A stretch of 64,000 bases of DNA from Candidatus Hermodarchaeota archaeon (GTDB taxonomy: Archaea; Asgardarchaeota; Hermodarchaeia; Hermodarchaeales; Hermodarchaeaceae), in assembly GCA_016840065.1 (NCBI GenBank), contig JAEOTB010000091.1, positions 1 to 64,000 of the forward strand. Reading direction: 5' to 3'. Positions 1 to 64,000 of the stretch are shown one piece after another. The notes under the pieces are model-generated. The model saw nothing but the letters and a program-made list of their open reading frames with translations, did not search any database and was not told the origin of the DNA. The stretch's first letter is position 1. Every line of letters starts with the position of its first letter. The position numbers and the translations under genes are program-made.

Positions 1-221
1 ATTCAGCTTTCGCCTTTCTAGTCCGACGCTTACGCTTCGGCTTCTCCTCTACAGGCTCCTCCGCAGATTCAGCTTTCGCCTTTCTAGTCCGACGCTTACG
101 CTTCGGCTTCTCCTCTACAGGCTCCTCTGGCGGCTTCTCTGCAGACTCCTCCTCCGCCTTCTTCCTAGTCCGACGCTTACGCTTCGGCTTCTCCTCTACA
201 GGCTCCTCTGGCGGCTTCTCT
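1..221 (-). repeat. In-frame coding tandem repeat in the uS3 tail (core EEPVEEKPKRKRRTRK, at least 3 copies)
   Basis: Core ctagtccgacgcttacgcttcggcttctcctctacaggctcctc starts at 18, 84 and 165. Spacings of 66 and 81 nt are both multiples of 3. Confidence 0.95.
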
Positions 222-988
222 ACCGTCTCTGGTGGTACTGGACCCTCTTCTTCAGTAATTGTTTCTGCAGGAGTACCATCGATTTCTGTACTTTCTTCAC
301 TAGGCTCAACATATTCCTCAATAGAGGAAACCTCTTCCAATGGACCTTCTTCCTCAACTACTACTTCAGTGGGGGAGACAGGTGTTTCAGCTTCTCGATG
401 TTGAATTATTGGTTTATCAGGGCTAACTGCACCTGGTTTCATGATTCGTACTTGTATGCCAATAACACCTTGCTTCATAACTGCAGTTGCGATACCATGG
501 CTCACGTTCGTTCGTACAGGTTCGCCAGTTTTTGCAACGAAACCGCTACGGAATTTCTGATACCTGGATCGACGACTAGTAAGCTTTCCCTTGATGGTTA
601 TCTCAGCACCAGTAACCCCTGTATGCATGATACGTCGAAGAACACCATAGGATGCGCGGCGGAAGTGATCGCCACGTTCTAATCGTTGAGCGAGACGTTC
701 AGCCATAACAGCGCCGTTGTGTTCAGGGACCTCGATTTCGCTAACTTCGATTTGTGGTGACTCTAACTCGAATAGTTCCTCAAGGTCTAAAGTTAGTTGT
801 CGCACTGTCACTCCTCGCCTTCCAATTACCATCCCTGGGCGGGCGGCGAAGATAATTACACGAGTGCCTAGAGGAGTTTTATGTAACTCAACTCCTGAAT
901 AACCTGCCCTCGCTAACTCCTGACGTAAGAAATCGTCTATTCTGACGAGTAGAAGACCTCTATTAATGAAATGTACTTCTGCAGGCAT
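1..988 (-). CDS. rps3: 30S ribosomal protein uS3 with long acidic/basic repeat C-terminal tail (3' end runs off the window)
   Basis: Not in the ORF track. Manual translation from ATG at 988 gives MPAEVHFINRGLLLVRIDDFLRQELARAGYSGVELHKTPLGTRVIIFAARPGMVIGRRG (KH-domain signature of archaeal uS3). Lies directly downstream of rpl22, with no stop seen before base 1. Confidence 0.95.
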   Translation of the reverse strand, partial: MPAEVHFINRGLLLVRIDDFLRQELARAGYSGVELHKTPLGTRVIIFAARPGMVIGRRGVTVRQLTLDLEELFELESPQIEVSEIEVPEHNGAVMAERLAQRLERGDHFRRASYGVLRRIMHTGVTGAEITIKGKLTSRRSRYQKFRSGFVAKTGEPVRTNVSHGIATAVMKQGVIGIQVRIMKPGAVSPDKPIIQHREAETPVSPTEVVVEEEGPLEEVSSIEEYVEPSEESTEIDGTPAETITEEEGPVPPETVEKPPEEPVEEKPKRKRRTRKKAEEESAEKPPEEPVEEKPKRKRRTRKAKAESAEEPVEEKPKRKRRTRKAKAE

Positions 989-990
989 TA

Positions 991-1464
991 CTAGCCTTCC
1001 TCCGTTAATACCACTTCAATGTGGACAAGCTGCTCATCGTACGCTGTTGCCCGGCCATGCGCCCTCTCGATTATTCGGCGAAGAACCCTACCCGGGTAAG
1101 CCGAAATATGAGAAATTCTTAGACGTTCAAGGTCTAGACCCTTGAAGTCAGCATTATTCTCCGCGTTTTCAAGCACTCTGAGAATTTCCTTAGACGCTTT
1201 AATGGGGTAGCGACCAGAGTCAGCTTTGTGTAAACCCTTTCGATGGGCAACCTTTCTGTCATGGCGACGATAGGGTACTGCCTTCCGCAAAGCGATGACT
1301 TCCTCTAGATAGCTCTTCGCTGTTTCTAAGCGGAGACCACGTAACTCCTGACATACTTCACGTGCTGCTTTTGGAGAAATACGAATTTCGCGTCCGCTAG
1401 CCTTGGCGGTTTTATCAGGATCTAACCCAATGATGGAATAGCCATAATGAGGCATATGGTTCAT
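991..1464 (-). CDS. rpl22: 50S ribosomal protein uL22 (start may be ATG at 1455)
   Basis: ISPKAAREVC, VPYRRH, GRYPIKA, LENAENNA and RAHGRAT...HIEVVL motifs of archaeal uL22; followed by rps3. Confidence 0.97.
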   Translation of the reverse strand: MNHMPHYGYSIIGLDPDKTAKASGREIRISPKAAREVCQELRGLRLETAKSYLEEVIALRKAVPYRRHDRKVAHRKGLHKADSGRYPIKASKEILRVLENAENNADFKGLDLERLRISHISAYPGRVLRRIIERAHGRATAYDEQLVHIEVVLTEEG

Positions 1465-1497
1465 GACCTACTGGTTTTCTATTCATAAGCGCGTACG

Positions 1498-1594
1498 GAT
1501 TCAACATTGAGGAGCAAAGAACCGCATCGGCGGTGTTCCTTTTGCCTTGGGTGCTGAATCGACGGAACTCCTAGCTCCACCCGATAAGATGGAG
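1498..1594 (-). ncRNA. Candidate structured 5' leader of rpl22-rps3 (two hairpins)
   Basis: On the minus strand: CUCCAUCU-UAUC-GGGUGGAG (1575-1594), then a long hairpin GAUUCAGCA...GCAAA..GAAC..CGC-CGAU-GCG-GUUC-UUUGC...UGUUGAAUC (1498-1560). Both lie between a TATA box and the rpl22 start. Confidence 0.4.
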
Positions 1595-1619
1595 TGGAAG
1601 AGTGAGAAGCGATGTACCC

Positions 1620-1635
1620 TATATAAGAATTCTGT
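1620..1635 (-). promoter_or_regulatory. Putative BRE/TATA promoter for rpl22-rps3
   Basis: Minus strand reads CAGAATTCTTATATAG, which would place the start site near 1597, just before the first hairpin. Confidence 0.5.
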
Positions 1636-1642
1636 TCGCCCT

Positions 1643-2149
1643 TCATTCCTTTGACTTGAGAGTAAAGGGCTTGGAACCCGACAGCAGTTTCTCGGGCAGT
1701 ACATCTTTGTGTTTTTTTAGAAATGCAAGGTCAGCTTCTTTGTCACGCTGAGTATCTGGTAATAATTCCGGAACACCGACGATTCGGGATCCGATGGGAT
1801 AGAATCGTCCACACTTTTCGCATCGTAAAACACCTTCAAGTACCTCTAGCCTATGAAAAAAGTCTACAAGAGGCTGCATTGTTGCTGGTGTAGGTTTCTG
1901 CTTCGCTAGACCTGCAAAAGCAGTCCGTGCTGCTGCTAGCCATTTGTCTACATCTTTATTACTTGACAGATTGTGAATCGGTTTAAGAGAAGGCTCACTG
2001 AGCACACCCTTCTTGAAGTGGATTACCAACTCTTTTGCCAAGCTTGTTGATTCCTTCAACACGTTTGACTCAGCTTGAATTATATGGACGGAGAGGGGGT
2101 GCTCCTTACAGATTGGGCACGCTAGGATATTTAGTAGCCATGGCTTCAA
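1643..2149 (-). CDS. trm112: Trm112-family methyltransferase activator, long form (168 aa)
   Basis: Likely TTG start at 2149 gives MKPWLLNILACPICK...EVLEGVLRCEKCGRFYPIG...VPELLP, the split Zn-knuckle of Trm112. The upstream extension in the ORF track overlaps the + strand hydrolase and is unlikely. Confidence 0.85.
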   Translation of the reverse strand: MKPWLLNILACPICKEHPLSVHIIQAESNVLKESTSLAKELVIHFKKGVLSEPSLKPIHNLSSNKDVDKWLAAARTAFAGLAKQKPTPATMQPLVDFFHRLEVLEGVLRCEKCGRFYPIGSRIVGVPELLPDTQRDKEADLAFLKKHKDVLPEKLLSGSKPFTLKSKE

Positions 2150-2279
2150 CAAAGAACCCCCAGCAAGGGCTAGGTATTCCAGCCATCTTCCCACACAATC
2201 CTTCTTAAAGTATGCTGTTGCCTCTGGTGTTATTCCAGAAGAGGAGAATCTTTTTTCAGCGTTATACCAAGTTACACTC

Positions 2280-2825
2280 ATGCCGTCTTTGCTGGAACAC
2301 ATTGCCTTCTCTGGCCTCCTCGCGCTACCACTTGCTAGGAAACCTAAATGGATACTCGCCCTATGCTGGATTGCAGCACTCCCTGACTTTGACATCTTCT
2401 TAGGACTGCACCGTACAGCGTTTCACTCGCTGATAACCCTATTACCTGTCTGCATCGTCCTTGTTACAGCAGCACGTACCTGGTGCCCTGACTTCCTAGA
2501 ACCCGCCATTTTCACCTCATTCTGCTTGCTAAGCCACACAATCTTTGACTTTCTCGGTGGATACGTCGCACTTCTTTGGCCCCTCATCCCTTTCTCCCTA
2601 CAACTCAACATATACATTCTACTCATTAACACAGGCACAAACCTCATACCTCAACTCGTAATCGAACCCTTCATTGCCCCCCTCTCAGAAGTGACCGCCC
2701 CCGGCACAGCCTTATTGTTAAGTCCCCTAGATGTAACCCTTTTCCTCATCTTCATCGCACTAACAATCACCAGAGCCTGGCCTACTCTCCAGCCCAGCCT
2801 CCAACGCCTGCTCCGCCGCCACTAG
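2280..2825 (+). CDS. Membrane metal-dependent hydrolase (YdjM-like)
   Basis: N-terminal H, LPDFD, HRTAFHS and SHTIFD...G..LLWP motifs; hydrophobic helices. Confidence 0.8.
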   Translation: MPSLLEHIAFSGLLALPLARKPKWILALCWIAALPDFDIFLGLHRTAFHSLITLLPVCIVLVTAARTWCPDFLEPAIFTSFCLLSHTIFDFLGGYVALLWPLIPFSLQLNIYILLINTGTNLIPQLVIEPFIAPLSEVTAPGTALLLSPLDVTLFLIFIALTITRAWPTLQPSLQRLLRRH

Positions 2826-4669
2826 CCCGCGGCAACCTCACCTGCAAGACGGTAGACTCCTCGCCTAACTCGCAAAAACACGCCCTGATTCACCAACTTG
2901 ACCATCCTATCCGCCAAATACGCCTCATACCGATCCGAAACCAGCTGAGACAACACAGAATCAGCCCTCAACTCCTCCAAAGACACCTCACCACCCTTCA
3001 CCTCCGCCAAGGCGCAAATACGCACACGAATCACACCCGAATTCTTCAACTTCTCCGCAAACCCAACATCAAGCAGCCTCCGCTTCCGAACCACCTCCCG
3101 CCGACGACCACCCAACCACTCCTCAAACCCAACCTTCCCACTACCAAACCACCGATAACTCATCATCGCCTTCCCCAAAAAATCACACTGCTCATAACGA
3201 GGCGCCAAACCAGAACCAAAAGCCACAACAACACCATCACCCACCTCACGCACACCCCAACCAAGGAGCCCAGCCAAGGCAACCACCCAACGACCACTCA
3301 TCCACTGACGACCACCCCTAAGATAACCCCGAACAGTAGTCTCCGGAATACCAGCCTCCCGAGCCACAGCTGCAGCCGTCCCAAACCGCCCCAACAACTC
3401 CTCCCGCAAACGCCCAACAAACTCATTCGACAACACCAACCGGTCACCAACATCCCACCCTCTACTAAACACCCGCTCTAAGAACTGCCTACCAGCCATC
3501 GTCGTCTGATAATAAGTAGTAAACTTGCGCTTCTCGACCCTCCTCAACCACTCCTTCTTCCTGAGCCGCTGCACCACAGGATACAGGAAATCCTCCCGCA
3601 AAGTATACCTGCGCGCCAGATCACCCACGGAACCAGGCTCACCCAACCCCACCAAAACAAGAAAATCAAAATCAAACCCATCAAGCCCACGCTCCTGGTG
3701 AGCCACATCACACGCAAGCTGAAACCCCAATCTCTCGGCACGCTCTGGATGCGAAAACCCCACATGCTCCGAATACCAACCAAACAAAGGCCGAAACACA
3801 TCCAAAATAAACCACGACCGAAACGCCCGCACCTCACCAACAGACCCCACCAACTCCCCAAACTCCTCCGCCGACAAAGTAGCCCCCATCAACTCCAACA
3901 CCAGCGAACGAACCTGCTCAAGAATCGTCGACCCACCAGAAGTAAACCGAATACTATGCGCCCCCACATGCCCATCATCATCCCCAAACGTCCGCACCAT
4001 CTCCGCCTTCAACTCTAATGGCAGTTGAAGAAAACGCTCAGGAAGCGACCCCTCAACATGATCAAAACGAGCATCAGGGTACCAATGGCGAAGCGTATAG
4101 CCTATCCACTGTGTAAATGCAACATAAGAACGGGCTTTCTCACTGCTATCGATGTATAGACGAGAGCAGTTAGAAACATCGCCAAAGACACTTGAAAGTG
4201 TGTCAAGAAATTGTTCCCTTAAGAAAGAATTACCGTTTGTGTAATTAGGTGCCCGCGGCGTTTTGTATTCTTTTGGGAGGTAGCCATCACCAATCAGGTG
4301 AACTACGAGCCGGACAAGGTGTTTATTTTCAAGAATTGGGAGATTGGGAGAGTGTAACACTCCTGATCTACCATAGCCTTTCAGGGCGACTATGTGCTTC
4401 TCTATTTCATTTGGTGATACCCAAGAAACACCTTTCTCTAAAAGTAGAGAAACGGCATAGTCTAGAGTGGATAAAGGGAGAAAGGGGACATCAGTAATCC
4501 CTTTCGAGATTTTGTACCTTGGGAGATTGACTATTCCAACAATCGTGTCAGCTGGATAGAACTCTAATAGCGCATTTAGAAGTCGTGATAGGAAATCTGG
4601 TGTTACTTGTGCATATACAAGGTCATGGGGAAATTCAGAGATATGGAACTCGTGTACAGCTTCAGACAC
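2822..4669 (-). CDS. Free-standing LAGLIDADG-family endonuclease-like protein with C-terminal HTH/winged-helix domains
   Basis: Two LAGLIDADG-like helices (LVRLVVHLIGDGYL; EMVRTFGDDDGHV..IRFTSGGSTIL). Then a wHTH-like VGDLARRYTL...VVQRLRKKEWLRRV, a Cro-type TAAAVAREAGIPETTVRGYLRG, and terminal KLVNQGVFLRVRRGVYRL. No Hint splicing motifs seen. Confidence 0.7.
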   Translation of the reverse strand: MSEAVHEFHISEFPHDLVYAQVTPDFLSRLLNALLEFYPADTIVGIVNLPRYKISKGITDVPFLPLSTLDYAVSLLLEKGVSWVSPNEIEKHIVALKGYGRSGVLHSPNLPILENKHLVRLVVHLIGDGYLPKEYKTPRAPNYTNGNSFLREQFLDTLSSVFGDVSNCSRLYIDSSEKARSYVAFTQWIGYTLRHWYPDARFDHVEGSLPERFLQLPLELKAEMVRTFGDDDGHVGAHSIRFTSGGSTILEQVRSLVLELMGATLSAEEFGELVGSVGEVRAFRSWFILDVFRPLFGWYSEHVGFSHPERAERLGFQLACDVAHQERGLDGFDFDFLVLVGLGEPGSVGDLARRYTLREDFLYPVVQRLRKKEWLRRVEKRKFTTYYQTTMAGRQFLERVFSRGWDVGDRLVLSNEFVGRLREELLGRFGTAAAVAREAGIPETTVRGYLRGGRQWMSGRWVVALAGLLGWGVREVGDGVVVAFGSGLAPRYEQCDFLGKAMMSYRWFGSGKVGFEEWLGGRRREVVRKRRLLDVGFAEKLKNSGVIRVRICALAEVKGGEVSLEELRADSVLSQLVSDRYEAYLADRMVKLVNQGVFLRVRRGVYRLAGEVAAG

Positions 4670-4775
4670 ACTAACGCCTCAAAATGGATTCAAAAAATCT
4701 TATTTTAAACCCAAGAAGACACCTCAAAGCGTAAAACATATGTCTAATATTTAGATTTATTATTTATTAAAAAAC

Positions 4776-5180
4776 TTACTTGAGGGGTACATATTGGCTT
4801 CCGCGGGTGGCTCCGATGCCTGGGTTGCCGTGGCGGACGGCTTTGTTGGTGGGGGAGTATTCTCCTAGGTAGTGGCCTATGTGTTCGGTTGTGATTGTTA
4901 TGGGTAGGTATTCTTTGCCGTTGTGGATGGCTATTGTGAGGCCGACCATTTCGGGGAGGATTATCATGTCGCGGTTGTGGGTTCGGATGGTTGGTTTTTG
5001 GCCTCTTTTTGCTTGTTGGCGTGCTTTTCGTAGGCGTTCGAGGAGCTTGCGCTGGCGGGGTGGGAGGCCGCGTCGTAGGCTTCGGCGTTGGCGGCTGGGT
5101 AGGAGTTGGATGAATTGGTCCATGGGCATTTTCTGGAGGGTTTCCAGGTCGTTTCCGCGGTATTTGAATTTCCTTGCCAT
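4776..5180 (-). CDS. rps19: 30S ribosomal protein uS19 (134 aa)
   Basis: ATG at 5180 gives MARKFKYRG...[13 protein letters not shown]...[16 protein letters not shown]...[10 protein letters not shown]...[18 protein letters not shown]. The longer ORF-track start overlaps the divergent epimerase. Confidence 0.97.
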
Positions 5181-5327
5181 TTCGTTTGTCACTGCTCCTC
5201 TTAGAGAGCTGGTTTCCTCATCTGGGCAGGGATTTTTAAGGGTTTTCCCCAGGGCTCCTCGGGGGGTGTTGGCTAGGGGAAGAATGATAAGGGGGTTCGG
5301 TGGGCTTGAGGAAAAAGGTGACATGGG

Positions 5328-6269
5328 ATGACTAAGTCTCAGCTTAAAGCACTGGTCACGGGGGCCGCTGGCTTCATCGGAAGCCACCTGGTGGATACCC
5401 TGTTGAAGCGCCAGTACCATGTGGTCGGGTATGATAACATGACGACTGGCCGCGTCTCGAATTTGGAGCACGCGATGGAGTCCAAGGTCTTCTCCTTGAT
5501 CAAAGGTGACATCCGGGACTTGGAGGATGTGCGCGCAGCCTGCAGGGATGTGGACGTCGTGTTCCATTTAGCCGCTGCCACTAAGGTAGCGGAATCTGTT
5601 CGCGACCCCCGGCTCTATCATGATGTGAACGTTACCGGCACACTCAACGTAATCACCAGCGCTACAAAGTCTGGTGCGAGGCGGTTGGTTTTCGCATCGA
5701 GTGCTGCTGTGTATGGTACACCAGGCGAGGTGCCCACGCCAGAGACAGCTCCAAGGGTCCCGCTGTCACCCTACGGGGCGAGTAAGGTTGCTGGAGAGCT
5801 GTTCTGCCAAACAATCACAGCCCATAACCCGACAGAGTCGGTGCTTCTCCGCTTCTTCAACGTTTATGGCCCAAGGCAACTAGCTGAAGGCGAAGCGGGT
5901 GTAGTGTGTAGCTTTCTTCACCGTGCCCTCGCTGGGGAGCCGTTGGTCATCTTTGGAGACGGTCACCAAACACGAGACTTCATCTACGTTGATGATGTGG
6001 TTGAAGCGATGATACGTTCAGCCACATATCAGATAAGAGACTCGCTACCATTCAATATCGGTACCGGACACCCCGTATCCATTTTGGAGCTGGCAAAAGA
6101 GGTCCAAAGACAGTGCCTTGACAGTTCATCGGAAATAGCCTTTGAGAAAACCCGGTCTGGCGACATATATCACAGTGTTGCGGCAGTAGAGAGGATGCAA
6201 CATCAACTCCAATTTAAGGCGGAGCACAATATTTCACAGGGTATAAGCAAAACTCTCGACCAGCTATGA
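5328..6269 (+). CDS. NAD-dependent NDP-sugar epimerase/dehydratase (GalE/WbpP-like extended SDR)
   Basis: [36 protein letters not shown]. Confidence 0.92.
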
Positions 6270-6270
6270 C

Positions 6271-7917
6271 CTAGTTAGACTGGCCTCGGCGATAGAGTTG
6301 TACTACACCATTATTGAAGACGAGACATATTTCTGCTTGTGTAGCAAGCCAGTCCACGATATCCGTATCCAGAGGAGTCCACTGAACACCAGAGGGAAGC
6401 CAGAAACCATTCTCCTCCATAAAGGAATGGACCCCAGCGAAAGCGAAGGTTGTAGCATGATCCCCGCCCACAAATAACTGGATTCCCCCTGCCACGTCTG
6501 TATTTCGTTCTAAGTAGTATTCGAGATAGTATGTAAAGAGATGGTCTCCGACAATGACTGCATCAGTTGGTGCATGAGCTGCTAGCCACTGATTACTAAC
6601 CTGGATAGGGGGAGTTACACTACAACCGTAGCCAAAGAAAGGATCTCTGTTAAAAGCCAGAGTAGAAACTGGCAATACAGCAAGAAGTCCAATGATAAGA
6701 CCCGTCTGTACAATTCGAGTGCGCCGAGGATGCGAAGAAGCATATGCGAAAACACCAATCCCTGCGAGTGCCGATAAAGGTGCAAGTGAAAAAATGAATA
6801 ATCGATAAGTCAGAATTAGATTAACTGAAGAGTGGCCACTGAAGAAAGCGTAGAATGATATAGCAAAGAGAGCGAATACCCAAGAGGAGAAGAGGATTTT
6901 AACCTGTGTCGAAAGCTCATCAATGGATGCAAGACCCATCCAAGCAAGAGTAATCGTAGCTAATAGAGGAGCTAGTAGAAGAAGAGTAGGAGCAGGAAGC
7001 ACTGTAAGTGGAAAGATTGGGCGAAAGATAAGACTACCTGCCAATGCGATGACTGCTACAATCATTAACCCACCTAGCACTAATTTGAGATCAGTAGTCG
7101 TACCTGTGGCTAGGAGCCGGCGTAGGTTGAGAGCACCAAAGAGAACGATATATGCAAACAACCCCACAACAAGGCTGGTCGTATCTACTGGTAGTAAACC
7201 AGCACAGTTGAATATAACATAATACAACACGGCGAAGGCAAACACTGAGAAATATCCGAATGTTTGGAAGAGCCAAGACCATCGAGTTAGTTCTCCGCGG
7301 CGAAGGCTGAATATTTGCGTTGAGATAACTGCAAAAAGAAGGGCTGTACCTGCTACGAGAAATGTTAGGTGATGTATTGGAATAATTACACCTACACAAA
7401 TCACAACTGGTAAAACCCGTACCACTCGACTTGAAGAACGGGTGACAAAAGCGAAGAGCGCTGCAGAAAGAAAAAGACGAGCTAACCCTTCTTTATACGT
7501 AGTCCCCATTATCAGAGTGAGAGGACTAGCAAAGCCCATCAAGAGAAGGCTCGTTAACGCAATCAGTCCACTACCTGTTAGCCTGCGAATGAGTAGATAG
7601 AAGAAGACAAGAGAAAGGCTGCATAACAACGGAATGAGAAACTGTCCCACAGTGATAGTATCTATTCCGAGAAATGCTGAGAGGAGAGCGATAAGGATAT
7701 TCAACCCAGGCCAATGATCTGCATAATCACCCCAGATGTCGAAGTATCCCCATTGCAAAATACTGTCAGCTTTTGCTATATGCACCCACGGGTCAGGGAG
7801 ATAGGGGGCTGCTAACACGAATGCTGGGATTAGACGTAACCCAATGCACAGTACAAACGCAGCGACGGTTACAACTGCCTGTACATTATTCCAGAAAGGG
7901 TTTGTTGAAGTCTCCAT
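6271..7917 (-). CDS. Polytopic membrane protein, GT-C-like (archaeal DUF2206/DUF6541-type)
   Basis: About 13 TM segments, DPWVH after TM1, WPGLNIL, HHLT, and a soluble C-terminal WL...DAVIVGD domain. Shares these motifs with 47326-49041. Confidence 0.55.
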   Translation of the reverse strand: METSTNPFWNNVQAVVTVAAFVLCIGLRLIPAFVLAAPYLPDPWVHIAKADSILQWGYFDIWGDYADHWPGLNILIALLSAFLGIDTITVGQFLIPLLCSLSLVFFYLLIRRLTGSGLIALTSLLLMGFASPLTLIMGTTYKEGLARLFLSAALFAFVTRSSSRVVRVLPVVICVGVIIPIHHLTFLVAGTALLFAVISTQIFSLRRGELTRWSWLFQTFGYFSVFAFAVLYYVIFNCAGLLPVDTTSLVVGLFAYIVLFGALNLRRLLATGTTTDLKLVLGGLMIVAVIALAGSLIFRPIFPLTVLPAPTLLLLAPLLATITLAWMGLASIDELSTQVKILFSSWVFALFAISFYAFFSGHSSVNLILTYRLFIFSLAPLSALAGIGVFAYASSHPRRTRIVQTGLIIGLLAVLPVSTLAFNRDPFFGYGCSVTPPIQVSNQWLAAHAPTDAVIVGDHLFTYYLEYYLERNTDVAGGIQLFVGGDHATTFAFAGVHSFMEENGFWLPSGVQWTPLDTDIVDWLATQAEICLVFNNGVVQLYRRGQSN

Positions 7918-7938
7918 CTTGATAAACCCCCGATAGGC

Positions 7939-9075
7939 TCACTGAAGAACTGTACCTGGTGGAATGGCAGCCGCACGACGAGCAGGGTAGAATCCACCGA
8001 ATATTCCACTTAATACTGCTGCTAATGCAGAGGCAACCAAGTTGATGGGATAATAGTATGGAGCGATGTAGGTTCCAGCTAGAATATATGTTACGAATAT
8101 ACTGATAGAATCAGCGAGAACAACACCTATTGCAACTCCTAGAATTCCTGCAGCTGCACCGATAAGGAGTGCTTGGGCAATGATAAGAGTCATAACGCTT
8201 CGTCGAGAGGTTCCGAGTGCCCTTAACACAGCAATTTCGAAGACGCTTTGTTCAACAGTATTGTGCATTACATAATAGACTCCAATAGCCATAACTAATG
8301 AAATAACAAGCCCCAAAGCCCACAGGATTGAATATAGTTGGGCAGTTGTTAGTTCAACATACTCACTCATAGCCCGTTCAGGTAACACCTGGATTCCAGA
8401 AAAAGAATATTCTAAAGACGCAGCAGTAATTTCAGATTGTGAAGGGTCATGGAGTTTTAATTCGACTAAAGAAAAAGCTGCACCAAACGAGGGGGCTAAC
8501 TGCCTTGCTTGCGACTCGGATACAAGAACCTCAAAATCGTGAGTTTGGTTCGACTCGAAAATTTGTAGGCACTCCCAAGTTTGAGATGTGTACTGCCAAG
8601 TTAGCGTAATATTATCCCCAACCTCTACCCCTATTTGGCTGGCAAGCACATTTCCTACAAATATACCTGTTGATAAATTTGGATGAGATAAATTTAGAGG
8701 GAGTGACTTCATCGAAGTAATCACATCAAGAGCTGCACCTCGTACAACCGCCGAGTAACTGGAAATGGATCCGTCTGGCACAATTTCTGCAACTAGATAC
8801 AACTGTGAACACGATTGAGCGACGTTTGCATGACTAATTGCGCTAGCTGTAGAATTTGAAAGCCTACTATCAGAAATGCTTGTCGAACTTTTGTTAAGAA
8901 CAACTAGGTAGGGAGAGCTGGTCAGAATACCTGCTAATTGGCTCGAAGAGTAGGAGAACCCTCCGCCAACTGACGTAGAGGTCACGATGAGCGCAACACA
9001 AAGTGCAATCCCCAATATCGCCGAATAGGTCCGACGCCAATGAAACAGAAGACTCTTCAGACCAAGCCGGAGCAA
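7939..9075 (-). CDS. ABC permease, MacB/LolC-E (FtsX-like) family
   Basis: 1 TM + extracellular domain + 3 TM; EIAVLRALG and YPARRAA motifs. Confidence 0.88.
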   Translation of the reverse strand: MLRLGLKSLLFHWRRTYSAILGIALCVALIVTSTSVGGGFSYSSSQLAGILTSSPYLVVLNKSSTSISDSRLSNSTASAISHANVAQSCSQLYLVAEIVPDGSISSYSAVVRGAALDVITSMKSLPLNLSHPNLSTGIFVGNVLASQIGVEVGDNITLTWQYTSQTWECLQIFESNQTHDFEVLVSESQARQLAPSFGAAFSLVELKLHDPSQSEITAASLEYSFSGIQVLPERAMSEYVELTTAQLYSILWALGLVISLVMAIGVYYVMHNTVEQSVFEIAVLRALGTSRRSVMTLIIAQALLIGAAAGILGVAIGVVLADSISIFVTYILAGTYIAPYYYPINLVASALAAVLSGIFGGFYPARRAAAIPPGTVLQ

Positions 9076-9193
9076 GGGATCACCATTCTACACCCAGCTC
9101 GTATCCTTAACTTAAACCTATTCACCGAAGAGTTGAATATCAACGATTGATATAGATGTTATCGAAGAGAGATTTCACTGCTGAACAACCTGT

Positions 9194-9874
9194 GTGAGAA
9201 AGATGAAGGCCATCCATGCAACTAAGATTCAGAAGATATATCATCGACCCAGTGACTCCTTAGAAGTATTAACTGGCGTTGACCTCCAAGTAACACAAGG
9301 AGAAGTCGTACTTGTCAAAGGACGGAGCGGAACAGGAAAAACAACCTTACTAAAAATTATAGGATGCATGGAACCACCCACATCTGGAATCTTACACATT
9401 CTGGGTACAGATACTTCGAAGCTCACTTTGGAGGAACTTACCCAATTACGCGCCAAATATTTCGGGTTCATTTTCCAATCCTTTAATCTACTCCCTGCCC
9501 TGACAGTCTTGGAAAACATCGAATTACCTCTTGCGATTCGAGGAGTGAAGAGAGCCCCCCGAAAAGAGGAATCGGAACTGGTACTCGACCAGTTCCAACT
9601 ACGCCATCTAGCCCAAAGACTTCCCGAAGAGTTGAGCACTGGCCAGATTCAACGTGTCGCAGTGATGCGGGCTCTTGTCGGTAAAGCGCCAATTCTCATC
9701 GCCGACGAGCCAGCCGCCAATCTTGATCAAGAAAACGCCATCAGCCTTTTCTCTATGCTTCGTGAAGTGAATGATACCCGACAGACTACAATCGTATTAT
9801 GTAGCCAAAAGAACCTAGCCAATAGCTACGCCGATACTATTTATCGGATTGAGAATGGACGTTTGGTGACATAG
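9194..9874 (+). CDS. ABC ATPase, LolD/MacB-like
   Basis: Walker A GRSGTGKTT, FIFQSFNL Q-loop, ILIADEP Walker B; variant signature LSTGQ and variant H-loop. Confidence 0.92.
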   Translation: MRKMKAIHATKIQKIYHRPSDSLEVLTGVDLQVTQGEVVLVKGRSGTGKTTLLKIIGCMEPPTSGILHILGTDTSKLTLEELTQLRAKYFGFIFQSFNLLPALTVLENIELPLAIRGVKRAPRKEESELVLDQFQLRHLAQRLPEELSTGQIQRVAVMRALVGKAPILIADEPAANLDQENAISLFSMLREVNDTRQTTIVLCSQKNLANSYADTIYRIENGRLVT

Positions 9875-9878
9875 TATT

Positions 9879-11294
9879 CTAGGAGATTTCGCGCACTTCT
9901 TTTCGAGTTAACGATGCGGTGTGCGCAATTTGACGGATGCTACGCCCCACAACTATAACACCCAAACCTGTACAAACGGTGATTGTAATCCACAGGTATG
10001 TCACATCAAGTATTAACACATCAGTGAGTAGCATCGAAAACATGACCGCGAACACGAAGCCGATGGAGGTAGAAATAATACCAAAGAAACAGAGAGGAAC
10101 TAGAAACATAAGGAATACATCACGCATCCTTCCGCCTAGAATGAATAGTGTTTTGACGGTTTCTCGGTTCTTCGTAACGACCTCCACCAAGAGACCTGAC
10201 ACGTTTAAACCTACAGTAGCTAGTATTACTAATGCAAGAGTTACAAGGAAAATCCTGAGATCGCCAAAGACACGAGAGGTATAAGCACTTCCTGTGGAGA
10301 AAGATACAATTTCAAGACGGCCCAAAACTTGATCAAAATTATAGAAAGCTTCGCTCTCCCACCAGAACATAGTCGGTTGAGGTGGTCTTCTAATAAATCC
10401 TTCAGGGGTATCAAACACTATTTCACTAGCTTCGCCTCCTCTAAGAGAAACAAGTTCGGATAGGTTACCGCAATCGATTATGTAATCTCCAAATGGTAAT
10501 TGGAGAACCGCAACACCCAGTGCGTTTGTTTCGAACTCTGCAATGCTCCCGTAATGATAAACACTTATGACAACATTGCTGGGGTCAGATAAACCAGTAA
10601 CTCGGACGGTGACTGTGTGAGGGCTGACGACAATTTCCCGATAGAACTGGGGAGTAATCAGAGAGGTATTGATTTTAGCTCTAGCGCAAGAACTCAAAGT
10701 TGAGTAGATGCCTCTTAGAGTGTTTGCCACTAACCGAGGCACATAGACCTGGTGATCTAGACTTGCTACCCCCGTGATTACTAGACCAACGACTCTCACT
10801 TCTATTAAAGAAGCAGTGAATGTAGAGGTAATCACTAATTCATCTCCGATGCTGAACCCCGTCCGAGTACCGACAAAACAAACCCCGAGTCCTAGCGATG
10901 ATACGTTGCTTAACTGAAGAGGAAACGTATTCCAGAACACAGGTTCCACTCCCCGAATGAATAATGGATGTTCTACACCATGATGGCGAACGACACAAGG
11001 AGCTACCGTTTCCCGGCTCACCCAAGCCGTTCCCTCTAATTCCATTAAATCCTCTACTAGATAATCCGAGATAAGTCCTGTAGGGACAGCTGCTGCTCCT
11101 CCTGCAGTAACGGTAACGCTATCAGCAAAAACATCACCATGGACATTCCACTGAATCTCTAATAATCCTTGAACCATTAATAATGCTGATGCAAAGAGTA
11201 CAGAGAGCAGTGATAACACGATTAGTAAACTCCGCCTGCGTCCTCGATATAAGCTGAATCCTACACGTATTAAGAATCTAGTCACATGTCTCAC
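9879..11294 (-). CDS. Divergent FtsX/MacB-like permease with enlarged extracellular domain
   Basis: 1+3 TM topology, IRGVEP, IGDELVI, ETVKTLFILGG; extra beta-rich insert (TNALGVAVLQLPFGDYII). Confidence 0.65.
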   Translation of the reverse strand: MRHVTRFLIRVGFSLYRGRRRSLLIVLSLLSVLFASALLMVQGLLEIQWNVHGDVFADSVTVTAGGAAAVPTGLISDYLVEDLMELEGTAWVSRETVAPCVVRHHGVEHPLFIRGVEPVFWNTFPLQLSNVSSLGLGVCFVGTRTGFSIGDELVITSTFTASLIEVRVVGLVITGVASLDHQVYVPRLVANTLRGIYSTLSSCARAKINTSLITPQFYREIVVSPHTVTVRVTGLSDPSNVVISVYHYGSIAEFETNALGVAVLQLPFGDYIIDCGNLSELVSLRGGEASEIVFDTPEGFIRRPPQPTMFWWESEAFYNFDQVLGRLEIVSFSTGSAYTSRVFGDLRIFLVTLALVILATVGLNVSGLLVEVVTKNRETVKTLFILGGRMRDVFLMFLVPLCFFGIISTSIGFVFAVMFSMLLTDVLILDVTYLWITITVCTGLGVIVVGRSIRQIAHTASLTRKEVREIS

Positions 11295-12304
11295 AAGCCA
11301 GAGTCATATATGGTTGAAAATTCCTCCAAAAATGCTTCCGCGGTCGCACGTACTGCTTGAGCACTGGTGTAACGTGGGTTCCAGCCTAGCTCTTTAAGAC
11401 GACTGATATCGAGGAGCATTTGTTTCACATCTCCCTTCCAGCCTCGGCCCCCATCTACACCCCCTGAATATTGAAGCTCAACATCAGCAAGACCCATTAC
11501 TTCTGTTACTATTTGAGCGATTTCCTTCACGCTTGTTCTATCCTCGGAGCCCACATTGAAAATCTCTACCTGCCTTTGCGTTAATGCATAACACAAGATA
11601 AGACATTCGATGCATTCGCTAACATACAAATACGACTTTGTTTGGGTTCCATCACCCAATATTTCCAGTCGGTTAGGCGTTTTGTGTAGCTTATCTATAA
11701 AATCACGAACCACACCGATTTTTGCCCTAGGTCCAATGATGTTCGCTAAGCGACAAATAACAGCACGGAATCCATGAGTGTGGGCATAAGAGGAGATTAA
11801 TCCTTCTGAAGCAAGTTTTGCAGCTCCGTACATTGACATAGGTTTAATCGGACCGTAATCCTCGGGTGTGGGCAATAACTGAGCATCTCCGTAGATGGTT
11901 GATGATGAAGTAAAGACGAGGCCTTTCACTGTTTTAGTTTGTCGAATCACTTCTAGGAGCTGAAAAGTAGTTACTACATTCTGTTGGAAATGGAGCTCGG
12001 GGTTTGTTATTCCCGTTCTCACCTGCGGGTTCGCAGCCAAATGGAATACGAGTTCACACCCTTCTAATGCGCGCGAAGTATCCTTGAAGTCGAGGAGATC
12101 GCCTTGAAAGAAATGGAAATTTGGAGATTCTTGAGCGGTTTCCAGGTTTGCGAGGCGCCCACTAGATAGGTTATCTAATACATGTACTTGTTTTCCTTGC
12201 TCAAGGAGGAGATCAACGATATGGCTCCCAATAAACCCAGCACCCCCAGTAACGAGAATCCGTTTTGCTTTAAGTTTGGAAATCAGACTTGCATGTGTTC
12301 GCAT
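11291..12304 (-). CDS. NAD-dependent epimerase (archaeal UDP-glucose 4-epimerase-like)
   Basis: [46 protein letters not shown]. Confidence 0.92.
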   Translation of the reverse strand: MRTHASLISKLKAKRILVTGGAGFIGSHIVDLLLEQGKQVHVLDNLSSGRLANLETAQESPNFHFFQGDLLDFKDTSRALEGCELVFHLAANPQVRTGITNPELHFQQNVVTTFQLLEVIRQTKTVKGLVFTSSSTIYGDAQLLPTPEDYGPIKPMSMYGAAKLASEGLISSYAHTHGFRAVICRLANIIGPRAKIGVVRDFIDKLHKTPNRLEILGDGTQTKSYLYVSECIECLILCYALTQRQVEIFNVGSEDRTSVKEIAQIVTEVMGLADVELQYSGGVDGGRGWKGDVKQMLLDISRLKELGWNPRYTSAQAVRATAEAFLEEFSTIYDSGL

Positions 12305-12318
12305 GGTCGTTACATCTC

Positions 12319-13281
12319 CTATCTACTCGGTGTGGATACAGCAATTACGTCATCGTATCGGTCCCAGTGATTACGCTTCTTCGTAAAACGCCGGCGAAGC
12401 CCCTCAGGTAAACGCCGATATCCTGTTCCCAGTAGAAGGCCTAAACCCTTGATAAATTCATAGAACAAGGCATATGGCATCTTTCGCAATCGATGAATTC
12501 TTGCTAAGAATTGTATTTCACTAAGGAGATACCGAATTCCTGATCCTATTAATGTTGTAGACGAGAAGCCAGTATCAGGAAAGACCGCGGTGAACGAGGC
12601 GCCGGAGTCAAAATATTCTCGAAAGACCTGTCGAAGTGTGTAGTGGTGAGAGTGGTATACAATCGATTCGGGTTCGTACACAATGCGATACCCTGCTTTT
12701 AGGACTGTCCGAGACCACACCCATTCCTCCGACTTTAGCATTTCAGGCAGAGGAAACTGTTCAAGGACATCACGACGAATGGCAGAACTTACATTTGAGA
12801 AGAATAACTGCTCCAGTCCTAAATCATTAGTCTTGCAGAATTCGAAAACCCGGCGTTTAGGAGGGTAAAAGCGTAAGCGAGAGAACTGTTCCATTGGTGA
12901 AGCGTCTGGCCAAGGAATCTGGCGACTGTATACACCTGCTACTCTCTCATCCTCGAAGTGTCGAATCATGCTACGGAGCCACTGACGATTTGCAATCTTG
13001 ATATCAGCGGATACGCAGACGCATATTTCACCCTTTGTCAGTCGGACACCAAGATTACGAGTGCCACCATAATTGTAATCCTCTGGCTCGACGCGGATGA
13101 CGCTTTGCCCATAGCTGCGAGCAATTTCAGGCGTACGGTCATCTGAAGAGTCCATTACTAGAACATCAATCTCCCCCGAATAATCTTGATTGAGAATGTC
13201 ATGTAAAAGGGGACCAATATACTTCTCAACATTTCGTGTTGGGACTATGACACTCACGCTTCTGCCTTTACTGTCAACCAC
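12319..13281 (-). CDS. Glycosyltransferase family 2 (rhamnosyltransferase-like)
   Basis: SVIVPTRN, DSSDDRT, YNYGGTRN, YSRQIP, FSNVSSAIRR, VYHSH. Confidence 0.85.
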   Translation of the reverse strand: MVDSKGRSVSVIVPTRNVEKYIGPLLHDILNQDYSGEIDVLVMDSSDDRTPEIARSYGQSVIRVEPEDYNYGGTRNLGVRLTKGEICVCVSADIKIANRQWLRSMIRHFEDERVAGVYSRQIPWPDASPMEQFSRLRFYPPKRRVFEFCKTNDLGLEQLFFSNVSSAIRRDVLEQFPLPEMLKSEEWVWSRTVLKAGYRIVYEPESIVYHSHHYTLRQVFREYFDSGASFTAVFPDTGFSSTTLIGSGIRYLLSEIQFLARIHRLRKMPYALFYEFIKGLGLLLGTGYRRLPEGLRRRFTKKRNHWDRYDDVIAVSTPSR

Positions 13282-13372
13282 TTGCTACACCATCAGTTAA
13301 CCTTTGTATTATTGAAAAAATAGTTTATCCATTTTTTTGCTCAGCACAAGGCACTATATCAGATGAGTTACA

Positions 13373-14083
13373 CTACAGCTTTTTTGTAACAAACCGCTTC
13401 TTTAAGAGAAATCTAAAAATCCGTAGACCATCCCGAATCCAGTTTAGAGAGGTTTGACCACCTTTCCTCCGACGATAAAAAATTGGAATTTCGTTGTATC
13501 GATATCCAGTTTGATGAACTTGAATCTTTATTTCTGATGAGTAAGACATTCCAGTCTCTTGAAGGTGTAGTGACTTGAGTATTTCACGTTTAAAAACCCA
13601 CATACCTGACTGGGAATCCTTGAATCTGACCCCAAATAGAAGGCGAAGAATTAGTGAAAAAAGAAGGTTTCCAAATCTCTTGATTGGTGTAAAAGCACCA
13701 ACCTCGTGATGTAGCAGGCGATTTGTACTAATAAAGTCTGAATCAGAAGAAATCAGACGAGCTGCTAGTCTATAGATTTCCTTAGCAGGATAGGTTCCAT
13801 CTGCGTCGAGGGTTACAATGATATCCCCTGAAGCCTTCTCAAACCCTGTAAGATAGGCTCTACCATACCCCCGCCGCAATTCCACGATGACCTCAGTATT
13901 TTCCCATTCAGAATAAGGTTGAGGTGGTGATTGCTGAGATTCATGCTCTGGTGTCCAAACTATTATTATTTCATATTGAGAGCGAGTAGACAATACAGAG
14001 TGAATGTCAGAGATTACTTGGTCGATGGGTTCCCTATCTCCGTAGACCGGTATAACCACAGATATACTCAACCCAGCTTGCAT
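13373..14083 (-). CDS. GT2, DPM1-like polyprenol/dolichol-phosphate glycosyltransferase
   Basis: SVVIPVY, RGYGRAY, TLDADGTY, DSQSGMW, EIPIFYRRR. Confidence 0.85.
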   Translation of the reverse strand: MQAGLSISVVIPVYGDREPIDQVISDIHSVLSTRSQYEIIIVWTPEHESQQSPPQPYSEWENTEVIVELRRGYGRAYLTGFEKASGDIIVTLDADGTYPAKEIYRLAARLISSDSDFISTNRLLHHEVGAFTPIKRFGNLLFSLILRLLFGVRFKDSQSGMWVFKREILKSLHLQETGMSYSSEIKIQVHQTGYRYNEIPIFYRRRKGGQTSLNWIRDGLRIFRFLLKKRFVTKKL

Positions 14084-14096
14084 GACCAGTAATTCC

Positions 14097-15494
14097 CTAA
14101 GTCTTTGTTAAGAAGTCTACGAGATAGTTTTGTGCATTGATCTCTTCGGTAACAGAAATCGCTAGGTCCATTAGCTCCTGAAATCTTTCATCGGATATAT
14201 GTTTGGAGAAATGTAGAATTCTAGCCTTAAACCCTAGCTGACTGTAGTCGAACGGTTCACATATTACACCCTCCTCCAGAAGCTCTTGGTATACTCTCGT
14301 TCCAGGGATAGGATTGAAGAGTGCAATATTAACAAAGGTGGGCTGGATTTCCTTCAGCAACTCCAATGTCGCAAGCAAATCATCTTCAGTTTCTTCAGGA
14401 ATTCCAATCATTACGAATGCGGTCCAACGGATACCACTTGAATTTAGGATTGCTGCCCCTTGCCGGATTTTAGCCACTGTGAGACCCTTGTTTAGGTATT
14501 TGTGTATCCGATCACTACCCGATTCAACACCTACGCGAACTCTATAGCAACCAGCCTGCTTCATCATATCTAGTAACGTCTTATCGATTCTATCGATTCT
14601 GACGAAGCATTCCCATTCTATCTTCAGATTCTCTCTGTGCAAAGCCTCACAGAATTTGATCACTCTTTTTCTATCCAGGTTGAAAGTGGGGTCTCGGAAT
14701 GAAATGTATCCTACATTGTGTTTCTCTACCAAACGACGAATCTCTTCAATAACATATTCTATCGAGTGATACCTTACCTTTTGTCCCCATAGATTTCTAA
14801 TAGCACAAAAAGAACAGGAGTATGGACACCCACGACTAGTTACAACTACGCCTAAATCAACGGGGCGGTATGTGTCGAAATTGATAATGGATTCGATGTC
14901 AGGGAATGCTGATTCATCTAGGACTGCGATGAGGGGGCGGTCTGGGTTGTGGATAATCCTGTCCTGTTCCTTATACGAGATGCCTAATACGTCATCAAGT
15001 GGGTTTCCGTGGTGAAGATTATTCACAAGTTCTAAAACTGTCAGTTCCCCCTCCCCGCGAACTACGACATCGATGTTAGGTGAGGAGAGGAGAAGTTCAG
15101 GCTTGGTTGTTGGAAGATGACCTCCGACAATCACAGTAACTTCGTCCTTCCACTCCTTTACGATTTCTGCGACGCATAGAGTGGAACCATATTTACCTTC
15201 AGCTATCATGCCTATACCAATAACATCAGGGTCGACATCTTCGATAACACTCCGCACTTCCTTCCATAGAGGATGGTGCTTATTCTTCAACGCATCCAAA
15301 TATCTCGGGAATTCAGCAGCTGAATCTCTAAAGGAGCGGGTTGACAAACCCACATCATGTTCACCGTCAAAGATTAACGTTTTATGACCTGCTCTGTTGA
15401 GTGAAGCACTAAGATAGGATAACCCCACAGGGTAATACTGCCGATATATCCCCATAAATCGGTGAAAAGGAGGATCTATCAATAGAACTTTCAT
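14097..15494 (-). CDS. Cobalamin-binding radical SAM protein
   Basis: N-terminal B12-binding-like domain (PVGLSYLSA, GGHLPT, RGEGE); SRGCPYSCSFC; GVESGS; MIGIPEET. Confidence 0.92.
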   Translation of the reverse strand: MKVLLIDPPFHRFMGIYRQYYPVGLSYLSASLNRAGHKTLIFDGEHDVGLSTRSFRDSAAEFPRYLDALKNKHHPLWKEVRSVIEDVDPDVIGIGMIAEGKYGSTLCVAEIVKEWKDEVTVIVGGHLPTTKPELLLSSPNIDVVVRGEGELTVLELVNNLHHGNPLDDVLGISYKEQDRIIHNPDRPLIAVLDESAFPDIESIINFDTYRPVDLGVVVTSRGCPYSCSFCAIRNLWGQKVRYHSIEYVIEEIRRLVEKHNVGYISFRDPTFNLDRKRVIKFCEALHRENLKIEWECFVRIDRIDKTLLDMMKQAGCYRVRVGVESGSDRIHKYLNKGLTVAKIRQGAAILNSSGIRWTAFVMIGIPEETEDDLLATLELLKEIQPTFVNIALFNPIPGTRVYQELLEEGVICEPFDYSQLGFKARILHFSKHISDERFQELMDLAISVTEEINAQNYLVDFLTKT

Positions 15495-15601
15495 CTAGAT
15501 AAACCACATCGAATTAGTAAACCTGAACCCGATACAAAGACGCTTCTTTTTATGCTTTAAGGGTTCTTAATCGACCTGTGTTCTTGTATCAGTAGATTGT
15601 C

Positions 15602-16753
15602 GTGAAATGTACAATGCGCATCGTTCAGGTGGCACGGAAGGTTTACCCGGCAACAGGAGGTTTAGAGAATCATGTTTGGGAACTCTCAAAACGATTAAAC
15701 GTAGCAGAGTATGATGTCCAAATCCTCACTTCACACCGTACACCGAAGCAAGAAAGGACATCATTCCCTGTTACGCGCTTTACCTGCATTCCTACACCTA
15801 GAAATTTACTCATCCCCAGCCTACGATTTCTCAATAAATTGAAGAAGATTGCTAGTAGCAACGCTATTCTTCATCTTCATTACAACACCCTATTTAGTGA
15901 ACCAATCCTCTTTTTCTCCAAAAAGATTCACCTCCCGTCCGTGGTCACGCTTCATTCAGATCATCAGAGACGAGCTCTCGTTAGCAGGATGTTTGATGTC
16001 GCATCACTGCATCTTCTTGATAAAACTACAACTAGATTCATATGCTTAACAAACGCGCATAGGCAGATATTTACTAGACGAGGATTGTGCGCAGAGAAGA
16101 TAGCAGTTATTCCAAACGCTATTGATATCCAACTAACAAGACATTATTTCTCACAGGCATCTAATCAAATAGAACCCAACGAAGAAATGAGTGATTTGCT
16201 ATTCGTTGGGAGCCTTGTTCCTACGAAGAACCCCGAGTTAATCATAAGAGCATTAGCGAAAATTAGCGAGTGGAAAACCAGAGACATAGGTATTCCAACA
16301 TTAACTATTGTTGGTTCAGGAAGGCTAGAAGCTAGGTTGAAAGCATTGGTGGAGCGGCTGAGATTAGGTCATTACATCCGATTCTTGGGACAAATCCCAC
16401 ATCGAGAGCTCTTCAAACAATATGCATTGAGTAGAGTTGTAGTTATTCCTTCCAGAAGTGAAGGAATTCCAACAGTTGCACTCGAAGCAATGGTTTGCAG
16501 CAAAGCAGTAATTGCAACTAGGATTACTGGTATGGCTGAAACAGTCATCGATGGAGAGACAGGGGTTCTCGTAAAACCCAATGACGCGGACGAGCTAGCT
16601 GAGAAAATCGTCCATCTTCTTAGATCTTCGAGCTTACAGAACAGATTTGGGAGACGAGCATTGAAGGAGGTTCAAAGATATAGTTGGGAGAAAATCTGTC
16701 CTAGCGTAGTCTCGGTGTACAACGACGCCTTGTTGGATAATACTAGAGCATAG
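15602..16753 (+). CDS. Glycosyltransferase family 4
   Basis: GGLENH, IPNAID, PSRSEGIPTVALEAM (EX7E). Confidence 0.93.
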   Translation: MKCTMRIVQVARKVYPATGGLENHVWELSKRLNVAEYDVQILTSHRTPKQERTSFPVTRFTCIPTPRNLLIPSLRFLNKLKKIASSNAILHLHYNTLFSEPILFFSKKIHLPSVVTLHSDHQRRALVSRMFDVASLHLLDKTTTRFICLTNAHRQIFTRRGLCAEKIAVIPNAIDIQLTRHYFSQASNQIEPNEEMSDLLFVGSLVPTKNPELIIRALAKISEWKTRDIGIPTLTIVGSGRLEARLKALVERLRLGHYIRFLGQIPHRELFKQYALSRVVVIPSRSEGIPTVALEAMVCSKAVIATRITGMAETVIDGETGVLVKPNDADELAEKIVHLLRSSSLQNRFGRRALKEVQRYSWEKICPSVVSVYNDALLDNTRA

Positions 16754-16797
16754 AAGAGTGTCAAAGGACGTTTCGACTCTTAATTGAGCAGATTTTG

Positions 16798-17982
16798 TCA
16801 GGTCTTTGATGTTAAGTGCTGATTGGATATCTGGAGAAACCTATCAATCGTTAACTCCCAGCGGAACTTCTTTCTTACATGTTGTTGGCCAGCCTTTCCA
16901 AATCTAGTAGCTAGCAACGGCGACTGAATCAGTTGTAATACTCTTTCTGTAAGCATATCAACATCGTGTGGCTCAACTAGAAATCCTGTCTTCCCATCAA
17001 TCACTGTTTCACTTGCACCTCCGTCGGAACATGCTACAATTGGTTTTCCTGCGGCCATCGCCTCTAGTGGGATCCTGCCCATTGGTTCTTTCGCTGAAGG
17101 AGACACCACAACATCAGCTAAAGCGTAGTATTGTGGAAGTATCGTATCTTCCACGAACCCTGGTAAGATAATGCTGCTTCGTGGAATCCTCAGTTTGCGA
17201 ACTACCATTTCAAATAGCTTATCTTGTCCTACTTCAAGAGACCCACAAACTATTAACGTCGCCTCTGGGTTTCTTCGTAGAATTCGTGAAAACGCCATCA
17301 GCAGCCTTTCAATTCCTTTTAGTGGTTGTGAAAAACCGAGGGACAAGATTACAGGACCAGAAATACCTAACATCTTTCGAAGTTGATCATCCTTTGCTCC
17401 TGCAAAGGTGTCATATAGTACTCCGCGATAGAGAACCTTAGCAGTTCTTCCATATATCGATAAAACCTGCTGTGCAGTATATCTGCTATTTGCTAGGATA
17501 ACGTCACTTGATCTAGCTCCTTTAACATCTAACGCTTTGAATGGGGTTGAGAGAAAGGAAAAAGAGACACGCCACATTAGGGGAAGGTGTTTTCTAAGTT
17601 CTTTATCGTGAAGCCAGCGATTTGGTTCATTGCACAACCACAAAACCAAGGGTTTTCTAGTGTTCTTCTTTAATCGCGCCGCAACACAATTTGTCGGAAA
17701 ATTATTCGTCACTACAACATCAAAGTCTTCGCGTCTTACTGATTTCAAGAACTTGTCGAGAATTTTAGGTAAAGATATCCAATGAAAGGGAGAACGTGGA
17801 AGTGGTCCACCAACGCTATGTATCAAAACCTTGGGTTCAAAATGAAAAGCCTTGTTTGATATTTTTTGCGTGTACACGTGGACCTCATTTGATCGGTTTG
17901 CGAGCGAATTGGCTAATTGCTGAACGGTTCTGGGAGCTCCACCCCATTTGGTGAGATGCGGATATAGAATTGCTATTTTCAT
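16798..17982 (-). CDS. Glycosyltransferase family 4
   Basis: MKIAIL start, GGAPR, EPMGRIPLEAMAAGKP, TGFLV. Confidence 0.93.
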   Translation of the reverse strand: MKIAILYPHLTKWGGAPRTVQQLANSLANRSNEVHVYTQKISNKAFHFEPKVLIHSVGGPLPRSPFHWISLPKILDKFLKSVRREDFDVVVTNNFPTNCVAARLKKNTRKPLVLWLCNEPNRWLHDKELRKHLPLMWRVSFSFLSTPFKALDVKGARSSDVILANSRYTAQQVLSIYGRTAKVLYRGVLYDTFAGAKDDQLRKMLGISGPVILSLGFSQPLKGIERLLMAFSRILRRNPEATLIVCGSLEVGQDKLFEMVVRKLRIPRSSIILPGFVEDTILPQYYALADVVVSPSAKEPMGRIPLEAMAAGKPIVACSDGGASETVIDGKTGFLVEPHDVDMLTERVLQLIQSPLLATRFGKAGQQHVRKKFRWELTIDRFLQISNQHLTSKT

Positions 17983-18237
17983 AAGAGGCCTCAACTATTT
18001 TCGTTTACACTCGACTATCATTGCTAGGTTCCATTAGCACTTGGTCTGTGATAAACGGATATCCAATATACTCACAGCTAAGACAACGCTAGGACATCAT
18101 AAATAAAATACTAGTCTTTGAATTTTGGGTGAATAGCAAATCAATCACAAACCATAAAGGGAATCGCAGAAACTCGTGCGTGTCAGATGCACTTGTAGCT
18201 GTTCAACTATTAATTTGCCCTGATTTGGTTGTAAGAG

Positions 18238-19731
18238 ATGAGTATAGCTAGTGAAACGCGTAAGATTGGCATTGTAACGATAATTCAATACTTGGCGTTT
18301 TGTTTTTACCTACTAGTTATACCGACTCTCTTCGGTCCTGAACACTATGGTGTTCTGGTAACAGTTACAACATCTACAGTGTTATTTTCCCTGATTAGTG
18401 ATTTAGGTATTAATGTAGCAATTTACAGATATGTTCCTCAGCATGCAGCATTAGGACAAGATGAGAAAATTCGTGGACTTATCCGTCGGTGTAATATGGT
18501 AAGATTCCTTTCGATTATACCATTCATTCTTCTTTGGATAGTCTTTTTTATCCCATTAGGTCTGGACGTTGTAATCGTTGCTTCAGGAGCAGCTGTATTT
18601 TGCGGTATGGCGTTTGTTGGTTACTTGTATTCGATTGCCTATGGGCGCGGAAAGAGTGGGTGGTATACAAGCAAGGATGCCTTTAGAGCGATCCTCCGGA
18701 TATTCTTCTTGGTAGTGGGATTTACAACATTCGGGTTAGGTGGGGCGATTTTAGGATTAGTCTTTGTAGAAGGTATATTGATTGTAATCGGATTAGGGCT
18801 AGTTTGGGGTGATTTATTCGGTAAAACTGAGGACGTGCCATTTAGTAGTTACCTAAGCAGAGCTAGCCAATTCTGGGTCTACAAAGTACTATTAACGGTG
18901 TATCATGCTCTAAGCATCTACATCACACAATTTTTCATGGCATCTTATACACAAGTTGGATACTATTCATTTGGAATGGATTTTGGGCGTTTTACGGCTG
19001 TGTTCCTTAGTTCAATTGGAATTGCAGCTCTTCCTGTTATTATCGAGTTATTTACAGATGGTGAAAAGCAGCGTGTCATAGTGCTAGTTGAGCGAGCGAC
19101 GAAATACCTAGCAGTTATCGCTCCAGTCGTCATACTTTGGGAGATATTCTTTGTACCCATTATTATCATATCAATTATTCCTAGCTATTTACCAAGTGTT
19201 ATTATCGCACAGATTTCGCTTCTTTGGGTCTTCCCAGCTAGCGTCTCGGCAGTTTTTAGTGGAGTAGTTTTAGCAAAGGAAAAACCGATTATTGTGATCA
19301 GAGCCCGAGTCCTTTCACTTGTCTTTTTCCTTATCCTCGCGATAATAACTGGCCCCGCTATGGGAATACTAGGCATTGCTTGGTCCTACACTTGTGGTCA
19401 AGTAGTGGAAGCAATTTCCACAACTTGGGGGGCGATAAGGACATTTGCATTGAAAGTACCCAAGCGAGCAATACTTGTAGCACCAACATTGACATTCTTC
19501 CTGTGGATAGGGATAGCCCTGCTTTCCCCTCCAATATCTATCCCTATTGCTACGATTTTTATCCCATTCACATCAGTGTGCATCATAATTTGGGTTCCCC
19601 TTTCCTTCTTCTCCCTAGTTATCGCATCGATTGTTTACCTAATATTGCTAATTGCTTCAGGGACCTTAACAAGAATGGAGTTTAAGGAAATCCTGTATGC
19701 AATTATTCCGCTAGACAGAGAAAAATCGTAG
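18238..19731 (+). CDS. Wzx/MOP-family oligosaccharide flippase
   Basis: About 14 TM; FGPEHYG, SDLGINVAIYRYV, VGYYS, MGILGIAWS. Confidence 0.8.
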   Translation: MSIASETRKIGIVTIIQYLAFCFYLLVIPTLFGPEHYGVLVTVTTSTVLFSLISDLGINVAIYRYVPQHAALGQDEKIRGLIRRCNMVRFLSIIPFILLWIVFFIPLGLDVVIVASGAAVFCGMAFVGYLYSIAYGRGKSGWYTSKDAFRAILRIFFLVVGFTTFGLGGAILGLVFVEGILIVIGLGLVWGDLFGKTEDVPFSSYLSRASQFWVYKVLLTVYHALSIYITQFFMASYTQVGYYSFGMDFGRFTAVFLSSIGIAALPVIIELFTDGEKQRVIVLVERATKYLAVIAPVVILWEIFFVPIIIISIIPSYLPSVIIAQISLLWVFPASVSAVFSGVVLAKEKPIIVIRARVLSLVFFLILAIITGPAMGILGIAWSYTCGQVVEAISTTWGAIRTFALKVPKRAILVAPTLTFFLWIGIALLSPPISIPIATIFIPFTSVCIIIWVPLSFFSLVIASIVYLILLIASGTLTRMEFKEILYAIIPLDREKS

Positions 19732-19740
19732 GAGTTTGGC

Positions 19741-20865
19741 TTAGGACTTTATGACACTCCTATAGACTGCTTCCACCTTTCCTGCAATGTTAGTCATATT
19801 ATGTTTGTTGACAACAAGTTTGTAAGCTGCTGCACGAATCTTTCTTCTAAGCCGCTTATCTTTTAGAAGTAGAATGGCCTCTGCTAGTTTTTCAGCAGAG
19901 TGCGAATTCACAAGTATGCCCGTTTCTTGGTGGTGTATGATTTCAGGAATACCACCTACATTTGTACCGATAAATGGAACACCAGCAGCCATCGCTTCAA
20001 GCCCAACTGTTGGTATACCTTCCCAGAGTGAGGGGAGAACACAAGCGAAAGCCCTTGACATTAGCGAAGGAATGACTTTGTGAGGTTGTTGACCCAAGAA
20101 TTCGACGTCTAATCCATCTGCTGCTTTGCGGAGTTGAGATAATAGGGTACCCACTCCAACAACTCTAAGCCCAAAGTTCTCACCCCAACCTTTCAGTATA
20201 TGCAGAGCTTCAATTAATCTAGGTACTCCCTTCCAAGCTTCAAGATCACCAACGAAAATTAAGTGACCGTCTGACACTTCGCGCTGACTGAAAATTGGAA
20301 AGTGAGTCATATCAACAGCGTTCGGGATAACGACTGTTTTTGAGACGGTGTAGGGGTAGAGCTTGCTAGCCTTATTTGCATCAGCTTGTGATTGGGCAAT
20401 TATCTTATTTGCTGTGCGCATGGTTGCTGAGCCAATAGTTCGGTCGAAGAGCTGCTTTATTGAACGTTTGCCAGGATGGATGCCTCCAGGCGGAGTACCA
20501 AGCCCACCATGTAAGTGAAGCACGAGAGGAGAGAATTTCCCTAGTCTTAGTATTCTTGCTAGTATTGCTTGATTTGATGTGAAATAAAGATGTGAGTGAA
20601 TGTGAATGACATCGTAGTTGGTGCGGAGGAGCTTAGGCAGTATGATGGTTAGAGGATTGATTTTCCAAATTACTGTTGGAGTACAAAACCGATATACTTT
20701 CACCCCATTTATGACCTCATGTTTCGGGCTAGATGCCATTGTTCGGGCGGTAAAGACATCTACTTCGTGACCTCGATTAACGAGTTGACGTGAAAGGTTA
20801 TGACAGAATCTTTCAGTTCCTCCAAATTGTTCACCAAAGAAGGGAGAAATTTGAAGGACTTTCAT
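19741..20865 (-). CDS. Glycosyltransferase family 4
   Basis: GGTER, IPNAVD, PSLWEGIPTVGLEAMAAG. Confidence 0.93.
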   Translation of the reverse strand: MKVLQISPFFGEQFGGTERFCHNLSRQLVNRGHEVDVFTARTMASSPKHEVINGVKVYRFCTPTVIWKINPLTIILPKLLRTNYDVIHIHSHLYFTSNQAILARILRLGKFSPLVLHLHGGLGTPPGGIHPGKRSIKQLFDRTIGSATMRTANKIIAQSQADANKASKLYPYTVSKTVVIPNAVDMTHFPIFSQREVSDGHLIFVGDLEAWKGVPRLIEALHILKGWGENFGLRVVGVGTLLSQLRKAADGLDVEFLGQQPHKVIPSLMSRAFACVLPSLWEGIPTVGLEAMAAGVPFIGTNVGGIPEIIHHQETGILVNSHSAEKLAEAILLLKDKRLRRKIRAAAYKLVVNKHNMTNIAGKVEAVYRSVIKS

Positions 20866-20973
20866 AGTGTGTTAACACTCTTTTCGCGCTAGTTGTCAAT
20901 TGCAGGTTATCATTCTCGTTTTCTATTTATCTGTTTCTTAATAGTAGCTTCTCCTAGATAGCTAGAGGATTTC

Positions 20974-22029
20974 TCAACGCTCAATCAATAGCCTGCGGAG
21001 GTTCCGTTTCACTTCTTCTTTGTCCTTATTTGTTTCGTACCATTGAATTGTGCGAGTAAAGCCCTCAAGATAAGAAACATTTGGTTCAAAGCCAAGCAAT
21101 TTTCTTGCCTTTGTCAGATCCGCAGCGCGCGACACAACCCCAACAGGCTTTGAAAGGTCCCTGTGAATACGTTTTGGTCTCCAGCCAATTATCTTGAAGA
21201 TTTGCTCAGCTGCGTCATTGATGGTAATCCTATCGTCTCGACCAGCATTGACAGCGGAACCATCTTCAATCTTTTGGCAAGTGAGGAGTAGAGCATCAGC
21301 AATATCTTCGACATAGGTGAAGTTTCGATCTTGCTCGCCACTTCCCCAGATTTCATAGGGATCCATTTTGATAAGGGCCTTGGCAATCAGAGCTATAACT
21401 GCATGAGTCTCGTTCTCTCGAGGCCCATATGCTGTAAAGATTCGCACCGATGAGGTTTTCACCCCGTACTGACGGTGATAAGCTCGCAAAGCCATTTCAC
21501 CCATGAGTTTTGCCCATCCGTACTCCAAATCTGCAAATGCCTTGTCTCGTACGAATGGATCTGCATCCGCCTCTTTGAGAAGGTAAGAGGACCCAGTTTC
21601 CTCTTGCAGGTAGCTAGGGTAGACACAGGCAGAGCTAGCAAAACAGATGCGGTCAACCCCTGCCCTGTATGCTTCTTCGAATACTAACTGATCAAGAAGC
21701 ATGTTTGTACAGCAATCGGCAGGATGAGTGTGAATATAGCCGCGACCTCCATGAAGAGCTGCTAGATGAAAGACAATATCAATGTCTTGTAAAACTAAAC
21801 GAGTGAATTTGCGTTCCTTAAGGTCTCCTTGAATAACTGTCAAGTTATCAGTAACCCAGATAGCCTTTCCGCTCTTTCTCTCGAAATTGTACTCCAGATT
21901 TTCTAGTTTTCCACTGGAGAAATCGTCCGCTACGAGTACTTCGGCTCCAGTCGATGCTAATTTGTCAACAAGATGGCTCCCGATGAAGGAGGCGCCACCT
22001 GTTACCAAGATCTTCTTACTTCTCCACAT
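20974..22029 (-). CDS. NDP-sugar epimerase, GDP-mannose 3,5-epimerase-like SDR
   Basis: TGGASFIGS, HLAALHGGRGYI, ASSACVYP, YGWAK. Probable start ATG 22029 overlaps the upstream gene end. Confidence 0.85.
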   Translation of the reverse strand: MWRSKKILVTGGASFIGSHLVDKLASTGAEVLVADDFSSGKLENLEYNFERKSGKAIWVTDNLTVIQGDLKERKFTRLVLQDIDIVFHLAALHGGRGYIHTHPADCCTNMLLDQLVFEEAYRAGVDRICFASSACVYPSYLQEETGSSYLLKEADADPFVRDKAFADLEYGWAKLMGEMALRAYHRQYGVKTSSVRIFTAYGPRENETHAVIALIAKALIKMDPYEIWGSGEQDRNFTYVEDIADALLLTCQKIEDGSAVNAGRDDRITINDAAEQIFKIIGWRPKRIHRDLSKPVGVVSRAADLTKARKLLGFEPNVSYLEGFTRTIQWYETNKDKEEVKRNLRRLLIER

Positions 22030-22993
22030 TGAGGACACCTTTAGCCCAATTATAGGTTTGTTGTAGACCAATATCCAAAGCGGTTTTTGGTACCCAATCC
22101 AGCACTTTTCGCATAAGCGTCTGATCAGCGCAGTATTTGTTTGTACCAGTAGGCTGGGTTGTATCCCATTTGATTTTTATATCCTTATTTGAAATTTTGA
22201 CTATCCTTTCTACTAATCCACGGATAGAAATAGTATCATTAGAACCCAAATTGATAGCTTCTGCTTTAGTTAGTTTCTCCATGAATTTGATTAGCCCATC
22301 AACACAATCTTGGACATAGAGAAATGCGCGTTCTTGGCTACCATCGCCAAACATTGAGAACCCCTCTTTGGGGTACAGGATGGCTTTCCTGATAAGAGAA
22401 GGAATAACATGAGACCAGCGTGAATCAAGGTTCTCCCTTTCACCATACGCGTTGAAAATACGTGCTGAAGAACATTGCAGACCGTAATCATCATGATATG
22501 CGCTGCATTGGATTTCGCCAAGTAATTTTGCCCAGCCGTAGGTGGTGGCTGGATTAGCGGGGATAGCGTCTGATTCTTTGAAGCGATTGAGTCCAGTATG
22601 ACGCTCTCGGTAGATACAGGCTGAACTAGCGAATACGAACCGTTTTATGTCCGTTTTACGAGCTGCTTCGAGCATGTTGGTGTTCATTTGAATACTGGGT
22701 GTTAAGCCTCCAACATTCTCTCTTTTTATGAATTGAATACCACCGACGGTGGCTGCCAGATGGAAAACATGGTCCACCCCATCGCAGGCCTTGTGGCAAA
22801 TATTTGGATTGGTTAAGTCACCGACAAGTAATTCGATTTGTTCAATGACATCCTCGATGTTTTCACGTGTTCCCCGCGAGAAGTTGTCAACCACTCGTAC
22901 AGCACATCCTAGTTTGAGAAGTTTCCGAACTAGAGACGACCCGATAAACCCAGCACCGCCAGTTACCAGAACACGTAAATTCTGCCAAAGCAC
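22016..22993 (-). CDS. NDP-sugar epimerase, GDP-mannose 3,5-epimerase-like SDR
   Basis: [33 protein letters not shown]. Confidence 0.85.
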   Translation of the reverse strand: MLWQNLRVLVTGGAGFIGSSLVRKLLKLGCAVRVVDNFSRGTRENIEDVIEQIELLVGDLTNPNICHKACDGVDHVFHLAATVGGIQFIKRENVGGLTPSIQMNTNMLEAARKTDIKRFVFASSACIYRERHTGLNRFKESDAIPANPATTYGWAKLLGEIQCSAYHDDYGLQCSSARIFNAYGERENLDSRWSHVIPSLIRKAILYPKEGFSMFGDGSQERAFLYVQDCVDGLIKFMEKLTKAEAINLGSNDTISIRGLVERIVKISNKDIKIKWDTTQPTGTNKYCADQTLMRKVLDWVPKTALDIGLQQTYNWAKGVLNVEK

Positions 22994-23085
22994 TTTTCTT
23001 CGCCCTTCAATTTATTGAATAATAACCAAATGAAACGGTATTCATAATTTAAGTTTAGTTAGTCACGAAATGGAGCTAGTAGCTG

Positions 23086-26000
23086 TCACATTTCTGAAGC
23101 TCTCGACTTCCTTCGTCTGAAAGAATAGATTACCAGAGTCACGATTAGAATGCCTGAGAATATGGGCAAGAGAAGCCGATTAATGACCTCTGGAGAATGG
23201 AGAAGGAGTAACTCGTTGTGCACTACAGTGTTGTTTTCTAAAATTATTAACCTTACCTGAGACATATGTCGCCAGTAAGGTCCGCCATACCCATATCCCG
23301 TTGATTCACTGATGAATTCGAATTCAAGTTCTATGTCATTCAGACCTGCCACTAAGGTTGCTGCACTGATATTTGTGAAGCGATCGGTACCGGTAAGAAT
23401 TGAGATATTTTTAGTGTTCGGAGAATAGATTTGTAGTTCAATCCAGACCGACTTGTCTTCATCAACCCTGACTATTGATTCATTAATAGTAATATTTGGA
23501 ACTCCACCCTGAATCTTATTGATTAGCCGAAAGACTCCTACCCGTCCATAGGGAAGAGAGAGTGATTGAACTCGAAGTGCATAATATGAGAAAGAGAGCT
23601 CAATCAGAGCTGAATGATTCAAGGATTTATCGGTTATTTGCAGAACATCTAAACTCCCATTGAAATAGTGGTCTTGCTGCTCACTATCTCGACCCAATTC
23701 TAGATTGTACGGTGACGATCTTATTACTCCACTAGCTAGCTCGGAGGTAATTGGAGAGCCATCGACATAGACCTCCATTTTTTCATTGTCGTATGTGAAG
23801 ATGAAGTGATGCCACAATCCGATGTAGGGAGCTGCTTGTATTGCTAATGAGCCAACAGCCCCTAATGAGAAATAAATCCAGCCATCCCTAACATAAATCG
23901 TAAATGATCCTGTTAGCGGTGCATATCCCTTAGAGATTAGGACGCTATTTGTTTCTGAATCAGCTGACTCGATGAGTGCGAAGAAACCAATTGTAAAACC
24001 TTCTTGGCTTGGGAGTTCAAAACCTGGAACTGAAACATAATTTGTACCGTTCAAGCCTAAGCTCATTCCATGAATCCCAGGCGTGGATTCACATCCATGG
24101 TTTATTCCATGGTTCTCGAAACCACTATAATCGAGAACGGTAGTCGTATTTATGTCATCAAAGGACATGTATAAATGGGGTTCAGTTTGGTTTAGAGATG
24201 CAAGTACTGTGTTGTTTGAACTCTCGGGAGTGAGTAAGTCAACGTAAGCATAGTGTTTGATGTAATCATTAGCATACTCGTACCATGCCGCGCTCCAATC
24301 ATCACCTATGATAAAGAGCGTATTATTAGGGGCTACCTGAAGCAGTGTTTGGAAATCATCTCTTGTGGGCGGCGGAGGGAGTAGGAGGCCTCGTCCGAAT
24401 ATGTCAGGGTCGACAACTGGTCGCATGTAAATGTAACTATTAGAGAAGATGAGGTTGTCTCCATCCATATGATTAATGACGGCATCGTTGATTTCAGCAA
24501 AACCGTGATCACTATAGCGAATGGAGTTGCTCACGAATAGCGAATTAAAGAAGACACTATTCAGAAATAAAACAATCAATACTAGAGCCAAGGCAATTGT
24601 TCGTATGTCGAGAGTCTTAGAAATTGTCGGAAGTCGACTGAGGAACCTCTGTACACGTGGTGCAAACTGAGGGAAGAATAAAACTAGAATTAATGAAAAG
24701 GAAAGTAGTTGGGTAAGGATAATACCTGTTGTCCAAATCCTTGGCAACGAATATCCTACAACAATTAGCCCTTCTTCGATGGTTAATATTACATTGAGCA
24801 AAAGGAGGATACACATCCCAATGAATACCTGAAGACATGATATCGCCCGAGGGATTTCTTTGAAATCCTCCAATATTGCAAATGATAGTGGAACCCAAAG
24901 AGGAATCATCCACAAGGAATAGCGGTTGATGTCATTCGAACCAATAAGGGAGAGGGCATCGAAGTAGTAAAGGTAGAAAGATACGAGTATTAGAGATGCC
25001 AACACTGTTGTCCTAAATTTCCAATGCTTTCTCCTAGATATGATGAGTGCAGGTAGAATCAGAATTATTGCAGCGAAAAGGAGGCCTAGGGTTTCTGGTG
25101 ACAACAAGGTGTAGAAGTATTCAATAAACTCGATAGGCGTTCGGGTGAATAGAGTAGTAGAAGCAGGATTCCACCAAGGGGTAAAAAACCATCTAGTAAT
25201 TTTAGAGGCGGGGCTTATGAATATAAACTGTCCAAATATGTTTGAAAGTGCTTGGTTTCCAAGGAACCACCGTGATATCACATAAGGTACATCCAGACAT
25301 AATTCGTAGAGAAGAACAGGAATTACTGCTGCACCGAGAAGGATTTTGTATTTCATTCTGACTTTGTAGAGTTTGTACCGAACCAAAATGACAACTAAGG
25401 TTAGCCACATGCCTACAAGTATCAGGATATTGATTTTTACAAAGGCGATGATAACTACACCTAGGAGTGCAAAGAACAGGTTCGTCAGACTAATTTCTAC
25501 AGTCGTGTTTGTTTTTTGAAAAGATTTGATGAAGAAGAGTGCAGCAAAAACAGCGTAGAATGTAATTGCTAAATCGTTCAGAGCTAATCCCGAGAATATG
25601 AAGAGGAGAGGGGTGGAAAGAACGCCTCCAAATGTGGCTATCCGTAGCCACATGTTTCTAGTCAGGAGAGAGGAAGTCATTGCAGTCATGATCAAGAAGA
25701 AACCGCTTAATATCCCGGCATTCGAAGCGTGTACACCCGTCGAGGCGATAAAGGAAAGAAGAAGATATATCCAGAAGTATCGTCCGAGAATCAATACCAT
25801 TATCGCTCCGGTATCAGGCAATGCTGAGTGAGGGGCAGGTGGTACTCCTATATTCAGAATACCTAGCATAGCGTTTGAGATGTAGGTTGTTTCGTCTGGA
25901 GTGAAGAAGCGGGGAAGGTGGCTAAAATACAGGATAAGGGGGATGTACAGCATGCCCGCGAGGACAACTAATATCAAGTCGGACTGATTGATTTGGATTG

Positions 26001-26361
26001 CCCTCTTTTTTACAATGGAGAAAAGGGCTAATGGTAAAACCAGTAGAGTTGTAACTAGCGAGTAGGAAAAGGGGAGTTGAGCTAGTTTAAGATAGAGGAA
26101 CAATGAAGCTAGAACAACCATCAACACTGTGGAGATAAAGAAACCTAGGATAACGAGCTTCACCAGGCTTTGCTTATTTCCTTTCAACACAACTAACAAC
26201 ATGAATCCAGGTAGAATGTAAAGGCATGGGAATGCTATGATTACTCTAAGCAATGGTGATGCAGGGAGAAGGGAGAGAAGAAGATAGAATAATTCCAGAC
26301 CGATAATGCCAATAAACACTGCAGTTTTTCTGATGAATGTTAATAGGCTATCGATTCGCAT
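23086..26361 (-). CDS. Large membrane protein, paralogue 1: DUF1616-like TMs + GT-C-like membrane domain + extracellular LamG (ConA-like) domain + C-terminal TM
   Basis: YILPG, FTPDETTY, GRYFW, ALNDLA; LamG motifs VLDYSGFENHG, WHHFIFTYDNEKMEVYVDG, LELGRD..FNGSLD; many N-X-S/T sequons. Confidence 0.75.
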   Translation of the reverse strand: MRIDSLLTFIRKTAVFIGIIGLELFYLLLSLLPASPLLRVIIAFPCLYILPGFMLLVVLKGNKQSLVKLVILGFFISTVLMVVLASLFLYLKLAQLPFSYSLVTTLLVLPLALFSIVKKRAIQINQSDLILVVLAGMLYIPLILYFSHLPRFFTPDETTYISNAMLGILNIGVPPAPHSALPDTGAIMVLILGRYFWIYLLLSFIASTGVHASNAGILSGFFLIMTAMTSSLLTRNMWLRIATFGGVLSTPLLFIFSGLALNDLAITFYAVFAALFFIKSFQKTNTTVEISLTNLFFALLGVVIIAFVKINILILVGMWLTLVVILVRYKLYKVRMKYKILLGAAVIPVLLYELCLDVPYVISRWFLGNQALSNIFGQFIFISPASKITRWFFTPWWNPASTTLFTRTPIEFIEYFYTLLSPETLGLLFAAIILILPALIISRRKHWKFRTTVLASLILVSFYLYYFDALSLIGSNDINRYSLWMIPLWVPLSFAILEDFKEIPRAISCLQVFIGMCILLLLNVILTIEEGLIVVGYSLPRIWTTGIILTQLLSFSLILVLFFPQFAPRVQRFLSRLPTISKTLDIRTIALALVLIVLFLNSVFFNSLFVSNSIRYSDHGFAEINDAVINHMDGDNLIFSNSYIYMRPVVDPDIFGRGLLLPPPPTRDDFQTLLQVAPNNTLFIIGDDWSAAWYEYANDYIKHYAYVDLLTPESSNNTVLASLNQTEPHLYMSFDDINTTTVLDYSGFENHGINHGCESTPGIHGMSLGLNGTNYVSVPGFELPSQEGFTIGFFALIESADSETNSVLISKGYAPLTGSFTIYVRDGWIYFSLGAVGSLAIQAAPYIGLWHHFIFTYDNEKMEVYVDGSPITSELASGVIRSSPYNLELGRDSEQQDHYFNGSLDVLQITDKSLNHSALIELSFSYYALRVQSLSLPYGRVGVFRLINKIQGGVPNITINESIVRVDEDKSVWIELQIYSPNTKNISILTGTDRFTNISAATLVAGLNDIELEFEFISESTGYGYGGPYWRHMSQVRLIILENNTVVHNELLLLHSPEVINRLLLPIFSGILIVTLVIYSFRRRKSRASEM

Positions 26362-26396
26362 TGATATCTCCTCCAGACCAGTAATATCTAATAATC

Positions 26397-26418
26397 TTTA
26401 GCATGTCAGCCTTCACGT
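26397..26418 (-). promoter_or_regulatory. Conserved upstream element of paralogue 1
   Basis: tttagcatgtcagccttcacgt matches 31078-31099 at 19/22 positions, at the same 36-nt offset from the ATG. Confidence 0.55.
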
Positions 26419-26495
26419 GCCACATGCTTGTCCAGTTGCACACCAGGTTATCCCTTCCTTACACCATACTAAATCCCTCATCAAAGGTTCAGTGA

Positions 26496-27635
26496 CTAAC
26501 ATATTTCAGTGATTAGATCTGGGAGGGGGGCTAAAACGTTCTTCCACTGATACTTCTCTGCAATCAACTGAACTCCATTGTTGGATTTTGTTTGCCAGAT
26601 AGGTTCACTAGCTAAGGCTTCGAGAGCAGCTATGTAGTTCTCTGTTGAGTCTTCTCGTAAAGCTATACCACTTTCTTCTACATCAACCAGCTGCCCCCAG
26701 TCTCCTATATTCAGAGTGATGACTGGGAGTCCAACAGACATGTAGTCTAAAATTTTGATTGGAAAACTAACTAAACGCGTTGTATCTCGAGTCGACGGAG
26801 CTATACCTACTTGCATTTGCGCCATTACATCGAAAATTTTGGGTCGCGTCACAAAACCCAGGTATTTAATCGGGATGCGTTCATGTTTAATTCGAGCAAG
26901 TATATGCTTTTTGAGAGGGCCTCCTCCAGCAAGGTAGAATTTGTAGGTGGAGGAATCGGCAATTTTCGCAAGGTCTAAGAAGTCGTCTATACGCTCCCAA
27001 TACGTGAAAGCACCTGCATAAATCACCTTTAAGGGGAATTCGTATCTTGCCCTTACTGTAGGTAGATTTGCTCCGTTATAGATTACAGAGATTTTTTCAT
27101 CTGCAATTCTGTAGTGGGTGGCTATGTGGCGTTTCATCGATTTGCTTACGACTAGTAAATGATTACATCTGCGGAACACATCAACTTCAATAGCTTCTTT
27201 GATATACCATAATCGTTGCTTGGATCCACGAGCCTCTGCTCCAGCTAATCCGTGAGCATCCAAGATGATAGGTATAGAATCAGACTCGAAGACTTTGAGA
27301 GCCAACCATCCAAGAAGGTAATGTTCAGCGATAACCAAGTCAACTTTGATTTGTTGCCGGATACGACGAAGATAATTCCATGCAGTCGTTAATTGCAATC
27401 TTTGTAAGACAATGTTCTTCATATCAAATGTCTTGAATTTACGTAGTGGGAAAAGAGAGCCTATAATATTGGAGAATCCTTCCTTCTGAATGTAGGAGCG
27501 GGTAAATGATGGAAGAATTCCTTCATATACAATGAATCCAGAGGCTCGCAGGAAATGAATTATTTGTTGTATTCTGATTCTATTGCCTAATCCACGTGTA
27601 ACTCTGTGAATAAGTAATATTCGCCTCTTCTTCAT
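26496..27635 (-). CDS. Glycosyltransferase family 4 (GT-B, PIK-type C-terminal motif)
   Basis: IYNGA, IYAGAF, SFPIKILDYMSVGLPVI. Confidence 0.85.
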   Translation of the reverse strand: MKKRRILLIHRVTRGLGNRIRIQQIIHFLRASGFIVYEGILPSFTRSYIQKEGFSNIIGSLFPLRKFKTFDMKNIVLQRLQLTTAWNYLRRIRQQIKVDLVIAEHYLLGWLALKVFESDSIPIILDAHGLAGAEARGSKQRLWYIKEAIEVDVFRRCNHLLVVSKSMKRHIATHYRIADEKISVIYNGANLPTVRARYEFPLKVIYAGAFTYWERIDDFLDLAKIADSSTYKFYLAGGGPLKKHILARIKHERIPIKYLGFVTRPKIFDVMAQMQVGIAPSTRDTTRLVSFPIKILDYMSVGLPVITLNIGDWGQLVDVEESGIALREDSTENYIAALEALASEPIWQTKSNNGVQLIAEKYQWKNVLAPLPDLITEIC

Positions 27636-27778
27636 TAGAACCGCATCAGTATTATTTTAAAACGGCATTCACTTTTTCCATACATGAATCGTCATTATAT
27701 TATAATTCGCTAGGGTGATACTGTTCTTCCTGTTGAAGGAAATAATATACCTGAAACTAATGCCAAAGTGATTGACAG

Positions 27779-30700
27779 TTAGCGTCTGATTCTTTGTTTA
27801 ATGGAGAAAAGAACGAGAAATACAACAAGAATTCCAAAGGATACTAGCAAAAGAAGGGTATTCATGAATACTGGATTATGAATCAGAAGGAGAACACTTT
27901 GGATTAAGGTGCTATTCTCCAGCACTATCAGTCTCACTTGTGACATGTGCCGCCAATAGAGGCCACCGACCCCATACCAAATTGGATCACTATCATACTC
28001 AAACTCAAGTTCCAAGTCGTTTTGCCCTGCGACCAAAGGCATTGTATAGACCTTAGTGAAGCGGTCAGTACCAACCAGAAGTGTAGTATTTTCTTCACTA
28101 GCTGTATTAACTTGCAATCTGATTTGGACAGTTTGATTATTATCAACACCAATCGACGCCTCCGCGAGATTTATACTAGTATCTCCACCTTGAACCTCTT
28201 TGAAGACACGGAAGATTCCGACTTGACCAGTTGGTAGAGCAATGGAGGAGACGCGAGAGGCATAATATGAAAAGAGTAGCTCAATCATTGCTGAGTAGTT
28301 TAAGGAAGTGTACGAGACTTGCAAAGAATCCAGTTGACCAACAAAATTATCACTTTGGTGTTCGCTATCTCTACCAATTTCCAGATCATAAGGAGAGCTT
28401 CTAATTACTCCACTTACTAATTTAGAAGCCATTGGAGAACCGTCGACAAAGATTTCCATTTTTTCACCGTCATATGTGAAGATGTAATGATGCCAAGAGC
28501 CAAGATAAGGTGCTGCTCTAATCCCCCAAGAAGCTACACCTCCGAGAGAGAAGTAGATCCAGCCAGCATACAAAAAGACCGTATAGGATCCTGTTGACGG
28601 AGCATAGCCCTTGGAGATAATAACTTGATTAGTGACCGGTTCAGCCGTATTGAATAACGCAAAGAAGCTGATAGTGATGTTTTGACTAGGCTGGCTGACG
28701 CCCGGAACCGAGATATACCCTGTTCCATTGAAATGTAGAGAATCGCCGATGAGCCCAGCAACAGGTTCAGCTCCATGATTCTGACCATGATTTTCAAAGC
28801 CGCTTTCATCTAGGACCATCGTTTCATTTACGTCTTCAAAGGGCATGACTAGATTCGGAGTTGTAAGGTTTAAATCGGAAAGCTCCAAGAGGTTTGTTAC
28901 TTTTGGAGTAATATAATCAACATAGGCATATTGTTTGATGTACTTGTTCGCGTATTCGTACCAAGCGGTGCTGCTATCGTCGCTTACGAGAAAGAGAGAA
29001 TTGTTAGGGGCTGCTTGAAGCAGTAATAGGAATTCCTCCTTTGATTCCGGTGGTGGCAGCAGAAATCCTTCGCTAAATAGCGTGGAGTTTACATAGGGCC
29101 TCATGAAGATGTAATTGTTAGCGAAAACGAGGTTCCTCCCCATCATAGCGCTATCGAGTTCTTCATTGATTTCCATAAAACCATGTTCACTATAGAGAAG
29201 GGAGTTTTGCATTGAAAGAGTGTTAAAGAAAGCGCTATTGAACACCAAACCGATTAGTACAAGAATTAAGGCGAATGTCTTCATATCAACAGACTTTGAT
29301 ATTTCATGTAGCCTGGCGAAAGGAGCCTTTAGATTAAATGGAGCATTCTGAAGGAAAAGCAGAGTGAAGGCTAGTGTAAAGAAAAACAGTTGTATTACTA
29401 GAACGCTTGTTGTCCAGAATCTATGTTGTAATGCATATCCTACAAGAACTCCCCCTTCCTCGATGATAATGATTATATTTAGAACTAACAAAACGAACAT
29501 TCCAGTTACTACCTGAAGAAGATTCACTATGCGGGGATTGACTTTGAAGTCTTGAAACACCCTAAAGATGAGTGGAATCCAGAGGGGAATCATCCACAAG
29601 GAGTATCGGTTGATGTCACTGGGAACGACAATGAGGAGGGCATTGAAATAGTATAGATAAAACGAGATTATTACTAGCGTCGCTAGAAGTGTCGTCTTGA
29701 ATTTTTGATGTTTGTACGTTGAAATGATTAGTACCGGCAGGACTAGGATCACTGCAGAGAAAAGCACCCCTAAGGTTTCCGGTGACAAAAGCGTATAGAA
29801 ATATTCCAAATACGCTATGGGCTTTCGAGCGAAACCCATAGCAGTTGCTGAACCCAAGGAATAAGGGAACAGCCAGTTAGCAATCGTTGAAACGGGACTT
29901 ATGAACAAAAACCGTTCAAACAATCCTGCAAGAAGCGGATTTCTGAGAATTCGTTGCGATATCAGAAAGGGTATGTCCAAACACAATTCGTAGAGTAAAA
30001 CAGGCAAAACCGTCGCAATTAATAGAAGTTTGTATTTCAGATTGACTTTGTAAAGTCGATACCGAACCAATACTACGACTAAAATTAACCACATACCAAC
30101 GATAATCAGAATATTGATCTTGACAAGGGCAATTACTATTACACCAAATAGCGCAAAAAACAGGTTCGTTGTGCTAATTGTTACATCTTTGTTTGTTTTC
30201 TGAAAGGCTTCTACGAAGAGAAGCGTCGCGAACACAGCATAAAATACAATCGCTAAATCGTTTAGAGCAGATGCTGAAAAAACGACTAGGAGGGGATTAA
30301 TGAGTACAAGACCAAAAGTGGTTAATCGTAGCCATATATTATCAACCAGAAGAGAAGCCGTGAGAGCAATCATAACTAGGAAGAAAACGCTGACTAATCC
30401 CGCATTCAAAATGTGCAACCCTGTAGAAGCGACAAAGGAAAGAAGGAAATTAATCCAGAAGTATCGTCCTAGAATTAAGGCCATTAATCCACCAGTGTTT
30501 GGCATCACTTGATTCTGTGCAGGAGGTACTCCAATGTCAAGAATGCCTAGCAGGGCGTGTGACAAGTAAGCTGTTTCGTCTGGAGCCAAGAAGCGAGGTA
30601 ATTGGCTGAAATAAAAAAACAAAGGAATGTACAGTAAAAGGGCGAGAGCAACTACCACCAAATCTGTTTGATTAGTTTGAATTCTCCTCTTTCGAATGAT

Positions 30701-31042
30701 GTTGTAGAGTGTTGGCGGCATTACTAGAAGAATAATTACAAGCGAATATGAAAGGGGAATTTGTGCTAGCCCAAGGGCTTGAAAAAATGTAGCTAGAACA
30801 ATCATCAAAACAGTTGAGATAAAGAACCCTAGGATGACCAACTTTAGTAGACCGTCATTAGGTCTTAGCGCTACTAAAAACATCAAACCCGGTATGATGT
30901 ATAGGCAAGGGAATGAAAGAATCGCTCTTAGTATGGGCATTACAGGTAGCAAGGAAAGAGCGAGGTAGATTAACTCAAGGAGTAGTATGAGAAAAAACAG
31001 AGAAGATTTCTTGATGAGCTGAGGCAAGTTGTTGTTTCGCAT
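27779..31042 (-). CDS. Large membrane protein, paralogue 2: DUF1616-like + GT-C-like + LamG + TM anchor
   Basis: Same motifs as paralogue 1 (LAPDETAY, GRYFW, ALNDLA, NNYIFMRP, WYEYAN, WHHYIFTYDGEKMEIFVDG, TDRFT). ATG at 31042 is supported by the same GAGGAGAUAU SD as paralogue 1. Confidence 0.75.
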   Translation of the reverse strand: MRNNNLPQLIKKSSLFFLILLLELIYLALSLLPVMPILRAILSFPCLYIIPGLMFLVALRPNDGLLKLVILGFFISTVLMIVLATFFQALGLAQIPLSYSLVIILLVMPPTLYNIIRKRRIQTNQTDLVVVALALLLYIPLFFYFSQLPRFLAPDETAYLSHALLGILDIGVPPAQNQVMPNTGGLMALILGRYFWINFLLSFVASTGLHILNAGLVSVFFLVMIALTASLLVDNIWLRLTTFGLVLINPLLVVFSASALNDLAIVFYAVFATLLFVEAFQKTNKDVTISTTNLFFALFGVIVIALVKINILIIVGMWLILVVVLVRYRLYKVNLKYKLLLIATVLPVLLYELCLDIPFLISQRILRNPLLAGLFERFLFISPVSTIANWLFPYSLGSATAMGFARKPIAYLEYFYTLLSPETLGVLFSAVILVLPVLIISTYKHQKFKTTLLATLVIISFYLYYFNALLIVVPSDINRYSLWMIPLWIPLIFRVFQDFKVNPRIVNLLQVVTGMFVLLVLNIIIIIEEGGVLVGYALQHRFWTTSVLVIQLFFFTLAFTLLFLQNAPFNLKAPFARLHEISKSVDMKTFALILVLIGLVFNSAFFNTLSMQNSLLYSEHGFMEINEELDSAMMGRNLVFANNYIFMRPYVNSTLFSEGFLLPPPESKEEFLLLLQAAPNNSLFLVSDDSSTAWYEYANKYIKQYAYVDYITPKVTNLLELSDLNLTTPNLVMPFEDVNETMVLDESGFENHGQNHGAEPVAGLIGDSLHFNGTGYISVPGVSQPSQNITISFFALFNTAEPVTNQVIISKGYAPSTGSYTVFLYAGWIYFSLGGVASWGIRAAPYLGSWHHYIFTYDGEKMEIFVDGSPMASKLVSGVIRSSPYDLEIGRDSEHQSDNFVGQLDSLQVSYTSLNYSAMIELLFSYYASRVSSIALPTGQVGIFRVFKEVQGGDTSINLAEASIGVDNNQTVQIRLQVNTASEENTTLLVGTDRFTKVYTMPLVAGQNDLELEFEYDSDPIWYGVGGLYWRHMSQVRLIVLENSTLIQSVLLLIHNPVFMNTLLLLVSFGILVVFLVLFSIKQRIRR

Positions 31043-31077
31043 CAATATCTCCTCATGAACCGTTCTCAAATGAGCCC

Positions 31078-31099
31078 TTTAGCATTTCAGTCTTCATGT
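31078..31099 (-). promoter_or_regulatory. Conserved upstream element of paralogue 2
   Basis: tttagcatttcagtcttcatgt; see 26397-26418. Confidence 0.55.
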
Positions 31100-31193
31100 A
31101 ACACTAGAAATTCTGATGATACTCTTTTCTGCAAAAGGCTTTTGTAACCTGTGTGTAGGCACTTCGTTGTAAACCAATATTAAAAATGGTCTT

Positions 31194-32273
31194 GTGGAAG
31201 AAGAGGCCTCTGAAATGCTCGTTTCGATTGTTGGTACCCGACCGAATTTAATAAAATTGGCCCCGATTGTACGGGCTGCCAGGAAGGATAATCTTGAACA
31301 CCATATTATCCACACAGGACAACATTACGACTATGAACTATCCCAAGTCTTCTTCGAAGAATTAGAACTTCCACCTCCAGACACCTATCTAAAAGTTGGA
31401 TCCGGCTCTGATGGTTACCAGATTGGTGAAACTATCCATCGAGTAACAAAGACGCTTCAGCGGTTGAAGAAGCCAGCGTTTATACTTGTATACGGTGATA
31501 CCAACGCCACAGCTGGAGCAGCGTTAGGCGCGAGGAAATGCGGTTTCAAGGTCGGCCATATCGAATCAGGTATCCGAACTGGAGATTACCTGTTTCCAGA
31601 GGAAATTAACAGGGTCATATCAGAGACCTGCTCTGATGTACTCTTTGCTCCTACAAAAAGCACCTATGAAAACGTTCGGTCGACCGGTCGCGCTGTCTTG
31701 TCGGGAGACTGTATGTTTGATACTTTGCTTTGGGCTGAGCCCCGGCTTGACCAAAAGCTTCTCAGCGAATTCGATCTGACTCCTCGCGAATACTGTCTAG
31801 TAACAATGCACCGAGGGATGAATGTGGACAAGCCGAGTATACTTCGACGAATCCTAAAAGCCCTTGAAGATACTGGCGAACACTTTCTCTTCCCAGTACA
31901 CCCGCGCACCAAAAAAACACTCGAGAAGCTTCAGGTCCCCTCATCTATCCAAGTAACGCCACCTCTTGGATACTTTGCATTTCTCAGCCTTATGAAATAT
32001 TCAAAGAAAGTAATTACCGATTCGGGTGGTGCTCAAAAAGAAGCGTACGCTTTTGGGATACCCTCCGTTATTCTACTTCATGTTCCAGTCTGGCAAGAAC
32101 TAGTTGAAGTTGGCTGGAATCTTCCTGTGAGCAATGAACCGGATAAGATTAGACAAGCAATTTTAGAGTTCTGGCCTCGTGGTAAACGCCCACCTATTTT
32201 CGGCGATGGACGAGCTGGAGACAAGATTTTACAGACACTGCACCAAGAATATGACAAGCTGCTCTCAGGATGA
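31194..32273 (+). CDS. wecB: Non-hydrolysing UDP-N-acetylglucosamine 2-epimerase family (WecB/WbpI-like)
   Basis: GTRPNLIK, HTGQHYD, YGDTN, HIESGIRT, PEEINR, PVHPRT, TDSGGAQKEA, FGDGRA. Confidence 0.9.
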   Translation: MEEEASEMLVSIVGTRPNLIKLAPIVRAARKDNLEHHIIHTGQHYDYELSQVFFEELELPPPDTYLKVGSGSDGYQIGETIHRVTKTLQRLKKPAFILVYGDTNATAGAALGARKCGFKVGHIESGIRTGDYLFPEEINRVISETCSDVLFAPTKSTYENVRSTGRAVLSGDCMFDTLLWAEPRLDQKLLSEFDLTPREYCLVTMHRGMNVDKPSILRRILKALEDTGEHFLFPVHPRTKKTLEKLQVPSSIQVTPPLGYFAFLSLMKYSKKVITDSGGAQKEAYAFGIPSVILLHVPVWQELVEVGWNLPVSNEPDKIRQAILEFWPRGKRPPIFGDGRAGDKILQTLHQEYDKLLSG

Positions 32274-32297
32274 AGAAATCTTAAAGGAGTCAATAAC

Positions 32298-33044
32298 ATG
32301 CAAGAACTCGAGGGAAAAACAGCTTTAGTGACTGGGGCTGGAAGAGCCTTAGGGCGTGAGATTGCGTTATACCTAGCCAGAAGTGGAGCGGATATAGTTG
32401 TAAACTACAACACTTCCTCGGACGGCGCAGGGCAGGTCTGTACTGAAATCTCAGAAATTGGTCGCAAGTCACTGTCAGTAAAAGCTGATGTGAAGAACCC
32501 AGACGCTGTTCGTGAAATGTTTCAAAGAACTAGCTCTGAATTCGGTTCTGTTGACATTCTAGTGAATAATGCAGCTATTAATATCGATTCAACTGTTAGA
32601 GGGATGGATAACGAGACATGGAATGAAGTTCTTACTGTTAATGCGACAGGCACATTCTATTGTACGCGAGAGGCGATCCCCACTATGCGAACTAATGGTT
32701 GGGGGCGCATCATAAATATCAGCTCTGTAGTTGGCTGCACTGGAGTTATAGGAGCAGCGAATTATGCCGCCTCGAAGGCCGCAGTTATAGGTTTCACAAA
32801 ATCTGTCGCACGAGAAGTAGCACGTCACAATATCACAGCAAATGTCGTTGCGCCAGGATATATCGATATTGGCATGCTACAGAAACTGCCCAAGAAGATA
32901 CAAGACAAACTTCTTCAACAAATCCCGTTAGGCCGTTTTGGACACCCGAGGGAATTGGCGGCAGCAGTTGCATTTCTTGCATCGCCGGAAGCAGCATACA
33001 TTACTGGTCAGGTTATCCACGTTAACGGCGGTTTCTATATGTAA
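32298..33044 (+). CDS. Classical SDR, 3-oxoacyl-ACP/acetoacetyl-CoA reductase (FabG/PhaB-like)
   Basis: TGAGRALG, VNNAAI, NYAASKA, IPLGRFG, ITGQVIHVNGG. Confidence 0.88.
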   Translation: MQELEGKTALVTGAGRALGREIALYLARSGADIVVNYNTSSDGAGQVCTEISEIGRKSLSVKADVKNPDAVREMFQRTSSEFGSVDILVNNAAINIDSTVRGMDNETWNEVLTVNATGTFYCTREAIPTMRTNGWGRIINISSVVGCTGVIGAANYAASKAAVIGFTKSVAREVARHNITANVVAPGYIDIGMLQKLPKKIQDKLLQQIPLGRFGHPRELAAAVAFLASPEAAYITGQVIHVNGGFYM

Positions 33045-33110
33045 TACTAGTGCGGTTAGTGAGATAGCTGGGGAACCAGTAGTAAGAACCGAACAGAAAG
33101 TGCATAACCA

Positions 33111-34631
33111 CTAACCAAACATCAGTCTAAGAAGTGGACTGGTATAGCGTGCGATTTTTGCAATTGATTCCTCCGAAAAAAATGCTTGTGCTATCTCAAG
33201 GAAGTCCCTCTTAGTTAGAATATCTAGCCGCGTATACGCAACAAGTGTAACTAAAAGAATTAGAGGAACCCCAAAGAACCACGGTAAGGGAAACAGAAAA
33301 GGTACACCGAATAGCCAGAAGATATGGAACAGGAGAAGAATAACCGTCAACCCTCCAGGAATAGCAATTGTTTTTGCATATTGCCCCCAATCGAGACCAT
33401 ATCTAAGTCTTCTAGCAGATAGGATGATAGGTATTAGCGCCAAGAAGAATCCTGAAGAATATGCGATGGCTGCGCCAGTAGATCCTAAGCCTACGATTAA
33501 AAGAGCATAAAGCACAAACCTGCTGACATTCAAAACTAGACCTAGAATGGTTACATGTATGTATTTACCAGTAGCGTAAATGTAACCTTCATATCCAACA
33601 ACGATTGGATAGACTGTTGTACCCATCATAAGAATGAAGAAGGGAATATTGGCAAGTTCATATGTTGGCCCGAGTAACGAGAAGAGGAGGGGGGAATAAA
33701 GTGCGAATACAAGGGCTACTGGAGTGGTTACAGCAAGTAAGAGCTGTATTGTCCTTGATGCCATACCTTTCTGGCCAGTATCCAAACTACTTAGAACAGG
33801 AAGCATGAGAACCCCCACGCTCAACGGTAAGGAATAGATGATTTGTGCTATCATAAAGGCGATGAAATAGAGGCCTGTTTCTGCACTACCCGTGATGCCG
33901 TAGATACCCAAAACGCCTAGAGATTGGGAAAGAATAGTTAGTGTGTATGGAATCCACGAAGGTGAACCAGACTCGAAAAGTGGTTTGATTTCAGTGCTAT
34001 GGAATTCCATTCTCGTCTTTAGTCTTCTAAACAATCTTATTGTGTGACCTAATAGAACAATGTCCAATGTAATTGAGGCTGCGAAAATTCCATACACAAG
34101 ACCGAGGAATCCCCATCCGAAAGCCATCAGCAAGAACCCAATCCCTAGTTTTGCTATTGCTGACAGGATTTGTGCAGAAGCGGATATTTCTGTTCGTAGT
34201 ATAGAGTTGAAGAGTGATACGAGGAGAACGGGCCAGAAATTAAGGGAGAAGAGCAATGCAACGAAGTACAATTCATAGGGCGCTAAAAAGAATAGAGGCG
34301 TACCAGTAAACGCCATTGAGAGAAAAACAATGGATACTGGGAGATTCAAAAGAAGGAGTATGATAAGGGATGTGTAGAAATATGATGTTAATTTCTGGTC
34401 GTCCTCTTTCCCTCGGCTAATACCGATGAATCTTCGAAGACCAACGGGTATACCGAATGAGAAGAAAGTAACTAACAGGTTCTGTAATGAGATGATAACC
34501 CCTGCGGACCCTATCATTTCGGGGAGAACTAGTCGCGCTGCAATTATCCAATAGACATAACCCAATATGCTTGATAATAAGCCTCCAATGTAAAGCCATA
34601 TACTGCCCTTGACGACTCGCCCGATACTCAA
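33111..34631 (-). CDS. Wzx/MOP-family oligosaccharide flippase
   Basis: VVKGSIWL, FGIPVGLRRFI, TGLYFIA, LLGPTY, LGSTGAAIA; about 14 TM. Confidence 0.82.
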   Translation of the reverse strand: MSIGRVVKGSIWLYIGGLLSSILGYVYWIIAARLVLPEMIGSAGVIISLQNLLVTFFSFGIPVGLRRFIGISRGKEDDQKLTSYFYTSLIILLLLNLPVSIVFLSMAFTGTPLFFLAPYELYFVALLFSLNFWPVLLVSLFNSILRTEISASAQILSAIAKLGIGFLLMAFGWGFLGLVYGIFAASITLDIVLLGHTIRLFRRLKTRMEFHSTEIKPLFESGSPSWIPYTLTILSQSLGVLGIYGITGSAETGLYFIAFMIAQIIYSLPLSVGVLMLPVLSSLDTGQKGMASRTIQLLLAVTTPVALVFALYSPLLFSLLGPTYELANIPFFILMMGTTVYPIVVGYEGYIYATGKYIHVTILGLVLNVSRFVLYALLIVGLGSTGAAIAYSSGFFLALIPIILSARRLRYGLDWGQYAKTIAIPGGLTVILLLFHIFWLFGVPFLFPLPWFFGVPLILLVTLVAYTRLDILTKRDFLEIAQAFFSEESIAKIARYTSPLLRLMFG

Positions 34632-34720
34632 GGTTCTACACCTTCTAACAAATAAGACCCGTTTTCACCATTTATTCGAATTTTGTTTTTTGTATTGATA
34701 TGCACTTTGAAAGGAGAGTG

Positions 34721-35890
34721 TTAATCATTTGTCTGTATAGATTCAAGTTTTTCGTAAAGTTTCATGTGAAGTGCTGCAATGTTTGTCCATGTATATTTTT
34801 GGGCATATCTTTGGGCGTTATTGACGAGTCTTCTTTTTAATTCACTGCTACGGAGTAGTTCAATAAGCGCTTTTAGTAATGTAGTTGGATCATCGCTACC
34901 AAATAACAAGAAGTGCTTCTGAGGATAAACATGAGGCATACCTCTGACGGCGTTTTCAGTTGCAACTACAGGTTTTCCACTCTGGAATGAATAGATAGTC
35001 TTTACGTGAGTACCACCCAAATTCGGTAAGTGTGGGAGAACTATTGTATCTGGCAACGCGAATAAATCGCCAAGTTTTTCGACGAATCCCAATGGTCTAT
35101 ACCAATCGGTTTTAGGAAGAAGCGCTTTGCTCCCCCTGCCAGCAACAACAAAGATTAACCTCCTTCCTGTTGTTTTTTTAAATTCCTTCGAAATGGAATG
35201 GGATATTTTATACAGATACTTAGCAGCCTCAAGATTGGGCTTGAAGTCCATCGTGCCAAAGAATAGGGCTATGAACGCATCTGGCTCTAATCCGTATCTA
35301 TTCCGTAAAGCCGAATTATCAACGTCTTCTTGGATGTCAAGCTCAGGAACTCCATTTGGGATTACTACCATTCTATCGCGTGCAACTGCTCCATGAAGCT
35401 CCTCATACCAATCCTTGTATATTTGCCCAACAGTTATAGAAGCGCGGCAGAGCTTTAATAGAAGTCTTTGGATGAAAAGCTGGAATCTCCCACCAATACT
35501 TTTCCGAGGATCTTCAGTAAACCATCTGTCATGAAAGACTATTATGGACCTCTTACTAACTGGGCGAAGGAGAAGGAGCAGTACTAAGGTTCTTGTGAAG
35601 GGAAATGATACTATTTGAACTACATCGTATTTCTGGCTCAGACCACCCGCGATAAGTTTGACAATCCACCCAAAAAAACGTCGTAGTTTCAGTAGCCTGT
35701 TAGGCATATTGATTACCTGCAGGTTTGGATGTAGGTCCTTCAAGTGATGCCAGAATCCTCCTGACAATTTCACACGAGCACCCAAACCTGCTAACCCATC
35801 TGCAATCTGGATAATCCTTTCAGGTGTCCCTCTTGATCTCAACAAATAACCTGTGTAGAGTATTAGTATTTGCACGTTTGGTAGCTCCAT
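34721..35890 (-). CDS. Glycosyltransferase family 4 (GT-B)
   Basis: GTPER, IPNGV, FFGTMDFKPN, GTHVKTIYSFQSGKPVV. Confidence 0.85.
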   Translation of the reverse strand: MELPNVQILILYTGYLLRSRGTPERIIQIADGLAGLGARVKLSGGFWHHLKDLHPNLQVINMPNRLLKLRRFFGWIVKLIAGGLSQKYDVVQIVSFPFTRTLVLLLLLRPVSKRSIIVFHDRWFTEDPRKSIGGRFQLFIQRLLLKLCRASITVGQIYKDWYEELHGAVARDRMVVIPNGVPELDIQEDVDNSALRNRYGLEPDAFIALFFGTMDFKPNLEAAKYLYKISHSISKEFKKTTGRRLIFVVAGRGSKALLPKTDWYRPLGFVEKLGDLFALPDTIVLPHLPNLGGTHVKTIYSFQSGKPVVATENAVRGMPHVYPQKHFLLFGSDDPTTLLKALIELLRSSELKRRLVNNAQRYAQKYTWTNIAALHMKLYEKLESIQTND

Positions 35891-36028
35891 ATATCACTTT
35901 ATTTTGAATTGTTCCACAGGAATCCTTTCGAGGGTTCACACTTGGCGTTTTCCTGTTTTTCGGTTAGACTATGTAGCCAATACTTGATTTAATAAAACTT
36001 CACGTCAAGCCGATATTCATCAATTCAT

Positions 36029-39000
36029 TTAGTGTGTAGAACGGAACCTGAGTAGTAAGTTTTGGAGCCGCTTTGTTCCCTGATTGGACTTCCACCAATG
36101 GACGAAAAGGAATGTCAAAAGGACCCCTAGAAGCGGTATAGAGAGCATTATGTTTATCGACTCCGTATTTTGAACTAGGAGAAGTTCATTGAATACCAAT
36201 CGATGATTATCTATTATTACTATACGAGCTTGAGATAAGTACGGCCAATATTGACCACTTGCGTTAAATTGAAAATTAAATTCAAGATTGTTTTGTCCTG
36301 GAACAATTGACATCACGTAAACTTTAGTGAAGCGGTCAGTACTGATTAGAATCGTGATATTCTTTGAATTGGAGGCTGAAAGACCCAAATCTATAGTGAC
36401 ACTTCGATCTTCTTGGATACCAATCTGTGAACTGTGAACAGTAATGTTTTCTCCAGCGCTTGACGTGGTATTCCTTAGTTGAAAGAGATTAGCCTGTCCT
36501 TGAGGAAGAGGTATAGTGTGAATTCGTGGCGCGTAATTTGCGGTAGCATCAATAAAGGCTGTTTGGTTCACATAATTTTCCGCGATTAGAAGATTATCAA
36601 TGCATCCATTAAAGAAACAACAATCAGAGGCATCTACTCCGATCTCCAAGTCAAAGGGAGAAACACGGATAGCTCCATTAGCCAATTTAGCAGCCACCAA
36701 GAAACCATCCACATACAACTCCATTTTCTGCCCCGTATATGTAAACAAGAAATGGTGCCAAGAGCTGACATAGGGTTCTATTGGATACAAAATTTCACCA
36801 ACGCCACCTAGAGAGAATCGTATTTGATTATCCCAAACAAAGACCTCATAGGAACCATCTGCTGATGCATTTCCCTTTGCGATAACTGAGCCATTGGTAA
36901 AGAAATCAGTTTCCTCGATTTTAGCGAAGAATCCGATTGTGATTTCATTTTGGATATTAAGACTTTCACTGGCTCTGACAGTCACGTATTGTGTTCGGCC
37001 ATCAAATTCAAGCGCATATCCTTGATATCCCGTAGTGAGTGTGGCTCCGTAATTATCGCCGTTGTTCCCGTACCCACTTGAGTCTGGTACAACTGTTTCA
37101 TTGGCATCGTCGAATGTCATTACCAAGACACGAGTAGACAAACTCGACAGCTTCGAAATGTTAAGTGGACTTGGTGTTAGAATGTCTGCATATGTGAAAG
37201 GCCTGATGTAAGCGTTTGCGTATTCATACCAAGTGGTTTTATCATTATCACTAATGAGAAACAACGTATCAGCAGGAGCAGTTTCAAGTATTTCATCAAG
37301 ATCATTTAGAGTATCAGGAGGAGGAAGCATCAATCCCTTTTGGATAAGGTCACTGCTAATGTAGGGCCTCATATAGATGTAATTATTCGTAAATACGAGG
37401 TTGCTTTTGTCAGAATAGCCATCAAGAGCGCTGCTCATCGTAATAAAGCCGTAATCCTCATATAACGTAGAATACCTGATGTAGACTGAATGGTAGTAGA
37501 TTCCATTCACCAAAATCAAAATAACCATGGCAATAGAGAAGAATTTCTTTGGACTTGTGTGCCATTTCACCGATTTGCCTAAACTTATTCGGAAGCTAGT
37601 ATAGTTCTTCCTTTTAGTATGAACAAGTGAAGCTAGTAATGTCGTTAAGGCAGCTAGCTGAAGCGTGGTTACTATAATTGTCCAGAGCCGGAACTCAAAC
37701 CCAAAATCAATCCATACACCTCCAATGGTGACTATGGTCAAAAAAAGGTTGATTAAGAATAGAAGTAAGGCACCTAAAAATACTGGTAAAAGATTCCTCT
37801 CTAAGGGGTTATTTATTATATTGGACATTATGAGCAGGGTAAGCGGTATCATGAGAGGTACAATCCAGAGTGAAAGCCTACCGACATCAGAAATATAAGA
37901 TGAGCCAAGGGCGTTGAAGTAGAAAAGACCTAATGAAAGTAATATTAACCAAGCAAGCAGGGATTGGTGAAATTCTTTCCGTAAACCTGGTGAGAGAAGG
38001 AGGAGTAGTGGTAGCGCCACAATAACAGCTGACACCAAGAAGTTAGAAGCTTCAGGACTGAGAAGGCAATAGAAGTAATCAAGACTGCTAGTTATCCCAT
38101 GTGAGAATACTGTAACTGCACCAGGATTCCAGGGAGGGGCGAGGAACCAACCGAGAATCTGTTCTACTGGGCTTACAAACAGGAATCCCCCGAAGAGAGA
38201 CCCCAGATATTCATTTTGTAAAAACCAGACAGAGATAACATAGGGAATATCAAGACAGAATTCGTAAAGAAGAACAGGAAGCACTAAAAGAGCAAGCAGG
38301 ATTTTATAGCGTGTTTCAGTTTTATAGAGTCGGTAGCGAAGTAGAATATAAACAGAGAGTACCCACATAACAACGAGAACTAGTATGTTAAGCTTGATCA
38401 AGCTCAATGCAGCAAGACCCATTGCAGAATATACTAGATTTGAAACTGAGATAGATACAGAACCCTCAGTTCTAGCAAATGAGCGCGAAAAGAATAGGAC
38501 TGCAAATACCGCGTAAAATGCAAGGGCAAGATCGTTCAAAGAAAGAGCAGAGAAATAAAACATACGAGGAGTAAGGGTAACAATGACAAAGACTGTAATG
38601 CGCATCCATCTTTCCTTTACGATGAGAGATGAGGTCAATGCAGTCATAATAAGAAAGCTCGCTCCGATAAGGCCAGCTTGGTATCCTGCCACCCCAGTTG
38701 AACAAATAAAAGAACATAGAAGATAAGTCCAGAAATATCTTCCTTGAAGCAGAGCGATCAACTCAGCTCTATCCGGCCTAATACCCACCGGAGAGATTAC
38801 GCCATCAATAATTCCCGACAGCGCAGTTGAAATATAACTCGTCTCATCTGGAGCAAAGAAGCGGGGAAAAATATTGATAAACAAAAGTACGAAGAGATAG
38901 GTTGCAAAAACAAGACAGGTAAATAGGAAACCTGATTTGCTAAGCTTTGGTTCTCTTTTTCTGACTACTGAAATAATTGTAGCAATTAATACAAGACTGA

Positions 39001-47325: not shown

Positions 47326-49041
47326 TTATGTAACGAGCCAATAGACGCAAGCTCCAAAGCGTGTATACACTTTAGCGACTGATTTGGCGGCGTCAAGAGG
47401 GTCGGAACACTCCAAGGAATACAACTGCTCTGGATAATCACGAAGGAAGTAAGTTTCCATCATTTCGCTCGTTAGGAGAAATACCGAATGATTTTGAGTT
47501 CTAGAATCCTCTCGGATCAGTAGAGGATTAGAAAGATATGTTTCTTGAAGAGGAAGGAAGAGAAACCTATTACTGTCGGCTGGGAACATACCTTGCATCA
47601 TTATCATCAAACGAGTATCAGTAACCACAAATGATTGAGTGTCTGTCATATCTCGGAGCCATAACCCTCCTCCAATTTCAGATTGGTTCATCCCCTCTGG
47701 ATACCATCCCCCTACAGGCTGATATAGGTTATAGATTCCACCAATAGAGAATGTTAGAAGCAAGAGTGTCATAGTAGAGAGGACAAATAGGTTCTGAGAA
47801 CGCCCCCATTTTTGTTGTGTCTCAACTAGTTTGTACAATGCAACAACAGACATGATAGTAACCGGGATAAGTAAAAAGGCGAAATGTCGGTGACCAATGA
47901 AAACCCAGATACTAGAGCGACCAAGAGAAGCATCGATGAGCGTGAGTAAGCCTGTAATCCCGAATGACGCTCCGATGACCAGAAAAGAGAAGGCGACGAG
48001 AAGTCCAGAGATATTCGACTTGCCAATATCCCAAGGCATTGTTCGTAATACCGAAATCGAAAGGGTGAGAAGACACGAAAGGAGACCAAACTTGAAGATA
48101 ATCCAGAGTACGGGGCGATCATACGGATAGAGAAATATCGTGGAGAAGAAGAAACCTATACCTGCGATACAGCCCAAAGTGAAAAATAGTTTTCCAGCCC
48201 AATTTCTTCTAAATAGTTTCAGGACTCGCCATGCCCAATCCCTCGTGACGTATAAAACAGAAACTGAGGTTGCTAAAACTACTAGACTAAGCAGAATAAT
48301 CGGAAAATAGGCTAGGAACTGAGAGTTAGCTGTTGGATTCACTAGTAATAGTAGAGCAAGTGGCACTGCGATTAAAAATACCGAAAGAGGAATGCCTATC
48401 CTATTTATCGACGAATCCTGACTCAAAACTGACCCGACTAAGAGAGCTAAAACAAAAAGAACTGCGAAGTATGTTGTTAAATGATGAATTAGTGGAAGAC
48501 TGCAAACAGCTACTAGGAGAATTATTAACCATTCCTTGCGGGCTCCAGTCCGTTTCACAATAGATAATGCAGCCAAGAAGGTTAGACTTAGAAACACCAT
48601 TGCTAGATGTTGGGGGATCACCGAGTTTGTTTGAGCTGCTACATCAACATCAAGGGAGAAAATGAACATTGCAATGACGCTTGGCCATCCTTTGCCAAGG
48701 AGGTTTCTGAAAAAAGCGAAGAAAGCAGTAAACCCAGCAAGGACAAGTATTGCTACATACAACCTAAATGTATCAATTAGTGGTAAGCCGAGGAAGATGT
48801 GTATGAGGTAAGCTAATGTGTGGAGGAACGGCATGTACAGATTCGAGTAGTACTCACCATAGAAGGGAATACGGTTATTGGTTATGATTACTTCCGTGGC
48901 ACCCATATGAATCCATGAATCATAGCTGTATGAGCCAGGGAAGAGGAGTAACGGGATGATGCGGGGAATTACCCATATCGCGAAGACGCTAGCAATTGCC
49001 AAGCGGTACATCCCGAGTTTCATAGAACCAGATATCGACAT
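47326..49041 (-). CDS. Polytopic membrane protein, GT-C-like (DUF2206/DUF6541-type)
   Basis: YDSWIH after TM1, MPFLHTL, IHHLTT, soluble C-terminal SEIGGGLWL..VVTD domain. Shares these motifs with 6271-7917. Confidence 0.55.
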   Translation of the reverse strand: MSISGSMKLGMYRLAIASVFAIWVIPRIIPLLLFPGSYSYDSWIHMGATEVIITNNRIPFYGEYYSNLYMPFLHTLAYLIHIFLGLPLIDTFRLYVAILVLAGFTAFFAFFRNLLGKGWPSVIAMFIFSLDVDVAAQTNSVIPQHLAMVFLSLTFLAALSIVKRTGARKEWLIILLVAVCSLPLIHHLTTYFAVLFVLALLVGSVLSQDSSINRIGIPLSVFLIAVPLALLLLVNPTANSQFLAYFPIILLSLVVLATSVSVLYVTRDWAWRVLKLFRRNWAGKLFFTLGCIAGIGFFFSTIFLYPYDRPVLWIIFKFGLLSCLLTLSISVLRTMPWDIGKSNISGLLVAFSFLVIGASFGITGLLTLIDASLGRSSIWVFIGHRHFAFLLIPVTIMSVVALYKLVETQQKWGRSQNLFVLSTMTLLLLTFSIGGIYNLYQPVGGWYPEGMNQSEIGGGLWLRDMTDTQSFVVTDTRLMIMMQGMFPADSNRFLFLPLQETYLSNPLLIREDSRTQNHSVFLLTSEMMETYFLRDYPEQLYSLECSDPLDAAKSVAKVYTRFGACVYWLVT

Positions 49042-49142
49042 TGACCTTAAAGGCTTGACGATTAAAGAATAATGAGAGTACCGCAGCAGTAAATGAAACA
49101 GCCTTAAGGAGCAAGGTTACTCGATTTGCTTGGTGGTTTGAA

Positions 49143-50480
49143 TTGAGTGCATGGCAGGTAATGGTGTTTATTGGAACTCGTCCCGAGATTGTCAAAATGG
49201 CGCCAGTTATCAAGGCATTGGAGACTGACAATCGATTCCAACTAGTTATTGTTGATTCAGGTCAACATTACGACGAACAGCTTAGTTCTGTCTTCTTTGA
49301 AACTTTTCACCTTCCACGAGCTCAATATAGTTTGGACGTGGGGTCGGGAACTCATGCAAGCCAAACAGGAAAGATAATGATAGCTGCAGAGAAAATCATC
49401 ACGGAAACCAAGCCTGATATTATTTTAGTCCAAGGAGATACAAACACTGTTTTGGCAACTGCATTAGCAGCCGTAAAAGCTCAAATTCCATTTGGACACG
49501 TTGAAGCAGGGCTCAGAAGCTTTGATCGAACTATGCCAGAGGAGATTAATCGTATTGTTGCTGATCAATGTTCTGAACTTCATTTCGCTCCAACGCCACT
49601 AGCAGCAAACAATCTTCTTTTCGAAGGATTTGATCCTAGGACGATTCATATTACTGGCAATACTAACATCGATGCGATTCTTCAGTTCAAAGAAATCAGT
49701 TCGAGACAATCAAAAATAATTGACAGGCTAGATTTAGAAGGGACACCGTTTGCAGTCGTCACTATTCACCGCCCTGCAACTGTGGATTATGAAGATGCAT
49801 TAACCTCAACTGTATCTGCATTCCTTAACCTCACTGAATTAAGACTGGTTCTTCCTGTACACCCACGAACCCGAAAAGCGTTAGAACGATTTGGTTTATT
49901 TGAACAACTGGAATCTGCTTCTCATATAATCCTCACTGAACCTCTCGGGTTCATTGATTTCCTTCGCTTGATGTCCGAGGCACGGATTATACTGACTGAT
50001 TCAGGTGGTATACAAGAAGAAGCCTTCACCCTTGGCAAGCCCTGTATTACTTTGCGTGTAAATACAGAGCGACCAGAAAGTCTTCATCTTGGAGCTAACT
50101 TCCTTGTTGGTCGCTCAACGGATCGCATCGTGGAAGTTACTCGTAGTGTTTTAGCAGATTCGACACTAAGCGATCGCATCAACCGTCTCCCTAATCCTTT
50201 TGGGGATGGAAACGCTAGCGAACGAATAGTGAAAGGTGTTGTCCGATTCTGTAGGGAAGGCCGCGCTTTTGTAAAGCCTCATTTATTTGAAACAGGTATG
50301 CGTAATCGAACACTACAGCACGTAAGCAGGGAGTTACAGGGGATGACCATCCTTGAAGCTGAACAGAAAATAGGCGGTAAGATTATGTTGCTCTTCGACG
50401 AGAGTGGTTGTGCAGTTTTTCCAGAAACTGCTAGAAAATTGGCTCTTGGACAACATTTCATTTTAGCTATAGAGAAATAG
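49143..50480 (+). CDS. wecB: Non-hydrolysing UDP-GlcNAc 2-epimerase with C-terminal extra domain (RCK_C/TrkA-C-like)
   Basis: GTRPEIVK, GQHYD, QGDTN, HVEAGLRS, PEEINR, TDSGGIQEE, TERPE, NPFGDG; extension of about 70 aa. Confidence 0.92.
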   Translation: MSAWQVMVFIGTRPEIVKMAPVIKALETDNRFQLVIVDSGQHYDEQLSSVFFETFHLPRAQYSLDVGSGTHASQTGKIMIAAEKIITETKPDIILVQGDTNTVLATALAAVKAQIPFGHVEAGLRSFDRTMPEEINRIVADQCSELHFAPTPLAANNLLFEGFDPRTIHITGNTNIDAILQFKEISSRQSKIIDRLDLEGTPFAVVTIHRPATVDYEDALTSTVSAFLNLTELRLVLPVHPRTRKALERFGLFEQLESASHIILTEPLGFIDFLRLMSEARIILTDSGGIQEEAFTLGKPCITLRVNTERPESLHLGANFLVGRSTDRIVEVTRSVLADSTLSDRINRLPNPFGDGNASERIVKGVVRFCREGRAFVKPHLFETGMRNRTLQHVSRELQGMTILEAEQKIGGKIMLLFDESGCAVFPETARKLALGQHFILAIEK

Positions 50481-50635
50481 GTGTAATGAGATAAGAGTTG
50501 TATTCATCGCAAGACACCCTATGTACTCTTCATTAAGGAGGAATAAGTAGTGTTGTGTGAGAGTGAATGCTCTCAGATGGACGATGGCTTCGCCACAATA
50601 CGTTCATTCGTCTATATTCAGTCCTCTACAAATGT

Positions 50636-51166
50636 TTACACACAACCTTGGCTTTTCATGTAATCAAGGATTTTTTGCGCACATTCTTGTGGTGTCTCTT
50701 GCTCAGTATCCACCACAACTTCAGGATTTAATGGATCTTCATAGGGGTCATCAATACCAGTACATTGTTTAACTTCCCCAGCCAGAGCTCGTTTGTATAG
50801 ACCCTTAGGGTCTCGACGTATACACTCTTCGATAGAGGCCTTGACGAAGACTTCGATGAATCGGTCGAGTTGAGACCGTGCATAAGCTCGTGTTACCCTG
50901 TATGGAGAGATAAGACTAACAACTACATTGACACCATTTCGCATCAGCAATTTACTTAGATATATTACACGGCGGTTATGCAGGTTGCGCTCCTCAGCGC
51001 TGAAACCTAGTTTGGGACTTAACTCCTGGCGCACCTCGTCGCCGTCAAGTACTTCGATTTTTTCTCTTCTCTTGCGAAGCTCTGTTTCTATGAGCCGAGC
51101 GATGGTTGTTTTCCCACAACCAGGAAGTCCTGTTAGCCAAACTACACAGCCTAGTCCCATTTTCAT
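50636..51166 (-). CDS. cysC: Adenylylsulfate kinase
   Basis: WLTGLPGCGKTT, LDGD, RDPKGLY, TGIDDPYE. Confidence 0.96.
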   Translation of the reverse strand: MKMGLGCVVWLTGLPGCGKTTIARLIETELRKRREKIEVLDGDEVRQELSPKLGFSAEERNLHNRRVIYLSKLLMRNGVNVVVSLISPYRVTRAYARSQLDRFIEVFVKASIEECIRRDPKGLYKRALAGEVKQCTGIDDPYEDPLNPEVVVDTEQETPQECAQKILDYMKSQGCV

Positions 51167-52548
51167 TTCACCTTGATGATTTTTCCTTCCATGCCTTTTG
51201 GCACTTTCAGACCCATAGCATGCAGGATAGTTGGTGCTACATCATAGAGCGTTATATTCTGAATTATACCTCCTACCTTATGTTTAGGGTCCCAGAGAAT
51301 GAATATACCATCCCAGTCATGCACTGCATCATCGGGTCCTGTGTCATTCTCTGAGAGATGGAGGCAGTTGTGTCCGAGTGTGCCAGTTGAGCGATAAGAT
51401 AGGTCATCGAAATAAACCATTAAATCAGGAGGATTCCCCTTTACAACTCCTCCATATAACTCGGCAGGTATGTAAACTTTAGTATCCAGAGCCTCTCCAT
51501 TAACCCCTCGAATTTGTCGCAGTTTCTCCGATACCTCGCTGCGGATTCTCTCGAAATCCTTCGAATCTATAACACCTGTTTCTTCGCGCCCTTTCACATT
51601 GAAAAAAACGCGTGCGTAATACCCACCCCAACCCCATGCAGTGGTATTCTCCCAGTCAATGTCAGCCTCATCGAGACGTACCTGTTTTATGGGGTGTGCC
51701 TTAAGTTTGAGGTATCCTTCTCGCACAAGCCACTCGTTGATACAGATAACACCTTTCATAGGCTTGGCACCATGATCTGATACAACAATGACTACCGTGT
51801 CATCATCAATAATCTCCAAAAGCTCACCAATCTTGCCATCAAGATACTGATAATAATCTGAAAATAGGGATTCATACTTGCTGCCAGGCTCGTGAAGATG
51901 GTGCGTTTTATCGTAATATTTCCAAAAACCATGATGAAGCCTATCAGGACCCATCTCAACAAACATGAAAAAGTCCCAAGGCTTACTCTTCATGAGATAC
52001 GAGACTACTTTGAACCGGTTTTCGGTCAGAGCGTACAAATCCTTTAGTAAACGATCCTTGTCATCTGTACGAAACCCCTTTACATCCAGCAAATACCCGC
52101 CCAATTTGTCTATCTCTTCCTTTAAACTAGGGGGTGATGTATATTGACTTTTTATAGAAGGAGCAAGAAAACCTGAAATTGATAAACCTGTTACACATGG
52201 CGGCGGGTAGGAGGGAGGAACACCCACAATGCAGACATACTTGCCTCTCTTTGAGAGGATATCCCAAACCGCAAGCTCTTTGACATCATATGAGGTAGCG
52301 ATGTTGAACTCTGTATAGGAATTGCCACTTCGATGTCGGAAGCCGTAGATACCTAGCTGACCAGGAGACTGCCCAGTACTCATTACAACCCAGGCCGGAC
52401 ATGTGATTGGAGGATTTGAACTACGCATCCGTCCATAGATTCCTTCTTCACGCAGCCTCGTAAGATTCGGCATCACATTGGCTAGTTGGTCGAAGACCAA
52501 TTCTGGAGCTGCACAGTCCAAACCAATCACTAATACTTTACGAGGCAC
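51163..52548 (-). CDS. Alkaline-phosphatase superfamily enzyme (NPP/phosphodiesterase-type, COG3379-like), cytoplasmic
   Basis: IGLDCA, PPITCPAW (Thr nucleophile position), PDRLHH, VSDHG, VHDWDG, DVAPTIL; no signal peptide. Stop overlaps the cysC start (ATGA). Confidence 0.85.
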   Translation of the reverse strand: MPRKVLVIGLDCAAPELVFDQLANVMPNLTRLREEGIYGRMRSSNPPITCPAWVVMSTGQSPGQLGIYGFRHRSGNSYTEFNIATSYDVKELAVWDILSKRGKYVCIVGVPPSYPPPCVTGLSISGFLAPSIKSQYTSPPSLKEEIDKLGGYLLDVKGFRTDDKDRLLKDLYALTENRFKVVSYLMKSKPWDFFMFVEMGPDRLHHGFWKYYDKTHHLHEPGSKYESLFSDYYQYLDGKIGELLEIIDDDTVVIVVSDHGAKPMKGVICINEWLVREGYLKLKAHPIKQVRLDEADIDWENTTAWGWGGYYARVFFNVKGREETGVIDSKDFERIRSEVSEKLRQIRGVNGEALDTKVYIPAELYGGVVKGNPPDLMVYFDDLSYRSTGTLGHNCLHLSENDTGPDDAVHDWDGIFILWDPKHKVGGIIQNITLYDVAPTILHAMGLKVPKGMEGKIIKVK

Positions 52549-52563
52549 TGCAACTTCACCAAA

Positions 52564-53703
52564 TCATGAAACGAAAGGCTCAGGGTGACTTGCAATCATT
52601 TCTGCAACCTCCCGTCTCATAAGAGACTCAGGTGGATTTCGACCTTCTTGGAAATATCTGCGAATCTCCGTTCCACTGAAATCAATATGATTACTTTTGG
52701 GATGAGGGCAAGTCTTCTCGTTAGCGATACTCCTACATTTTGTACAATAGAAGAATGATTTGAAGAGTAGCGGGATAATCTCAAGATCGGGAAACTTATC
52801 GAAGATTTCCTGTGCTGCAAGGGGATGATAGAATTTTCCAACACCCGCATGATCCCTTCCCACAATGAAATGAGTGCACCCAAAATTTTTACGCATTATA
52901 GCGTGATGAATGGCTTCACGGGGTCCAGCGTAATACATTGGTGAGCGGAGAATACTGAGGACACAATTTTCTCGGAGGAAATATGTTTTCATTAAAGTGC
53001 GGTATGCATCAAGGATAACTTCATCGCGGAAATCACCTTGTTTCTTTGGTCCTATTAGAGGGTTGATAAAAATCCCGTCAACAAAGGTTAATGCTGTTTT
53101 TTTAACATATTCATGACCGAGATGTGGTGGATTTCTAGTTTGAAATGCTACTATTGTCCTCCACCTTTTTGTTTTAAACAAAATCCTAGTATCTAATGGA
53201 TACAGCGTTACTTCTTCGAAATTCAAAGGCGGGGAGGAGATTACAGAGAGTTTCCCACCTAGTAGGGTCTTCTCCATGGTATGAGTCCTAGCTACACCAG
53301 GGTGCTCCGAGTCCTGTGTGCCAAACACTTGCTGAGAGAAATACCTTTTGTCAAGCGTGAATTTGTCTTCAACAAGTAGAACAGCAACTGGAGCACCATC
53401 TAGACACAGAACTACTTCGTCGTCAACCGAGAAATCGTTATCTTGATTGACATCGAATACGATCGGTATGGTCCACGGAACATCAGAGAGCAAACGCATG
53501 TCGTCTAACACATTGTTGGTCTCGTCTTCTGTCATGAACCCAGTTAAAGGGCTGAGAACGCCATGCCCGATATTCTGAACTATATCAGTCAATGTTGAGG
53601 ATATGTCAATGGTCTGATATTCGCTGATTTGTACCTTCAGTTTGTCAGAATCTTTGTCGGATAGCAACCGAGAAACAAGGTGACCGCCATGTGCTTGGTT
53701 CAT
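52564..53703 (-). CDS. sat: Sulfate adenylyltransferase (ATP sulfurylase)
   Basis: HGGHLV, SPLTGFM, WTIPI, FQTRNPPHLGHE, YAGPREA, GRDHAGVG, SGTEIR. Confidence 0.96.
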   Translation of the reverse strand: MNQAHGGHLVSRLLSDKDSDKLKVQISEYQTIDISSTLTDIVQNIGHGVLSPLTGFMTEDETNNVLDDMRLLSDVPWTIPIVFDVNQDNDFSVDDEVVLCLDGAPVAVLLVEDKFTLDKRYFSQQVFGTQDSEHPGVARTHTMEKTLLGGKLSVISSPPLNFEEVTLYPLDTRILFKTKRWRTIVAFQTRNPPHLGHEYVKKTALTFVDGIFINPLIGPKKQGDFRDEVILDAYRTLMKTYFLRENCVLSILRSPMYYAGPREAIHHAIMRKNFGCTHFIVGRDHAGVGKFYHPLAAQEIFDKFPDLEIIPLLFKSFFYCTKCRSIANEKTCPHPKSNHIDFSGTEIRRYFQEGRNPPESLMRREVAEMIASHPEPFVS

Positions 53704-53716
53704 TCTCTTCCCCCAA

Positions 53717-53950
53717 TCAATCCAAATATCCTAGGGCCCGAAGGCGCGCTTTAATGCGTTTTTCATCTTCGGAAGAGAAGGCCTTTTCAGTAGATTGCTG
53801 GGATTCTTCTGCGAAGATTTCTCGAAGAACATAAGTAACGTAATCGGAAACAGAGGAGAAGCCTGTGTCTTCGATACGCGCTTTGATTTTTCCAAAAAGG
53901 GTCTTTGGGATAGAGACGGTCGTGTATTTGCGTTTGGATTTAGGACTCAT
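53717..53950 (-). CDS. Ribbon-helix-helix (CopG/NikR-like) regulator with C-terminal RLRALGY tail
   Basis: YTTVSIP beta-ribbon, GFSSVSDYVTYVLRE helix, tail FSSEDEKRIKARLRALGYLD; AGGAG SD; first gene of the sat operon. Confidence 0.85.
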   Translation of the reverse strand: MSPKSKRKYTTVSIPKTLFGKIKARIEDTGFSSVSDYVTYVLREIFAEESQQSTEKAFSSEDEKRIKARLRALGYLD

Positions 53951-53985
53951 TGACTTGTTCTCCTTTTAATTTTGATAGATGGTTA

Positions 53986-54022
53986 TTAATGCCAGGGCAT
54001 TAAATTTAATGTTATGACATTA
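53986..54022. promoter_or_regulatory. Tandem palindromic operator candidate (TAATG-N6-CATTA x2) flanking a TATA-like box
   Basis: ttaatgcc-ag-ggcattaa (53986-54003) and taatgt-tatg-acatta (54007-54022). Centres are 20 bp apart, with TTAAATTTAA between/overlapping them. Confidence 0.65.
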
Positions 54023-54125
54023 CACTCTTTCAAATGAGTTCTGCTTCCATCAACGATTATACTAACCAGAAAAAGTCTATCAACCACTGTTCTGGTTGAT
54101 TTTGGAGATAAAACATGAAGGCGAT

Positions 54126-54923
54126 TTAGAACCAGGAGAATAGAGCTATTGCCTTAATGAGAGTTAATGCTCCTAGAAAGATTGTGGCTACACCGATTAT
54201 CCTAGACTGTTGTCTTCCTTCGGTACGCTTGACAAAATAACTACCTAGAGGTGCAGCGATAACTGCACCCCCAAAAAGGAAAATTGTATAGAAAATAAAA
54301 TAAACATCGAAAATCAATCGACCTAGTAAAATGTATAATGTCACGGCAGTTATACTCACTACTGCTTTAGAGACTGTTGTACAGCCAATCGATTGTGAAG
54401 CTTCTCTTCCTGAGAGAATCTGGCCCCCCGCCACTAGTGGAGTGTAACCCCCACCAGTCAAACCCTTATTAATGGCAGCAACCCCGCCAAGAACAACGAT
54501 TTTTCTCCACGAGAAGGCTATTTTGAATTCAACAATAACTAGTATACCCAGCAATAGAACTGTAAGCCCAACATAGGCTTGGATAAGAATAGGAGTAATA
54601 CTAACAAGCGTGTAGAATAATAGAATAGCAGTTACTGCCCCTATCATCCCTGAGATAGAAAGCGCAATCACCATTTTTGAATCGTCGGAGAAGGAGAAAT
54701 TTACATTGCCATGAACTTGAAAGGCAATGGCAGTAGCAATTGATGCACCAATTGAGGAAAATAGAATTGCTGGCACCACTTCTATTACTGGTAAGTTAAG
54801 TAGAATTAATACAGGGGTCAAGAATGTGCCATATCCAAATCCAAATACGGCATCAAGAAATTCAGCTACAAACCCGAGAATGAATAGTAACAGTAGTAGA
54901 TTAAGACCTCCGTCCATTACCAT
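54126..54923 (-). CDS. TauE/SafE-family (TSUP) sulfur-oxyanion transporter
   Basis: AEFLDAVFGFGYGTFLTP, NKGLTGGGY, APLG; about 8 TM. Confidence 0.85.
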   Translation of the reverse strand: MVMDGGLNLLLLLFILGFVAEFLDAVFGFGYGTFLTPVLILLNLPVIEVVPAILFSSIGASIATAIAFQVHGNVNFSFSDDSKMVIALSISGMIGAVTAILLFYTLVSITPILIQAYVGLTVLLLGILVIVEFKIAFSWRKIVVLGGVAAINKGLTGGGYTPLVAGGQILSGREASQSIGCTTVSKAVVSITAVTLYILLGRLIFDVYFIFYTIFLFGGAVIAAPLGSYFVKRTEGRQQSRIIGVATIFLGALTLIKAIALFSWF

Positions 54924-54973
54924 CCACCTATAGCTATCTGCTAAGTTTTGATTGATGGATTTTTGAATGCAGA

Positions 54974-56890
54974 CTAAACTAATCGTATAGTTTCGAAGTT
55001 TTGAAGGGCGCGAGTTTCAACCCGACGCCTTTGAGCTAAATCTCTATGAAGATGACTGGACAAGTTAATACATTTGGTAGCCTCACCGTGGCATGTGAGG
55101 ACTCGTTCAGGCTTTGGTTGAATACGGCGAGCGTACTCAACGAGTTGACGTCGATCACTATGGCCACTAAACCCTTCAACCGTATGGATTTGCAAATCCA
55201 CATTTATGACTCCACTATGACGTCCACTATTGACCAAGGGGAGTTGGCGTCTTCCTTTTTGTATTCGACGACCTAAAGTTCCTTCAACTTGGTAGCTTAC
55301 AAAGATAATTGAGTTACGAGCATCGCCTGCAAGCTCTTTGAAGTATTCAACGGAAGGGCCGCCAGTCAGCATACCACTTGTTGCAAGGATAATACAGGGA
55401 CCTCCCTCTATTATCTCCGTGCGCGCATCATGACCATCAACTTGAGTAAAGTACTCGGCTGTAAATGGATTCTGGCCTTGGTGGAAGATTTTATCTCGGA
55501 GTTCACGAGCGAGATACTCCGGATGAGCTGTGTGAATAGCTGTAGCTTCAGAAATCATGCCATCAACGAATACTGGTGCTTCCATGAGCGTTTTACGGCG
55601 CATGTGTTCGTCTATGACTACTAGAAGTTCTTGGGCACGACCCACTGCGAGAACTGGAACAAGAACCTTGCCACCCACTTTCAATGTCCGATTGATGTAA
55701 TCGACCAGTACTCTTTCAGAATTCTTACGAGAAGGCATGATGTCACTTGGAGCACCATAAGTCGACTCCATTATCAGAGTTTCAAGGCGTGGAAACTTAT
55801 CGATAGCAGGTTCAAGAAGGCGACTCTTTGCATACTTGAAATCGCCTGTAAACGCAAGGTTGTATTGACCATCACCGAAATGGAGATGAACTATACTCGA
55901 CCCAAGAATATGACCCGCGTTATGGAGTGTAAGGCGAACATCAGGTGCGATATCGGTAACTTCGCCATAATTTAAGGGAATTGTGTGCATGATGAGTTTG
56001 CGAATATCCTTGAGTCCATATGGAGCAACTTTACCTTCCCTATGAGCGACTTCAAGGTAATCAATCTGCAACATCGTCATTAGGTTCTGAGTAGGTGCCG
56101 TGCAATAGACAGGGCCTTCAAATCCATATTTATACAGGAATGGAGCGAACCCACAATGATCCAGGTGGGCGTGGGTAATAACAAGTGCATCGAGGCTAGA
56201 AAGGTCAAGTTCAGGGAGGTCTAGGCGCGGGAACGCATGTTCTGTGGTACCTACGTTGACGCCGCAGTCAACCATTATTGTAGATTCAGGAGTTTGAAAG
56301 AGTTGACACATACGTCCAACTTCGCGGAAGCCACCAAGAGTTGTTAGACGAATCCATCCATTGCGGATGTGGATAGGGCGATGAATCCTGCGACCAATTT
56401 GGCGGAGTATAGTTTTTCGCTCCTCACTTGAGGATTGGATGGCGTGACGAATTTTCAGTATTGTGCTGGAACTTAGCGGTGGTGTACGAATGACAGTGGG
56501 TCTCCACAATGTCTGTAAACGAATTTGTTCTAGTGTACTACCAGTTCTACCAATTACTAATCCTGGTTTCCTTGCTTCGATTATGACTTCCCCAATTGTG
56601 TCATTGAATGCAATGCCAGTAATTTCGGCTTCTTTGGGCACGATTTCACGTATGATGGTTTCAGTTTGCTCGTGGGTCTTTCGGATGATTGGGTCGGATC
56701 GTATTACTAGTCTTTTCCGGAGTTGCTTAGCTAGTGTCTTGATTACTGTTTGCTCACCTAGCGCCTTGGGGTTTCTAGCATAAATTGCGATTTCTGGACC
56801 TTCAAACTCGATACTTGTAACACCTGCGGTTGCAGGGAGTCGCGATAGGAGGTCCTGACGGATTTTTTCTAACGAATCTTCAATTGCCAT
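54974..56890 (-). CDS. aCPSF1: Beta-CASP ribonuclease aCPSF1 (FttA) with N-terminal KH domains
   Basis: EFEGPEI, KPGLVIG, LGGFREVGR, THAHLDH, NAGHILGS, MESTYG, TSGMLTGG, GFSGHSD, HGE. ATG at 56890 follows GAGGT. Confidence 0.96.
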   Translation of the reverse strand: MAIEDSLEKIRQDLLSRLPATAGVTSIEFEGPEIAIYARNPKALGEQTVIKTLAKQLRKRLVIRSDPIIRKTHEQTETIIREIVPKEAEITGIAFNDTIGEVIIEARKPGLVIGRTGSTLEQIRLQTLWRPTVIRTPPLSSSTILKIRHAIQSSSEERKTILRQIGRRIHRPIHIRNGWIRLTTLGGFREVGRMCQLFQTPESTIMVDCGVNVGTTEHAFPRLDLPELDLSSLDALVITHAHLDHCGFAPFLYKYGFEGPVYCTAPTQNLMTMLQIDYLEVAHREGKVAPYGLKDIRKLIMHTIPLNYGEVTDIAPDVRLTLHNAGHILGSSIVHLHFGDGQYNLAFTGDFKYAKSRLLEPAIDKFPRLETLIMESTYGAPSDIMPSRKNSERVLVDYINRTLKVGGKVLVPVLAVGRAQELLVVIDEHMRRKTLMEAPVFVDGMISEATAIHTAHPEYLARELRDKIFHQGQNPFTAEYFTQVDGHDARTEIIEGGPCIILATSGMLTGGPSVEYFKELAGDARNSIIFVSYQVEGTLGRRIQKGRRQLPLVNSGRHSGVINVDLQIHTVEGFSGHSDRRQLVEYARRIQPKPERVLTCHGEATKCINLSSHLHRDLAQRRRVETRALQNFETIRLV

Positions 56891-57217
56891 GTGATTACCT
56901 CGCACCGAGAAGAAATGAGTTACCTAAACTGATAGCAGTATGAGCATCGTAGAGAAACATGGGTAACCCTTCTACTTGTTAAGGTGTTTCCTCAAAGACT
57001 ATTAGGGAACTCAAATGTCATGGATAGAACATATCGGAGTTAAGAGGAAAATTTTGAGGATTCAGAGAAACAACACTGAACCCCTGTACCTAGTTGAAGA
57101 GGAAAAGGTCAATTATATTTAAGTCTTTTCAGCTGTTATTCAACTCAAGAAAGCAGATACCAAGAGAAATAGGATTATTCAACCAATCTTCCTGAAATCG
57201 TCTTTTTAGAAAGAAGA

Positions 57218-57682
57218 GTGATAACGAAGGTGAAAGTGTTGGCAATAATTACACTAACAGGAAAGCATGTAGCCCGGGTTGGAAATAGTTTTGTATTTTC
57301 AGGACAAACAGGAGAGTGCGAGGGATGTGTACTTAGAAAGGTTTGTTGCGGTAAATTAGAAACTGATCGTGTGTATATCATCATAAATGTACGAGATAAG
57401 ATTCATGATTGCCCACTTCACGAGGAGGGAGTGCAGTTGGTGGAGGTAGAAGAAGCTTCAGTGAAAGTAGCATTATTATCTCAGCAACTCTTTGAAGGGG
57501 CGATTTTCACTTTTCAACCTATTGCGTGTGACCAATGGAGCTGTGCAAATATCGATTCATGTAATCCAGTTGGGCTAATTGAGGGTGATCGGGTTCAAAT
57601 TGTGGATGTTATCCAGAAGTCAGGATTGGAATGTTCTCTCAATAAGAAACTGGGACACGCGCTTGTCCGTAGAGTGCTATAG
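57218..57682 (+). CDS. UPF0179-family archaeal Cys-rich protein (start likely 57236/57239)
   Basis: ITLTG..A..G..F..G...ECEGC.L..VC, HDCPLHEEGV..VEV, further Cys cluster. Confidence 0.85.
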   Translation: MITKVKVLAIITLTGKHVARVGNSFVFSGQTGECEGCVLRKVCCGKLETDRVYIIINVRDKIHDCPLHEEGVQLVEVEEASVKVALLSQQLFEGAIFTFQPIACDQWSCANIDSCNPVGLIEGDRVQIVDVIQKSGLECSLNKKLGHALVRRVL

Positions 57683-57691
57683 GATAGCAAT

Positions 57692-58492
57692 TCAAGTCTC
57701 AGACTTTGGTAGACCTACAGGCCATTCTTCTATGAAAAGGACTTTCGAATACTTGTCTTTCATATAGGTATCAATATCGTGTGTGACTCCTAGTTTCTGA
57801 ATCTGTAATGACTTGTTTAGCAATAAATGAAGATCTGCTGAAATTGTTATTGTCACATTAGAAGCACGTGTTGCCACAGTGATACTCTTTGGGTCAACTC
57901 CGAAGAAGCGGCGATGGACTAGGGCTTGAACTTTTTCTACTGTTTTTGTATACCTCTGGACGAGTGTGACTTCGTATCTTACAGTACGTCCAGCCAATAC
58001 GTGATTGAAATCTACAGTCACTCGCCCCCCTCCAACACGCCGGATAATCCCAGACTGAGAGCCAAGTCGGACTCGCATACCGGGTGCAATTTTGTGCTCG
58101 CTTTTTATTTTGGCTTTGGGAAGGATTTGGACTCGCTTTGGGTCTCGCAGACCAAAGGCTTTCTCAGGTGGCAGGACTACCGGTTTAGTTTCACCGACTT
58201 TCATTCCTATCAGAGCTTCATCGAGACCAGAAGGAACCCAAGCTTGTCCTACTATTATTAAGCGCGGCTGATACATTTCTTCGTCGCTGAATACATCCTC
58301 TTGGCGCGCTATTTCCTCCTTTGTAGTATCGAAAAGCTGGTTGTCTTCCTGAGTATAACCAACTATATCAATAAGGACGAAGTCGCCTGCCACAACAGCA
58401 GCCGAAGCTGCAGCACTTTTACTCTTATGTTTACTTCGAGGTTTTGAGGATTTACTTCTAGACGAAGGCTTTTGTTCTGGCATTGTAGTCAT
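57692..58492 (-). CDS. slyD: Long-type archaeal FKBP peptidyl-prolyl isomerase (SlyD-like)
   Basis: GDFVLID, FDTT, GLDEAL, PEKAFGLRD, VTVDFNHVLAG; basic N-terminal extension. Confidence 0.88.
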   Translation of the reverse strand: MTTMPEQKPSSRSKSSKPRSKHKSKSAAASAAVVAGDFVLIDIVGYTQEDNQLFDTTKEEIARQEDVFSDEEMYQPRLIIVGQAWVPSGLDEALIGMKVGETKPVVLPPEKAFGLRDPKRVQILPKAKIKSEHKIAPGMRVRLGSQSGIIRRVGGGRVTVDFNHVLAGRTVRYEVTLVQRYTKTVEKVQALVHRRFFGVDPKSITVATRASNVTITISADLHLLLNKSLQIQKLGVTHDIDTYMKDKYSKVLFIEEWPVGLPKSET

Positions 58493-58578
58493 CTCAAGGA
58501 TTCTATCTCGTAAACGCCTTCCGAAGCCTTATAAAATTGTCCACGTTTAATACCGAACCGAACTTCGGTGATAGCTAA

Positions 58579-59754
58579 TTGAGAATATTATTTGTGGTAG
58601 AGTCACATTCACAAAGGGCTGGAGGAGGACCTATTTACTGGGCGGAGCTTAGTAAAAGGTTGATTCAACGAGGACACAAAGTTCTAATCCTTAGCGGTAT
58701 TGAGCCAGGGGCTTCGTTTGCTTCACCGAATACAGTCGGATGCCTTTCGGTGCGACCTGACCTTAGACGACGAACACCTCGTACTTTGTTAAGTCGCTTC
58801 CTTTTTTCTCTGCGCTATATTCCTGCAGTTCGAGCTTTTGCTCACAATTGGAAGCCTGATATTATCCATACGGTTCCTCCAATCGCCTCAGAAGCCGCCT
58901 TTCGAGCAGGAGAATCAGTAGGGGCTCCGGTTGTGGCTTCAGTCCTGTCCCATGTTGAAGCTCAATGGAAAACCTTGGAGGCGCACCCCATTCGTTCTTC
59001 GCTATTTCATTGGCTTGAGCGGCGCTCCCTCCGACACTCGTTCGCCAAAATAATTTGCATCACTCAGCATTCCCGTAGAGTATTATTGTCAGATGGTATA
59101 GCGCCAGAACGTGTAGTGTATGTTCCTCACGCTGTAGATACGGACAAGTTCAATCCTAATGTTCAGCCCGAATTCCGTGAACAGCTAAGACTTGGCTCCA
59201 AAGAGTTTGTACTTGGATACGCAGGCACGCTAACGAAAGACAAAGGGATCGAACAATTAATCCATAGTCTTTCTCTACTCAAACATCACAGGAATCTCCA
59301 TCTTGTCCTAGCGGGAGTGGGTGAAGACCGGCTATTCTTTGAGAAGTTGACGATTAGTCTTGGATTGACGAATGTTAAGTTTCTTGGACGAATCAGTCAC
59401 AATGTTATGCCAGCTTTTATGAAATCGCTTGATTTGTTTGTTGTTCCTTCCTTTACTGAAACGTTACCAACAACCGTTTTAGAGGCCTTATCAACAGGAA
59501 CACCCGTTATGGCCTCGGCTGTTGGCGGTGTTGCAGACTTTCTTCAGAATAAACTAGGAATCCTCATACACAACCCCAACGAAAAAGTGATAGCGGTAAC
59601 TATTGAGAAATGGATAGAGCGACGTTCTGAACTTAGAGAGATGGGAAATCTGGGGCGGAGTTACGTGTTAGAAAACCACTCTTGGCAGAAAACTAGTATT
59701 CAAACTGAAGAAGTATATAGACAGTGCCTTGAAGAAACTAGGAGCGCTTTGTAG
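58579..59754 (+). CDS. Glycosyltransferase family 4
   Basis: GGG, VPHAVD, DKGIE, PSFTETLPTTVLEAL. Confidence 0.92.
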   Translation: MRILFVVESHSQRAGGGPIYWAELSKRLIQRGHKVLILSGIEPGASFASPNTVGCLSVRPDLRRRTPRTLLSRFLFSLRYIPAVRAFAHNWKPDIIHTVPPIASEAAFRAGESVGAPVVASVLSHVEAQWKTLEAHPIRSSLFHWLERRSLRHSFAKIICITQHSRRVLLSDGIAPERVVYVPHAVDTDKFNPNVQPEFREQLRLGSKEFVLGYAGTLTKDKGIEQLIHSLSLLKHHRNLHLVLAGVGEDRLFFEKLTISLGLTNVKFLGRISHNVMPAFMKSLDLFVVPSFTETLPTTVLEALSTGTPVMASAVGGVADFLQNKLGILIHNPNEKVIAVTIEKWIERRSELREMGNLGRSYVLENHSWQKTSIQTEEVYRQCLEETRSAL

Positions 59755-59769
59755 CCAGTAGAAACAAAT

Positions 59770-60951
59770 TTACTCAAGCATTCCGAAATAGAGTTTTTCT
59801 AGCTGTCGGGTTGTTGGTTCTCGAGTGAATTTTCTTACTACACGTTCTCTTCCTGCCTTGCCTATTTTTGAACATAACGCGTGATTATCAAGTAGCTTTG
59901 AGATCTTCTCAGCTAATGCGACTGGATTGTTGGGCGGTACTAGATATCCAGTTTTACCATGATCAACAACGTAAGGAACGCCTCCAACATTAGTAGAGAT
60001 AACAGGTTTTCCGCGAGCCATCGCCTCTAACAGAACTATGCCAAAAGCTTCAGATCTTGAGCGAGAAGGAAGTACGAACAGATCGCAGGCTGAATACATA
60101 TCACGTAAAACTTCACGAGAAACCCTACCAAGAAAACGAGTTGAATCCGCAACACCTAATTGTTTACTCATTCTTAGAAGATGGGGATGTTCCGGCCCAG
60201 ACCCTATCAAAACCAGCAGTGCTGACTGGTGTCGCTTCCTCACTCGACGAAACGCGTGTAGAAGCGTATGAAGACCTTTGTAAGGAACGAGTCTTCCAAC
60301 AAACAGAATTAGCTGAGAATCAGATGAAAAACCAAATTTCTTTCTCAAAGCAGAGGTATCACCTAGAGGTTCTAAGAAGAAAGGATCAACAACGGCAGGA
60401 ATTACTGAGGTTTTTTCCTTGTATCTCTGGAGAAAGTTTGAGGTTTCAAGATATAGAGGAGAGGTCACAATAAGGCGGCTGGCAACACCTGCTGCTAAGT
60501 GACGAGATAGCCAATAGATTTGTCCTAGCCACTTATGGAAGGAGGCGGGATTCGGCATAAGGTCGCTAAGAAGAGCGTCCGCATGATAGGTTATAGCTAA
60601 AGGAACATTGAGAAGGCGGCTGACCATAGCAGTAAGATCCACAGTCATTGGAGAATTGATGTGTGCATGAATGATGTCGCTATCATCACGTAGTAGAGCG
60701 GTGAATAGTCCAGGCATAAAAGGATAGGAGAACGGACGGGCTACAGCGCGGTACCTGTGAACTTGGATTCCCTGCCAGATTTCTTGGTGAGGAGCTCCTA
60801 GAGTACGTGAGGTGTAGACTTTGACATGATGACCAGCGTCCACCAGGCCTTTAGCTAGGTTGTATGCATATGTTTCAATACCACCGACTACTGGCGGAAA
60901 ATTATGAACAACCTGTGTGATGTAGAGCTTTCTCTTCATCGGGTGGTACAC
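59770..60951 (-). CDS. Glycosyltransferase family 4
   Basis: GGIE, VGRLVPYKG, SRSEAFGIVLLEAMARGKP. Confidence 0.93.
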   Translation of the reverse strand: MYHPMKRKLYITQVVHNFPPVVGGIETYAYNLAKGLVDAGHHVKVYTSRTLGAPHQEIWQGIQVHRYRAVARPFSYPFMPGLFTALLRDDSDIIHAHINSPMTVDLTAMVSRLLNVPLAITYHADALLSDLMPNPASFHKWLGQIYWLSRHLAAGVASRLIVTSPLYLETSNFLQRYKEKTSVIPAVVDPFFLEPLGDTSALRKKFGFSSDSQLILFVGRLVPYKGLHTLLHAFRRVRKRHQSALLVLIGSGPEHPHLLRMSKQLGVADSTRFLGRVSREVLRDMYSACDLFVLPSRSRSEAFGIVLLEAMARGKPVISTNVGGVPYVVDHGKTGYLVPPNNPVALAEKISKLLDNHALCSKIGKAGRERVVRKFTREPTTRQLEKLYFGMLE

Positions 60952-60981
60952 ATCATATCTTTTATTGGAAAATTATTGAGC

Positions 60982-61476
60982 CTAACTCGCTGTCACATTT
61001 AAGGGTAGGTGAACCCAGATACCCGTGTAACCTACAATAGCCGTTGTATAATCGTAGCGCCATAACTCGAATGTTAAGCGAAAGTTGATACCTAGCGTAG
61101 TCATGTTCAGTTCTGTAGAAAATAACCAACTGTCTCCGTGAAGGAGTATTCGTTCATATTCTTGAATCGTGGGCGCTGAGGATGGATTGGTGCTATTTGC
61201 CATCGTTGTGGGAGAAGCTAGTTTCACATATACATAGAAGTATTGGACAACTCCCATCTGGTTCTCAACTTCTATATAGAGAGAGACATTGCTGTTCTGT
61301 GTGATACTAGTTGGATAGCTTGTTTGTTGGTTTTCATCTAAGACGCTCAGTGTGGGCGTTAATTCTTGTGGAGGAAGTAGCCATAATGAAACGAGTAGAG
61401 TGCTTGTCGATATGACTATGGCAATCATCAGTATTGTTAGAACAGTTTGTCCATGTTTGTTCATTTGCCGCTTCAC
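60982..61476 (-). CDS. DUF1616 C-terminal-like protein (1 TM + extracellular beta domain)
   Basis: T.LSVL, YPT, LYIEVEN, YVYVKL, LTFELW, WVHLPLNVT; several sequons. Confidence 0.6.
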   Translation of the reverse strand: MKRQMNKHGQTVLTILMIAIVISTSTLLVSLWLLPPQELTPTLSVLDENQQTSYPTSITQNSNVSLYIEVENQMGVVQYFYVYVKLASPTTMANSTNPSSAPTIQEYERILLHGDSWLFSTELNMTTLGINFRLTFELWRYDYTTAIVGYTGIWVHLPLNVTAS

Positions 61477-61982
61477 TCCTCTTTTGGAAGGCGAATTTTC
61501 ATTCTTAGGATTTCTCTTGTTTGCTGCCGTCTATGTTTTTTCCACCGCGTTATAAGCATATATGTAATGATTACTGCTGTTACGACTACAACACAAACAA
61601 GGAGTATCTGTGTGGCAGAGTTTGTAAGCGCAATTGCTAAACGTCTTTGCGCTTCATCAATAACACCTTCAGCAGTGTTCTGTGCACTTTCTGCAAGTTG
61701 GATAGCTGTAGTGAATTCTGATGCGTTAAAGGCAGCACGGGCCAAGTTAAGATTATTAATTGCCGTGTTTAGAGCCGATGCTAGATCTGTGATGTCGGCG
61801 CCCGCTAAATCTGTTTGTGTGATTTGGTTAAAAGCTTCATAGATTGTTGTTTGCGCTGTGTCAATAGCTTGTTGTGCCTCGTTCTGAAAATCGGATTGTT
61901 TTAACGCTAAGGCTAGCCCATTTGAAAGGCCAATAATGCTCAAGCACAAGATAAGCACTAGGTAGGTTTTGCAGCGAGGCAT
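61473..61982 (-). CDS. Hypothetical membrane protein: signal/TM + Ala-rich helical bundle + TM + basic tail
   Basis: Hydrophobic N-terminus, heptad-like AQQAIDTAQ..GADITDL..LNTA, C-terminal TM; stop overlaps the next start. Confidence 0.7.
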   Translation of the reverse strand: MPRCKTYLVLILCLSIIGLSNGLALALKQSDFQNEAQQAIDTAQTTIYEAFNQITQTDLAGADITDLASALNTAINNLNLARAAFNASEFTTAIQLAESAQNTAEGVIDEAQRRLAIALTNSATQILLVCVVVVTAVIITYMLITRWKKHRRQQTREILRMKIRLPKEE

Positions 61983-62068
61983 CGGCTTTCACTTCAATTA
62001 AGATTACCCTATTAGGAGAGTAAACGTAAAAAGAGTATTGCACCAAGGGAGCAGGCAGGCTGCTTGCG

Positions 62069-62704
62069 ATGTCTCCTATAAAAGAAGATAGTCATGTACC
62101 TGAGACAGTAAGACAATTGATTCTAGACGCATTACGTTCTCGTCGTTTCAACTCTGTCCGAGAAATTGTTCGCACACTTGAAGTATCTGGAGTAAAACAG
62201 ACTGTAACTCTTAGAGTTATTAAAGACCTTGCCAGAGAGGGAGAAGTCGTTCTCAATCCCCCTAGTGCTCCTGATGATGCGGTTATGGCACCAGTTACAA
62301 GCTTGAAGCACTATTTAGGGAGCACACTATCTATAGATTTATGGCTAACATTGCTACTACTAGCCCTAGGTATAACGACTCCATTCCTGATTCCCAACCT
62401 ATTTCCTTTAGTAACTGTACGCTGGGTTTTCGCAGGCATATTCCTTGTGTTTATACCAGGGTTTGCTTTTGTACGTAGCCTCTACCCATTCGACCGTTTC
62501 ATAGACTACTGGGAACGGCTGGCCCTCTCTATTGGTCTTAGCATCGCCCTTGACGTTCTTGTTGCTTTTGCACTAAACTTCAGTCCTTGGGGAATAACGC
62601 CTTTACCAACATCTGTTGGCCTGTCCTTTGTCACAATAACAGCAATTATGATCGCCACTTACCGCCGTGTAAGAGTTCTAGTGAAACCTAAAGGAAGTGA
62701 ATAG
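62069..62704 (+). CDS. DUF1616 N-terminal-like membrane protein with N-terminal winged-helix-like domain
   Basis: FLVFIPGFAFVRSLYP...ERLALSIGLSIAL..LN.SPWGI. N-terminal ILDAL..SVREIV...VIKDLAREGEVVL. Confidence 0.7.
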   Translation: MSPIKEDSHVPETVRQLILDALRSRRFNSVREIVRTLEVSGVKQTVTLRVIKDLAREGEVVLNPPSAPDDAVMAPVTSLKHYLGSTLSIDLWLTLLLLALGITTPFLIPNLFPLVTVRWVFAGIFLVFIPGFAFVRSLYPFDRFIDYWERLALSIGLSIALDVLVAFALNFSPWGITPLPTSVGLSFVTITAIMIATYRRVRVLVKPKGSE

Positions 62705-62726
62705 AAGAACTCAGGAGCGAGTTATT

Positions 62727-63842
62727 CTATCTGAAATCAGTACCAGGATCAATCCGGGCGCCAGGAGGTACAATTGCGCCTGGATAGATAGTTGCACCAT
62801 CACCTACAAGTTGAAATTCTTCAAGACGGATTTTGTCTCCGATTTTTGCGCCTTGCCCAATTACTGTATTTCTCAATACAACGCTTTCACCGATTTCCAC
62901 GCAGTTAAAGATTACAGCATCACGAATTCTTGTACCCGCGCCAATAGTTACATTTCGACCTAGAGTGACATTTGGGCCAATCTCACAATCATTCCCTATT
63001 ATCGTGTCTTTCCCTTTCCAATAAGGCCTGAGATATCGAACATTTCTACTACTTGTGGGACCGATGTACATCCTACGCACTGGCCCATGATGAGTGGGCG
63101 GCGACTCCCGATGAGATTGATTCGTGCTAGCAGCAAGGACTTCTTTATTGGCTTCTAGATAGGAGGAGGGTGTTCCGGTATCAATCCAGAGCCCTTTGTG
63201 TTCCCAACCGTAGACGCGCCCTTTCTCGCATAGTAGTGGGAAGGTTTCTCGTTCGATAGACACCTTTCTTCCCAACGGTATATGATCAAGCACTGACTCG
63301 TCTAGCACGTAGCAGCCTGCATTGATTAAATTACTTGGTGCCGTATCAGCAGGAGGTTTCTCGATAAAAGCAAGAATCTGCCCCTCCGATGTTATATCAA
63401 CAACACCATATCTGGAAGGGTCATCAACGCGGTAGAGCGCAATAGAAGCTTGAGCTTGATGGTAGCGATGGTGAACTAGAATTTGTTGATAGTTCATATC
63501 GGATACAATATCACCGTTAAGTACGAAGAACTCGCCACTTCCACGAAGGTAATCCTCCGCTTGCCTAATTGGACCAGCTGTTCCTAGTGGTTCTTCTTCT
63601 AGTGAATAATGAATGTTAACCCCAAGCCTTTCGCCATCGCCTAAAACTTCTTTAAGTGTATCAGGACGATAGCCAACCGCTAACACAATCTCTCTGAACT
63701 CCTGTTCTGCCAATCGCCCAATCATGTATTCGATAAGGGTTGTATTCCCCAATGGGAGAAGCTGCTTTGGACGTGTATAGGTGAGTGGTCTGAGGCGAGT
63801 CCCGAATCCGCCTACGAGAATAACAGCAATCATATCTATCAA
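62727..63842 (-). CDS. NDP-sugar pyrophosphorylase (mannose-1-phosphate guanylyltransferase-like) with C-terminal hexapeptide domain
   Basis: LVGGFGTRLRPLT..PK, EPLGTAG, LNGD, FIEKP, INAG, WIDTGTP. Confidence 0.92.
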   Translation of the reverse strand: MIDMIAVILVGGFGTRLRPLTYTRPKQLLPLGNTTLIEYMIGRLAEQEFREIVLAVGYRPDTLKEVLGDGERLGVNIHYSLEEEPLGTAGPIRQAEDYLRGSGEFFVLNGDIVSDMNYQQILVHHRYHQAQASIALYRVDDPSRYGVVDITSEGQILAFIEKPPADTAPSNLINAGCYVLDESVLDHIPLGRKVSIERETFPLLCEKGRVYGWEHKGLWIDTGTPSSYLEANKEVLAASTNQSHRESPPTHHGPVRRMYIGPTSSRNVRYLRPYWKGKDTIIGNDCEIGPNVTLGRNVTIGAGTRIRDAVIFNCVEIGESVVLRNTVIGQGAKIGDKIRLEEFQLVGDGATIYPGAIVPPGARIDPGTDFR

Positions 63843-63864
63843 CTATTTTGTGTATTGCGAGCTG

Positions 63865-64000
63865 TTAGAGATAAGTGGTTTCGCCAGATTCCCAATAGTC
63901 TCTATCACTGAAACCGAGGCGTTCCTGTTCCCATCTTAATAGACTCTGTGTGTTAGCAATTTGTGTAACAAAATCTATAATCTTCGCACTCACGTTCTCA
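63865..64000 (-). CDS. Probable 3' end of a gene entering from the right edge
   Basis: Open frame ENVSAKIIDFVTQIANTQSLLRWEQERLGFSDRDYWESGETTYL*, ending just upstream of the nucleotidyltransferase. Too short to assign. Confidence 0.4.
   Translation of the reverse strand, partial: ENVSAKIIDFVTQIANTQSLLRWEQERLGFSDRDYWESGETTYL

Follow-up and report, generated by a model that had tools for sequence, protein, structure and literature searches.

An operon that makes PAPS in a place where no enzyme recognizably consumes it raises the question of what this PAPS is for, and here a second question comes with it, namely why the small regulator heading the operon ends in an LGY-type tail that the neighboring AlkP-superfamily enzyme lacks. 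The initial annotation of this DNA answered both at once: the enzyme would be a hidden sulfotransferase or PAPS processor, and the regulator would supply the missing helix in trans. Our analysis leads to a different view. The locus is a member of an already published archaeal PAPS/sulfate-activation cassette, and since it only adds to that cluster, a “PAPS operon without a sulfotransferase” poses no problem peculiar to this genome. With a probability of about 0.6, we read it as a cassette of Sat, a PPi remover of NPP fold and CysC, with an RHH repressor acting at palindromes, PAPS used by sulfotransferases encoded elsewhere and a tail native to the RHH family.

Organization of the Operon

The window, that is, the whole stretch of 64,000 nucleotides that was analyzed, lies on contig C78 of its assembly. 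The features discussed below are the following:

53717..53950, minus strand: RHH-like CopG-type regulator (77 aa, 53950-53717; basic N-terminus, RHH core, acidic linker, C-terminal helix)
52564..53703, minus strand: Sat, sulfate adenylyltransferase/ATP sulfurylase (PF14306 + PF01747, E 3.5e-84; NF003166, 469 bits vs. a cut-off of 387)
51163..52548, minus strand: NPP-type AlkP-superfamily enzyme (461 aa; PF01663, E 2.8e-48, 165.7 bits)
50636..51166, minus strand: CysC, adenylyl-sulfate/APS kinase (PF01583, E 4e-55; TIGR00455, 207.9 bits vs. a cut-off of 138.7)
54126..54923, minus strand: TauE/SafE-family anion transporter (PF01925, E 5.3e-20), a separate gene upstream of the operon promoter
53987..54022, no strand: twin palindromes, putative operator, 37-72 bp upstream of the RHH start
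53720..53779, minus strand: coding region of the C-terminal LGY tail of the RHH protein (residues 58-77)

According to the ORF coordinates, the genes from RHH to Sat to AlkP are separated by gaps of 13 nt and 15 nt, and the cysC start overlaps the AlkP stop by 4 nt; the four genes, therefore, form a tight operon. Its gene order (RHH, sat, AlkP, cysC), the upstream tauE and the glycan-locus setting had all been described in the initial annotation, and ORF positions and profile matches agree with it on each point: domain profiles place three GT4 glycosyltransferase-family genes, WecB, a polysaccharide deacetylase and a GNAT protein around the operon. The window was also rightly said to lack a recognizable consumer, as we found in it no match to Sulfotransfer_1/_3, PAPS_reduct or NIR_SIR.

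A Published Cassette and Its Reported Pyrophosphatase

A cluster comprising copG, ATP sulfurylase, DHH pApase, type I phosphodiesterase/NPP, APS kinase and tauE has been listed for P. yayanosii and for Ferroglobus (ferp_2428-2433) (PMC8268124, section 2.1, Figure 1); it occurs in Pyrococcus, Thermococcus, Ferroglobus and others, with the DHH pAp phosphatase as an optional member, and it is termed “assimilatory” in PMC8268124 and PMC4463584. In the genome of Ferroglobus placidus, we recovered all six genes together (locus L004). The NPP-type member from Thermococcus onnurineus, TON_1705, is tabulated as an inorganic pyrophosphatase with a kcat of 2.1 per s and a Km of 18.8 µM (PMC4463584, section 2.6.4; PMC9653972, Table 1), and this activity is also reported in PMC8268124; all three papers cite Lee 2009 (J Bacteriol 191:3415) for it. 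ATP sulfurylase needs rapid removal of PPi (PMC10322725), and the reported activity of TON_1705 fits the need to clear the PPi released in this reaction.

The AlkP gene of the window occupies the corresponding place in an RHH-headed cluster, after sat (and after DHH where present) and before cysC. On the basis of this synteny and of 50% identity to the cluster protein of a Thermococcus MAG (48% to that of Ferroglobus), it is a putative ortholog of TON_1705, and the most likely role of its product is to remove PPi during sulfate activation.

The tabulated kcat of TON_1705 is low for a pyrophosphatase, and PPi is possibly not its physiological substrate. AlkP-fold enzymes are promiscuous.

Across genomes, the composition of the cassette varies. 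An RHH gene heads it in 66 of the 80 AlkP-anchored loci that we collected, TauE lies in or adjoins it in Ferroglobus, Thermococcus and several Asgard loci, and a DHH pAp phosphatase is present in some cassettes. Archaeoglobi and some bacteria have RHH-AlkP-CysC without Sat in the cassette, while other cassettes have no AlkP gene at all, and one of these (RHH-Sat-CysC, in a relative) adjoins canonical sulfotransferases.

Family, Fold and Active Site of the AlkP-Superfamily Enzyme

The match of the enzyme to PF01663 (Phosphodiest), far above the cut-off of 23 bits, covers residues 5-394 and places it among NPP-type proteins. Its match to Sulfatase (PF00884) is partial (28.9 bits over 73 residues, 193-265), and Pfam profiles detected in it no sulfotransferase domain of PF00685 or PF13469. 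The best Foldseek matches of its AF2 model (pLDDT 95.9) are ENPP1/3, Xac NPP, ENPP5/6 and PhnA, with E-values from 1e-15 to 4e-18; NPPs, not sulfatases, top the fold search, which separates the protein from the Agl30/Agl31 type with its PF00884 membership and sulfatase-like fold. A PDB sequence search found no solved relatives of the AlkP protein, of the RHH protein or of the tail profile described below. An alignment of 125 sequences shows no variation at D11, D202, H206, D258, H259 and H410 and a conservation of at least 90% at T49, so that the two-metal/Thr site is complete; the six invariant residues are presumably the metal ligands, by analogy with Xac NPP.

The family is 55-59% identical across homologues from Bathyarchaeia, Verstraetearchaeota and Baldrarchaeia, and it also occurs in Asgard archaea and bacteria, whose proteins are 51-58% identical to that of Thermococcus; in P0160, AlkP and CysC are naturally fused. 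Such invariance across phyla makes the family too uniform for a glycan-specific transferase and suggests one small substrate.

Consumption of PAPS

The initial annotation had suggested looking for sulfotransferases and cysH in the remaining genome. In the assembly (2.59 Mb, 84% complete), a profile search returned a single Sulfotransfer_1/_3 match, a canonical Sulfotransfer_1 fragment on contig C76, and matched PAPS_reduct on contig C36 only, in a 661-aa protein that combines PUA, PAPS_reduct and ferredoxin-type (4Fe-4S) parts; at this completeness, the assembly gave no NIR_SIR sulfite reductase, and neither a Sulfatase nor a family I PPase was found in it.

In the reading that we favor, Sat would make APS and PPi, the NPP-fold enzyme would hydrolyze PPi, as reported for TON_1705, and thereby pull the unfavorable Sat reaction, CysC would phosphorylate APS to PAPS, and TauE would probably move a sulfur oxyanion. 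PAPS would then be used by sulfotransferases encoded elsewhere, here by the product of at least the one canonical gene on another contig, and would likely serve to sulfate the glycans that the surrounding glycosylation genes produce. In relatives, the cassette has canonical sulfotransferases and sulfatase-like enzymes as neighbors, which links it to glycan sulfation, not to assimilation. In several cassette-bearing archaea, the search for a PAPS consumer came up empty: neither a sulfotransferase nor a sulfite-reducing enzyme was found in P. yayanosii by Jin 2021 (PMC8268124, section 3.3), and three of five near-complete cassette-bearing genomes (G038, G146, G201) have no Sulfotransfer_1/_3 match.

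These genomes are among the arguments for regarding the AlkP/NPP-fold enzyme as the true PAPS consumer, a non-canonical sulfotransferase working through its Thr nucleophile, with pyrophosphatase activity in vitro as a side reaction. A precedent exists in Halobacterium salinarum, where Agl30 and Agl31, sulfatase-like proteins of the AlkP superfamily, were shown genetically and heterologously to be N-glycan sulfotransferases (PMC11980604); moreover, the DHH pAp phosphatase in cassettes implies PAP production, Archaeoglobi retain AlkP-CysC in the absence of Sat, and the kcat listed for TON_1705 in PMC9653972 is low. We, nevertheless, consider this reading unlikely. The activity reported for TON_1705 is that of a pyrophosphatase with a micromolar Km, fold and Pfam family are those of NPPs and not of sulfatases, and the near-constant sequence of the family across phyla points to a single invariant small substrate; furthermore, a canonical sulfotransferase is encoded in this genome, in two genomes one lies 15-20 kb from the cassette, and the AlkP-free cassette mentioned above still adjoins such genes. 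The hidden sulfotransferase or PAPS processor of the initial annotation, thus, finds no support. That PAPS serves assimilation, being reduced by the PUA/PAPS-reductase-like/4Fe-4S protein of contig C36, is more improbable still: the presence of this protein and the “assimilatory” label in the literature would fit, but the assembly has no NIR_SIR match at its 84% completeness, PAPS_reduct-family proteins were matched in 14 of 14 control genomes, so that such a match is not specific to sulfate reduction, and the operon lies in a glycan island and has relatives with sulfotransferases beside the cassette.

The RHH Regulator and Its Putative Operator

The RHH protein has 989 homologues, named CopG or Arc/MetJ-type RHH by their sources. 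The window protein stays below the cut-off of every Pfam RHH model and gives a weak NikR N-terminal match (E 0.001); P0241, one of the proteins matched by the tail profile, also matches RHH_1. Upstream of the gene lie twin 16-bp palindromes, TAATGY-N4-RCATTA, 4 bp apart and 20 bp from center to center, a spacing that puts them on one face of the DNA. Two genomes of the same family (L067, L068) retain the half-sites, immediately downstream of a TATA-like box, but have different N4 spacers, and other lineages have TAATTA-type repeats at the corresponding position. Twin palindromes at the regulator's own promoter, with such a footprint in relatives, are the probable operator of an RHH repressor; the 77-aa protein would bind them as two dimers and repress the operon.

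The toxin gene that would adjoin an RHH antitoxin of a type II system is not seen here; what follows the regulator is sat, the NPP-type gene and cysC.

The LGY Tail

The tail itself was correctly perceived in the initial annotation: the 77-aa RHH protein terminates in it, and the AlkP protein stops precisely at the end of its catalytic domain, since tailed AlkP paralogues continue beyond this point with a 45-50 aa linker and the tail. The premise that LGY-type tails occur on AlkP-superfamily proteins is borne out by a 32-residue tail profile, which matches 342 representative proteins at E ≤ 1e-3, among them Sulfatase, Phosphodiest and, weakly, PglZ-like proteins; in the 22 matches longer than 100 aa, every assignable enzyme belongs to the AlkP superfamily. 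Among the best 120 of the 989 RHH homologues, all end in LRALGY and 119 in RLRALGY, and mean column conservation, taken from RHH homologues, is 0.84 in the tail, 0.83 in the DNA-binding part and 0.59 in the linker. Among the ORFs of 60 aa or more in the 2.59-Mb assembly, none but that of the RHH protein ends in this way, and tailed versions of the window's own AlkP family are absent from 118 homologues and 80 loci. We regard the tail as native to the RHH family and not as something that the AlkP enzyme has lost; judging from sequence comparison, it is a module common to RHH regulators and AlkP-fold enzymes of glycan loci, where it would act as a portable helix on an acidic linker. In archaea and some bacteria, hundreds of small RHH regulators bear it, as do AlkP-superfamily enzymes encoded in glycan loci, and to identify its partner would be to learn how these operons are controlled.

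A word search with RHH residues 38-77 in a set of 5.8 billion proteins scored no longer tail-bearing protein, and a full-text search found no paper describing the core motif. Several candidate explanations were discarded on the way: a tail that is complementarily “split or fused” from genome to genome (the two forms occur together in sister genomes); homology with APS kinase ends (LGYL closes many CysC proteins of the cassette, as well as the solved 8a8h and 7yq0 chains, but these miss the tail profile, the resemblance being one of helix cap only); and a TPR protein as receptor of the tail (tailed paralogues have large TPR/CHAT proteins next to them in the window's family, not elsewhere).

The tail may either self-associate, so that the operator is bound cooperatively, or dock to a protein of the sulfation pathway; the two roles appear about equally likely. 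The tail may be an oligomerization helix, as in Mnt, that joins two RHH dimers on the twin operators and by which AlkP-fold enzymes oligomerize too. The palindromes on one DNA face, a pattern kept in relatives, the narrow hydrophobic stripe (i, i+4, i+7) ending in a Gly cap, the retention of the tail whatever the neighboring genes and the existence of tandem double tails (e.g., P0349, P0241) all speak for it, and we regard it as a possibility to be taken seriously, though short of an even chance; the linker is long, acidic and poorly conserved, as one would expect of a tethered docking peptide more than of a rigid assembly domain, and near-invariance across phyla and restriction to AlkP-fold enzymes would be left unaccounted for. 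We put forward more tentatively that the tail may be a portable docking peptide of the sulfation machinery, a helix of about 20 residues on a flexible acidic linker, tethering the repressor and AlkP-fold glycan-modifying enzymes to a common partner, the amount of free partner setting transcription of the PAPS operon. This partner could be the AlkP-fold catalytic cleft or APS kinase, the latter being present in every cassette variant seen.

The in-trans coupling proposed in the initial annotation, here widened to AlkP-fold enzymes generally, would have the tail of the RHH protein bind the tail-less AlkP and so tie enzyme state to repression, much as the tail of an RHH antitoxin binds its toxin; it could draw on the AlkP assignments among the long tail matches, on a conservation as strong as that of the DNA-binding domain and on extra divergent RHH-LGY paralogues beside tail-less AlkP paralogues (L041, L042, L053, L054), one of them with neither sat nor cysC nearby. 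We find it rather doubtful. In family f9, the tail is identical whether or not the cassette has an AlkP gene (L047, L048, L057 vs. L069-L072), G158, a 99% complete genome, has RHH-LGY-Sat-CysC and no PF01663 or PF00884 match, an orphan tailed RHH stands at the front of ABC-ATPase, CobW and FeS genes, and the window's own genus and family have tailed AlkP paralogues alongside the tailed RHH. Furthermore, the orthologous family of the window enzyme is never tailed, and the pyrophosphatase kinetics in Table 1 of PMC9653972 are given for TON_1705 by itself. Were a docking peptide the right reading, it would represent a new enzyme-to-repressor feedback in archaea.

Comparison with Known Systems

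With the clusters of T. onnurineus (TON_1704-1707), P. yayanosii (PYCH_17520-17570) and Ferroglobus (ferp_2428-2433), the window shares families and order, from the copG-type RHH through ATP sulfurylase and the NPP-type enzyme to APS kinase, with tauE nearby, and its AlkP gene holds the position of TON_1705/PYCH_17550. Unlike them, it has sat followed directly by the NPP gene, with no intervening DHH pAp phosphatase (contig C81 carries one DHH gene), its tauE is upstream instead of downstream, and it sits in a glycosylation island. The enzyme has its fold in common with NPP/ENPP proteins (Xanthomonas NPP, ENPP1/3) and PhnA (TMq 0.55-0.63), with the same two-metal/Thr site, but it is only 14-16% identical to them, is cytoplasmic, carries about 80 extra residues in beta-rich insertions, and the substrate reported for its cluster counterpart TON_1705 is PPi, not a nucleotide. 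Agl30 and Agl31 resemble it as AlkP-superfamily proteins of an archaeal N-glycosylation gene cluster; they are, however, sulfatase-like, with sulfatases as their closest solved structures, whereas the enzyme of the window is of NPP type. Closer to them than this enzyme are the tailed paralogues, of the sulfatase and PF01663 families, that relatives have in glycan loci.

As for the regulator, Mnt has a tetramerization helix at its C-terminus, and the antitoxins ParD, RelB and CcdA have partner-binding C-terminal tails; we know of no AlkP-fold enzymes ending in the same tail as these proteins. The window RHH resembles them in a small, probable RHH domain with a short C-terminal helix, in presumed autoregulation of its operon and in putative tandem operators, and it differs in having no toxin partner, in its long acidic linker and in a tail that also ends AlkP-fold enzymes.

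Organization of the Sulfate-Activation Operon

Four tightly packed genes occupy positions 50636-53950 on the minus strand, in the order RHH, Sat, AlkP-superfamily protein and CysC, with a TauE-family gene upstream.

Features of the operon and its upstream region
54923-54126, minus strand: TauE-family gene, upstream of RHH
54022-54007 and 54002-53987, TauE-RHH gap: 16-bp palindromes TAATGY-N4-RCATTA, from sequence reading
53950-53717, minus strand: RHH-like protein, 77 aa, from its ORF
53703-52564, minus strand: Sat, PUA_2 and ATP-sulfurylase domains (NF003166, 469 bits)
52548-51163, minus strand: AlkP-superfamily protein, 461 aa (PF01663, 165.7 bits)
51166-50636, minus strand: CysC, PF01583 (TIGR00455, 207.9 bits)

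The intergenic gaps are 13 and 15 nt, the AlkP and CysC genes overlap by 4 nt, and both palindromes lie in the 175-nt gap between TauE and RHH. Glycan genes surround the operon: three GT4 glycosyltransferases, WecB, a polysaccharide deacetylase and a GNAT protein. WecB (UDP-GlcNAc 2-epimerase, 49143-50480) is 445 aa long and continues for about 80 C-terminal residues beyond its Pfam domain, which ends at residue 364; between a GT4 gene and WecB, positions 47326-49041 code for a multi-pass membrane protein of 571 aa that matches no Pfam family.

We searched the whole assembly of this organism (G000; 2.59 Mb, 131 contigs, 84% complete), and none of the matches to Sulfotransfer_1/_3, PAPS_reduct or NIR_SIR fell in the window. 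Together with the ORFs as placed, this confirms the initial annotation, which had described a tight RHH-Sat-AlkP-CysC operon with no recognisable sulfotransferase, PAPS reductase or sulfite reductase in the window.

The operon is a further member of an already known archaeal sulfate-activation cluster. Jin et al. (2021; PMC8268124, section 2.1, Figure 1) drew this gene set as a conserved archaeal cluster, comprising in P. yayanosii copG (pych_17520), ATP sulfurylase (pych_17530), a DHH pApase (pych_17540), a type I phosphodiesterase/nucleotide pyrophosphatase stated to degrade PPi (pych_17550) and APS kinase (pych_17560), with tauE adjoining, and gave ferp_2428-2433 as the Ferroglobus example. 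For T. onnurineus, section 2.6.4 of PMC4463584, citing Lee et al. (2009, J Bacteriol 191:3415), names TON_1704 as APS kinase, TON_1705 as pyrophosphatase, TON_1706 as PAP phosphatase and TON_1707 as ATP sulfurylase. We found 989 homologues of the window RHH; where their source is named, it is Ferroglobus, Archaeoglobus, Thermococcus, Bathyarchaeia, Hodarchaeota or Hermodarchaeota. Both Ferroglobus placidus and a Thermococcus MAG show the gene order RHH, Sat, DHH, PF01663, APS kinase, TauE. In five Archaeoglobi loci (L097, L099, L103, L110, L121) and two bacterial ones (L153, L154), RHH is followed directly by AlkP and CysC in an operon without Sat. CysC is present in all the cassette variants seen.

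Function of the AlkP-Fold Enzyme and Fate of PAPS

The 118 full-length AlkP homologues inspected are about 460 aa each and all stop at the end of the catalytic domain; the five closest are 73-82% identical to the window protein and the others 54-59% (e.g., from Bathyarchaeia, Verstraetearchaeota and Baldrarchaeia). Across an alignment of 125 sequences, six residues (D11, D202, H206, D258, H259, H410) never vary and T49 is conserved in at least 90%; we take these seven, by analogy with Xac NPP, to be a complete NPP metal site and its nucleophile. The AlphaFold2 model built from this alignment reached a pLDDT of 95.9, and its top Foldseek ranks were ENPP1/3, Xac NPP, ENPP5/6 and phosphonoacetate hydrolase (TMq 0.55-0.63, identity 14-16%), with sulfatases absent from the top of the ranking. 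In one metagenomic protein (P0160, 689 aa), the cassette AlkP enzyme is naturally fused to an APS kinase domain.

By analogy with TON_1705, the T. onnurineus gene at the same cluster position, the window enzyme is best read as the remover of the PPi formed in sulfate activation. Table 1 of PMC9653972 (reference 31) lists TON_1705 as a PPase with a pH optimum of 9.5, a kcat of 2.1 per s and a Km of 18.8 uM. A dedicated PPase is biochemically sensible: Jespersen et al. (2023; PMC10322725) reported that their assay of archaeal ATP sulfurylase was limited in rate by the removal of PPi. Family I PPase (PF00719) had no match in our 84% complete assembly.

That the enzyme is instead the missing sulfotransferase, of a non-canonical kind as proposed in the initial annotation, seems unlikely to us, although sulfatase-like AlkP-superfamily proteins, Agl30 and Agl31, do sulfate the N-glycan of Hbt. 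salinarum (PMC11980604). The low kcat tabulated for TON_1705 would suit this proposal, but the activity reported there is still that of a PPase, and the AlkP family is unusually uniform for enzymes expected to recognise glycans that differ between lineages. Also in favour of the proposal, an RHH-AlkP-CysC set lacking Sat is retained in Archaeoglobi and certain bacteria; against it, the AlkP gene is itself dispensable, as seen in the RHH-Sat-CysC cassettes of four genomes (G030, G185, G182, G158) and the AlkP-free RHH-Sat-DHH-CysC cassettes of three others (G041, G058, G009). Among five near-complete genomes that carry the cassette, three gave no match to Sulfotransfer_1/_3, which again favours the proposal; yet canonical sulfotransferases lie 15-20 kb from it in Methanocaldococcus sp. 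28A and in a Thermococcus MAG, and two of them (PF13469/PF00685) directly adjoin the AlkP-free cassette of G030, along with a sulfatase-family gene and a methyltransferase. A canonical sulfotransferase fragment also turned up elsewhere in the organism's own genome, where contig C76 ends (PF00685, 40.6 bits). The consumers of PAPS are thus most likely sulfotransferases encoded elsewhere, serving glycan sulfation.

The C76 gene (C76:7482-8072; L002:1369-2091) runs off the end of its contig and lacks, in the assembly, the N-terminal part that binds PAPS; it adjoins a 421-aa repeat-rich protein without a Pfam match. As to an assimilatory route elsewhere, a PAPS_reduct domain protein was found on contig C36 (L003:826-2811; 661 aa, PUA and PAPS_reduct domains and a C-terminal 4Fe-4S ferredoxin-type motif), while neither NIR_SIR sulfite reductase nor Sulfatase (PF00884) had a match in the whole assembly (84% complete).

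Conservation and Spread of the LGY Tail

The tail that RHH regulators have in common with AlkP-fold enzymes is a real and conserved module. In all of the 120 best RHH homologues, the C-terminus consists of an acidic linker and then a helix that closes with LRALGY and two further residues (RLRALGY in 119), and mean column conservation is 0.83 in the DNA-binding part, 0.59 in the linker and 0.84 in the tail. A 32-residue tail profile (A1), searched against 1.84 billion representatives, matched 342 proteins at E<=1e-3. Among the best 150 of these, 128 are at most 100 aa long, including many full-length RHH proteins whose N-termini differ considerably and many short fragments, and 22 are longer. 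The longer matches include AlkP-superfamily enzymes, namely P0296 (429 aa, Sulfatase), P0308 (a sulfatase fragment), P0322 (555 aa, PF01663, bacterial MAG), P0323 (500 aa, PF01663) and P0372 (AlkP superfamily by JGI name), as well as P0264, whose PglZ match is weak and below threshold; the premise of the initial annotation, that AlkP proteins can end in an acidic linker and an LGY helix, was therefore correct. Some proteins, such as P0349 and P0241, have tandem double tails. The tailed enzymes are encoded in glycan loci, among genes for GT2, PMT_2, flippase, epimerase and ABC transporters, and no RHH was seen next to them in the loci inspected. A full-text literature search for the motif returned no relevant paper.

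In G022 (same genus; L062:2992-7044) and G011 (same family; L063:4289-11244), tailed PF01663 paralogues of 528-541 aa adjoin GT2/GT4 genes and TPR proteins of very large size (796 aa, and 1138 aa including a CHAT domain), a TPR adjacency absent from the other lineages looked at. Many cassette APS kinases end in a helix and LGYL, including the solved PDB 8a8h and 7yq0 (cf. L004:11702-12226); the window CysC (50636-51166) ends differently (...SQGCV). These LGYL ends gave no match to the tail profile, so the resemblance to the RHH tail could be no more than a helix cap.

Does the Regulator Lend Its Tail to the Enzyme?

Across 201 genomes sampled from the window's phylum, RHH is present in 73, the tail in 68 and the orthologous AlkP gene in about 56 (rows read by hand), usually within 3 kb of RHH. 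Of the 80 loci anchored on an AlkP orthologue, 66 also contain a tailed RHH, and a contig end truncates 10 of the other 14; as a rule, then, the two genes occur together. Represented among these loci are Thermococci, Methanocaldococcus, Archaeoglobi, Bathyarchaeia, Promethearchaeota, Thermofilaceae and DPANN, the remaining sources being Aminicenantes, Eubacteriales and Acidobacteriota. Divergent extra RHH-LGY copies adjoining tail-less AlkP paralogues (L041, L042, L053, L054) provide the strongest evidence of a functional link.

The further claim that RHH supplies the tail to the enzyme in trans is not supported as stated. The orthologous AlkP family is never tailed (118 homologues inspected), so no tail "moved" to the regulator. 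Four genomes of the window's own genus or family (G022, G079, G011, G114) carry both tail-ending PF01663 paralogues (528-541 aa) and a tailed RHH, and the distribution is therefore not complementary. Within one family of genomes (f9), the same tail occurs with the AlkP gene in the cassette (L047, L048, L057) and without it (L069-L072), and G158 (99% complete), which has RHH-LGY-Sat-CysC, shows no PF01663 or PF00884 match anywhere in its genome. In G038, a second tailed RHH heads ABC-ATPase, CobW and FeS genes. The PPase kinetics of TON_1705 are tabulated for TON_1705 alone (PMC9653972 Table 1).

The orphan RHH of G038 (L040:8361-8588; contig C1, about 530.4 kb) is 67% identical to the window RHH, and its ABC-ATPase-like, CobW-like and FeS-motif set has no evident tie to sulfate activation.

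Regulator and Putative Operator

The twin palindromes are spaced by 20 bp and so lie on the same side of the DNA helix. Two genomes from the same family (L067, L068) keep the half-sites while varying in the four central bases, and in both the pair directly follows a TATA-like box; other lineages have TAATTA-type repeats at the same position. This promoter anatomy is that of a putative RHH repressor binding as two dimers and blocking its own promoter.

In Mnt, a C-terminal helix joins two dimers. By analogy, the LGY tail might join two RHH dimers in an Mnt-like manner or might dock to a protein of the pathway, and we regard the two as about equally likely.
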